DNA of 64,000 nt from positions 620,001 through 684,000 of the forward strand of contig LSRY02000010.1 in assembly GCA_001643675.2 (NCBI GenBank), in the 5' to 3' direction. Below the pieces are notes generated by a model. That model ran no database searches. It was not told where the DNA came from and worked only from the letters and a program-made list of their open reading frames with translations. The stretch is from Monocercomonoides exilis PA203 (lineage: Eukaryota; Protista; Preaxostyla). Of this stretch, positions 1 through 64,000 are shown one piece after another. The number at the start of each line of letters is the position of its first letter. The stretch's first letter is position 1. The translations under genes and the position numbers were made by a program.

Positions 1-562
1 TTTCTTAAAAATTGAGTAACATGCAGGACTTGGCTCCAGAATCAGTTTCCCAGGTAAATATATATTTATTATCAAAAATTTCATATAAATAAAAATAAAA
101 AAATAAATAAGTGTTTAATTAAATTGCATATTGAAATTTTTGGAATAATAACGGGTGGAACAAAATTTGGCACAAGAAAACTTTGCCCCATATATATTCT
201 TGCTTATTGTCAAAAAAAAAATTTTTTTTTTCTACATTGAAAAATAGGTGTAGAATTGTTCAATTGTTGAATGGTCTGTGATTCAAAGTAATCAACGGTG
301 AAAAACATTTCAAATCATATAATACAAATTCAAGTCAAAATAATGCTTTTATTTCTGCTTATTATTCTCTTCTATTGAAATGACTGATATCAATAATTTT
401 GTCAGAAAAACTTATTTGCCAATAATGAAATATTGAAAGTGCAAAATTACGTATATTTCTTGAAAAATTGAAAGAAAATCGACATAATAAACTTGTCTTG
501 TTTGAAGAAGAAGAATGCAAAAAAATGTCTGACCCTTAAAATTTTTTGTTGAAAGTTTGGAA

Positions 563-2821
563 ATGGAAAAGGAAAGCGGAGAAATGAGTTGCAATCAAGA
601 CATTACCAAAAATCAATGTGAAAAAATAACTGATAACGAAAAAGGAAGCAGAATAAATTATTGCGTCAATGATTCTAGTGAATTATTGTTTTGCAAACAG
701 TCAACTTCTGGAAGGACAAATCAGTCAACATTTATTACACCTTCATTGCTGCAAATATATTCTTTAATGGATAAAAATCATGTTCCAAGTTATAGAAAAC
801 TTGCTCGAGCTCTTGGAATGAATGTTTTCCATCAACCTTACATATCGTCAACTAGCTTTTCTGAAAATACTTTAATGATGCTCAACAACATCAGAGGACA
901 TATATGTACTTCATCTTCAATCGAAGACGATCAAAGGAATTTTTTTATTTTTCTAATTAGCACAATTGAGATGGAATACATAACAAGATTTTCATTATTT
1001 GCTTTTCTTTTTATGATGGCACTTAACCTTCCACATGTTTGCCACACATTATTCTCCATAATGTGTTGTGCTTTTGTTCTGTTATTTGCGATCTTCATTT
1101 ATTTAATATTCAAAAAATTACTTATACTAAACCGAGTGTTAGCTACAAAAAAATATTTGGATCGAAATGTTTTAAACTGGAAGAACACCCCATATTACTC
1201 CGAATATCACCGTGGAATAAATTTTAAATATACTTTGCTTCTTTCGCTATTTTCATGGGTTTTGCCTTCGTTCGAGAATGAGACAGACGAAGAAGGTTAT
1301 CCTTCTATTTTTGAAAAGATGAAAGGATATTCATTGACAAACTGCGAAGAAATACATCTTGATGATGCAGGCGAGAGATGTTGCAATTGCTACGAAATGA
1401 GAGGGAAAAGTGAAACAAGCGAAAGCCATTATAGAATGAATCTAATGAAAAACCGTGAAAATGACACAAAGGAGAAAGAATCAGCATCAGTTGCAAAGGA
1501 AGAAAGATTGCTATTGCTTTGCGAGCCTAACGCTCTTGCAAACGAAGCAGCCAATAGCCAAGAGGAAAATGCCAAATGCCAAAGGGGTCCCAATCAAAAT
1601 TCAAAAATTCATGGAGAAATAATCGACGAGATAGATGGCGATAAAGATATCACTTGTAACATAATTACATCGGATACAAAGAAAATACCTGATGCTGTTC
1701 CTGCGTCTGGAGTCAGCAACAAAGTTACTATGGAGTGCTTGACTTCTGCAGAAGAAGCAGGCCTGCAAATAGAACATAAATATGCTGAAGGCTGCATAAA
1801 TGCTGAAAATTCAGAGAAAACACCTGATGATGAAACAAAACCTTCAAAAATTGCAGGCAAAAACAATTCTTCGCTGATGACAGAAGAAGAAGAAGAAGGC
1901 GAAAAAGAATTATCTGAAAGAAGCTCAAAGGACAGAAAAGAATCTGAAAACTGTTCTTCAGAATGCCAAAATCTAACTAATTCTGGGCGTAGTGAGTCTG
2001 TTGAACGACACAATGAAGATATTTCACAAGAGCGACGCAGCTGCGATGCGTCAACAGAACGTGCTCAATCAAGCAAAAAACTTAAGCATCATCCACACAG
2101 CAAGCATCAGCCATCGTCCTCCCATCGCCACAGAAGCCTTCAAAGAAAGGGCAGTCGCTTCCACAAAAAGAATGACAGGGCAGCAGATTCAGATTCTGCA
2201 AGCTCGTTTGTTGCTTCGTCCAAGAATTCCGCACACGAGCGCAATGACAGAGAAGATTTCTCTGTTGACTCACTTGAAGTTTCAGAGGCAAGTGAGATGA
2301 CTGCTTCGGTCGATCGCTCTGTTTATTCAAGATCATCCCGCTCCCTTTCACATTCTTCTGTTTCACCTGCTTCTGTTTCTGCATCTCAGTCCCGCTCGCC
2401 TTCACGCTCTCCTTCTTCTTCGTTTACAGAACATGAGCGATTCAATTCAGAGGACGAAAGATTTGATGAATGTAATGAAAGAAAAAGAAGAAGCGGAGTA
2501 AAAAGGCAGCAAAGCGGATATTCAAAAGGAGAAAACAAAGACAATTATTTGTCGAGTACTCGCCATTCGCGCCCGAGATATGGCGACAGAACAAAAAGGG
2601 AAAGTGTGAGAGGAGAGAAACAGGGAAGGAAAAATGGCGAAAGGAGATATTCATCCTGCGATTCAGATTCGGAGTCACGAACAAGAAGCAGACGTTCGGA
2701 TGATGAATATAGATCAAGCAGAAAAGAGTTTGACAGGGATGAAATGAGCGACGAATCAATTGTGAGCCAAAGTCCAGAGGAACAGAGCATCTGTGAAAGG
2801 AGGAGGAAATCAAGAAAGTAA
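563..2821 (+). CDS. Hypothetical protein (~750 aa) with 2-3 predicted transmembrane helices and a long Ser/Arg/acidic low-complexity C-terminus
   Basis: Uninterrupted 2.26-kb ORF in AT-rich DNA; first ATG at 563; hydrophobic stretches FSLFAFLFMMALNL and LFSIMCCAFVLLFAIFIYLIF; no family recognised. Confidence 0.7.
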   Translation: MEKESGEMSCNQDITKNQCEKITDNEKGSRINYCVNDSSELLFCKQSTSGRTNQSTFITPSLLQIYSLMDKNHVPSYRKLARALGMNVFHQPYISSTSFSENTLMMLNNIRGHICTSSSIEDDQRNFFIFLISTIEMEYITRFSLFAFLFMMALNLPHVCHTLFSIMCCAFVLLFAIFIYLIFKKLLILNRVLATKKYLDRNVLNWKNTPYYSEYHRGINFKYTLLLSLFSWVLPSFENETDEEGYPSIFEKMKGYSLTNCEEIHLDDAGERCCNCYEMRGKSETSESHYRMNLMKNRENDTKEKESASVAKEERLLLLCEPNALANEAANSQEENAKCQRGPNQNSKIHGEIIDEIDGDKDITCNIITSDTKKIPDAVPASGVSNKVTMECLTSAEEAGLQIEHKYAEGCINAENSEKTPDDETKPSKIAGKNNSSLMTEEEEEGEKELSERSSKDRKESENCSSECQNLTNSGRSESVERHNEDISQERRSCDASTERAQSSKKLKHHPHSKHQPSSSHRHRSLQRKGSRFHKKNDRAADSDSASSFVASSKNSAHERNDREDFSVDSLEVSEASEMTASVDRSVYSRSSRSLSHSSVSPASVSASQSRSPSRSPSSSFTEHERFNSEDERFDECNERKRRSGVKRQQSGYSKGENKDNYLSSTRHSRPRYGDRTKRESVRGEKQGRKNGERRYSSCDSDSESRTRSRRSDDEYRSSRKEFDRDEMSDESIVSQSPEEQSICERRRKSRK

Positions 2822-4135
2822 TCTAAATTGTAACATTACCTGAAAATAAACTGTATTATAAATGCGTTTCTTTGAATAGGTTATTTGTTTTTGTTTAATC
2901 AAATTTTTTATTTAATTATGACATTTCGTTTTTAATTGAAATGCACATCATTTTGAGTATATATTTTGCAGTTGTTTCAAAACAATAATCAGACACAGAC
3001 TTAAGGGCTTTTCATTTAAAAAGATGAAAAAAGCATAAGACGATTATCTTTTGAAGATATTCATAGAAGAACTGTAAGAAATTGCTATTTTCATTTTGGT
3101 GTTGTCTCATTTCTTTTAATCAAACTTCCCTATCTTAACACAGCTCCTGATGATTTCTTCATTTAAGTATTTTTTAATGAAGAAGAAGCACAAGATTTCA
3201 ATTCAAAACAAAGAATAGTCACTTTCCATCTACGATAAAATGCAAAATATTAACTTCAGTTTTCCAAGATATCTTTTCACTCTTATTATTGCGACAATTT
3301 CTATTTTTGAATCATAAGAGTATTGGCAAATGATATTTCTCTTAATCTCATTCATCAACATGAAGATTTATTTACAAATTTGATTACATATTCTGATTGA
3401 AAATAAACAAAACATGCTTCAATTACAGACAAATATTTTACTACTCCATTATCAGTAATTATTCAAATGACAAAAATACAACGAAGAATAAGAACAAAAA
3501 CAGGAACTTATACAACAGCATCAATGAATGGAAGATTATGATGAAGTATAAGATGAATACAGGTCAATTGAAAAAAAAAACGATATTTTAAAGTGTACTT
3601 ATATAAAAACAGAAATCATGATTCAAACAAGCAATAAACTTTTAATCTGCCACCAAATAAAAATTGCACATTCCAGTGAAATAGCAGAATGCACAAAATG
3701 ATTCAAATAAAAACATCCTACAAAGACTCATAAAACAAATGACGCAAAGATCATTTTTAAAAATACTGCTTTCAAAAAGTGAAGAAATTCAAGAAGATGT
3801 TGCGGAGCGCCCAGGTACGAAAAGTTCAAATCAAACAAGCTCAAACAAAAATAAAGATGAAAACTATTTTTTTCGAAGCATTTCAATACAACAAAACGCA
3901 GTAACGAAGAAAGAGCTTCAAATTCATAAGCACCAAAGCTTAATTGCTCTTCTCATTTCTTTCTTCTTCATCTGGCTCCGCTCTCTCAAACTCAGATGGC
4001 TTCAGTAAAATTATATAAAAATTAAAAAATAAAAGGAAACAGCAAAACAAAAAACATTTGGAAATAAAAATAAATAAATAAATTAAATTCAATCTCATTT
4101 ACATGAAGTGAAAATTATGCAATGACATCATGTTT

Positions 4136-4935
4136 CTACTTCTGATCTGTATGATCTTCGAGTTGTTGCTCCTTCTTTTTCTTTTCCCACTCACTTCGCT
4201 CCATCGCTCTTTCCTTTCTTCTCGTCTCTCTCTTCTCCTTCAGCTCTCTTTCCCACTCAGTCTGCACCATCTCCTCGTTGTAATCGAACCCTTCGAACTC
4301 TCTCTCCACTTCTTCTGCCTCTGTTTCCGAGTCAAACTCAGGCCCAGGTGAATCAACCGGCGGCTCCGACAAGAAAGCCGTGTCAATATTTGACATGTCC
4401 ATCACACCAAGTTTGAGACTCGGTTTGAACGGCGGCGCAATCAGCAGCTTTTTCAGCTTGTTCCAATCAATCCCCGCAAACACCGGGTGTGAAAGCACTT
4501 CCAGGCCACGCTGCGGGCCAGAGCCCAAACGTGTGAGTGGGTTGCGAGAAAGAAGGGCAGTGATGAAGTCTTGCACGACTGAAGGAATGGACGAAGGGAA
4601 TGTGAGAGATGACTGAAAATATGTTAGAGAATGAGGATGATCGGAAAACAAGGAAAATGAAGTGGTTATCATTAAACATGCATATACAACATAACAATAA
4701 CAAAAACAATAATATTAACAATTGTATATCAATCAATAAAAATAAATAAATAAAATGTCACACATTTAAAGTGTTCCAATAGAGCTGGTTTCTGTTCGAT
4801 GAGTAAAAAGGCGGATGACCAAAAAGCATCTCAAAGAACAGAACACCCAACGCCCACCAGTCAACTGCTGTGCCATACGGAAGACCTTGAATGACTTCGG
4901 GTGCTAAGCAAATTCAAATTTGGTTTAGAAAATAA

Positions 4936-4972
<37 letters not shown>

Positions 4973-7423
4973 GAAGCGGAAGAGGTGGAAGAAGAAAAAG
5001 AATGAGATAACTCCACAAAATCACAAATAGCACAAACCAAGATATTCAGGAGTGCCGCAGAAAGTCGAAGTGAGGGTGGGGATAAGATCAGTGTCTGTGC
5101 AATTCTCCTTCTCTTCAATAGACCGCATCCCTTTCATTATCCCAGGCCCCGAATACGTCTGCATCTTCTTTTCCTTTGCCGCAGCGTTCGCTTTGTCTTT
5201 GTCCTTAATTTTTTCCTTTTCTCTTTTCGACTCCTTCTCTCCGCCAGAACTGCCTCCTCCTACACCTGATATGCCCATCTTAGCCAAACCGAAGTCAGTC
5301 AGCATGATGTGTCCGTTTTCTTGTATCAGTACATTCTCAGGCTTAAGATCTCTATACACTATTTTCTGTGAGTGAAGATGATGAAGTGTAAGAGCAAGCT
5401 CAGCAACGTAAAACAGCGAAAGAGAAAGCGGGAAAGTGCCAGCTCTGTTCGTTGGGTTTAAAAAGGAATACAAAAGAAGTTTCGAGTGGGATAACCATTC
5501 AAGCAAGTATTGTTCAATACGAAAAAATCATAATTAAAATATATTTCCCATTCAAAGTCTAAAAAAAATCAGTGTCCAAACCTTCTCAGATGGAAAAACA
5601 GCTCGCCTCCGTTTGCCCAGTCCATCACGACATACAACTTGCGTGGTGTTTGGAAGGCGAAATGAAGCTTAGGAATGAAAGGAAGAGAAGAAAACTTGGT
5701 CAGCTTGGGGAATATAATATCTGTCCTTAACAGATCTTCATCCAATGCATTTGGAGTGTGTTCTTTGTGTGTCTGGTGAGATGAATTCGACACGTCTGAC
5801 TGCGATTTGCCTGCTGCCTCTTTGTTTTCTTCTTTCTCCTCAGCATTTTCTGAATTGCTTGCTTTTTCGTTCTCGCCCGCTTTTTCACTGTGATTTTTGC
5901 CTGAATCCTCTCCGTCTTTTGCATCACATTGATTCGAAGTGCCATCTTCTTTTCTCTCTTCTTTGTCTCCTTTTTGCGAATCACATTCAGTTCGCTTGGA
6001 ATTCTCTTCAGCGCTTCCAACATCCAATTCGCCTTCCTCATCTTCCTCGCTTTCATTACGAGGCGATGAAAACAATGCCAATATCGTCCTTTCAGTGAGT
6101 GTATGCTGCTCCTGTTTCCTTTCTTTCATCTTCTTTTTCTGAAGTGTCTTCATTGCAAATATCTGGCCGGTATGTTTGTATCTGACTTGAAACACCTATA
6201 AAGTGATAGAATTTTTTGAATATCAAATGAAAAAATATTTAAAGCAACAAGGTTTTGAATTCCAAAAAGAAAAGAAAGAAATGAATTTAGAAAATTTAGT
6301 TAACAATCACACTTTCCCAAAAGACCCCATTCCCACAACAGCAAGAATGTCAAAATTCGCCAAGGAAACAGTGTTCGCTGAAGGTGTTATCGAAAATCCC
6401 AGCGGGACATCTGGCCGAGGAGGTGGAAGAGAAGGAGGCATAACTTGCTGAGGAGATGTCGATGACGAAGCAACTGCTGAAGATGAACCTTCTGCACTGC
6501 CATCTGATGATGAAGCGTCATTTGGAGGAATTAGCATATAAGAAGACATAACAGATAGCGGGACCAGTCCTCCAGTTTTGCCGCTCCCAGGAGCCTTTCC
6601 TCCAAATGGAAACGGCCTTGTCTGCGATAACAAGATTTAATTCATATTTAAAAATCACAAAAATTTATAAGATTGCAAAGAAAACGTAAATAATAGAAGA
6701 CAAACATTTGGCATGGTTGGAGTTGGGCCAGTTCCAGAACTAAGTCCAAATTGCTGCATGTTATTCAAAGGCAACGAAAGAGGAGGGGGAGGAACAACAC
6801 CAGCTGACTTTGCAGAACCTGCACTTAAAGCAATTTGATGTGTTTGCTGAGAAGAAGGAATATTTATTTGATGACTTCCATTGCTTGAATCTTGAATCAA
6901 GCGATTCTCTGTTTCATCAAATGCATTATATTCAAATACATTATCATCGTCATCATCAAACCCTTGTCCTGGCTTTAATCACAGTTACAAATTTTTATGA
7001 AAATTGTCGAGTGCATATAATCAATAAATTTTTAAAAATCCGTACAAAACATACAGCTTTTTCGGAAATCATCTTTGACATTTCTTCGCTTCCAATATCA
7101 AACTTGTTTATTGTTTCAAAAATCTTTTCGAGCTGATTTTCATCCTGCGAATCAAAATGAACACGCTGTATCGTTGTAAGTGTGAAAGAGAGCTTTCCCG
7201 GTGCATCACGATGAAATCCAAGAATTTCGTCTTTTCCAATAAACCATTTGACGTTCGTACCATCCATATTTCGAACTCCATCAGCTGCAAAACACAAATT
7301 CCTTTTTTGTCTTTTCCCGTATCTATTTGTCTTTACAACATCAAAAGTTACACAAGGTTGATCTCCTATTGGTTTCTTTGGATGCTTTCCTCGCGAAAAA
7401 AGCCCCGAAAAAGGGGTTGACAT
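4136..7423 (-). CDS. AGC-family Ser/Thr kinase (S6K/SGK/PKB-like) with N-terminal PH-like domain; 7 exons (~7423-7055, ~6972-6706, 6621-6313, 6195-5582, 5444-5038, 4903-4764, 4612-4136)
   Basis: Spliced motifs [52 protein letters not shown]; AGC tail PPFKP...PVDSP...FEGFDY. All inferred GT-AG junctions keep frame. The exon 2 acceptor (AAG) is the least certain. Confidence 0.9.
4935..4969. repeat. (AAT)n microsatellite inside kinase intron 4904-5037
   Basis: About 11 tandem AAT units. Confidence 0.9.
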
Positions 7424-7521
7424 TTGATCTAACACATTATTATGCTTATTGTTGAAGTGAGTTTTTCAAAAATACTATTTAGAAAAGCATCCAAAAATAA
7501 CATAAAAGAAAACACTATTTT

Positions 7522-8043
7522 TCAACACACAACTTGATAAAATAATGAGTTCTCATCCTGCAATTTCATTTCTATATTCGTGTGAAATGAATCACAGTCA
7601 AATTTTGCATTCTTACAATCATCATACATCTGAGGATAATATATTAATTTTTGTTCAAAATGAAAAGATGAATTTTTGTCGTTTGATTCGTTGCGTTTGG
7701 ATCGTTTTTGTTTTAAACAATCATAAATTCCAACAAGAATTCCAATTAGGCAAGTTATGCCAACGACTCCAAATAAAATTGATAGAAACACAATCAAAAT
7801 GTCTTGACTCGAAGCCATTGTTTGACTCCAGTATATATTTTTTAGCTTGCATTTTTCTCCTGATAATGATTGTGCCTTAAAGAAATTTCCTTTCATGCAT
7901 TTCGTTAAATTCTTATCTTTGCTTTCGATGTCTGTTGAACATAAAACGCAATCTTTTGAGTGAAGGCAAGTATTTTGACTTTTAATGAAATCACAGGTGT
8001 GCATCACATGTCTTTGAAACAGCAACAAAAATAAAAAAATCAT
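7522..8043 (-). CDS. Small type-I membrane protein: signal peptide, Cys-rich (possibly PSI/PTTG1IP-like) ectodomain, one TM helix
   Basis: MIFLFLLLF signal-like start; C-x7-C-x5-C-x2-C pattern; TM ILIVFLSILFGVVGITCLIGILVGIY followed by basic KQKRSKR. The PSI similarity is from memory only. Confidence 0.6.
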   Translation of the reverse strand: MIFLFLLLFQRHVMHTCDFIKSQNTCLHSKDCVLCSTDIESKDKNLTKCMKGNFFKAQSLSGEKCKLKNIYWSQTMASSQDILIVFLSILFGVVGITCLIGILVGIYDCLKQKRSKRNESNDKNSSFHFEQKLIYYPQMYDDCKNAKFDCDSFHTNIEMKLQDENSLFYQVVC

Positions 8044-8334
8044 GTCAACGTTGGGAGAATTTATCTATGTGAAATAATCTTTCATTTGCTTTTGCGAAGC
8101 AATTTGAAAAAAGATACTCGCAATTTTCCATTAAAAAAGGCATGGGATATGATCGTATTTTTTCACAAAAAATAGCAATCAAGAAATTATGTGAAATATA
8201 TTTAATTGATAATACAATAAACTTACAATTCAAATTCGAAACTTTTTTAAAATTACGGTCTACTGTAAAATTATCCCGTTAACTTTAAAATATTCACACA
8301 AATAAAAGAATAAAAACGAAGAAATATTTTTGTT

Positions 8335-8950
8335 TTATCCTGGACCAACTTTCGGTATGTCGAAATGTTCTGGTAACTTTTCAAGTCCTGCATTAAATTG
8401 CTAAATTTTGTAAAATCAAGAAATAATTCATAAAAAAAAGGAGCAAGAACAAACTGCAATTAACTCTCGATGCGATTTTAGTGCTTTCTTTGCAATTCTA
8501 TCTTCTTCCTAAAAAGAAATAGAGTTTGACAATAAAATAAACTTTTTAACTAAAAAGGAGAAGTACCTTTTTTTTCATCTCCGCATCATATTTAAGTTGT
8601 GCTTCAGTTTTTAATGAATCAACTCTTTCTGATCCAAACAATTCTTTAAATCTGGGGTCATTCTCGATATTTGAATCGCTATCGAGAAGCTGTTGCTTTA
8701 ATTTCATTTTATCCTCATCGCTTATTTCCCATTCGCTAGGGTCAGCAAGGGCATCAAGTGATTTTATTTTTCTTTTCTTATGGTGACGCGAAAAAGAAGG
8801 TTTTTCCCCTTTCAATAAAATTGGAGCAAGTATAACATCGTCATAATCTGAAGAAGGCTCTATCGATTCTTTCTTTACGTTTGATGAATCTTGTTCTTGC
8901 GCATCATCAGAATTTTCATTCGTCTTTATTTTGTCAGCATTTGTTGACAT
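8335..8950 (-). CDS. FAM32A: FAM32A / DUF1754 family protein; 3 exons (8950-8567, 8508-8455, 8400-8335)
   Basis: Spliced C-terminus KTEAQLKYDAEMKKK-EEDRIAKKALKSHRELIA-QFNAGLEKLPEHFDIPKVGPG* matches the family ending EH(Y/F)DIPKVGPG. Introns of 58 and 54 nt. Exons 2-3 are not shown in this frame in the ORF track. Confidence 0.85.
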
Positions 8951-9170
8951 AATTATTTATTTTATGGGCATTTTTTTTTATAAATTTGTTCAAAAAAACT
9001 GTTTTCTCCTTATTTTTTTTTCTTTTTAATTTATTCATAAATTTTTTTTGAAGTGTGATAAATCCATTTAATTGTATTTTAGAAGATTGAAAAATCTCTT
9101 TTCAATTATTTTCTGTTTTTTGACAATTATTTTTTATTGATAAAACACATTGTATGATAAAATTTGACTA

Positions 9171-10151
9171 GGGTCAGATTTTTATTAGTACCCCGTTTTT
9201 TATTAGATCCTAAATTTTTTTTTCTTATATTGCTTCATACAGTAGCTTGTATTCAATGAGAATAATTTTAAAACAAATAATATATTATAATAAGGTTGTA
9301 TGCTTAATATTTTTGAAAATTTATTCTTTAAAAAAAAGATCTGAATTTTTTAAGTTTTATTTTTTGATCAATGTTTTGCTCGTGTTTCCACGAGTTTTTG
9401 AAACTGAGTGTTTTCCTTGTTGGCATTGTGTTTAAACTTTCCTTTTTAACATTTTTGGTTATTTTATAACTTGAGAAACTCTTTTTTTTCAATTGTTTTC
9501 ACACCTCACCTTTTTTTCGTAAAACTTAAATTATTAACGAATAAGTTGTTATTTATTAAAATTATCATGCGTGTTGAATAAATAAATTAGTGTTTCAAAT
9601 AATAAAAGTGATGAAAATTCTCATTAAAAAGTATTAATGTCAGAATTGGAAAAAGTTAATATTTTGTTTTTCTTATTTTTCTTTTTATACACATGAAATA
9701 CACAAAGAAAGCTTAAGTATATGATAATACATAAAATAATACATCATTGAAAAAAAAGCAATATTGTTAATAATAATTTCCTATGTTGATATTTTCGTTT
9801 TACAAAAAAAAGGTGAGGTGTGAAAACAATTGAAAAAAAAGAGTTTCTCAAGTTATAAAATAACCAAAAATGTTAAAAAGGAAAGTTTAAACACAATGCC
9901 AACAAGGAAAACACTCAGTTTCAAAAACTCGTGGAAACACGAGCAAAACATTGATCAAAAAATAAAACTTAAAAAATTCAGATCTTTTTTTTAAAGAATA
10001 AATTTTCAAAAATATTAAGCATACAACCTTATTATAATATATTATTTGTTTTAAAATTATTCTCATTGAATACAAGCTACTGTATGAAGCAATATAAGAA
10101 AAAAAAATTTAGGATCTAATAAAAAACGGGGTACTAATAAAAATCTGACCC
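9171..10151. mobile_element. 981-bp non-autonomous fold-back/MITE element with ~355-bp TIRs, flanked by TA
   Basis: 9171-9525 is the near-perfect reverse complement of 9797-10151 (identical 62-aa spurious ORFs on opposite strands); TA|GGGTCAGATT...AATCTGACCC|TA; 271-bp AT-rich spacer; no transposase. Confidence 0.9.
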
Positions 10152-10582
10152 TATAATTATTTCTCGTTAGAAAACAAAAAATATTTATTAATTTGTTTCT
10201 GCATTGCTCGAAATTCTTAAAGGTTTGGTATTTTGATAATTCATGCAAAAAAAGATCTTTTTGCAAAATGGAAAACATAAACGCTATAAATGTAAACCTT
10301 TGTTTCACTTGATCGTTGACGAATCATAATCATTAAAAATTCAATGATGCATTCGAGACTTTTCATTTATGTCTTTTTGATGATAATAGATGATTTTCCA
10401 ATAAAAGTTGATGAACAAAAACAAATTTGCTTAAACTTTCCTTCTTTGACAATTATTTCTCATTTCTCTTCCAATGTTATTTTTTTCTTTTTTTATGTTT
10501 CACAAACTTTCTTCAATGTTCGCATTCGTTTAAGAAAATTCGTCATCCAAAAGTTATCAGTCAATATATTTCGCAGATATGT

Positions 10583-13091
10583 TCATAAAAATGGTTGAGT
10601 TCCGTTCCAATCAAAAACTGCAGTTGGAAAAGCTGTTTTCATCAGCAGCTCAACAGGAGGAGTAAGTTTTGTACTTTTTGTCGCTCTCATCGTAGAATGT
10701 GAAGATAATTCTGAATATCAAAAACAAAATGGGAAAAAAAAAACAATGAATGGATTTTCGGAAAATAAAATTTTGAAAATATAATAAAATCATAAAAAAG
10801 TATTGGAGAGAAAGAAAAACAGCAAAAAATAAATCATTTTTCAAATAGTATATGAGATATTTGAAATCAACACATACTTACAGTTATTCTCGTCTCTGTG
10901 TTTTCTTTCCTCATCTGATCATAATAATACACATCAAATTCAGTTGTGTACGAATCCCTCTGCTTGCTGCGGTGAATCTCATCCAGAAGAGGCAGCGAGA
11001 ACGGAGTGAATATAACTGAATAATGCGACTCAAACGTCACAACCCAAACAGGACACACAGGATATTTCATATTGAACCCGACTTCAATTTGCTGATACAC
11101 CTCAAAGATCGAAAGATGGCCTATTACAGAGCGCTGCTCAATGCCGTGCAGCAGAAGCTCCTCCTCTTCCCGTTTGGACGACGTCGGAGGCGCAGGGACT
11201 GTCTGAACGCCGTCGAAGCAGTTTCCCCTTGCCTTCCCAATCAGCATGCAGTTCACCAGCTCCTGTGTGCAGTAGTCGTTGTGGTCAACAAGAGGCAACG
11301 GGAAATCCGCGTCCTGCTGAATTTTCTCGATGCCTCGCGAGAAAATCACAGACAGAAGAAACAGACACACACCCCAGTCTCCTTTCAGTTGCGCCAGTTT
11401 GGCTTCCACAAGACGCTGAAGCCCAGAAAAGCTGCTGGCGGTGGCAAGGCTGACACAGCCAGCCCGAGGAAAGCCAGCAGTCGCAGGACAAGACGAAGTG
11501 AAGAATGCCAAAGAAGCCTTGCGACACTCGCCGCAGCGCCACAAGATGATTGACAATGCTCTGACTAGCAAAGCCTGCTGCTCGCTTGAAGTGAATGTGA
11601 AGTGTGACGATGACAGCGAATGAGATGAGGAGGAAGAGGAAGAAGACAAAGCCGATCCGCAAAACTCTCCTTCTCCAAATGCTGAGAAGGCAGTTGGAGT
11701 GTCTTTGCTGTGGAAAGCGAGCTGCAAAATCTGTGCCTGAACAGCCGCCAGAATGCCACAAGGCCCGCCTTCCCGCTGGACAAGCCCGAAGGAGTTCGTT
11801 CCACCGGCAGGGCGGAAAAAGAACCCTTGCATCCACGCAGCAGGGAACGAACGGCGCGGCCGATCGCCAAAGATCAGCTGCTGCAGCCGACACAGCTCGG
11901 AGGAAGAAAGCGGACGGCCGGAATTAGACGACGATCCCATTGCTGCTGCAGCTGCTGATTCTGATTCCTTCAGCTGATGGCTTGACGTTGCAAAAGCAGA
12001 AGAATGAGCAGACGAGCCAAAAGTCGGAGAAGTTGAAGAAGAAAATGAAGGTGAAGCGCTTGATGATGGAGGAATGACAGAAGATGAGAAATCAAAATCT
12101 TCCAAGTCGCTTTCTTTTATTTCGCTATCTGTCAAAGTTGTCCCTTGAGTACTAGAGAAGCGTTTTTCAGTTGGGCGTTGTATTTTTTGCTTGCTTCGAT
12201 ATTTGATATCGTTTCTACTTCTTTCATCAGTCTCGTTTCCTTCATCAGAAAGAAATTTATCTTCTGGTCTCGAAATTCCTTCTCCATTTTTAACATTATC
12301 CGCTAACCTTCCACTCTTTTGAAATGGCAAAACGTGCTGCTGCAAAAAAAATCCAGATTTAGAAGATTTTTCTTGTTCTGAAGCTATATTATCTTCCTTC
12401 TTAAAAGTATCACTTTCATCACCTCCATAAAATCGAAGTTTTTGTTTCGAACTTTCATCTTTTTTCCCGTCACTTAATAAAAAAGGAGAAGATGATCTTT
12501 TAGTTTCACCTTTTCCTTCATCTTCTCCAACATGAACAGATGCTATTGCTTTTTGTTTCTTCTTTTTAATGACAAATTGTCTGAGTTGTGCTTCTCTTTC
12601 TGCTTCACATCCTTGATCTTTTGTTGCTGCGCTTTCAGAAATGCCTTTTGCTGAAGAATGACTTTGTACATTTCTTGGTGTTCCTAAATATTTTTTTTAT
12701 TATTATTTTTAAAAATAAAAAAGCATGACGCAATTGTACAAATGAATTAAATGTCTAAAATACATACGAATTGAAAGCATTGTTTCGCAAAGAAGTTCCA
12801 AAATTGAAACAAGAGGCTTTGCTATTGTGAATAAAAAAAATTAAAAAATTATTCTTGAAAATTCGAATTTAAAAATAATTGCATACGACGCGCTTTATTT
12901 GCTCTTGATTCCCTCTCAAGAGAAAAAACTTCAATAAGCTCTTTTCTTGTTGTTATTGCGTCCTCTTTTTTCGGATGTTCAGTTTCATATGTATTTAAAG
13001 AATCAAGTAATCCCTTTTTCCCAAGATGCTCTCTAATAAGTGCATCCACAGCCCTTTCTAAAATATTATCTTCCAACCCACGCTCTGTCAT
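10583..13091 (-). CDS. MINDY4: MINDY-family deubiquitinase, MINDY4 (FAM188B)-like; 4 exons (13091-12887, 12821-12768, 12683-10878, 10710-10583)
   Basis: N-terminus AVDALIREHLGKKGL...NKARPKPLVSILELL resembles the MINDY4 N-terminal block; catalytic GLVQREGGPCGILAAVQA (Cys) and ESHYSVIF (His); YCTQELVN; C-terminal PPVELLMKTAFPTAVFDWNGTQPFL*. Confidence 0.88.
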
Positions 13092-14189
13092 CTTTGAGAA
13101 AATAAAGCTCTTTTTAAATGTGATCTATTACATAATATTATTTAAGTTGTGAAACTGTTAATATTTTAGCAAAATTTTGATAATTGAAAATAATTGTCGA
13201 AAATGTTCGTTTATTCGTTTCATTTCGTGCTTTCTTTGTAAAAAAATTTTTTTTTTTTTTTTTTTTTTTTTGTGACAGACAAATATTTTTAAAATTAGTC
13301 ATGTCGAAGAGGTTTCGATGCAAATATCAAAATTTTTTGTTTAATAAAAGATTAACAATTTTGATAAGTTTTTCCTCCAAAAAATCAAAATTACAAAAAA
13401 TACTCAAACCACATTAAGTGATAAATATCAAATTGACTTTTTTTGAATTTTGCGAAAAATGAAGTTGCAGTGCAAGAAAAATGATTAAAGAATGCAAAAT
13501 TCTATAAAATATGAAAACAAAGCACTTGCAAATTTTCAAACATAATGACTTGTCAATTGGTATTGTTTATTAATTTCAAAGTTCATTTTGTTTAATTATT
13601 TTTATTATTAATTAATATCTTATGTTTTTATCAAATTTCTGTTTTTTCTCACAAAATATCACAGAAAAAATATAACAACCTGGCAATAGTATCATTTCAA
13701 TTTCAATGAAATTTCATGAATGGAAAAAGAAATAAGATCAAAAAATGCGATTATTTTCATTTTTGAAAATATAACTGAAAAGATTACAAAAAGAAAGAAA
13801 GAAAGAAAAAGGAAAAAGAAAAAAGAAAAAAAAGTTCCACATTATTAAACAACAATGGCTGGATGACCGAAGCAACACTTGGATGGAAAACGAAATGTGC
13901 ATGAGTGATTGTTTTTGAAATCATTCCTTTTTTCGGAGTGATGATAATTGAAAAGATTTTCATCAAAAGATAATATTATTTTAATTCAGATGATTAATGC
14001 ATCACACTAATTGAAAAAGCTTATATTTTATGTTTGAAAATGACATAAATATCTTCAAATGGGGGAAAATACGGACTTTCAAGCTTTTTTTGCACAAAAC
14101 ATGAAAAATTTGTTTCACTTATAACATTTTTTAACTTAACCAGATTTCAAAATAAATTTGATTTTCACAACTGTAAATAAACCTCTTTG

Positions 14190-14800
14190 ATGTTATAACA
14201 AAATGTTTTGTGACCTCACATGTATTTCATAAAATAAACCCATTTCTATTGTGTTTTTTGATCTCAAAAGTTAATGAAATGTGCATAATTCTCAATGAAA
14301 ATGCCTGAAGTGAAATATTTTCCCCCAAATAGTCTTTTCACTTTTCTGTGTTCATGAACAAATACATTAAAGAAGATTTTTGCCTGTCGTTTCAAACAGA
14401 ATAAACATAATTTCAAAAATAATCACAAATATTCTTTTCAGAAATTCAGGAAAGACAAACTCTTTTGGATCAAAAAGAAGAAAAATGTTTTCTTTTCCCA
14501 GTTTTTCGTCATTCGAGAGCATAACATGATAATTCGTTAAAAATCGCTGAAGCTCAATCGAAGTTGAAACATATATTTTTCACAACACATATTTAATTAA
14601 ACCTTTCGATCGAAGTGTCACTGTCAATAACAAAATATTCGGTTTTTCTTTTGAAAATATAATGTCAATTTCACATTATGTGTCTTTCGCTGATGAACAG
14701 CATTAGCGATAACCTTTCCTCAGGCTTTGAAAACCACATAATAGCCAGAAGCAATTATTTCTTCATTCGTTAAAAGTGGAGTAGTGATTAATCATTGGAA
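14190..14800 (+). pseudogene. Highly decayed pogo/DDE_1 transposase remnant
   Basis: 14581 reads HNTYLIKPFDRSV (cf. HTTHLTQPLDRFV at 52.9 kb). About 155 nt downstream, in a shifted frame, PEAIISSFVKSGV (cf. PKIV*KSFAECGI, 150 nt downstream in the other copy). Many stops and frameshifts; no TIRs found. Confidence 0.45.
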
Positions 14801-15537
14801 TGCTGTTCAAACCACGTATTCGGACGAAACTTTTGCGACACATAGGCTTCGAGACTTTGAATTCTGTTTTCATTGAAATATTTGCAACCATCAAGACTTT
14901 CTGAATTAATGGAATTTCAATTTTATTTTGTGAGAACCAAAACAAAACAATAAAAAATAAAATAAAATAAAATAAAAATAAAAATAAATAAATTAATAAA
15001 TTAATAAATTAATAAAAATTTTTCTTTTTGAAATAATCAAATATAATAAAATAAAGTTATTTTTTTAAAAAAGTCATCATTCACGATGAAGGGCATTTCA
15101 ACAAAAGGGCTGACAATTTGAAATGAAGAGTTTTGGATAAACAGATAACATTTAATTAGTAGTGAAACGTAATGCTAGAGTTAGTGCTGTTTTAAACATT
15201 CGTTAGTTAAATTGTATTTACTTTTAAATCCTCTCAAAAAGATTTTCCTCCAATAATAAAAGCCTCAACTTGAAAACTTCTAAATATCATTATTTCATTT
15301 ACCAACATAATTGTTGAAACATAAAAAATGAATGAAAATACTTCACAACAAAAAATAGGTTGACAAAAATTTTAACATCCAATTTATGAAAAGAATGGCT
15401 TTGAATGTTTTCATATTATTTGAATAAGTTGAAATACTTTCTCAAACATTTTTAAAGCATTTCGCAGTCATCCTTCATGAAAATCTATTTTGCTTTGGTT
15501 TGTTGAAAACAAAGAAAGCCAAAAGAATGCATTATCT

Positions 15538-16887
15538 TCAAAAGCGAAACACACAAGATCCGCTAAATGTCAATCGTCTTATCCAACGTGTTGGGTTAAA
15601 CGAGCGACTTCCATCAGAAATCGATTCGAACTGAAGTGATAGAGAAGACGGAGTGTAGTTTGGAACTTCGAAGAAGAGTTTAGCTGGTCCCATCTGCTTC
15701 CTGAATAGCGGTGTAATAGTGTCATCCGTACTGATGCGCAGTAGCATTCCCCGCTCCTCGTCCTTTTCCATTGGATCTGTCATCCACACCACTTCGTGGT
15801 CGCCAAGTGAGTATTCTGTCATCTCCTTCCTCTTTGACGACTCCTCTGATTGAGACACAAAATTAACCCCACTGACACTAGGTGGAACTTTAACCTTAAC
15901 GCAGATCTTTGTGCACATAGTGTCTGCTGGAACATCTGTGATAAGTTTCAGCAGTAGCTCTACTCTGTGTGGATTAATTTCATTGTAGCTCACAACAAGC
16001 GACAAAGGAAGTGTCACTTTCTTCGAGATGCGATATTGCATAAGCTGTGTCTCTCCAATGGGTAAAGAGCTAATTCGCAGCGACTTATCTTTTTCAAATG
16101 CGTCGGCATCAACAATTGAATGAAAAGAAGCATCATCTAATATAACAGAATGAGGAAGAGCATGTGCAGCTTGAGTCGTATCCGCCATCAGAATGTGCTG
16201 AAGGAAACTAAGTTTCGTTGCAATAATTCCTTTACAAAAAGATTTGATATTGACGCATCCTGTGACTTGTGAAGTGATCACTTCCCTTGCCTTTCCAATC
16301 GTGACGTGAATAGTTTCTAAAAGATCCAAAAATACATTGTTTGCATTAGACTCATCTGTGATGGATTTTTGAGCTGTTTCACTGCTAGTTGTGTCATCAG
16401 CATATAGAAGTGAAGGCGGAAGAAAAGAACGAAGTTTGCTGAGAGTTTCAACAACAGAACTTTTTGAAGATTTATCAGATGAATCAGACTTGACGAAAGG
16501 CTTAATATCGTCAGTGCTTGTTGTTTGTGCATGACCAAAATTTAAAACTTCTTCCACTAATTCAAGAATAAGAGAATAATGTTCTCGGACTGTCAATTCA
16601 GAGGTGTATCCGCAAAAGTCTGAAATATTGCGTGAAATCGCAGAAAGCAACTCCAAAAGGTAAGTTGGAGATCCATTGAAAATTGTTGCAGCAACGAAAT
16701 ATAGATCATTTACAAATAAGCTAACAAAATTGACTCCATCAATGTTGAAAATTGGTCCACATTTCCCCTTTGTCGACTGCATTTCATGCCAATAATCATC
16801 AGAAGTAATGCGTGGGATATCTCCACGATAGTCTTTGTAAAATAGTGTATCCCCCTTTACGTTTAATATGAAAAACTGTGAAATCAT
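15538..16887 (-). CDS. AP4M1: AP-4 adaptor complex medium (mu) subunit, intronless, 449 aa
   Basis: MISQFFILNVKGDTLFYKDYRGD N-terminus typical of mu4; longin domain ELVEEVLNFGHAQTT; MHD motifs VFLDLLE, LDDASFH, GETQLMQYR, FEVPNYTPS, RWIRRLT...FRF. Confidence 0.88.
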   Translation of the reverse strand: MISQFFILNVKGDTLFYKDYRGDIPRITSDDYWHEMQSTKGKCGPIFNIDGVNFVSLFVNDLYFVAATIFNGSPTYLLELLSAISRNISDFCGYTSELTVREHYSLILELVEEVLNFGHAQTTSTDDIKPFVKSDSSDKSSKSSVVETLSKLRSFLPPSLLYADDTTSSETAQKSITDESNANNVFLDLLETIHVTIGKAREVITSQVTGCVNIKSFCKGIIATKLSFLQHILMADTTQAAHALPHSVILDDASFHSIVDADAFEKDKSLRISSLPIGETQLMQYRISKKVTLPLSLVVSYNEINPHRVELLLKLITDVPADTMCTKICVKVKVPPSVSGVNFVSQSEESSKRKEMTEYSLGDHEVVWMTDPMEKDEERGMLLRISTDDTITPLFRKQMGPAKLFFEVPNYTPSSLSLQFESISDGSRSFNPTRWIRRLTFSGSCVFRF

Positions 16888-17151
16888 ATAATTTGTTGAT
16901 CTCTGAACCCTTATAGTATGTGAAATGTCAAAAAATAATAAACTAAAAGGTCTCCGAAATTCAACCGCAAAATTTATTGTTATAAATTATTAACTAAAAT
17001 TACGTTTCAAAAAGCAAAAATATGTTTAAAAACACTTCTATACATTGCCCAATCTTAGAAAAAATAATTTCCAAATAACAATAATAATAAAAATTTTAAT
17101 AAAAATACATAAAAATTTTGATAACTAAAAAATGAGTGACTAATACGCATT

Positions 17152-20100
17152 TTATTCGTTTAAACTTTTGAGCTTATCTTCCATGACTTGTTCAATCTGG
17201 TCTTTGGTTCGAATAGCTCTCCCAGAATCCTCGCACTCAATAATTTCTACAACATGGGATTGATCCTGGGAAGGACTTCGATTGAACATTGAAAAAATTG
17301 ACGAAGAAGAAGAAGATGGAGATGGAGAAGATATTTGAGATGCTTTTGAAGAAGCAGCATTTTCAGCTGGTTTTTTCGAAAGTGAAGAAATAAAAGGAGA
17401 GCGAAGAACAACTTCGATATTATTACCTTTTACAGATAAAGATGCAATCGATTGCAGATCATGGCACCAAACAAGATTATGTTTCGTCGAATCGCTCCAA
17501 TTCGTCATAATATAAAGTATCCGGATAGAAGTCACAACCACAGCTCTTTTATCTGTCTGTCGCACTTCTGTTTTGAACAGCAGTTCTTCTCCCTCAAAAA
17601 ATGTCGCCACATCTCGAAATACACTTAGCGCCTCGCTCAGTTTTCCGTTGTAGCATCCAATGATGCAGTCTCCACCGACATACCTTTCTGTCCGCACTCT
17701 TCCTTTGACACCCTTCTTCCACACGCTGCTTCCCCCGTCTTCAGCCGTCCATCCTTTCACACCTTCCATCGTGTGTGAAGCCATCGACAGCGTCCCGCTC
17801 ACTGGCTGCAACGCAACACCAATCACACCTTTCCCCATTCCTTTAAACAGACCCTTCACACCTTCTTTCTGGGCACCACTTACTGGTTCCTTCACAATCC
17901 CGCTGACTCCTTTAACCATCGATTTAAGCAAAGCAGTCACGCCTTTTCCGAGCCCTTCAATCGGATTTGAACTTGGAGCAATCACAGTTGAAGGAGTTGT
18001 GCTTCTTTGCTTAAGTCCTGTTTGAGTTGGTTCTTGTGGCTGCTGTTGGTTTTGCTCTCCAGTCAGCACAGATATACCTTGCATCGCAGCAGATGATACA
18101 GAAGTGACTGTATTGCTCACTGTGTATAATGTCTTTGATATCAATTTCTTTCCTCCACTTCCCACTCCTTTGATAAAGCTTGACACACTCCCTTCCTTCA
18201 GTCCACGAGCAGTTTCACTCATAAGATCGGTTACCCCTCCTTTCAGGCCACGCATTAATCCAACAGGATTTCCAATTGCCTCCACTCCAAACAAAAGTGA
18301 ATACCAATTTTTCATCAAAGTTGCTGTGTAATGGCGTCGAAGAGATGTAGCAACATGCAGTGCAGATGACGATACACGAACGAGAGACAAAGAATCGACT
18401 GTGATGATCGAATCAATATTGCCAATAACTGCACCAAAAAATGATGCTACATTTCTCAAAACGCTGCTCTTCTCTTCGTTTGCCGATCCAATCCCAAGAT
18501 CACCTGTCGTTTTAAATAGAATGTGAATTCTGGTCTCAGAAATCTTAAAGTTCTCAATTAGAACTTGTTGCATAATTCTTTCTTCATTTTGCCTCTGAAC
18601 GATTTCGATTTTCTTCTTTTCTTTTGAATTCTCGCCTGACAATTGAGGAATTGCGCTTCCCATTTCATACAAACTGAAGTAGTTATTTCCTGTTCCGTTT
18701 CCTTCTCCTGTCCAGTCAACACCGCTCCATCCAATCATACCCATTTGTTTCATAATATTCTCTATAAGCTCAATAACTCCAAGTTCTTCAACGTATTTTG
18801 TTAATCGCACAATAAATGGTTCCTCGATGCAAATGTCCATAACTGACACAGTTAAAACTCCTTTTTTGATAAGCAGCACTCTTCCAATGCCTCCACCAAC
18901 AAGTTTTTTCTTCAGTTCTTTTGCTGTAACTTTTGGATTGAAATGCGTGTCAATTTCAACGCCAAATAAGTTCCATCTTTTTAGTTCTCCTCCAAAAGCC
19001 TTTTCATTCTTCAATCCATGCACCTCAAAATGAATCATTCCCTCTTTCTTCTTCCTTTCTTCTTCTCCTTCTTTACCACTGACTCTTCCGCTGAACACAA
19101 CTGGAAACAGCGTTCCTTGTCGAAAACTGTCCAGCTGAACTCTTCCGACCACTCCATTAAGTGACCACCATCCATCACGCTCTACCACTCCAACATCAAT
19201 ATGACTGACAGAGAAAAGAAGTAGTTCAGAAGGACGAGTGCTCAGAACTCTAACGTTGTTGTTCATGCCAATTTGATTCATCCTATCGGAATAAGCACTT
19301 TCGCTGTTATTATCTCCAATTTCTGAAATGAAAGATAATTCGATACGTTGGACAGAAAGGTCGATACTTAATCCTGAAATTTTCATTGAAGAACCATTAT
19401 TTGCTTTTTGAAGATCTTTGCTGCCCGAATTTTCTAACTCTTGATCTGCGTTGTTCTCTTTCCATTCCTTTATATTTAACCATCCTCTTCGAGATTTATT
19501 GAAGTTCTTTTCGATTTTTCCAATGGTGCTGTGGTGATTTCGTTTATTGTTCATGGCGATAAGATGATGAGGAGTGCTTTCTGTAACCATTGAAATATCC
19601 AGCACACGACGAATGCCGTCTGTCGAGCAAACAAACAAGTACCCGCAAACCCTTCCTCTTTCGTTAACGAATGTGACAGGTGGTGTCATCTTTAACTCTG
19701 ATAAGTTTATAAACACATCATTTGGCACTTCAGAAGCGCGAAATTCACATGGACACAATTCAGACGAATAATTGGAAAGAGGAGCCATTATTACAGAAGA
19801 AGAAGGTGACGCTGATATTCGTCTGTTCGATGGAGATGATGTTTGCGCCGACATTTGAGTTGAAGATAAAGTTCGTTTTAATTTATCAGATGAAGCTGTT
19901 AAGTCATCGAGTGAAGATCCTAAATACGTCAGCAAAGAAGGAGAAGGTGGTGGCAAAGGTGTTCCAGAACGAATGTTTTCAGAAACAATTGGAGCAAATG
20001 AATGAGAATATGTGTGAAGATGTGGCGGTGGTGGAGGAGGCTGACGGAAGTGAACAATAACAATTGGAGGAGCAGAGTGATCAAACAATGCATATGGAAT

Positions 20101-23100
20101 AGCAGAATACGCTGATATGTCAACATATCCAGAAGGAGTGTTTTTCTGAATAATTGTAAATTGGAATGGCGTTCGATTTTTAATAATGTATGGAGATTGT
20201 TGAGGCAAGTTATCTGATATTCCATTTGCTTTATTTCTGGAAACATGGTTTTCAATTCTTTTCAATTTTCTCCTCAAACTTTGAACCTGCGATTTGTGGA
20301 ATGCATCATCAAGACTATTCTCATTTTTAAGTTCATTTACAGCTGTTCTATTCATATTTTGTAATTTTTCATTTTTCATCTGTTGTTTTATTTTTCTTAT
20401 TTGCCTTTGTGTAACCTTCTGCTTCTTTGATGTTTTGCCCCAAGATTTGTAATTCAAGCCTTCTCTTCCAAAGTGTTCTTTGCATTCTTCACACGATATG
20501 GTCATGAGTAATGATTTGGTCCCTGGATGTTCTCTTGATCTCAAATGCACCAAAAGCGGTCTTTGAGATTCATCATTCAGCTTTTGATGTTTCACGCTGT
20601 GATGGTGGGAAGATGCTGATGGTGGCCTGGAAGGATCAGCTGAAGACATTTGAGTCGGAGTTGAAGCTCTCGATGTGCTGCTTTTTAAATTATTATTCGA
20701 TACAATGTTTGAAGGAGAATTTGGTGAAAATGCGACAAATGGAATTGGATTAATATCGAGAGATGTGTATAGAAGAATTGTCAAATCATCTGTTTGATTC
20801 AGGTCAATTGGCCCAGACCAACGAAGAGCATGATGTTCTGCTACAGTTGATACAGTCATGAAAGAAGGAGTATGCGCATGGAACACACGAGAAGACGGCA
20901 TTGCATTACCTACATTTGCAGAATAAAAACTACTGGTTTCATCTCCATTTGTAATGGTCTTTGCATCTGAATCTGTTTGCCTCTGATCCAGCAACTTCCT
21001 TTTCTTGGAAAGCTCAATTTCTGAAGATAATGATGCAAATGTTACTGAAGAATCTGTTTCGATATCGGATGAGGTGTTTTCATTATCAGCTGAATCAAGC
21101 GAAATTTCATCTATTTCAACTGAGCTGTGTAAGTGCAAACTATCAGAATCAGATAATGAATACATATCATGATAAGATAGTGAAGAGCTTGATTCTTCGT
21201 CGCTCATATTTGAAGGTTGTGACGGATCATCAAAATCATTTTTGTTCTCATGAGTTCTAATTTTCATTTCTTTCTTTTGATTTTCTGTTTTGCTGTAAAA
21301 AATATCTTCCTTTTCGTTGTTTTTTAATTTTTCTCTTTTCTTGATTGCAATTTGTATCCATTTCCGTGTGCACCCTTCTCCCTCAGAATTCAACCACATC
21401 CATCCAACCTCAGATTTATCGCTTGGAAGTTTCATTACAACTTCGTTTGCATCCGTTGCGCAAGCCGCAAGTCCGCGAGTTGCTAAAAACTCGTCTCGTG
21501 TTTGTTTGCTACGAATAGCCTCAGCTGGACTCATTACTCCTTCTGCCTGAGAATCTGCCAAGTCATTTGTTGAAAGATGAAGTTGCTGATTCTGCACGGA
21601 AATCTGCTTTTTTCTGATTTGTTCTTTCTTCTGTGCCTCCATCAGCATCTGTTCTTCTTCATGCTTTGTAAGATAACTACGCACATAAATATCATACTCA
21701 TCGCATTCATTCACAAAACAGAACCTCGGTGCAATTGTAACCGTCTTTGTCCTGTCAAATGGAGGCTTTGCTTGCTGTATAGCAACTGCCATTTCGTGCA
21801 ATACCTTTCCATCGTTAACAGTCACTATTTCGCATGTGCCAACAGTATCCACAGAAAAAGGCTGAGAGCTTCCTCCAAGTTGAGGCATAGCAAACCTTAA
21901 GCTCATTCGATAATTTGGTGTAGGCGTTGGATTTTGTGTATGGAACGAAAAAGGAAGGGGAAACACTTGTCTAGGTGTGATCGAAATTGAGTCGTTAATT
22001 GGTGTGTGCTCTGAAGATTGATCCATGGAAGTTGTGCCTTTGGTTGAGTGCTTGAGAAACCATGGAAGATTGAATACTGACTGAGAAGGAACAGATGCTG
22101 TAAAAGATTCTTTTGAATTTGACTGATTGAATGAAGTCATCGAATGAATAAAAGGCATCTTTGGAGGTTCCTGAAGATAGACAACTTGAAGAGAAGAGCA
22201 GTTTATAATCCAATAAGGAGAAAAGAAAGTCAAAAATCGCATCCTCCTTTGCATAGTTGTTTCCATAAAAAGTGTTACTTGATCCAAAAATAGCAAACGA
22301 GGTGTATGTGGTTCCTTGACAATTGAATGGATGTCAGAAGCATCTCCAAGTTCTGTTTCTTCATTCACAGACATTGAACCAATTTTTGATGAAGAAGATC
22401 TCTTTCCTGCTCGTTTGGCTATCTGGCGCTGCTCTTCTAATATCTTTTCAACCATTTGTGCTGGTGTTATTTTCTCTGGGTGTTCGTGGATAATAAACAG
22501 ATTCGACCAGATATCGCCAAATTCAAAGACTACACTATCATTTTGTTTGGTTCTATGAAACATTCTTTTTTGAGGAGGCCGTTTTGAATCAAAAGAAACA
22601 GTTTCTTTTCTCTTCTTTTTGGCTCGTTTCTTTATCAATTGAGATGGTAATTGCATGAATGATGAAGTTGATTCATCTTCCGAAAAGGCTCCCTCTGAAA
22701 ATTCTTGCTTCGTGTCTGAGAAATCTTCAGAAGCGCTTATTCCTTTTGCTTTTGTATTCTTTCTTTTTTGATCTTGTTCAGTTTGTTTTTCTCGCGAATT
22801 ACCCGATAAATGCGGTGATAAAGGAGAAAAGCTGCTTAAAATACTATTTTGAATCGGTTCGTTTGTATCAAATTCATTTCCTTGTATTTCATTGTTTTCT
22901 GATTTGACATATTCCTTTGAATGCAATTCATCTTTGATTATTTGTTCATGATCAGATTCTTTGTCTTCAGAATTAATGTTTCTTCCTTCAAAATTGATTG
23001 TGCTTATCAATTTTCCCTTTGCAAAGCAGACACGAGCAGCTATTGCGCCCATCATTGGGAAGTGATACAATCCAATCGACGATCCAGGAGCAATGAATGC

Positions 23101-26100
23101 GACAACACTGTGCAATACAGTTGGTTTTAGTTCCCACATCAACGTCGAATGTGAAGCTTCCAACATTAGATTTGAGGTTCGTCGCAAACTATGGGCTGAA
23201 TCTGATGATCCCTCACTCATTGAATTCGAAATTGATGTTGAAGATTTCGAGCATCCAGTGCTTGATGGAAAAGTTTGTGGGGAATAAAATGAAATAAGAG
23301 GATAGCAATGATTCGCTCGATACCGAAATGGAACTTGAAAGCATGTTCTCATTGCTGACAAAGATAGCACATCTTCTTTCACTTCTTCTGATTCATTTTC
23401 TTGCTTGCTTTTCAATGAAGTCTTTTCATTCAAATGTTCTTGCCTCGAATCTGGTGGAAGAGGGATATAGCGATTTTGTTTTCCTCTGACAATTTCGTCC
23501 GGCTGCTGCCTAAGAGCAGCAAGCGCTTCTCCTGTTGGAATCAAAAGCTCAACGGCAATTGGCAGCGGTAAAACGTTTTCAATGCACAAAGGAGATGATA
23601 GTATCATATTGCGCACAGAAGACGCTGGAGCAATAAAAGATGACTGAAGCGTTGCTGGTGACAGAGACGAAGAGGAATACGAAGATGGCGATCCTTCTCT
23701 AAATGCCATTGATGATGAGCTTGCTGGATGAAACGTTGGATATGGAGAATTACCAGAAGAAGAAGCAACTCTGAGCAAAGATGAAGTAATAGAGCCGGTT
23801 GTGGAAAATGAGAAAAATGATTGTGTTGTAGTTTTGTTTGTCTCACCTGCAAGTGTTGAATAGCTGACCATTGAAGAAACAGTTTCGTAGCCTTCGCTCG
23901 AAACAAACAAAGATAAATATAGTTCAACCGGAGACATTTGAGCATATTTCATCGAAGATGCAGCTATTTTCTTTTTTATATTTACATCAGAAATATCTTT
24001 GTTTGAATTATCTTGTTTTTGTTTTGTTTCCAAAGCATCATTCTTTTCGTTTTTATCATTTCTTTCAATTGCGGAGCACACAAGATATGTGTTTGTTCCG
24101 GCAGTTGCCCTTGGAATTGAAAGAGGTTGAGACTGCTCCCATTCACTCAAATGATCGAATCCCTCTTGTTCTGCTCCATGAACAGGTACAAAGGAGATCT
24201 TATGGCGAAGACACTTGACGGGAACAAATGCTGACTGATGTGGTGCAATAACTGGTAAAGTTATAAGAGTATGGTTTTGAGGATCAAATGATGAATGCAA
24301 TGATGAAGAAGCAGAATGCTGTGGGTTATTTCTGAAAGAATTGGCAGTAAATTGCGGTTGTGAATGTCGAGTTGATGAAAGATCTGATGAACTTGTTATT
24401 GAGTTCATTTGATCTTTTTGAGTATAATTTGAGTATAACTGCACTTGTTCCTTTTGTTTCTTCTCTTTCCATAGCAACACTTTCATTGGAAGAACTGTGT
24501 AGTTTGTGATCATCAGTGGACTGCTTATAAACAACACTCGCTGACTGCCTCTGCTCATCATTTGCAGACGAACACTCGTCCCAGCTTCACGACCAGTGCG
24601 CGCCACAAGCGGAAACACTGCTACCGTCAAAAGAGAGAGATCAACAATTGGCAGTGGGTCAAAATCTTCCAGTTCCAAAATAATAGCTTTGCTGGTATGA
24701 TGGCGTGATGAAGATGACGCTGAAGTCTCATTTGTTTGTCCATCCAAGTTGATTGACCCATTTGCCAAAGGAGAGGATTGTGCTTTATTTGTTTGGGAAT
24801 GAAGAGTAAAAGGTAATGGAGATTCCATGAAGGGCTGGACAATTGTATATTCCGTTTCATCAAACAATGAAGCTTTTTTAACTGTTGCGTTCGCCTTTGA
24901 TTTATTTTGTTGGACTTTCGTTGCATTCTGCAAAGTATCCAAAGAGAGATTCTGATTATTTTCGAGCAATTCATCATTCGAAGAAATAGCGTTATTTGAA
25001 TCATTCAGGATTATGGACTCATTTTTTGCATCAGAAACCAGATGAGCAATGCTTTTGTTTGAATCATTATCTGTATTCTCTCCTTCGACCATGACTGCTT
25101 CTGGAATTGAATCTTTAAGGCGAAATGTTTGCTTTGGCAATGCAAATCGAACGATACACCCCGTCGCATTACGAATAACAAAGTCTGGTGGTTTTTGAGG
25201 CCTGACAGCCGAGACAGTGTGCCAAGGAGCAATCGAAGAATTCATCTCTGAAGAACTTATCAATTCTTTTGTTTGACTTGTTTGCAAAGAAGATGCTGCA
25301 TGATTTGAGTCAGGTTGTTGATCTATACCTTCAACAGAAGCATTGTTTTGCGGTGATGCATGTTCCTGTTCCAAAGGAGAAGTGTTGTTTATTTGGTGAC
25401 TCTTTAAAACATCTGTGCTTGGTGTTATTGCTTCAACTTTTTCTTCCCATTGATTTGTAGAAATCTTTGAAGCTGGTCCATTTGAGTTGCGAGTGAATGA
25501 TGTGTTGAGAACATTTGTATTTTCTTCTTCTTTTGAAGTTTTGCTCTTTCTTCCATTTTCATCATTTTTATTCTTCAAGGATTTCAAGCGTTTTTCTCTT
25601 TGTTTGTTTGTATGTTTGTTTTTATTCTTCATTCTCCAAACTCCACTGTTCACAAAGAAATCCACACAATTCCCTGCCGCCCTGACCATTCCTGGTGAAA
25701 TGTTCACCCTGAGAGGTGTCAAGATCGAGATTCCCACAGAATGTGAAACAATATCTGTTACTACGCTTGCCAAGATCCATTCGAAAATATCATCAGAATG
25801 AGCAGAATGTAATGTTGAAGGCAGATTTGAAGAACGCTTTGAACTGCCAACAGATGGAAGAGAAGTGAATAACGTGGAAAACGGTGGAGCAACGCTAGAA
25901 AGAGAATTAAGAGCCTTCATAAGCACAGAAGGAACACAACTTTGCGACTGCTCTCTGTTGTGAGGAGATGAAGAAGCTGATAATGAAGAAGAAAGTTGGC
26001 CAATTGCAGGGCTCGTCTGCTGGGCTGTTCCCACAGAGCGCACTGTTGCCATCAGATTTGGGTGTGTGGCTTCCACGCTCTGCTGAGGAGTGATGTGGAA

Positions 26101-29100
26101 GTTGAACAAAAACGGCTCGATCAAAGGCTCGTAAGCAATCACTCTGTTGTTAAAGTACTCAACACTGAATTGCATTTCTCCAAGACAAAAACAAGCAAAA
26201 AATGAAGTCAACTTCTTTAGCTGCTGTTGTTGCAGTTGAAGCATCTTTGGTTGTAGCATTTGTGGAATTTGTGGTCGAGGAGGTGTTGCAGCGTTTGTGA
26301 AGAGCGGAACAAGAGATGGTGAAGATGACAATGAAGTTGACGATAAGGAAGAATACGACGAAAATGAGTCTCTCTTTTCAAGGTTTTTCCACATCATATC
26401 AGAAGAGACAGTTGAAGCCTGAGAAGAATGCTGCAATTGAGAATTTGACTTAGAATTTTCTGCAGATGCGTGTTCCATTGGGATGATCTGCTCATCGACA
26501 AGAAGGCTATCTCCGCAGCCAACAAGTGCAGCTTCAACACGATACTTCTTTAAGTTTAGTTTGAAAAGCCCATTTGCTCCATCACTTGCATATCCGTCTC
26601 CAAAAAGATGCAAAGTAACGAGAGGAATATCGACAGAAACAAAGAGCAAAGCATGTGACAGCCAGAATGCAAGGCAATCAAAATAATTAAATGGAGAGCT
26701 GAAAACGTTTGAAGGGAGACTCCACAATGGAGCATTCGGCTTTAACGAAGTATTTTGAGCAGCCGCAAGCAGCTTTTCCTTGCTTTGATACGGAAGTGGT
26801 GTGGATGAATGAGAAATGTGACGAGAATGATGATAAATTTGAGAAGATGAATGAGATTTAAATATATGATCTTTATGTAATGTCTCATCGTTTGTGCTTA
26901 ACGCTGTATTTTTTTCTGTGAAATTTGTATTATCATCCATTTTTTGCAATAATGCATTTGTAACTTTTGACATAATCTCAAGTGAAGTTGGTGACATTGA
27001 CGGAGCAACTTGTGTGTCATTTAAATTCTTGTTTTTTGCAGCATTCGATATCTTTATTTTTTTCTCTTTTCTCAGATTCTTTTCATCAGAATCTGACACT
27101 TGTTCGCTGGATAGACTTTCATCTTCTCTATTTTCGTAATCACTTTCAGAATTTTGTTGCAAGCCAAGTTCATCGACTAAAGCATTTGCAACTTCTATCA
27201 GGTGATCGATCCACATAATGTCCACCATGCTGAAGCCAACTATCACAGGATGCGGCACTTTCACAATTGCCTGAGCGAACATTCCGTTTGGCAAGATTTG
27301 CGTTGGGACAAGAACAGAAGTGATTGATTTCGAATGTGATTCTCTACTCCTTTCTCTTTTGTCTCTGAACGAACTTCTCTCTGTTTCATCCGAATCAACA
27401 ATCTGAATAATATCTTCATCATCAAAATCTTCGTCATCGTCGTCGTCCGAAATAAGTTCAAAATCGTCTACACTCTCATTTCCATCAGTGAGTTCAAGCT
27501 CTTCCTCGGAAGTTATTCGTTTTTCATTCAAAACATCACTTGTTCCTAAATCATGATTGGTTGCGGGTTCGCTAGCAGGACTTAACAAACTTTGCCTTAA
27601 TACTTGTTCAGCTGGAGGTGTTAATGGTTGAGGAGCATGTAAATCAAAAGATTCTGCAGATACTAACATGAAATCGTTCTGCAAATCAGTTGAATGTGTT
27701 CGCTTTCTGTGCTTTCCATTTGAAACTTGCTTAGATGGTGTATTGTCTTGCGAAGATGGCAGCAAAAGAGAAAATGAAGGATTTCTAATGTGTACATTCT
27801 CATACAATGTTGTTGTTCCTGTCAAGATAGCATCTAACTGAACAACAACATCAATATTTGACGTTATCGTTCTCAAAGGCTCCGTTTCACTTGACGCGTT
27901 CTTTCCGTTCCGCCTCTTTTCTGATGAATTCACATTAGATTTTGCAGAGACATAACTTGTGCTATTACTGTCGGAAAATGGTTGAGAGCGAATCTGCGTT
28001 TCATAAAGTTTTGCATTCGTTACAGCCAATTTCAAACATAGTTCCTGTTCAACATAAAGAGTATCAGTATAAAGATATGGTTTTGTTTTCTCAACTTTCT
28101 TTTTATTTCCATTGCTTTCTGAATTATTCCCTGACGATTCAAGAGGCGACGTTGGTTCTTTTGCCGAAGATGCCTCAGAATTAACTAACGGAGATGAAGA
28201 ATGTGATCGGGTTCCTGCCTGCGGCAAAATGCCTATAAACGCAGGAGTGGAAGCTGTCTGAAGACCAGGAATGCTGTGTGACATTGGAGGAAGTGGATGA
28301 ATTGAATTCTGCGATGTGTTAAGTATCGATGGAAGGAATTCTGGTGGTGTTGACAAAGAATGTGCAACGGCTGTTGGAGAATTAGGTGTTGTAAAAAGTC
28401 CATTTGATGTATTTGCATTTTGTTTGTTAGGCTTAGCATTTGGTTTTGGAGGAACATATGTTATAGCTTCAAGTGAAGAACAGCTGTTAGTAATTGAATT
28501 GTATGGCGGGACAGAATATGATGAAGAAGGAGACAATGACTGTGAATGCGAATGTCCCATTAGTCTGGCTGACTGAGGCCTTTCTGAAGGAAGTTGGGAA
28601 GAAGAAGACGAAAGGGAAGAGTATGAACCATGTGAATATGACTCAAATGCACTTGAGGGAAAGAGAGTCGAGGTTGTTTGAGAAGTCATTCTAGGCGTGT
28701 TAGAAATGGATGCATATGACTCCGATCTACGGATTTCACGAAGTCCATTGTTTTCATTTGGATTTCTTTCAGCATCCTCCGTCGAAGATTGAGTGGCAAT
28801 TGACGAAAAGCATAAAGGCTGCTTTTGGAGCAAAGTTGATGGCAAAGGAGATTTGAAGAGAATTTTAGTCCCACCTCTCTGAAAAGGAAGAGGAACAAAA
28901 TTCAGTCCAGATCTTGAAAGCTTCTCAATCCAACTTTCCTGGTACCTTCGCTTATTTGGTGATGCAGCAGTTTTTCTCAGTTGCTGCTGCTGTCTCATTT
29001 TCAATGTATTTTTTCTAGATCGCATAATAATATCTGCTGTTGTTTCATTCAGCGACATGGTTTCGACTGAAGTAAGAGAAGCAGCAGACTCAACTTCTTT

Positions 29101-32100
29101 AATTTCGGAAATTGTTTCAATCTCCTCTTTTTCAAACAACTTGTCACTGTTAACAGAGTCTTCACCTTTTGTATCTAAGATCTTCTTAAGCTCGCTATTT
29201 GATGAAGGTCCTTCTGAAAACACAAGTGTTACAGATGCTGATGCAATCATTGCGGAAGAAGAATCGCTTTTCGGCTGGGCAACAAGGCATGCTTCTGCGT
29301 TGATAAGAGTTAGAGTTATTCGAACAGAAGAGGAAATGAATGGAAGAGGAGGAAAAGAGGAACAAGGAATCGAATTTGCTGACTGTTTATCTGATATCGA
29401 TGAATAATACGGATAGGGCTCCAAAGAGCTCAATGTTCCTCTTCGTGAATGTGAACCCATATTCGTTGTTTGTTGATAGTTTGTTAAAGAGACAGAAGAT
29501 GAAGAACGACTAAATGTTGATCCGTTCCAAGAGTTTTGAGATTGCTCTCTTTGGCAGAATTTGTCATTTTCTTGGGGTGGCATAGTTGATGATGTTCCTT
29601 TGGTCGCATTGAAATCTGTTGGTAATTGTTTTCGAGAAGGAGATATTGTCCGTCCCGAAGCTGAAATCAAAGGTGGCGAATTAACTCTCTCAATAACATG
29701 TTCTTGAACAAAGTTTTCTTCTTCTTCTTCTGAAGATATTCCTTTATTCAGCATTGAAGGAGCAATGATCCCTGTGTATCCATATATCGCTTTGTCAACT
29801 GATTGCAATGGGATTGGGAGAGCAGATTTATCCACAACAAGCTTTGTTGCCTTGTTCTCTGCTATTTCAGCTTCAATAACAGTTTGAACAATTTCTATTG
29901 CTTTTGACATGCGAAGCACATAATCCTCCACAAGCTTTGCAACAGCCATGTCAAATTCCATGTTTATCAGCACTCGAGGCGAACTCACGCCAACACGAAC
30001 ATCAAGTCCGAGAAGAGGAGAAGCTGAGATTGCCGCAGCAATGCAGTTGACAGTTTGTGAAGGCCTTGCGATTTGTGACGAGGAAGATGCTTTCGAAGGC
30101 AGTGAATGGTGGTTGTTCTGAGATTGAGAAAGATTATTAGATGAAGAAGTTTGGCGCAAAGGTGATGTTACATTTGAAACCGAAGATTGCTTAGCTGTTG
30201 ACGTAGTTGGTTTTTCAAAAGATAATACATAACTATATCCATCAAGAGTTGGCAATTGAGTGCGGGAAAATGGATATTCCAAGTTTATATTTGCAGCTCT
30301 GTTATTTGAAAAATGAGGCGATGCAAATGATGATGATGAAGAAGACGAAGCGGAAGAAGATGAAAGAGTGGAAGAAGCCTGTTCTGAATACGCACGGATA
30401 AGCTTTTGAACAGATTTGTCGCTGTAGCGAGGCCTCGTATCTCTGATGCTTGCTGACTCAATTGTTGCAAGCATCCAAAGTGATTGATCCATAAACATCT
30501 GCATTTTCACAGACACTCCGGATATATTCGAGCAAGCAAGTGAAGAATAAGTAATTTCCTTTGAACGAATGGAAGAAGAAGCAAAGTGCTTCGAGCTAGG
30601 AAACGGTGAATTTTGTTGAGAATTCTCAACAAACTGATCTAAGTGATTGCTTGCAGTAGTCAACTGGTGGAATGATAAAGCAGGTCTTGATATGGTTGTA
30701 GGAGATAAAGGAGGAAGTTGTCCATTTGCTCTTAGTTCAGAAAGATGACCTGAATTAAGCTCATTTTCAAAGCCAGGAGAATGGAATGGCTCAGATAGCT
30801 TTGAACTTCGGTGCAATTCAGTTGGAGAAGATGGAAGGGATGAAGCAGGAGACGATGGAGAATACATTGCCGGAGGCGAAGGAGCAGGCGAAGCATCAAA
30901 GGAGGATTTACCAACTGGCTGTGAAGAAACAGAAGCAGATGAATTATAAAAAGCATTGAGAAGAGCGAGCTGATGCTTTGAGACTGTTGGACGATACGGC
31001 CTATACCCTTCGACCAGTTCGATCTGAAGCAATGGCAGCTTCACTGACATATCAACAGCGGTAATGGAATCAAAATGTTTCGAATGTATTTCTCTAAGTT
31101 TGCATCTCAGAAGGTGTGGGAAAGATATACATGGTGGCTGAGAAACTTGAATTGGTGAATAAGATGAAGAAGAAGTTGAGTGTTGAGAGTATCTCTCGTA
31201 AAGTGAAGCAGCATTAATCAATGAAGAAGGGAGAGGAACTGAATACGTAGTTGGAGAAGTCTGTGGAGAAAATGAAGGTGTTGAAATCGGTTCGGGTGAT
31301 GGAGAAAGAGAAACAGATCTCGAAGGAGATGGCGAAGGCGATAAATAAGGAGTGAAGCTATCTTGGCTTTGTTGCATTGATAGTGGACGAGCAATCGGTA
31401 ATGTGGATGGTAGGTTGCTCGATTCGTTAACACCAACAAGAATAAACCCGCTTTCCTCTTCTCGTTGAGATAGTTTGCTTTGTGGCTGCTTTTCTTCTGT
31501 TTGTGCTATTTCGTTTGCTTTGAGTTGTGATGAATCATTTTGTAATCCATCAGAACTATCTGATGGCTTGTCTGTTGCAGAATTATTCTCCAAATTTGGT
31601 TGTTTTGATTGTCCGTTTTGTAAACTATCATCGGTTTGCCTGCCTTTTTCATTTTCTGCATTGCTTTTGCTATTTTGTACATTATCAGAAGTTGCCTGCA
31701 ACGATTCAGCTGTCATATGAGCATCCGCAATTGGTGCTGTCTTCGTAGCAATTTCTGGGTTTGAGATTTTCTCCACAAGATTTCCTCTACAGATGGTAAT
31801 CGCAATACCAACTTGCTTTTCATCAACACTCACATTGAGGTTATCAAATGCGACAGACATTGATAAACTGGGAACAGTATTGGATTCAGAGGATAAATTG
31901 GCAACTTCATTTTGCTGCTCGCTTGAAAAGTTTGGCAATGGTGAAGTTTGTGGAAGTGAACTTGAAGTTGGAGAATGATCTAAAAGCTTTGTTTCGTGGT
32001 TGTCATTTCCTTCAGAAATATTGCTTTGTGCTTTTGAAGCAGAAAGTACTTCAACAGAGGCAAACGAAATCGAAACAGAACAGCCAAATCCTTTCAAAAT

Positions 32101-35100
32101 AGGAGATTCCTCGACAATTCCGATGCTATATAAAAGCAATCCCCAATCTGTATGTTGCTTATCAGACATTTCGTTTGCGTTATTTGCAGTTTGCAAAGCA
32201 GAAAAAGAAGTTGACGGCTTGCAATCTTGTGGATAGGAATCTGAAGAAGATATTTGAAGGGAACTAGTTGACACAGTGTTTTGTTTCTTTAACGCTGAAA
32301 TTGCAAGAGATGAGGTCGAAGACAAAGAAGCAGGAGATAAAGAAAGAGCAGTACTGTGTTTTTCGGAAAAATGTTCTTGATGTTGTGCTTGATTTTCTGT
32401 TTCAGTTGTTTCGATAGCATATCTGCAGGAAGATGAAATAAGAACAGATTTGTTCTTTGCCGCTCTGGCGGTTTCAATTGAAACATCAACAAGCTGAATG
32501 GAAAGGGGAGGTATTGCAGAGTGGACAAGCTTTGTGTTGTATGGTGTTGGAGGTGACCGTAAATTATCAGAAGAAGAAGAAGTTAGGGAAGAACTCGTCG
32601 TTAGCAGATGGGAAGGAGATGAAGATTCATTCAAAGGTGACTGGGCATCTTGCTCCATCCTTGAAATAGATCCAATTCTTAACAGCCGAGGAGTCTGTGG
32701 TTTTGCAAAACTGTGAAAAGAAGATGATGATTCCAAACCAAAAGAAGAGTCTTCATTTTGCAATGTTCTCACGGTCAATTTTCCCAAAGAAATTAAAAGC
32801 ATTTCACTTGACTGTCGTTTCGTGGGGATAAATATTAGAGGACTGTCAATTATGGCATTTATTTTTAGCAAAGGAATTGCAGGCTTTCTCTTATGTGATA
32901 TCTCTGGAAAATCATTGGACTCTTTTTGATTCGAAGCAGATGGAGATGGAGATGGAGAACTTGACAGCGCAGAGTCTGTTTGAGAGATTGAATATCCGAT
33001 GGGAGCTTGGGAATATAAAGACGACATTCCCAATCGCTGAGACATTTCTGAGGCAAATGGATCTTCATTATGGCTTGACAGCAGGCGTATGGCATTGTCG
33101 ATGGTTCCAAGTGAACCAACAACAACTTCATCCAAACCATTCAAAAATGAAAGAAGTTCTCTGACAAAAACAGACAGAAATACAACTCTAAGAGATTCGC
33201 ATCTCAGATTCACAGCGATCGCCTGAGGCGTCTGAGGGACTTGAGGGCACTCCATTTCCTTTGTATTAAGTTCCATAAATTGTTGGTTTGATGGTTTTTC
33301 AATTTCCACTTGAGCTGATAAGCATTCCTTTTCTGCATTCTCGTAGTCCACAAGCGCAGCCAAAACAGGATATTTCTCTCTTCTTCTGCGCTTTTGCAAT
33401 ATCCCTTTTTGTTTATTGAGAAGATTCAGAGTTTTAAATGAAGATATTCCAAAGTCAAGTGCCGTGGATGCAACTGAATCGTCCAGGTGCAGTCTCAAAC
33501 TGTGCAAAATTGATATAGTTAGAGGAGTCGTAGCTTTTGACAGCTTGACAATAAATGAATGTGCAAATAAATCAACAGAAGTCGTTTTCAATGGAATTAA
33601 AGGATGTGCATCATCTGAAAAATCAAATGTATTTTGAGATGAGCCAGAAATACTTCGTTGATTGAAAGCATTTTGCGAACTGCCTTGTTCTTTCTTTTCC
33701 TTCTTTCTCTTTGTTTCTTCATTCAACTGAAATCGTTGCAATAACTGTGTCAATGTTATGATCCATTCAGAACTCAAAATACTCTGAAGAACAGCAATTG
33801 AACGAAGAGCTGTAGCTTTTTGTATTTCTATTCCCATTGAACTGATAGCAGCAAAAATGTGATTATGCACTTCTACTGGAATGCTCTTGGATTGAGATAA
33901 ATGCTCTGATAACGCATTCCCATCTGAGCTTATGGGATACATACAACTTGAAAGTGCTTCATCATCGATCATTACATTTGAAGAAAAATTACTGTTGCTT
34001 TGACTATATTCATCTTTCTTTTCATTTAAATTATTTTGCATTTGACAGTTAAGTTGCTTTACCGCAGAAAATTTCTCCTCAGTAATTAACATCACTCTCA
34101 ACAGTTCGTCATCCGAAAAAGAATTTCCTGAAAAGGATGAATTTTCATTCTTTGTTAGGGAAAGATGTTTGGAACGTACATCGCTAACTATTTGTTTTCC
34201 TCTTTGGAATAATGAATCATTGCAAAATGGAATTGATACATTCTGTTTCATTTCTTCTGTAAGTTCAAACAACTTATTCACATTCTTTTCTCCAACGGCA
34301 GATATTCTAGTTTTAACTGTTTCAAGATTATTCAAGCGATTAAAATTAGTTTGCTCATCCTCAATTGCAAGATCTTGGATTTTCAAAGATGCAAGTTGTT
34401 GATAAGCACCTTTAGCATAAGCATAATCGAGACCAAGGACAGATAACGAGATTGCTGTTGAAACTAATTCACCGGTTTTGCCTTTGTTAATAATTTGTCC
34501 ATTGTTGTGTTCTTTTTCTGATTTATGAAACCCTCTCAGTTTGACGGATATTTCTTCAATAGTTCCATCCGTTTCAATAAAAAAATCTTCTTCAGATTGT
34601 AATGCGAGTGAATTATCATAATCATGTGAGAAAATTGTCAGGTTTCCTCCATAGTTCTTAATATCAACGCACACAATCGCTGACTTCTTTAAAGAGATTT
34701 CTGAATCTTGAACGGTATTTCCTCTATTTTGCCTTTCATATAAAGTATTTGAAACAATTGCAGCTGTAAAACCTTTCAGTGTTATATTTGCATCGAGAAT
34801 AACTGTTCTATGAGGGCGTTCAAGTGGGCCGAACCAAGAAGAATCAATAAATGTATTTTTTGTTTCATCTTCAAAAGCTACAACATTATTCGGTGTGTTT
34901 TGAGTTGAGGGACTCGTTTGGAGATTCAAATTTGGTGAATCAAATGCTTCATAAAAAGTCTGAGGAGATGCAACTTTTGAAGCTGTGTTTGCAATTTGAC
35001 TTAATCTTTCATGCATCTTTTGACCTAAATCTTTGTCATTCATTTTCTGTGCATTCAATTCTTTTCTATTATTAGCCGTTGCAAGTTGCGTTTGAGGAAT

Positions 35101-38100
35101 GAGTGTTGAAGAATGCTTTCTTTCAAATGGTTTATTTGCTAATTCATTCTTTGTTTCTTTCAAAGAAGCCTTTTGCTGTGGAATAGAAGATATGACTTCT
35201 TGGTAGAGAATATCAACAGTTGAAATAATCTTTGAAAGTGTTGATTCAACCACTGCCATGACAATTGTCCCCAAATCAATCACAACATAATAAAGTGGTG
35301 GCTGACTGGCTTTCATCATATTTTTCTGAGAGTCAGATTCCAATTGAGGATTTGGCAAAGACGGAGTTGAAGAGCCATCAGAAATAGATGCGCTGGCTTG
35401 CAATGAAAATGGCTTCAGCAATTGGTCCGAATTCTTAATGCACAATGAAACTGGCAATTCATCTGAAGATGAAATTATAAATGATGGTTGTGTTACTGAA
35501 GATTGGCCTACTGTTATTAAACTTATTGAAAGATCGCTTACTGAAGCAAACTGGCGCATATGCTTATTTGTTGTTCCGTCTTTGAGTATTGCATCTGAAT
35601 CTTCATTGTTCAATCGTGCAGAGCCAATCTCAACAACAACACCATTAATGGTGAGATCATTTGTTTCCGGAATAATCGCATCTGAGGTGCTTGATGAAGA
35701 ATATCCATTTTTTGGATTTTCTACAACTTTGTTGTTGTTTTTCTTTCTTCCCCCATTTGCCAAAATCATCATTTTGTCTTTCTCTTCGCATAACACCCCA
35801 ATTCTCATTTTGCCACAAGTTGCATCAATTTTCCATTTCGTCAGAATTGTCTCATTGTTCATCAAAGCGGCTCCTGCTTCCACAACAGCTTCGGTTGCAT
35901 TTTCGCTGATAAGGTCTTTGAGAGACGTAAGCATTTCAACAATGGCTGTAGATGATGTCACATATGACATCAAACTTCCAACGAAAGACGGGTTAATCAA
36001 GGCAGACATTGGTCCAACTGAAATAGACAGCGAACCTTGTTGTTGAGATGAAGCTTCCGATTCAACCTCAGGGAATGTTCCATTCTTCAGATTATTCTGA
36101 ATAAGAGGTGATGAACTTGCACTTGGAATAAACACTGAAACCATCATTCCATCCTCTCTTTCTGAAAATGAATTGTAATTCATCGAAGTGGCTTGTTGAG
36201 AATAATTTGAAGAAGATTGTGGAGAAGTGTGCTGCTGTAATGACGAAAGCAAGCTCGCATGATGTCTTCCAAGATGAGACTTTCCAATGCATATCAAACC
36301 AGTTTGAATTGTTCCGCTTTTTAACTTTTTGGTATCTGACTGGTTGACTAATCCTTTCTGTCTGAAAGAATCACTTTGTCTACTTGTTTGGAAAAGATGT
36401 AAATTCATCAAATCGCCAACTGACGACAAAGTTTGAGCAAATTCCACATTTTCGAGCCTTTCAAGCTGAAGTCCTCTCCATCCTCTTCTGTCAATCACAT
36501 CCACTTCTCCAACACTCCCTCCGATTCTCCATTCTTCGTTTTTCTGCTTCACATTCGCACAAATCGAATGCACCTCCACTGAGCACAGTGCTCCACGTCT
36601 TTTGTGCAAGACAACTCGGATGGAGTCCATTGAAGCATCAACAGCCAGCTTAATTTGACTTTGACGAACGTTGGAGAATTCCTTTGCGATAAGCTGATAA
36701 ATATCAAGTTCCTTGTTGCTGTCAGCATCTTCTTCATTTTGTTCAAATATCTTTTCTGATTGCGGCTGGTTAGCTTGAGAAGGAGACGTAATATCAACGT
36801 TATCCTTTGTCATATCAATTTGTGTGTTTGGCAATTGAGATTCTTTTGTGACTGGGAGCTCAACATCAGCGCTTGATAATTGAGTCCTTTCTTCCGGTAA
36901 GTCAGACTCAGAAGATGATGAATGAAGCCCTGAAGGAAATGAATGGAATTCTTGTGGAGAATTCTGCTCCTTATAAACAGCCGAAGATTGAGACGGGGAA
37001 TGAGAAGTTGACGATGAGCGGGAATCTGAAAAGGCAGCTGAACCGGTTTCTGTTGAAGAGAATGGAGAATTATCAGATTTTTTTGATTCCATTTCAGTTT
37101 CGCTTTTGTTTGGCTTTAAGCTTGTGTTGATAAAACGCTTGATTTTTTCTGGAAGAGCCAGGTATGTTCTCTTTGTGGACTCGATAAGTTCCACAATGAT
37201 TTCTTTGTCAAATCCGACCTGAAACGGCTGAGCATGCAGCTTTATTGCTGTCTTAACTCCATCGTTGTATGCAGAAGTTCTGTGTGTGTTGCACATTTCG
37301 AAGTAGAATAAAGGAGATGATGATTGAGAATTAACATTTGATGTTGATGGACTTAAACTTGCATGTATGGATGGTGATAATAAAGAAGTGTGAGATGGAG
37401 GAAGAGGAGGCATTGCAGATGAAAAAGCAAATGAACTTGAAGCCATCGATTGCTCGTTTGAAGCATTTGACGAGGAAGATGCAGAAGAAGAGTTTGCTGT
37501 TGGAAAGGCTGGTTGATGTGCAGCTGGTGAAAGCGATGTGGTCATTTGACTTTGAAGATGAAGTGGTGCTGGATTTGTCTGAATTGGCGACAGCTGGTGT
37601 TGTGTTGATGGGAGTGTCTGTGGAACTGAAGAATGAACTGAAATCGGTGTTGTGGCATGAGATGTGGCTAGAGAAAACGATGAAACCTGAGTTGTGGAAG
37701 AAGCGGAAGAGTGATGTGAAACTGAACTGAAGGCAGAAACATCAGCAAAGGCTGACTTTGTGGAAGAGAATCGATTGTCCGAAAAGAAATATGACAGAAA
37801 AGACGGAGCTTTTGAACCGAAACGAACGCGTTGCCAGAACTGCTGAGACGATGCAAGCGCCAACGAAGGTGGGATGAAGCTGTAATTATGCTCTTCTGTT
37901 GATGGCTCCGTGAATATCAGATTAGAATTGCGTGTGGCATTTGAATTGAGCACCAAAGAGAAGCTTGGTGTTGAAGAAGACGATGAAGGACCAGCATCTA
38001 AGCTGAAAGAGCGTTGGTTGCTACTTGTGAATGAGCTTCCAAGAGAAAAGGGTGCATTTGGGGTGGACTGATGAAGCAACGGTGAATTTTGTGGGATGGA

Positions 38101-41100
38101 TGAAAAGAGGCAGCACGAATTCTTCAGGAAATGTGATGCTTCTCTGTTTATCTGCGAGCGATTCATTCGAGAAGACACAGAAGCTGGGCCTGTCTGTGAT
38201 AACTTGGCAAAAGCACTATTGTTATTTCCGTGAGTGAATGGCTGCTTGTTTGCAGACGACGAAGAAAACGATGTGCCTGAAGACGAAGTCTTCACGATAA
38301 CAATGTTTTCTACAGATGCATTGGTAAACGATGTGTGCAGTCGATTTATTGTACCCAGCTCAAAACCTTTGATGATTATGTGTGCCACACTTGTGTCATT
38401 CTGAATAATCGGAAGTGCTTCTTCGTCTTCCATTTCAGGATTTTGTTGAAGGTCTGTGATTTCACTTCTTTTTGGAGTGTTTAAGCTGTCTATTTCAGAA
38501 GAAGTCTGTTGAATTTCTTGCTTTTCGTTCTGAGTTGTTGAAGTACTTAACTCAATGTTGTTATCAGTCCACAGTTTATTGTCTGGCAGAGTCTTTTCCT
38601 TTTCTAATTTCTCATCTTTGTCACCGTTGTTATCTCTCTCTGTTGTTGAAGCATTGCCTTCAATTTCCTTTAATCCTCCCACTATTTCTTTCGAAGTCAA
38701 ATATCGTTTGCCAATTGGAGAAATTCTATGGTTTGTCAGATATCTTCTGTTTCTCGTCTCTTCTGATCCGATGATGATCCTCACCGCCCCCATCCTCAGC
38801 CTCACCTCGCTGAAGATGGCTTCTTCTGTCTTTCGCTTCGGCTGCACAACAAGAATGCCTCGCGAATCCACCCACACCGCACACAGGCGCATCTGCTCTC
38901 GCAAATGGTAGAAAGCCAAAAGCGCCTCCATCTCGCTGTAGAGAGGCATCCGCGACTTCAGCTCCGCTTGCTCCTGCTGCAGATGGTTCAGCTCCTCGCT
39001 GAATGACCAGAATTCAGGTTCTGATGACTCGTCGTCGGGATCGACGTCGAGCTCATCTGAACTGCTGGATGAGTCAAAGGCGTCTAATTCTGCTTCGTCT
39101 AAGACAGAATCTCCGTCGTCTTCGTCTTCTTGTTGTTTCTCTTCTTTTTCTTCTTCTTCCTTTGCTGCCTCATTTGTTTTTTGTGTTCTCTCAACTTTCT
39201 CTGAATCTCCATTGAAATTCAAGGAAATGTCGTTTCCATCACTTTTATGAATAATAATCGAATTTTTGTCTTTCGCTTCCTTTTCATTCGAAAATGCACC
39301 ATAAAATAAACGATCTTTGAGTGTGAATTTATCAAAATCAAGCGATTTCCTTTTGCTTCTTCCTTTTTCTGTTCTTTTCATTGCTTCTTTATCCTTTGCG
39401 CGCTGCATCATCTTCTGTTTCCTCCTTTCCACAGCCAGTCTTCTTCTCTCCATTCGTTTCAGCCTCAGTTGCCTCTCTCTCTCAATGTGGTGCGGATCAC
39501 TCAGCATCCCCAGCGAGTCCACAACCATCAGAAACAGCCTGGACATGTCAATCGTCGTCTCCTCTGTGATGTTGATGTCCAGCGGTGGCACGTGGATGAG
39601 CATTGTGTCTGTTGGAATGCGGCTGCTGAAGGGGAAAAGCGAGCTGAGAATAGAACTGCGCAAGGTGGCGTTGCGGATAAGCACTTTTTCGGGATAGTCG
39701 CCATACTTTGAATGCTGGTTGTGTTGACCGAATGAAGAAAATGAAGTGAAAGAAGATGATGAAGTTGATAAGCCAAAATGGTGTTTGCTGCCTCCAGACG
39801 AGTAAATAGCGCGTGATTCCTCGTGTGTTTTGATGGTGACTGGAATGTGCTCCTTAGTGAAGATCGCCGGGTCGAGCTGGCTGATAGAGACAGAAATGCC
39901 AACAACTGCTATGTCGATCCTGTCCAACAGAACAGTCGCTGAAAGGGGCTCGTTGTTTGGCACGATGCAGTCAGGTGGAAGAGGAGGGAGAGGATGGATG
40001 TAGTCAGGAGGAGGCGGACGAGCAGAGGATGAACGGCGCTTGGAGGGAGAAGCACGTCGAGATGAAAAGGAAGAGGAGGAGGAGGATGAAGAAGACGAGG
40101 AAGAAGAAGAAGGAAGGGGAGACGGTGAGACAGAAAGGGAAGTGAGTTGTGTGCGTGAGTCAGATGAAGTGATTGAACCGATTGAGTTTGGCGTGCCGAC
40201 AGCAGAGCGTGAAGGAGGTCTGGGAGACAGACGAAGTGCAGAAGTTGGTGTGAGCGAAGGAGAAACAGAAGGAGAAAGAGAGCGTGCAGGATAAGGCGAC
40301 TGAGGAGGAAGTGCTGAAAAAGACGGGCTGTGTGACACAGAAGACAGAGAGTAGGCAGCAGAATACGCAGCAACTTGGCTGTTGATCTGCGAGATGCGGA
40401 CGAGTTCTTCGAGCGACTGTTTTGTGGTTGGTGAGAAGTCTGTTGAGACGACAAGAGACTGAATGCGGAGTGTGCAGCATTTGGTGTATCTGTCTGCCTG
40501 GTTGATTGGGAAGAAGAGAGCAGACGAGCCAGCCTTGACAGAAATATCGAGTGGAAGACGGTCCAAAAAGAGGAGCTTCATCTTCGTCATGTTCAGCTGC
40601 ATCATTGTGATCAGCTTCTTCGCCATCTCCTCGCGTGCTTGTGCGGCCGGATGGAGAGAAAAGCCCAGTGCTCTGCGGTGTGTGCGTGAATGCTGCGAGG
40701 GAGAAGAGAGATAGGTAGATGGAGATGTGGCATTGTTCTCTTGAAGCTTTGCACCGCTTTGCAGAGAAACAGAATCTGCATCGGGTGAGTTCGAGATGGA
40801 TGACATGTTTGTACCAGAAGAAGAGGAAGGTGAAGTTGAAGAAGATGATGATGATGTGGTTGTTCTGAGGGATTCCAACATGAGTGCGCCATTGACTGCG
40901 CGGAGTGTTCTTGCCAGATGGCGAGGTGGAAGAACGAGAAGGAAAGGAGCAATGTCGATGGCCACTTTGAAGTGCGAGAAGCTGTTTTGTGGGTGGAATG
41001 AGATGTTAAGCTCAAACATTGGTGGCTGAGGAGGAGAAGGAGGAGAAGATGGAGAAGAAGAAGATGTTGATATTGACATTGATGTCGATGTTGATGATGA

Positions 41101-43366
41101 CGACTGATAAAAAGGATTGAATGAAGTCGAAGAGGAAGAAGCAGAAGAGAACGGAGAAGGAGAAGGAGTGAGTGAAGTCTGTTGAGATGCAGCAGCTATC
41201 TGCTGTGACGATGACGTGTTCTGAGAAGAAGAAGAAGAAGAAGAAAGAAATTGAGCACGCTGTGGAATGTTTATCGGTGGATGGAGCTCATTTGGATGTT
41301 GTTGAAGATGTGAAGATGAAGAAGAAGAAGAAGAAGGCGAAACGGAAGGCGAAATTGATGTTTGTTGTGTCAAAGGCTGTGGTTGTATCTGATGCTGCTG
41401 CTGCTGTTGCTGTTGAGGATTGTCAGAAGAAGGATGAGGCAGAGGAGAAGGTTGAATAGGAGGGGAAATGCGAGACTGATTATTGGCAGAAAGAGGAAGA
41501 GGAAGAGGAAGAGCAGGTTGATTAGATGAAGGTGGAGGAGGGGGATGAGAAGGAGGAGGAGGAGGAGTTGTGATATGTGAAGGAAGCTGAGAAGATGATT
41601 GAAGTGGATTAAGAAGCCCAGAAGAAGACTGACCAGAAGCTGCTGAAAAAGAGGAAGATGAAGGAGAAGGCGAAGAAGAGCGTTGGACTGAGAAAGAAGC
41701 AGAGCGTGAATGAGTAGAGCGTGGCAGTGGTTGAGACGGCGAATGCGACAAAGAAGGAGATTGAGATAGTGAAGGAGAAGGAGAAGGAGGTCTGTTCAAA
41801 ATAGACATTTTTGAGTGCGCAGACGCTGAAGATGCCTCTGCAAACGGGTTTCGCAGACCTTCCTTCCCTTTCAGCTCGTCCCGTCTGAACAAAAACCTCC
41901 GAAAGACGTTGTCAGCCAGTTTTGAGACGTCTTCTATTTCGCCCCGCTGAAATGCCACGTTCAGATCGAAGCCGCCGACGTTCGGGCGGAAGGCGAAGGA
42001 GCCAGACACCTGCAGCGCAGTCACACCAAGAATAGGCACAAAGATGGGGGAGTGGCGGCTGTGAGGGGATTTACGAGAAAGAGAAGAAGAAGAAGAAGGA
42101 GAGGGAGAGGGAGAGGAGGAAGAATATAATGGTAATGATGAAGAAGAAGCAGAAGAAGAAGCTGAGCTGAACACAGAATGGTTCAGAGAGTCGGATGACT
42201 GCTTGTTAATGTCTGGAGAAAGTGCTGTGTTTAATCTTCCTTCATTCTTCATCACAGCCATCGCATTTGCCGAAGATTGGCTCCCGGCAAATTGCGCTTC
42301 TGTGACAGCATTCTGAGACATCGGAAGAAAAGAAGGAGAAGGCGAAGAAGAAAACGATGGAGAAGGCGAAGGCGAAGGAGCAGGTGATATCTGAAAAGAT
42401 TGTGAAGGCCCCGTTCTCCCTAACCCTGATACACCTGTCTGGTTCGTGTTTGAAGGAAGAGCAGCTGCAGAAGAAGAAGTAGAAGAAGCAGAAGAAGAAG
42501 AAACAGAAGAAGACGAGTTGTAACCAGCACCGAGCATCTTCCTGTTGTTCTTCATCCACTCCTTCCCGTACACTCTGTCAGCGCTGTCGTATGCGACCAC
42601 AGAAAGAGACTGGATGCGCCACGCAATGCGGAACATGACCCACCCTTCGGCATACATCCCCGTCCGCTGGCTCCAAACAGACTCGGCTGCTCTTTCAGCA
42701 GAAGGAGATGGCTGAGAAACAGAAGGGAGGGATTGGAACACAGCTGTTGGCTGGAGTGGCTGCTGCTGCTGCTGAAGCTGTTGTTGAGGCAAAAGTGGAT
42801 ATGATGATGATGATGATGATGATGATATCGATGATGTTGCTCCAGAGAGAGCTTTGTCGAATGTTTGAGGAGCAATTGAAGAAGAAGAAGGAGAAGGAGA
42901 AGCAGATGGAGTGAGTGAGGAAGGCTGGTTGTTTTGTGTTAAGGCAGCAGAATTTGATGGAAGCGAAGCCTGAGAAGATGGAGAAATAGACACAGGACGT
43001 AGAGGAGGAGGATACGAAGGAGGAATCGATGTAGAGCGATGAGGCACAGTTGCAGGCGATGGAGAAATCGATCTCATTGGCTGGTTGCCTTGTGCATTTG
43101 CTGTTTGTTGAGTGTTGTCTGTGATGGGATCAAGAATAGGAACATCACGTGTTGCAGAAGGAGCTGCTATTCGATTAAGTGTTGACTGAGAAGCAGAAGG
43201 AGATAGAAGCACAGATGGAGCATCAGAAGATTCATTCTTAGAAGATGAATCATTTGCACTTTCTGTGCTTTCTTTTTCTTTCTCCTCTTTTAATGCTAGT
43301 TCTCTTTCTCTCTCTTTCTCTCTTTCCCTTTCTCTTTCTCTCTCCCTCTCCCTCTCCCTCTCAATT

Positions 43367-43398
<32 letters not shown>

Positions 43399-46188
43399 CT
43401 TCTCCCTCTGCATTTCGTCCTCAGCTCTCTTCTGCGCATCCGCCAGCACCCGAAAGTACTGCACATCTGCAAACTCGTATGCCACCTCAATCTCTGCCAT
43501 CGTCTTCAATGAAGCCACTGTCAACCCCAGCGCCTCCAGCTGCTTCTCATTCAGCAGCCGCTGCCGCCTCTTCTCCTCCTTCGCTGCTGCCTCTTTCTTC
43601 AGCTTGTCGCGAATCTCTGCAAACTTCTTCTCATCCTGCAATCTTTGTGCTTCTTCCTCTTTCTGTTCAGATTGGATTCGGCTCTGTTCAGCCTCTTCCT
43701 GTTTTCGCTTCTCCGCAAGCATCTTCTCCTCCTCCTTCCGCTTCTGCTTTTCTTGATCTGCCATTTTCTTCTGCTCGTCCCTCAGAATCTTCTCAATCGC
43801 CTTGTTTTCTTTCCCTTCCCTTTCCAGCTCCATTCTTCTCTGCCGCCATCGCTCTTCAATCTCCAGCTGCTTCTGCTTCGCTGCCATTGCTGCTTCTCTC
43901 TGCTTCTCCTGCTCTTTCTCTCGCTGCATCTGAATCTCCCTTCCTCTCTCTACCATCCGCACTCCTTCGTTCACTCGCCCTGCTGCAAGCTGCCACAGTC
44001 GGTCGTTTTTTGTGTCTAATTCGTCCTTCGAGCCATCTGCTTGTGCCTCTTTCGCTTCTGTTTTGCCTTTTTTCTTCTTGTTGTCGTCTTCTTCTATCAA
44101 TCTTGTTAACAATGTGTCATCTCCTGCCTTTCCCTCCGACCAATTCTTCCTCTCATTCTCCAAATTCCTCTTGTTCCGTCTGAAGTACTCGTTCATCACG
44201 ATTCCCCAGATCTCTGCAAAGGACTCCTTCACTCTGTCTCTCATGTCCTCGTCCAGCGTCTCCTGCTCCATCGCCCGCAGATACCGCACCCTCTCCTTCA
44301 TATATCGCAACCTGTCGCTCCTTCGCTGCTTGTTGATGTGCTGCCAGTTCCAGCTCTCCCGCTTCCTCCTCACGCCTTCCAGCACATTCTGGATCGCCCA
44401 CTGCCACATGTCCCGCAGCCGCTTCGACACCACTTTCCTCCCAATGGCAATCGTGTCCAGCATCCAAAGATGCGTCGAATCGACGTTTGCTGGTGCAACT
44501 GATGGTGAATTCGAAGGCGATGGTAAAGAAATGGGTGCATCGTGTGGAGTGAAAGACGTTACAACATTTGAAAAAGTAGTGATGGGCGATGAAACTGACA
44601 AAGGCGAAGAGGCAGAAGCAGATGAAGCTGATGATGCGGAAATACTGCTGTTTTGAGGTGAAGCCATTTGAGGAGGAGTTTGTGTGTTTTGTCGTGTTGC
44701 GTCAGTATTTTCTTTCAGTTGCTGTTGCTGTTGTTGTCTAATGTTCATCTGCGGGTGCAACTGAGAATTAGAGACGGAGGAATTTTGTTCTGTCACTTGT
44801 GAATTTGTTTCGCTCGATGGCAAAGTCTTTTCGTGGGTTGGCAATGGATTGAAAATAGGCTGATTCATAATATGCTGCGCATATTGTGAATGTGATGCTG
44901 TTGGTATTGATGGAGAAAGCATCTGATTAGAAGAAATAGCAGAAGGACGTGACGGTTGGCCCATGCCAGGAGAAGTATTGTTCGACGAGGAAGCTTCAGG
45001 ATGAGGTTGGAACTGTAGCTGGAACTGTTGCTGCTGCTGCTGCTGTTGTTGTTGAATCAGCTGCTTCTGCTGCTTTTCTTTCACGCGCTCTTCCAGCATC
45101 TTCACTTTTTTCAGCAGGTCAATCCCAACATCTCCGCTGAACGGCCGCATCATTTGCGACTTGTCAAATTCACCGGCATTCATCATCATCAGCATCGCCA
45201 TCAAAATCGGCCCAAGCCGATCATCACTGAGGTGAACTGATATCTGTTTTGATTTTGAGTTTAAGAAAATATTAATAAATAATGTGGAAGTGTTAAATAA
45301 ATTAAGTCTATTGGTCTAAGATTAATAGTCAATACATACTTGATCAACCATCACAGTGGCATCCACGATGGGGCGAGACTCAGAAGAAGAAGGAAGAACA
45401 TATTTCACTTTTATGCCTATAGTCATTGGATCCAATAAATAATTGATTTTTTTAACCGATACGGATCCATTTATTGATTCCTTCAAAATTTTCTGTATTT
45501 CAGATGATGGTCGCGAACTGATAAAAACAGAGTCCCAATAGAATCCGACATTCTCGAGTTTAAAAATCTTGTATTTAATGGGGGAATCACTGTCAATTGC
45601 TGGAAGCTCCCATCTTTCATTTGTTGATTGGGCACTTATCTTTGAAATGGTCAAACCAAAACAGATTGGAATTGAAGGATTTGAAGCGTCTTCGTATCTT
45701 ATGTGGACATGATATATATTCACAGTAGCCTTCAGCATGTAGCTTATAAGATTTGTTTGCAAAGCACCAAATGAAGGAACTGTAGATAAGTCAATTCCAG
45801 CTGCTTTGATTTGTTGAGTGGCTTTGTCTTCAAAAATAAGCATATTCTTTTTTTCATTCATTCTAGATATTTCCCTTTCTCTTGAAACGGTTGGAGATTT
45901 GTTTGTTTCATTTGGTCCAATAAATATGTAAATGTCTTCAGCATCAAATGATAAAGCAGTAAATTCTTCTTCATTACCCATTTTGCCATGTAACTTACCA
46001 ATGTATCCTTCATGAACATATAAAAAAGGAGCATTTTCGAGTGGACCACGTTTCATTTGCAAATTGAACATGTCAAAAGTTCGATCAAAAACTTTCGCTT
46101 GAATCATATCTGAAGTAACACGCTGAAGATAACGACGGAGATAAGGACCGACAACTTTCATAACAGCCCATCTGAACATACGGTCCAT
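17152..46188 (-). CDS. VPS13: Giant VPS13-family bridge-like lipid transfer protein, ~9,646 aa; exon 1 46188-45340, intron 45339-45244, exon 2 45243-17152
   Basis: Chorein-N (VHEGYIGKL; VHIRYED...FGLTISKISAQSTNERW); YFNNRVIAYEPLIEP; VAB/SHR-BD motifs SPYWIINCS, PFSVDTVG, TKTVTIAPRF, PYIIKNRT; GNPVGLMRGLKGGVTDL; ATG_C GVSGIVKEPVSGAQKEGVKGLFKGMGKG; terminal PH-like region. A 96-nt GTATGT...CAG intron joins the two ORFs in phase 0. Confidence 0.93.
43296..43410. repeat. Coding (CT)n/(GA)n microsatellite encoding a Glu-Arg dipeptide run within VPS13
   Basis: Polypyrimidine CTCTCT tract translating on the minus strand as EREREREREKEREIERERE. Confidence 0.85.
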
Positions 46189-46538
46189 GTTGTTCGGTCC
46201 TTCTTATTTTATGCAATAGAACAAAAATAATACAAAAATATTAAATATAAAGGGCGATTCGATTGATTATTAATTCTTAATTGTGATGATTAATAAACAA
46301 AAAAGATATTTTTAATCAATTTTTTGTTTGTGAATTCAAATTTTTTATATTTTCCTTTTTAGAACAAAATATATTTTTTGTCTATTGGAAAAAAATTATT
46401 TGACTATTTTTTTAGACTCAGCAGATGTTGACATAATTTTCAAAAAGAATTTGGTTGTTCCATTTTTTATTGAAAAAGATTGACACGAATTTTTTTATGA
46501 AAGTTAATTTATTATTTTCAAAAAAACATACAGATAAA

Positions 46539-46566
46539 GTTAGTGTCCACCATTATTGACACTAAC
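46539..46566. repeat. 28-bp collapsed remnant of the 54444-54849 MITE termini
   Basis: GTTAGTGTCCACCATTATTGACACTAAC equals the start of the left TIR (GTTAGTGT) joined to the end of the right TIR (AGTGTCCACCATTATTAACACTAAC, 1 mismatch). Confidence 0.7.
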
Positions 46567-46576
46567 AATATGACAA

Positions 46577-46714
46577 AAAATAACAGACATCGCAAAAAAT
46601 ACCGGACAAGATCGATTTCACAATAACTGCAAGAGGAAAAATTCTGACATTTTTCCTCTTGCAGTTATTGTGAAATCGATCTTGTCCGATATTTTTTGCG
46701 ATATCTGGTATTTT
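46577..46714. repeat. ~138-bp hairpin (about 66-bp arms, 6-nt loop), probable decayed fold-back element
   Basis: ...CGGACAAGATCGATTTCACAATAACTGCAAGAGGAAAAAT-tctgac-ATTTTTCCTCTTGCAGTTATTGTGAAATCGATCTTGTCCG...; about 3 mismatches in the outer arms. Confidence 0.85.
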
Positions 46715-47572
46715 ATGCGATTACTGATTCCAAAACAAGAAATATAGTCCGTGACAAAACCCGGGACAGGGACAAAACCCGGGACAATTGGAATAGGTTA
46801 TTTGCAAAAAGATATGGGTGAAAATTTTTGAAAAATCACTTTTTTTTAGCCTGATCTGTCCCACAAAAAATTTAGTTTTTGATTTCAATCACCATAATCA
46901 TTATTCAATAATTTTGTAATTCCTTTTGTGTATTATTCTACCTTATTTTTATGAATATCAACAGACAGGAACTTCCTTGATTTCATTTGTCATACAATGA
47001 ACATCGAAAAATTTTGTTAAAAAAAGCTAAATCATTCGAACAAATTAACCTAGATTTTTCTTCTTTCACATCTCTATCTTAAGAATTACTGTTTTTATTT
47101 CACTACACAATGTGAAAACAAACAACGTTCTTTTTAATTTTTAACAAAATTGATTTCAATGTGCTTTATCGAAACAATAAGTTTCACATTTTTTATTTCC
47201 AATGATTTTTCTTATCTTCATTCAAAAGAATGCAGTTTTATTTGCAAGAGATATTCATTGCAAATGATTAGAAAATATTGGATGTGTATCTGATAACTAA
47301 AGAAATTTCTTTTTTTAAAGAATGAAACTTTGATTAAAAAAGGTTTATTGGAAAAATGCAATCATTTAAGGTTAACAATAATAAGTTAATATGAAAGAAA
47401 ATCTTGAAATTATCTTTGCAATGATAATATTTCGGGCAATATTGTGACAACCATACAAGCTCCCACTTTTTTTATTAAAACAATCAGCTTTTTTTCATCA
47501 TTATGAAAAACATGTGCTTAACATTAAATGCATTTCATCGAACTTTTCTATTTCATCTTTTTCTTCACAACT

Positions 47573-50500
47573 TTAATCATCTCCTACGACACGTCGTTCC
47601 ACTCGCATTGAACATACATGTATGGAAGAGGAGCAAGTGATGAGCTGCCTCGTGAGCATCTGCACAGAGATGGTGCGCATGAAACAGTCTGGCCAGCACT
47701 CCGAGCAAGGAAAAAAAGAAGATTGTGTAGAATCAGATTACCAATCAATGGAGAGGATGTGGCTCACAGGGTTCCAATGTCTATGAGAATTACCGAAAAA
47801 AAGATTATCTTCTATCATTCAAAAAAGATCGAAAATGTTTCGGGGAAGGCAATAAATTCTTCACAGATTGAATAAGCCGTTAGCAGAGCAAGAGGAGAAG
47901 TGTCTGGAATTGGAGCAAAAGCTCCATTTGATTGGACATTTTCAAACAAAGTGAATGATTTCGCATTCTACTTCCAGTACTCGTATGTGGCGATAAGAAT
48001 AGGATGATTAATAGGCACGCATAATTCTGTGGATATCAGACTTGCAAATAACAATGATATTTCACCGGATCTTCATTCCCAATCGCAAGACTCACAGACT
48101 TTTATTACAGATCCAACAAATCCCTTCATTTCATTCTTTCCCTTCTTCTCTTCTTCTTCTTCTCTCATTTAGACCTCCTTCATACACACTGTTAGAACGC
48201 GTTCAGAACTCTGCACTCCAGCTCAATGTCTCCTCTCTCAGCAGAAGTGGCAGTTGTTGTAGAATATGAATGAGATGTTGAAGCAATTATGTATAATTTG
48301 CTCATTGAATGATCTGCGGGGGGCGGCGGTTGAGATCTCACGAGAGTGAAAGGAGGAGAAGCAGATGATGAATAGTAATTTGCAGTGAGAAAGAAGAGGC
48401 AGATCAATATTCACATTTGCAGTAAAATCAGCAGCTGAATTAAAAGGCTCAACCAAATTGAGTGCAGAATATTTTTTCATTAAATCCATTGCCGTTGAAT
48501 TCTGCAAAGCGGAGAAAGATTCCTATTTTGAGAACGATAGCTCATCTCTTCTCCCATGCACGCTGTTCTAACTGAATGTTCTTATCCCTTTCTCCTTCTG
48601 AAACAGCAGCGGTGATCCTTTCCTTGCTCATTTATTTCCCTTCCTGTGTGTCGCTTCTGCTTCCTCTTTGTACGGCCACCATCCCCTCCACTTCATCCCC
48701 CTTCCTCTTCGCAGTTCCGCACAGGTTTGCTTTAGAACGCTCTTCAGCGCACTCATCAGATCCAACTGCGTACTTGTCTGCCTCGTATCGGCAACCGCAA
48801 ACACAGACACTTCCTGTAACTTCCACACAAATTGCTCGTTTTCCTCGCTTTTTATGCAAACATAGCGGAGGGGCACATCCAATTCATCGCTCAAATCTTC
48901 AAAGACAGAATTAGATAAATCATTCAACGTGCAGTCCAATTTCCGCTCTCTTGTCAAAATTGGCGTTTGGCTTTCTTTCGCCTCTTGTTGCGCCTCGCTT
49001 GCCATTTTATTCTCCTTCTTGTTTGTTGGCGTGCAAGTCTCAGGGTGCGGTTGTAATATACGTTGGATGCAGCTCAACAGATTCTTGTCTTTTTCCTATA
49101 TCTTCTTTGCCATTTTCTTCATTTTCATGTGTTCCCATTCTTCTTTTCTTCTTCTTCTTCTTCTGTTCCTCCCACAATTTCATCAGACGAAGCTGTTTTT
49201 CTCTCTGCTTGTGTCTCTGCTCTCTTCGCTCGTCTTTATCGCTGATAATGGAGCTGTTGAAAAGGCATTCAGTTTCTTCTTTTTTCTTTGCTTTCTTTGA
49301 AGAGTCTCTTCTAATTAGTGAATAATTCTTGTTTTCTTCTGCATTAATTTCGTTTTCATTTTCATCATCATTGTTATCCCCATCATTTACAGGCGTTAAT
49401 GCCTTCCTCATCTTAATCAGTTCTCTTATCCTTCTCTCCTCTCTCCTCTCGTTCCTTGCTTCTCTCTCTCTCTCTCTCTCCTTCGCTCTCTCTCTTTCTC
49501 TCTTCCTCTTCTCCAGTTTCTCCGAATACCGCTCCACCATCCGAAACTCTGCAAACAGCGATAGCGCCTCAAACGCATCGGGATAGAGAACAAAATATTG
49601 TCTTTTCCTTCTTCCTCTGCTGTTGCTTCATACTCCTCATCTGCTGCTCTTCGTCTGTCAGAAATCTGTTTCCAGAAGAGCGAAGCAACGAGAAAGAAGA
49701 AGAAGAAGAGGAGGAGGAAGAAGAAGAAGAACGTGATGCACCAGAAGCAGCAGCCACTTGTGCACAGAGGTTGAGATAGAGCAGTCGGAGGAGGAGAGGA
49801 TGCATTGTTCCAATGCGGTGCGCCATGGTAATCTCAGAACGACGAGGTGGTTTGGGGTTCAGATAGAGATTGGTCACTTCTAGAGAAGAGCAGGAAAAAG
49901 ATGAGGACGAGGATAAGGAGGAAAACTATGATGTGGAGATGTCATGAATGATTGAAATGAATGTGTCGAAGAAGAAGAAGGGAAGAAGGTTTGATGTGCT
50001 TTTGGGGAGATAGAGAAAAGAAGAGAAGAGAAATGGATGAGAACGTACATTTGCCTTCAGTTGAAGCAAAACTGCATTTTTACTCGGATTGGCAAACAGA
50101 GCCTTAAGATGAGTTTGTAGCGAGTGGAGCATTTTAACCGAGAAAGATGTTTTGTCTGTTGATCAGTAAGATGCAAAATACATAATTGCTTTTCTTCAAC
50201 CTCTGAAAAGAATTGATTGGGATATTTTTTAGTTTGAATTGAGCGTTTCAAGGCAATCTGGATTCGCAGTGGACGAATGCATAAGATCTTTATGTGGCTC
50301 TGCTTGAAGAAAATTTGGATTTTCAATAAATTCCGTGTCTTTTGTGGGGGAAGAGACCTCTTAATTGTCTTCCGAAAATTCTTCCTTTCACGACAACTTA
50401 TCTCTTTCGCTTCGAACGCAAGCCCATTTCACATGTTCTTTCATTGCGACTGCAGTTCATCATATTTTCGATAGTTTGTTCCAATGAATAAAATGACTCT

Positions 50501-51288
50501 TCGTTCATTGTCCACTTTTCCAGGCTCCTGTGTATGTGTATGTTCTTCTTTCTCTTCCTTGGAGCAGAATTCTGGAGATTCTTCTAACAATCTCAATAAA
50601 TGCAACTTAAAAATAAATAAGAGAAAGAAAATAAAAAAAAAACCTTTGTGATGAATTGCTTTTTGAATATAATAAAAACATCAAAACTGCTGAAAAAGCT
50701 ATTATCTGATTTTCGTGTGTTATCTGCAACGTTCCATTATTACTATTTTTTGTGCTAACGCAAACTCTGATTTTGAAGAGCGTCTATTTCCATGAGTAAC
50801 ATTCAACAATCGCATGTCTATTTTTTCCTGTACCAGTGACCTTAAATTATCTTGAGAGACGGTTGTTCAAATGCATCCATTGACAATTTGATGAAGGAGT
50901 TTAATTTTAAGACTTCGAATGAATGAATGCCTTTGACTAGAAAAAAGAATTTTTAGTAGTTTTGCGTAAAAAAAAATTCAAGGCATAGTAATTAATTGGT
51001 AAGCTTTTGCTCTTTCCTGATCATAAAAAAATTGTCTGATGAGAAAACGGCAAGATTAATAAAGTATGATCTCTCAGCACTGCATTGGCCATACCATATG
51101 AAGAAAAAACAAGACAGGAACGACGGCTGTTCTTTATGAGAAATATACTCAAGATTTCATAGCGTGCTGTTCCGTTTAGAAAATAAAAAAAGGAAAATCG
51201 AATATTGGTAAGAAACGCAAGGATCCGTTGTGATATTTAAGTTTCCAGCTGCCCGGATTAATGACAGAGAACAACAGATAATTACCAT
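47573..51288 (-). pseudogene. Decayed cargo gene: host-style low-complexity protein, possibly with degenerate N-terminal RRM-like segments
   Basis: Chain of short minus-strand ORFs in changing frames (49877-49569, 49540-49040, 49077-48628, 48507-48238) with coding-like composition, Ser runs and ER repeats, broken by stops and frameshifts; AT-rich intron-like gaps near 50580-50700 and 50937-50990. Boundaries are approximate. Confidence 0.6.
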
Positions 51289-51397
51289 TTGTTTAAATTC
51301 AATTTTTAAATTGCGCAACACGTCAAAATTTTTTAATATCTGTAGACATTCTTGGATTCCATCATTAAACTTCTGATAAATTCATTTGATTGGATAT

Positions 51398-51654
51398 GGG
51401 TGATTATTTTTGAAAACATAACTTTTTTCGGTGTGGATATTTTTTGAAACTTGTTGATTTTTGGAAAAAAATATTTGTTTTCAAATGCACAATTCATAAC
51501 GACTGTGTTTGTAATTTGTGTTTTTTCTCAAATGAAGATGATGATTTCTTTAATAAGTTTTTTCCTTTTTCAGTGTTCTTTTGTTGATATTCAAGGAAAA
51601 TTTTCGAACCGAAATTTTTGAAAGAAAAAAATTTGATATCAAAAATAATCACCC
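51398..51654 (+). mobile_element. 257-bp MITE of the GGGTGA family, TSD ATAT
   Basis: ATAT|GGGTGATTATTTTTGA...TCAAAAATAATCACCC|ATAT; interior homologous to the reverse complement of 53740-53997. Confidence 0.85.
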
Positions 51655-52256
51655 ATATGTTATTATTAAAGCGATTTGTTAGATATTGCTCAAATTCAAA
51701 ACATCAAAAGCTTGGAGATTTAAGGAACTTGTGTTGATACGAATTCAAGCACTTTTATCCTAATTATTCAAAGAGAAACTTCAGTGTGGCATTGAACTCC
51801 TATTATCTTGCTTTGTTGAACGTTCTTTTATTGAAGAAAATGTATTCAAGTGATAAAAACTAATTCATTTTGATCAAAATATGTTTTTAAATCAAAAATT
51901 CTTTAAAGACATATTCTGAAAAAAAAAAATCAATGTATGATTAACAATAAAGAGTTTGATTAAATTTTCATAAAAAATATTGAATTTCATTAACTGTAAT
52001 GGGTGATGTTTTTTGATCTGTGGTGATTTTTCAAAAATTTTCACCCATATCAACAAGATTAAATATGAGAACTGCTTTGTTTTTTTGTTGTGAATGAATT
52101 ATCCGAAAGATTAAATAATTTCAAATGGAAAAACTCAAAAATCCGAAACGATGTGATTGCAGCATTGATAGATAATAAAAAGAATCGCGAAAAGAATAAT
52201 AAGAAGATTTTATGAGAAGTGACAATTTTGCTGAACTGTGAACAAATGCATTCTTC

Positions 52257-54248
52257 TCAATAAAAGTTATGAACCAAAATTAAAAATTGATCCCCAAGCG
52301 CTTTCTCGAGTGTATTTTCTTTTCTTTTTTTCACCGGTTTGCAGTTCATTTTCGGAAGAATTTTCTGATGGTTAACATGTTCGTTTTCTGTTATAGGCAA
52401 TTTGCACATAACATCATCGCATTCAATGGTTTTCTTTTCTTGTTTCTGAGTTTTGAAAGTTTCTGTATTTTCAGATATGCAAGAGCTTTTGTCCATTATG
52501 TTCGATGATTCGTTTTCACAACATTTCGAAGTGTTATGTTTCAATGAAAAACTAGTAGGAAGACTTTTTTCTTTTTTTCTAATTAAATGGTGAAGTTTTC
52601 GAAGAAATCATCCCCTGTTATTAATTTCAGGCTGATGCTGTTTGCACGTGAAGAATCGTTTGAAGATTTTTCAACCATCGAAGAGGCTTCAATGTTCTGC
52701 GGAAGACACTGATAAACGGCAGAAGTGTCAAACGGATGAATTCCACATTCTGCAAATGATTTTCAAACAATTTTCGGGCAAAGAAAATAGATGACTGCAT
52801 CAGAAACAGCTGGAATTAATGCTTTTCGGTAGGAAGATATAGAGGAATCTGAAGGAACTTGAAATGATTTTTTCAAGCAATTCTTGAAATGCGCAAATAC
52901 AAATCTGTCCAAGGGCTGAGTCAGGTGCGTAGTATGTGAAGGAAGAATAAGAAGATGTATCAAATGTTTTCTGCACCAAGACATTACCGGAAAACAAAGG
53001 CGAGACGTGAGGCCATCGAGAATAATTAAAGCACGAGCAGATGATCCATGCAACTCGATTCTTTTCTCATTAATTTTGTGCAAAAATATTTCTGTCATTA
53101 TCATTTCTAAATCATTTCCACTCATCCATCCAGTTCCATTAGCGAAACAGTTAATTCGGTGGTATTTTCATTCTTTAAGATCCACGGATAGCGTGTGGGA
53201 CGGCCACAACATGATCGGATCCAAAGATGTGCCATCAGCAAATATAGTGAAAAACAATGTTACGTTTTTGCGTCTTTGCGACTCAGGAATAAGAGTGCAT
53301 TGTGTTTCTTTTGAAACAACTATTTTTTCTTCTGACTGTTTCATTTATACTCCTGTTTCATCCATATTGATGATCAAGTCAGAAGAAATTTGATTGTCAT
53401 TTATCACTTTTTTCTATAAAGAGAACCAACTTCTCATATTTTCTATTGTTGAACACTGAAGTCGACGAAGATCAATATATTTTGGTTTAATCAATTTCAA
53501 TAAATTGGATTTCTCTATAAATCTGCGAGCCCATTTTGCACTAATTTTAAATCACTTCAAAGAAGGTGTCTGGTCCTTGTTTTTTTTAATCATAACATTT
53601 TCTGCCTGTTAAAAATAAAATTGATTGATTTATCAAAATTAAAAACGACAGACAAATCTGATGATATCTGAAACAGTTGTTTTATTTGAAGAAAATATTT
53701 GAGCGATTGCACAATCCTCAATTTCTTCTTCTTCTTCTTGTGTGACTATTTTTGAAATCATATTTTTTTCAAACAAAATTTTCGGTTAAAAATAAGATCT
53801 TGAATATTATAAAATGAACATTGAAAAGAGAAAAGGCTTATTGAATTCATTTTAATCTTTGATTCGGAAAAACCATTTGTTTAAAATAACAATTATTAAG
53901 ATTTTTCTCTTTTGAATTTAAATGTTTCTTTCAAAAATTAACAATCTTTGAATAATATACACACCGAAAAAAGATATGATTTCAAAAATAATCACCCTCT
54001 TTGTCAAACAATCCTGGACGTCCAATATGATGAGGATATCTTCCTGCTTTTATTGAAGCAATGTGTCGGTAAACTGATGAATGTGAAATGTTTTTGTCTT
54101 TTACGAGATCAGAAGGTTTCACTCCATCTTGTTTTAATAGATAATCAACTTTTTCGGACTTTGTTGGTTATCTGCGGTATTCTGCGGAGGCCTTTATTGG
54201 TGACAACTTTTTGTCCGTCAGAGGGGGTGAGATTTGTGCTTTTTTCAT
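52257..54248 (-). pseudogene. pogo/Fot-type transposase pseudogene (HTH, CENP-B-type HTH, DDE_1, DD35D) with a 48-nt intron (53653-53606) and a MITE insertion (53997-53740)
   Basis: ATG 54248; ISHSSVYRH...GRPGLFDK/EEEEEIEDC...FKISAKWARRF; NMDETG; GWMS; LIILDGLTSR; LPSHTTHLTQPLD (35 residues between 2nd and 3rd Asp); KSFAECGIHPFD. At least six in-frame stops and no frameshift until ~52570. Confidence 0.9.
53740..53997 (-). mobile_element. 258-bp MITE of the GGGTGA family inserted in the transposase, TSD AAGA (TCTT on +)
   Basis: TCTT at 53736-53739 and 53998-54001. Removing the element plus one TSD restores the in-frame sequence GRPGLFDKEEEEEIEDC. The minus-strand end GGGTGATTATTTTTGAAATCATATCTTTTTTCGGTGTG matches the start of the 51398 copy. 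Confidence 0.85.
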
Positions 54249-54443
54249 TCGATTAATGGAAATATGATCAACAAAATTTATAATGTCTATCAACAGGAGA
54301 TAAGCAAGATTTAAAAAACCTTACAAAAAATATAATAAAAGTTTGTCTGATTAATTTTTTTTCAATTTGTTTGGAAGTTGAATTCACATTTGAAATATGA
54401 TTTTGTCACAGAAATGTCCCGGGTTTTGTCAAGGACTATAATA

Positions 54444-54849
54444 TAGTTAGTGTTAATAATGGTGGACACTTTCAATAACTGTGGACAGTAGCATTTTCTC
54501 AACAACCGTTGATAGTTGCTTTTTGACAATTAACCCAATTATTCCTTCAAAGAATATGAACTTATTAGTCATTCAAAGATGAAACAACTTGCTCTGCAGA
54601 ATTTTGAAAAAAACATTTTTAATTTACGGAGAAACTACGAAAATTTAATTTCTTAGGGTTTCTCCGAAAATTAAAAATGTTTTTTTCAAAATTCTGCAGA
54701 GCAAGTTGTTTCATCTTTGAATGACTAATAAGTTCATATTCTTTGAAGGAATAATTGGGTTAATTGTCAAAAAGCAACTATCAACGGTTGTTGAGAAAAT
54801 GCTACTGTCCACAGTTATTGAAAGTGTCCACCATTATTAACACTAACTA
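54444..54849. mobile_element. 406-bp near-perfect palindromic (fold-back) MITE flanked by TA
   Basis: TA|TAGTTAGTGTTAATAATGGTGGACACT...AGTGTCCACCATTATTAACACTAACTA|TA; ~190-bp arms essentially identical, with a short imperfect centre at ~54636-54657. Confidence 0.92.
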
Positions 54850-55203
54850 TACATTTGCATATTATCTTAAAGAATAATAAAAATAGGAAAATCTTATAAA
54901 TATCAATTTCAGAAACAAGAAAATTAATTAAAATTATATTTATTATTTTTGTTTTGAAGTGATTTTCTCTGAATGAAATGAAAACAGATATATTTTTTTT
55001 ATCAAAAAATATTTGACATGAAGAATGAAGAATTAACAAAATAGTCAGATAAGGAATGATTTTAATTTATAAAAAAATTCGACAGAAATAATTGTGAAGT
55101 TTGCACATTATTTCTAAAAATTTCTCGATCAAATAAAGCATAGATCTAGTTTTTCCATTAGATCAGACTTTGTTGAGATTTTTAAAGAAAGTGTATCTTA
55201 AAG

Positions 55204-56949
55204 ATGGAATCAAACACAAATTCGAAAATCCGATTGATTACCGTATGCATTAACATTGAGTCTATTCATTGCCTCAAATTATTTTTTGTGATTACAAAAA
55301 TTTCAATGATAGCCCGGAGAAGCAGTGCACATGATTGTTACTCTGAAAAAATGCCCCGAACATGCAAAAAAAGTGCTGTCAGATCTTATGACATTGTATT
55401 CTCTTAGTTTGCTTTGTGCATTCAGTTTTAATAAATCATGTTATTCAATTTTAAAGATCCCCAAAACGGTGATGTTCTTTTGGAGGAAGGAATTTTGTCT
55501 GTTTTAACAAAGGTCATTGCGGCTTCTGAAGGTGATGTACGAGAACTTGCACTTGGTCTTTCGTCTTTGTTAAGCGGGCACGTATCAATGAAAGCTGATG
55601 ATGGAGAGCCTTCCAAGACAACAGAAATTCATGAAACACTTGTTAAAAATGCTCAATCTTTGACAAAGGTTTGCATCGAAGATTTAATCACGTGATATAA
55701 TAATACTTTTTTTCAGTCTCCAAATCCTAGAACACGTGTTATTGGATTGGACACATTGACGCAACTGGTTACAATGGCTCCAGAATTTAGAAGTTTCATA
55801 GCCGAACTTCCTTTGCTCCGTGAAGCAGAAAGTGTTCTTCTTACGGAAGTAATTCCTTGCGTTGAATGCGATTCTGCAAGTTCGTCTTCTGTTGCATCAT
55901 TGCCAACTGCTGATGGACCATTAATTGTGACTGCTGAGGTGAAGACTGCCATGCTGCGTCTGCTGAGAGAACTTGTATCTGTTGGAGTGGACATTGCAAA
56001 CGAAGAGAAAATTGCAGCTGCAGCTGCTGAACTTACTCACGATTCTGAGCGCTCTGTGAAGGATGCTGCCCTTCTTCTGTTGGCAGAAATGGGAACAATG
56101 CATCAACAATGCGGAGTTAAGAAGGATACAAACGCTGCAGCAGGTATCGTGCTGGGATTCACTGGATTTGATTCATATGTCGAGAAAGTTCGAAGCTGCG
56201 AAGAATTTGAGTCTCAGGTGGAAAAAGAAAAAGAACAATTGAAAGAGCTTATTCTCAAAGAGGCAAAAGACAGAGAAGAGCAGTTTTCACAGCAACTTAA
56301 GAAAGTCCGCAGCGAAAAAGAAGAATTGGAGAACCAATACGAGCAACTCAAAATTGAAAACACAAAACTGAAGGAAGACATTGCGAAATTTGCTCTTGCT
56401 GCTGCTGGAGATCCAGTTGAGATTGGCTGGGAAGACACAGAAGGCAATGCGAATGTTGCAAAAGAAGAGAACCACACAATGAAGTGGATAAAGAACAGTA
56501 CTTACACAGCGCTGACAAAAGAGCCTATTACATCCGGAATCTGGGAATGCACAATTGTTCTTGAAGGACCAGGAATGTCCTATGCGATTGGAATTGCCGA
56601 TGAATCAGCAATCACTGCGCCGCGCAACAAATATCTTGACTGGCTTCCAAAGGGAGGAGAAATCAACTCTGCTGGAGTGATCTGGCATTCGAACGGGAAG
56701 AGAGGAGGCAGCAACCGCCAGCCCAAAAAGGGAATGGAGATTTCTATGGAAATTGATATGGAGCAGCGGAGATGTGTCTTTTTCTATGACAATGGCCAGC
56801 AGCCAGTGTTCTACACAGAGCTACCTGATGCTGTGCGTGTTGGTGTTACATCAGCGAATGAGGGATTCACTGCTCGCATTGTGCTGTTCAAGAAAGCTGA
56901 AGCACGGAAATATGAAGCTGCTGCAAAGGAATACCCAGTTCCCATTTAG
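55204..56949 (+). CDS. Protein with ARM/HEAT-like N-terminus, coiled coil and C-terminal SPRY/B30.2-like domain; 4 exons (55204-55242, 55313-55406, 55458-55668, 55717-56949)
   Basis: Three 48-70-nt GT-AG introns give one continuous frame; heptad-rich EKEKEQLKELILKE...; EPITSGIWECTI...IGIAD...GMEISMEIDMEQRRCVFFYDNGQQP is SPRY-like. Confidence 0.72.
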
Positions 56950-57814
56950 AATTTAGAGAAAAAATAACAATAAAATGGAGCAGAAGGCAATAGTTGCCAT
57001 AAAAGAAGACAATTTATTTTTGTTTGTTTATTTGTTCATATGAGTTGTCTATTTGCAATTTTCAAAAAGGTATTTTAAATCCTATTTGAAAGATGTTTTA
57101 GATATATCTGTGAACAAATAACTACATTTTTAATAACGTTGCATATGCTCCAGTTTTGAATACTATGTTGCATCTCTATCATTCCAATATTTCTGAAATT
57201 ATCAGTAAATTGATGCCTTTGTTGTTTGAGCGCTTTTTTTTTTATTTATTGTTTTGAATATTGTTTTGGAGTTTTTTTTTTCAAAGTTTTTAATCTGTGA
57301 TCTGTTGAGCAGCATTTTTTTAATCTTTCTGTATAATCGTACCAGATAAGCAATAATGTCATATTGAAGCTAACAAAATTCATTTTGATACGAGAAATAA
57401 ATTTGAATATTAAGTTTCAAAAATTTTTTCTTATTGGGTTCAAATAAGAGAGAACATGAATATTTTCTTCACTTGCTTTAATATGAAATTCTACAAATAA
57501 ACGTATATCATGATTCTTTCTCTTAGGCCACATTTTTTGTTCTCGTTTCGAAATTATAAAATCTGTTTTTTTCAAACAAAATTCAAAACATTTGTCAATC
57601 CAAAAAAAATTTCGTAACATTCAACTTTGTGTTTTTTACGCAAAAGCATTCTGAAGAAAAGAAAGAAAGAAAAATAATAGAGATTTATAGTACTTTTAAT
57701 TTGAAGTTTGCATGAAGAAAACATAAAGAAAAGCTCCATTGAAATGCAGAGTAAACATTCCTGTTGTGAAAGTTATCGGAATACCAAGTTACCGAATCGA
57801 CGCAAAAATTGGTT

Positions 57815-58138
57815 TTATCCCAAAAAGCTTGAGATAATAAAGAAGATCAATCCGTTGCATGCAAGATAAGACATGAAAGACATTTCAGGCGATATGTTGA
57901 AAAATTCTTTTGGATCCGTAAGTTGCATTCGAAGATTAACTGTGAACACTAACGGTCCGGCGCATGCAAATATCGCTGATATAAATGCATTGTATGGTGC
58001 AGTCGAAAAGACAATTCCGTACGCAAAAACAGACACAGTCATAAATGCACAAAAGATGATAAATAAGTCAAGAAATTGAACGAGAACAGCATTATTAGCT
58101 CTGTATTTTTTCCATGTCGAGGAAATAACTGACATCAT
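57815..58138 (-). CDS. DAD1: Oligosaccharyltransferase subunit DAD1/OST2 (107 aa)
   Basis: Three hydrophobic segments; LDLFIIF, PYNAFISA, VNLRMQL, FFNISPEMSF and terminal FLG match DAD1 motifs (PFNSFLSG, LRIQ, ISPERAF, NFLG). Confidence 0.88.
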   Translation of the reverse strand: MMSVISSTWKKYRANNAVLVQFLDLFIIFCAFMTVSVFAYGIVFSTAPYNAFISAIFACAGPLVFTVNLRMQLTDPKEFFNISPEMSFMSYLACNGLIFFIISSFLG

Positions 58139-58280
58139 TGCGTTTGAACTTTGACTTTTTGAAGAAGAACAAAAGCTTATGATCACAATTAACCCTTTAT
58201 ATCATACTTGAAGATTTTTTATTTTTGAAAAAAAAATTTCTTTATCAAAACAATTCCAAATAAAAAGTTTTTATAATAAA

Positions 58281-59528
58281 TCAAAATTTAGGTTTGAAAC
58301 GTTTTGATATAATTTCTTCTGCATCTCTTTCATTCCTCATTTCAACTCCAATAACTTGGTCAGTTGTTATCAAAACATCTAAAATACAATGATGAGAAAG
58401 TCCCTCAATAATATCTTCAATTCCTTCTTCCTCACCCGATTCTTTTATCATTAAAATCAATTTACAGACGCAATTTTCCGAAGTTTCAGAGTCAGACGGT
58501 TCCTGAAAAACAGAAAATTTCCCCTTTTCAATGAGAGATGCATAATCTTTATGAAGTCGGCTTAAAAGGCACAATAATGAATCCAAAATCTCGCAAATTA
58601 ACCACGAATCCCATCCATTAATCAAACTGCTTATTAAAGTTGCTGCGATTCCATTAGCGAAGAGTGTTTCAATATCTTTCGTTTCTTTGCTTTTCCATAA
58701 AGAGTTGCACACACTAATTGCGCCTTGAGTGATACAACAAGAATTAATTTCGTCAAGTTCTGTTTTTCGTTTAAATTGGTCATCTTTTTCGCTTTTGTTG
58801 AGTAATCTTTCAAAAAGCTTTGATGACTTCCTTATATCCAAGGCAAACAAAAGAAAAGATATGAATGATGGTGAAAGCTCGCATATCTCGGTAAATGTTG
58901 CATATTTCTTTGAAAATGAATTCGACATAATGCGGAAAAAGGCTAGAAAATCCAAGTGGTGAATTTCATCATCGAATTGAGCATTATGCGACGTTACATC
59001 CGGAAGAATTGGATATGAAATACTTGACTTGTGTCTCGATTTTTTCTTTTTTCGTTTCAGTAATTGCAGTTGATATTTCGAAAAAGTTAGAGAAGAAACT
59101 GTCCTTTCATGATTCTTTTTTGAACGATTAACTGAAACATTTTGAAGTGATGGCTGAATTTGTTCTGCAAAATAAAAAAAAAGATTTATCAAATTAGAAG
59201 ATGATATAAAAAGGAATCTTCATATTTTATCATTAATAAAAAAACCTGATTTTTTATGCTGGATTATTGTGGAAATAGAATTTGTACAATTTGTGCACCA
59301 CTCACAACACAATTTTATTATAATTTCAATTTCTTGCTTAATAATAATCTTTTCTTTCATGTCACAGGAGTGCATATATATATTACGAATATCTAAATTA
59401 AAAAATCGTATTTTATTTTTTAAAACCGTTGATTAAACTACTCACAGTTGCATACAATTAAATCTTTCTTCAAATATTTTAAGTGAGCTTATGTTTTGAT
59501 TAAACGATAATTGTTTGATAGCTTCCAT
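58281..59528 (-). CDS. Hypothetical helical-repeat-like protein; large last exon ~59165-58281 and small upstream exons (structure approximate)
   Basis: ~290 open codons preceded by a TTTTGCAG acceptor near 59165; candidate ATG at 59528 (MEAIKQLSFNQN); no family recognised. Confidence 0.55.
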
Positions 59529-59686
59529 TAAAGTGTTTTCCTTTCTTGTTGGTTTATATTATTTTTATCAAAAAAGCATCAACAATATTTCTTTTTTAAA
59601 TGATCAATGATCAAATATGCCTTTATCAGTTGTGAATTTTTCTTTCTTTTATTTTTTGGCGATTTCTAGCTTGTAACCTCATAATA

Positions 59687-62600
59687 ATGAGTTATCAGCC
59701 TTCATTCGCCATTAAACAATTATGCCATTCTTCTTGTACAGAATTTTGCATCTCAGGTCATTTGATCTCAGAAACAGAGGACAATATTGTTGTTGTGAAA
59801 CAATCACTTTTAGAAGTTTATGCCCTTAAAACTCCTAATGCTAGATTGAGCCATTACGAAAACTCTAAAGGAGATTTATTGATGTTACGTTTTTCAATGA
59901 AGATTCATGGCGAAATAGAAGGTTTAAATGTGATAAAAATTCCAGGAGAACATTTGGACTCAATTCTTATTTCATTTCGCATCGCAAGAGTTTGCTTGAG
60001 ATTTTAGTTTATTTTTATAATTTAATTCTTGGCTTTTCAACGTTTTGCATTTCTTGAATAACCAATATTTGACAGCTTTCAATCATTCACTTTGATAGTT
60101 CATCATATTCTTTTGTTACGCGAGGCATATATACACTTGAGGATGAATTTTTTTTGGGAGGACTTGCGTCAGCACCATTGTTTCCACCTCCTCACATCGT
60201 TGTTGAAGATTTTGGACGATGTGCTGCTTTTCCTTGCTATTCAAATTGCATTGCTGTTTTTCCTTTCACAAAACGAGGTTCATGGCTAGATTTCGAGACT
60301 ATTTTTCAAGAAACATCGAATGATAGGAAATTTATGTTAGATCGAATTGATGATTCAGAAATAAGCCTTTCAAAATTTGAATGCAATCCCTATTTGCTTC
60401 CGCTTCAACTTATTGTACCGCACATTGAGGTTCACAAAATTATATCAGTATCATTTATGAAACAGATGGCCGTGCCTACATTAGCGGTGTTGTGCGAAAG
60501 AGCTGACACATGGGAGGGAGCACTTTCGCTGAAAAATTGTTTAAATCATCTGTTTGTTATTGCACTTCCACCAACACCTTCATTCATACCAACGCCTTTT
60601 AAAAACACAACGTCTTCTCACTTATCCACGTCATCTTCTTCATTACCCGATTCAATGAATGACCCGTTACTCGATCAGCATATTTCATATTTCCGCAACT
60701 GTCCAGGAAACCTGATGCCAAGCATCCCTTTAGCAGTCGGCGCAAGTCATCCAATTTATCTTTCACTGTGTTCTTCAATCAGAAAGCGCGCTTCTCAGTT
60801 CGAAGACCAACTTCGGACGACAACAAGAGGAGGAGGAGTTGTTAGAAGGAGCAAAGAGCAAGTGAGCTCAATGGACGAGACAGAGATGCTGAGAGAGGAA
60901 GGCAACGCTTCCGAGTTCAGCTTGTTTAGACAGCCAGAAAACGAGGAAGACTTTTTGGACGGGATGAGCAGAATCACAGAGAGCCCTGCGAATGTTGGTA
61001 CTGTCGAAGACGATGGGATGACATTTGCACAGGCACTGAGAATAAACAAAGAGCTGAAGAAATCTCGTTTTGAACTCCCTCCGAAGGGCAGTGCTACCGA
61101 AAAAGCAGACACAGCTGCTCGCTTCCATCTGTTCACCCAGAATCTTTTGCTTTCACACGAACAAGCAGAAACACCCGATGACCTGACACCATCGACGCTG
61201 CTGCTTGCAAGCTCTGCCTCTTCTTCATCATCATCTTCATCTTCTGAATTGACTTCAACTAAGCAATCGCTGATAAATTCACAAGAACAAGACTCGTCAG
61301 TGTCACTTCTCAACTCTTCTCTATCTTTCCTTTCGCTTCTTCCTTCGTCTTCTTCAACACCATCATTCATGCCATCTTCATCTAACTCTTCACCGTCTTC
61401 CTCAAACACTTCTTCTTCTTCTTCCACATCATCAAATGTATCATCAAATGCATCCTCCATATCTTCATATCCCTCATCATCTCTATCTTCATCTTCTCAT
61501 TCACCCCCCTCCTCCTCCTCATCTTCTTCTTCCTTTTCCTCCTCTGTCCTCCCACCCGCACCTGTCTCTTTTGCTCACATCGTCTGGCAAGCCGGCTCGC
61601 TCCCCTCAGACTCCACACGCGTCGTTTCGTGTGCTCCTCCGTTTGGCGGAGTGCTTCTTTTCACAAACAGCGCTGTGCTCCACGTGACAGCAGCATCGCG
61701 CACAGCGGTTGCTGCGAATGCCTGGGCAGATGTCATATTGGAGGAGTCAGAGGAGCAGAAGTCTGCATCAGCAGTGGAGCTGAGGAAGAGCCAGAAGCAG
61801 GGCGCAATGCTGTCTTCTTCATTATCTTCTTCTTCTTCTTCTTCTACTGCTTCTGCCGATGGATTTGGATACACAAAAGAAAGAGATGACGGATTTGAAG
61901 ACATCGACGATCTGCTTACAGTCGACGAGGAATGGGATGCGTTGAATGACGATGCAACAGTGCAGAACAAAGATTTCAAACAGAACGAGAAGTATTTGGA
62001 CAGCCTCACCAACACATCAACAACAACGACAACACCAATGACAATGCAGACATATTCGGGATATTCATCAACATCTTCTTCTTCTTCATCGTCTTCTCGA
62101 AACATCACACCACAAACAAAGCAACAGCTCGCTCTTCTTTGCACCACACATCATCAGCGCTGCGATCGTGTGGCGTGTCTCGAAGTGCATCTGCAGCTGA
62201 TGCGGGGCAAGTTGAGCTCATCCACACAGGACGAGCGAGAAAGACAGCGCAAAATAGACAGAACAATGCAGCGCCTGATGTCAGGTATTCCTCGCTCCTT
62301 CACGTTCTGCAATGTGTCACACAGAGGAAAAGTGTTCTTCCCACTCAGTGCGGTTTCCAAGCTGCAGATGAAGGCGAACAGATTTGACAGAAAAAGAGGC
62401 GGAATGGCGTTTGAAGAGGACGAGGAAGATGAGATGGAGCAGGCGCTGTCGTTTCCAGGGAAGATGAAGCTGAACAGAAGATTGAACTCTTCTTCTGCTG
62501 CTTCTGCTTCATCAGCACACGATGGATCTTCCGCAGCTTCTAAACTGTTTTCATCATCACAGTCATCATCATCTGTGGTTGTACCCTCAGAATCGTCTGC

Positions 62601-64000
62601 TTCATCCATCATCACGGACAACTCAACACTTTCACAGGAGTCGGTGTCTGCCGTGCTGAGGCAGCGCGAACGGGCATTTCGCATCCCAATCTCGTTGGGA
62701 GGAGCTTATGTTGCTCCGTTTGATGCCTCACATTATGTACTTTGTCTGAGAGATGGCTTGATTGTCGTGCTGACATTGAATGACACGAACTATCAAGAAG
62801 AGAGCTATTCATCATTTGCCTCTTCCTCTTCTTCAATGCTGGCTGCCAGGAACAATTCCAACAGACCTGCCGACAAAGGGCAGTGCGGACCAAACGGAAT
62901 GATGATGAAACTGTCTGTTGTTGGCGAGTGTGTTCATCCGTCGTGTGTTTGCGTGATCGATCCAAACAAACACTGCAAGCCAGATTGGAACGATTGGATG
63001 GAAAACGACTCGTTCTCTTCTTCGCTCGCTGGCGGATCATCATCAGCCGCGTCTGCAGATCTTTCTTCTCTTTCCTCTTTTTCATCTTCGTTGCATCGAT
63101 ATCTATTTGTTGGCTCGCATTCCTCTGACTCGGTGCTTCTGCGAGCTGAAATGCCTCGTTTGACAGAAGAACAGAAGATGCTCAGCAATCTTCTCTTCCC
63201 ATCGTCTTCATTGGCTCCGCTCCGTCTCACATATGTCGATTCTCTCCCGTCATTTGGCTCAGTAAACTCGACAATTATCGTCCCCAGCACATCCACAACT
63301 CTTCCTCTGTCTTTCCTAAAGGCTCCAACCTCCATCAACACACACATAAACATGGAGCTTTCTTCCGCGCTGCTTCATTCTCCCACAAAAATAGCGTCTT
63401 CACTTCCGCCTCTTACATCACCATTAGTGTCTGTGCATCACGGATTCGCTCGTGTTTACTTCGACTGGCTGCCTTCTCTGAAGAGAGAGGCAGACAAACT
63501 CAAATCGCTCACATATCAACTGCGAAGAGAGCAAAGGAGTGGAGCAACGCCTGAATCTTCTTCGTTCTATTCCGCGTTTCAGTCTTTGCCTCCGTTCTCG
63601 ACCATTCTTCCTTCTCCGTCAACTCCTTTTGCTTCAACGTCCTTCTTTAGACAGTCCCTTCCTTCAGTGTATGCATGTGTTGGATACGGTGCAGAAGGGG
63701 CGTTGGTTCATTTGACTCAGACACTTCCATTGGAAGTTATGTTGACTGCTCCAATGCTCACAATAAAAGCAGCATCTTCTTCTGCATCCAAGTTGAATCA
63801 GAACAAAGCGCATCAATTGGGAATAATCCAACAAGAATCACAGGAGGATGGAGACGAGCAGGATGATGTTGGTCTTTTCAGCCACAGATTCTGCTATCAA
63901 CTGAAAGAACAGATGGAAAGGGAAGAAGAAGTGGTGCGAGCTGACAGAGCTGAAAGCGAGGCGCTGTGGAAAAAGCGCTTGGAAGAGGAGGAGAAGCAGG
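59687..64000 (+). CDS. CPSF1: Cleavage and polyadenylation specificity factor subunit 1 (CPSF160), 5' part; exon 1 59687-59989, intron 59990-60075, exon 2 open to the window end
   Basis: NIVVVKQSLLEVY, IHGEIEGL, DSILISFRIAR/LSIIHFD, VEDFGRCAAF, PTLAVLCE..TWEG, PPFGGVLLF, IYLLGSHSSDSVLL, DSLPSFG, CVGYGAEGAL appear in CPSF1 order. Exon 2 is missing from the ORF track because it has no stop in the window. Confidence 0.88.

Follow-up and report, generated by a model that had tools for sequence, protein, structure and literature searches.

GGGTGA-ended insertions in a pogo-type element of Monocercomonoides exilis probably belong to a Sola2-type DNA transposon lineage

Which transposon lineage left the three elements with GGGTGA...TCACCC termini that lie inside one another and inside a pogo-type element of Monocercomonoides exilis PA203? 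The window analysed here is the whole 64,000-nucleotide stretch at positions 620,001 to 684,000 of contig LSRY02000010.1, and its relevant features are listed in Table 1. We conclude that the three are, with high probability, non-autonomous members of a cut-and-paste lineage of M. exilis that belongs to the Sola superfamily (Sola2-type); assignment to the Sola2 subgroup, based on sequence blocks compared by eye with Sola2 references, is less certain than assignment to the superfamily. The first-pass annotation of this DNA had called the elements a possibly undescribed family. They do represent a new family in a new host but not a new kind of transposon, as the superfamily was already described, reportedly by Bao, Jurka and Kapitonov in 2009.

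Table 1. GGGTGA-ended elements and associated features of the window (window coordinates).
Feature	Position	Strand	Details
Long-type element, probably Sola2-like, non-autonomous	46816..52046	+	5,231 bp; no transposase; nested MITE inside
ATAT target duplication of the 5.2-kb element	46812..46815 (left copy); 52047-52050 (right copy)	.	flank reading, empty sites
Left terminal inverted repeat, 5.2-kb element	46816..46839	+	GGGTGAAAATTTTTGAAAAATCAC
Right terminal inverted repeat, 5.2-kb element	52023..52046	-	end complementarity and genome pattern search
Internal 1.5-kb stretch, broken and shortened copy of a Lys/Glu/Arg-rich ORF	48381..49923	-	genome matches, tblastn
MITE nested in the 5.2-kb element	51398..51654	+	257 bp; ATAT at 51394-51397 / 51655-51658
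MITE in the pogo transposase gene	53740..53997	-	258 bp; TCTT at 53736-53739 / 53998-54001
Host pogo-type element	46743..54440	-	26-nt inverted repeats, TA flanks; two probable Sola2-type insertions
Probable decayed 526-bp relative, old	13903..14428	+	ends GAGTGATTGTTTTTGA and TCAAAAATAATCACAA; weak case

The 16-nt end motif, allowing up to two mismatches, has nine matches in the window against a chance expectation of 0.5, and all six ends of the three elements are among them. The 5.2-kb element starts 73 bp inward from the left end of the pogo element and its two ends are perfectly complementary over 29 nt, the ATAT flank counted in; conservation extends over ~60 bp at the left end (..TTTTTTTTAGCCTGATC) and ~41 bp at the right end (..CACCACAGATCAAAAA). 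Three sister elements share 85% identity with it (C27:650484-655372, C2:390189-395058 and C45:499325-507743). The MITE nested within it has a 100% identical copy at C15:825524-825780. The MITE in the pogo gene is from another subfamily of the same family, with 72-74% identity to the nested copy and the inverted orientation, and is 94% identical to C56:278920-279177. The flanks of the decayed relative, GCAT and ATAT, agree at only two of four positions. The host element, which has multiple paralogues in the genome, is identified by Pfam as DDE_1 (minus-strand ORF 52763-53125, E=7.7e-11).

In the 82.3-Mb M. exilis assembly, we found 1,953 MITE-type ends, 83 long-type ends (those of 3-6-kb elements) and 403 giant-type ends (those of ~20-kb elements); reversed patterns, used as the control, gave none of any type. 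The ~255-bp MITE family has about 1,000 copies across the genome, and long-type copies are 95-98% identical among themselves, which, together with the identical MITE pair, suggests recent activity of the lineage. The 25-kb pair of ends at C11:759138-784478 does not mark one giant element; it consists of a long-type element of 5.5 kb that holds a nested element of 19.8 kb. A 14.5-kb end pair on C17 (L043) has a hAT-like ORF within it.

A tblastn search found no Sola-type transposase in the window, the 5.2-kb element included, in line with the earlier statement that it holds no autonomous partner; such partners exist elsewhere in the genome. The search for long copies that encode a transposase, which the first-pass annotation had proposed, led to a 10.4-kb element (C40:783790-794183) that is bounded on both sides by long-type ends, is flanked by an ATAT duplication and carries, ~530 bp from one of its ends, an intact 796-aa transposase ORF (C40:791270-793657, minus strand); no other intact transposase was found within long-type ends. 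In this element, the transposase-proximal end shares 96.9% identity over 64 bp with the left end of the 5.2-kb element, and the opposite end shares 97.6% over 41 bp with the right end. The C40 protein has no deubiquitinase domain and has Glu as its second catalytic residue, which is Asp in more than 90% of homologues, and its closest paralogue (68% identity) is full of stops, so that this copy may be inactive.

The ~20-kb elements encode a paralogue of this transposase fused to a USP/UCH deubiquitinase. One of them (C11:761813-781627, 19.8 kb) has its own perfect 27-nt GGGTGA ends, its own ATAT duplication and a 1,097-aa ORF (C11:770590-773880) that combines a UCH domain (Pfam, E=5e-14) with a transposase core like that of C40. 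For at least 13 genes of the deubiquitinase-fused transposase, giant-type ends are found within about 8-12 kb, a link given by coordinates only except in one element. The giant-type ends agree with the MITE ends at 20 of 21 bases. Terminal inverted repeats are thus common to transposase-bearing and derived elements (C40 and the 5.2-kb element, giant elements and the MITE). Two further paralogues, L056 and L057 (51-52% identity to the C40 protein), were rejected as partners, since GGGTGA ends are absent from their surroundings; they are members of other Sola2-type families.

The transposases themselves point to Sola2. By-eye comparison showed that the conserved blocks known from the published Sola2_DFa-2 and Sola2_PPa-1 all recur in the M. 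exilis proteins in unchanged order (STFYK, RTDxCxxC, H..QR, DFK(E/Q)N, FS(D/E)VL..S.Y.I, W.D.G.HF(K/R), HGKS.VD..F), with about 30-48% identity inside four blocks as counted by hand. A full HMMER search returned 4,502 homologues at E<=1e-3. Across 41 diverse homologues, the D, C, C, H, D, HGK and D residues are invariant; D145 and the Asp of HGKxxxD are among those always present, and the second Asp is found in more than 90%. The AlphaFold model (pLDDT 84.7) has as its best PDB matches the IstA (IS21) transposase, retroviral integrases, Tn5, Hermes and Mos1, although this match to the fold of DDE transposases and integrases is weak (Foldseek E=2.5e-4 to IstA, TM-scores ~0.3). Pfam, which has no Sola model, gave no match to the transposase core, and its only matches among all candidate ORFs were UCH (fused transposase) and DDE_1 (pogo). 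DUF7869, an identity suggested by ESM Atlas clusters, was discarded, as it found no Pfam support even at E<=10. A word-based protein search retrieved only four to six relatives, none with an informative name, and the 10 homologue clusters from the HMMER search that were looked up were likewise not informatively named.

The three window elements are flanked by ATAT, ATAT and TCTT (AAGA on the other strand), and empty sites are available for each. At the site of the MITE in the pogo gene, the flanks abut in seven pogo paralogues and share exactly four bases; four pogo paralogues have the same 4-base overlap at the site of the 5.2-kb element; and at the nested MITE, the sisters L041 and L042 read ..ggATATgtt.., with ATAT present once (several empty sites are known from coordinates only). 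These flanks and target sites confirm the reported 4-bp direct repeats around the GGGTGA...TCACCC ends. Other copies, in which consistent 4-bp duplications were to be looked for, behave in the same way: among 41 elements sampled across the M. exilis genome, 32 have a perfect 4-bp duplication and 39 agree at three or more of the four positions, whereas no element matches at 3 bp or at any length from 5 bp upwards, and the 22 matches at 2 bp are due only to the periodicity of ATAT. The 32 perfect duplications comprise ATAT (19), ATTT (6), AAAT (3) and one each of ATCT, ATGT, AAGT and TCTT, so that 28 are ATAT, ATTT or AAAT and the target consensus is AWWT.

Much of this is familiar from the dictyostelid Sola2 elements DFa-1/2/3 of Dictyostelium fasciculatum and PPa-1/4/5 of Polysphondylium pallidum, which are chimeric, swap cargo and make AT-rich 4-bp AWWT duplications (ATAT, AAAT, ATTT) (Bao and Jurka, 2013; PMC3627910). 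The two groups have in common the AWWT duplications, short terminal inverted repeats, the ordered blocks STFYK, RTDxCxxC, DFKEN, W.D..HFK and HGKS.VD, which may include a D-D-D triad, and a chimeric, cargo-carrying organization in which families share one arm and differ wholly in the remainder. The dictyostelid ends, however, do not read GGGTGA. The M. exilis lineage also differs in its ~1,000-copy MITE, its 3-6-kb transposase-less derivatives and ~20-kb autonomous elements, the USP/UCH deubiquitinase fused to the transposase of the latter, the lack of any Fanzor gene seen in the lineage and its metamonad host.

The alternative that survives best, though we consider it improbable, is that the family falls within Sola1 or Sola3 of the same superfamily. 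An AWWT 4-bp duplication has been given as a hallmark of Sola1, whose MITEs have ends starting with GG (PMC3845634), and our protein comparison covered Sola2 references only. The insect Sola1 MITEs (Sola1_NA) are 250-700 bp long and duplicate AWWT or AWDT (Zhang et al., 2013; PMC3845634); they resemble the M. exilis MITEs in size class, in duplication type and in ends that begin with GG, but have the end sequence GGACCGTTTATTTTGA... and a Sola1 transposase as autonomous partner. The AWWT duplication, being common to Sola1 and Sola2, has no power to separate the groups. Against Sola1 or Sola3 stand the complete and ordered set of Sola2 blocks, at the identity given above, and the fact that dictyostelid Sola2 elements have an equal AWWT spectrum and the same cargo-swapping habit. 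The first-pass annotation had pointed to Sola2 on the grounds of GRG...CYC ends with 4-bp duplications. The suggestion itself held, as the relatives' transposase matches published Sola2 block by block and AWWT duplications are published for Sola2, but neither mark is diagnostic: AWWT is also called a Sola1 hallmark, and GRG ends are not shared throughout Sola2, being absent from the published dictyostelid elements.

It is considerably less probable still that the family is a new superfamily, unrelated to those described, and that the transposase genes within GGGTGA ends are nested foreign elements or cargo. Such a view could draw on the lack of a Pfam model match for the transposase and on the fact that passengers and transposase-bearing copies have only their termini in common (21-64 bases). 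However, no inner repeat pair was found around the C40 transposase within its 10.4-kb element, the perfect 27-nt ends and ATAT duplication of the 19.8-kb element enclose a transposase, many of the 403 giant-type ends adjoin transposase genes, and its sequence corresponds to that of published Sola2 transposases.

The target duplication is TTAA in piggyBac and Kolobok and TA in Tc1/mariner-pogo; like the present elements, all of these move by cut-and-paste and make short duplications at AT-rich targets, but TTAA is absent from the 32 perfect duplications and neither TTAA nor TA corresponds to the AWWT spectrum. A Tc1/mariner-pogo-like family, in which ATAT would be TA plus one conserved base from each inverted-repeat end, is compatible with the 19 palindromic ATAT duplications (T-GGGTGA..TCACCC-A ends plus TA) but is already refuted, to the extent that we give it virtually no credence, by the 13 non-palindromic perfect duplications (ATTT, AAAT, ATCT, ATGT, AAGT, TCTT), which rule out both a TA duplication and an inverted-repeat extension, and by the empty sites, where exactly four bases occur once; moreover, the linked transposases are neither DDE_1 (Pfam) nor Tc1-like. 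The GGGTGA elements are a second DNA-transposon family, distinct from their DDE_1-encoding pogo target, as had been proposed, and the claim that this family hit the pogo element repeatedly is borne out by two insertions in pogo and one copy nested in another.

In the Sola2-type interpretation that we favour, a DDD/E transposase with an RNase H-like fold would bind the terminal inverted repeats that start with GGGTGA, excise the element and reinsert it at AWWT sites with a 4-bp stagger, the repair of which would produce the 4-bp duplication. The window would then hold passengers only, namely the ~255-bp MITE family and the 5.2-kb long-type element. Given the agreement of its 21 terminal bases with those of the ~20-kb elements, the MITE is probably mobilized in trans by the deubiquitinase-fused Sola2 transposase; for the 5.2-kb element, the match of its ends (41 and 60 bp) to the C40 element would make the 796-aa transposase the candidate. 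We infer from sequence both which transposase moves which passenger and any present-day activity. The window itself was built up by the insertion of pogo, then of the 5.2-kb element into pogo and then of a MITE into the 5.2-kb element, with a separate MITE insertion into the pogo transposase gene. The identical MITE copy elsewhere in the genome points to a very recent date for the nested insertion.

The 1.5-kb stretch inside the 5.2-kb element derives from a Lys/Glu/Arg-rich ORF that is also carried by ~20-kb Sola2 elements and is shared with C11:777494-778870. This stretch alone has at least 309 candidate matches across the genome, and tblastn with the 459-aa ORF of L047 aligns to it at 71% identity over 147 aa and 56% over 100 aa; no Pfam family was found for the charged ORF. 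A more ambitious reading, to which we give limited credence, is that the GGGTGA lineage is a currently active three-tier Sola2 system in which one or two transposases drive the MITE and the 3-6-kb cargo-swapping elements. The transposases could be one deubiquitinase-fused enzyme and one variant present in single copy, with Glu as the second catalytic residue, and the cargo could be surface-protein gene fragments together with the recurrent charged ORF. If this were true, Sola2 elements would be among the chief drivers both of the shuffling of gene fragments and of the 'unclassified' repeat fraction (35%) in M. exilis, and the charged ORF would be a previously unrecognized Sola2 accessory gene, not captured host DNA.

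In the published M. exilis assembly, unclassified repeats make up 35% of the genome and no transposon families were described (PMC8767320). A single lineage, probably Sola2-type, now accounts for roughly 1,000 MITEs, 40 mid-size elements and 200 large ones, and annotation gains a rule, GGGTGA ends plus a 4-bp AWWT duplication. While the known working of such elements is left unchanged, the result extends a poorly studied superfamily to a metamonad host and offers matched passenger/transposase pairs for a transposition assay.

The three elements that the first-pass annotation had delimited by their GGGTGA ends form, together with a pogo-type host, a nested stack of mobile elements in the window (see the table). 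The motif GGGTGA(W)(W)ATTTTTGA is present at all six ends; at ≤2 mismatches it has nine matches in the window, where chance predicts 0.5. The pogo transposase is broken (Pfam DDE_1 match, E=7.7e-11). A foldback-like repeat (46530-46742 and 54441-54851) surrounds the pogo element. It includes palindromes whose arms measure 69 nt (46574-46717) and 194 nt (54442-54851, 99% complementary), and 46530-46571 on one side is inverted and complementary to 54441-54482 on the other. The window also contains an uninterrupted 9,350-aa ORF (17152-45204, minus strand) and, upstream of it, a 288-aa ORF (45322-46188, minus strand) that by eye resembles a VPS13/chorein N-terminus. If this resemblance is right, 17152-46188 would be one giant VPS13-like gene that almost lacks introns and contains long Ser-rich low-complexity tracts.

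Coordinates of the mobile elements, empty sites and end pairs (C11, C14 and the like are contigs of the M. exilis assembly; other positions are in the window)
Feature	Position	Size	Remarks
Pogo-type element	46743-54440		26-nt inverted repeats, TA flanks
5.2-kb element	46816-52046	5,231 bp	73 bp inward of pogo left end
Cargo stretch of 5.2-kb element	48381-49923		Minus strand; broken, shortened copy of Lys/Glu/Arg-rich ORF
Nested MITE	51398-51654	257 bp	Within 5.2-kb element
MITE 53740	53740-53997	258 bp	Same family as nested MITE; interrupts pogo transposase gene
Empty site, MITE 53740 (example)	C32:413346-413782 and C32:412919-413349		Flank alignments
Empty site, 5.2-kb element (example)	C14:2058479-2058553 and C14:2058550-2058904		Flank alignments
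C40 element	C40:783790-794183	10.4 kb	ATAT duplication, both ends long-type
Giant element	C11:761813-781627	19.8 kb	Perfect 27-nt ends, ATAT duplication
Giant-type end pair (example)	C1:1577371/1596838		Brackets fused gene C1:1588152-1588997

The 4-bp target duplication proposed for these elements is real. Their flanking repeats are ATAT/ATAT, ATAT/ATAT and TCTT/TCTT, and paralogous empty sites were found for all three insertions. In seven other pogo copies the two flanks of MITE 53740 adjoin directly, and their alignments overlap by exactly four subject bases; the same 4-base overlap is seen for the 5.2-kb element in four pogo copies. The family has hit pogo twice. Sister elements of the 5.2-kb element read ..gattggATATgttat.., with a single ATAT, where the window has ATAT-MITE-ATAT. 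When duplication lengths of 2-8 bp were tabulated over 41 elements from the genome, 4 bp proved consistent: 32 of the 41 were perfect at this length and 39 agreed at ≥3 of 4 positions, with none perfect at 3 bp or at 5-8 bp; the 22 that were perfect at 2 bp echo the ATAT periodicity. The perfect duplications (ATAT 19, ATTT 6, AAAT 3, ATCT, ATGT, AAGT and TCTT one each) define the target as AWWT. Because some of them are non-palindromic, neither a TA duplication nor an extension of the inverted repeat can account for them.

The M. exilis PA203 ONT assembly (82,301,135 bases, 101 contigs) contains three kinds of GGGTGA end, and reversed patterns gave zero matches for each of them. There are 1,953 MITE-type ends (~1,000 MITEs), 83 long-type ends (GGGTGAAAATTTTTGAAAAATCAC; ~35 pairs spaced 3.3-5.7 kb apart) and 403 giant-type ends (GGGTGATTTTTTTTGATATCATAAAAA). 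At C15:825524-825780 lies a copy of the nested MITE that is 100% identical to it. Three full-length sisters share 85% identity with the 5.2-kb element, and identity among other long-type copies is 95-98%. Long-type elements insert into, and beside, one another: the right flank of one sampled element (L031) matches an internal part of another (L039:647-744) at 90% identity, and at C40:783785 a further element ends directly against the left ATAT of the C40 element.

No Sola-type transposase remnant was found in the window, in line with the suggested lack of an autonomous partner there, or in twelve sampled long-type elements of 3.3-7.5 kb (loci L031-L042). Outside the window, two kinds of GGGTGA-ended element carry a transposase. 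The ends of the first, the C40 element, are 97.6% (41 bp) and 96.9% (64 bp) identical to those of the 5.2-kb element, and it has no inner repeat pair. Its intact 796-aa ORF lies ~530 bp from one end and encodes Glu at the second catalytic position, which is Asp in >90% of homologues; its nearest paralogue is a pseudogene, and the C40 copy may therefore be inactive.

No Pfam model matches the M. exilis transposase, and an eight-sequence HMMER profile retrieved 4,502 homologues (E≤1e-3) from eukaryotes and metagenomes. Among 41 diverse homologues, TDxCxxC, a His, the Asp of DFKxN and HGKxxxD are invariant and W.D..HF nearly so. The AlphaFold model of the core (pLDDT 84.7) has as its best PDB matches the IstA (IS21) transposase, retroviral integrases, Tn5, Hermes and Mos1, a weak similarity that indicates a predicted RNase H-like DDE/D fold. 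The decisive comparison was with Sola2_DFa-2 and Sola2_PPa-1 (supplement of Bao and Jurka, 2013), which share with the M. exilis protein, in the same order, the blocks STFYK, RTDxCPxC, IHK..QR, (L/C)DFKEN, LGMV, FSDVLNHCS.Y.I, FW(S/C)D.A.HFKS and YHGKS.(V/C)D.HF; identity between the C40 protein and DFa-2 inside the blocks, counted by hand rather than from a scored alignment, is ~30-48%. Dictyostelid Sola2 elements likewise make 4-bp AWWT duplications (ATAT, AAAT, ATTT) and include chimeric families with one arm in common (PMC3627910). On these sequence features, the M. exilis family is classed in the Sola superfamily, most probably within Sola2, which supports the tentative placement in the first-pass annotation. 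Confidence is lower for the subgroup than for the superfamily, since AWWT has also been called a hallmark of Sola1 (PMC3845634) and the transposase was compared with Sola2 references only. The M. exilis genome paper reports 46% repeats, with 35% of the genome unclassified and transposon families unnamed (PMC8767320). As far as the literature searched shows, the family is undescribed for this host; the superfamily was already known.

The second kind of transposase-bearing element, the 19.8-kb giant element, is nested inside a 5.5-kb long-type element. Its 1,097-aa ORF (L051:2591-5881 = C11:770590-773880) encodes a USP/UCH deubiquitinase domain (Pfam UCH, E=5e-14) N-terminal to a Sola2 core that is 32% identical to the C40 protein (BLASTP, E=4e-52). 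Judging from coordinates, at least 13 further fused genes lie 8-12 kb from giant-type ends. Two loci, L056:4093-6651 and L057:3679-5988, hold intact Sola2-type transposase genes with no GGGTGA ends within 10 kb; their 853- and 770-aa products share 51-52% identity with the C40 protein. This suggests that they are domesticated or belong to additional Sola2-type families with different ends. One paralogue (C23:762889-764211) lies in a 4,133-aa open frame.

The Lys/Glu/Arg-rich ORF of the cargo stretch is intact (459 aa, L047:5494-6870) in the 19.8-kb element, occurs in sister copies and is shared by Sola2-type elements that differ in size; genome-wide, at least 309 candidate matches to 48381-49923 alone were obtained. 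The ORF matches no Pfam family and could be either an accessory gene belonging to the lineage or DNA captured as cargo. Other long-type elements contain fragments that by eye resemble repeat-rich surface proteins. Within a 14.5-kb long-type end pair, adjacent 214- and 632-aa ORFs (L043:864-3497 = C17:435987-438620) show by eye the hAT-like motifs C.NH..NL and STRW, have no Pfam match and may represent a nested element or cargo.

The pairing of UCH and transposase recurs outside the M. exilis genome in a different domain order, as P0134, an unrelated metagenomic homologue of 1,136 aa, has UCH C-terminal to the core (E=1.1e-24). Of 21 bases, MITE ends share 20 with giant-type ends; their agreement with long-type ends is much poorer, and from this we infer that the deubiquitinase-fused enzyme moves the MITEs. 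Long-type elements would be moved by the C40-type enzyme or by cross-mobilisation via the fused enzyme.
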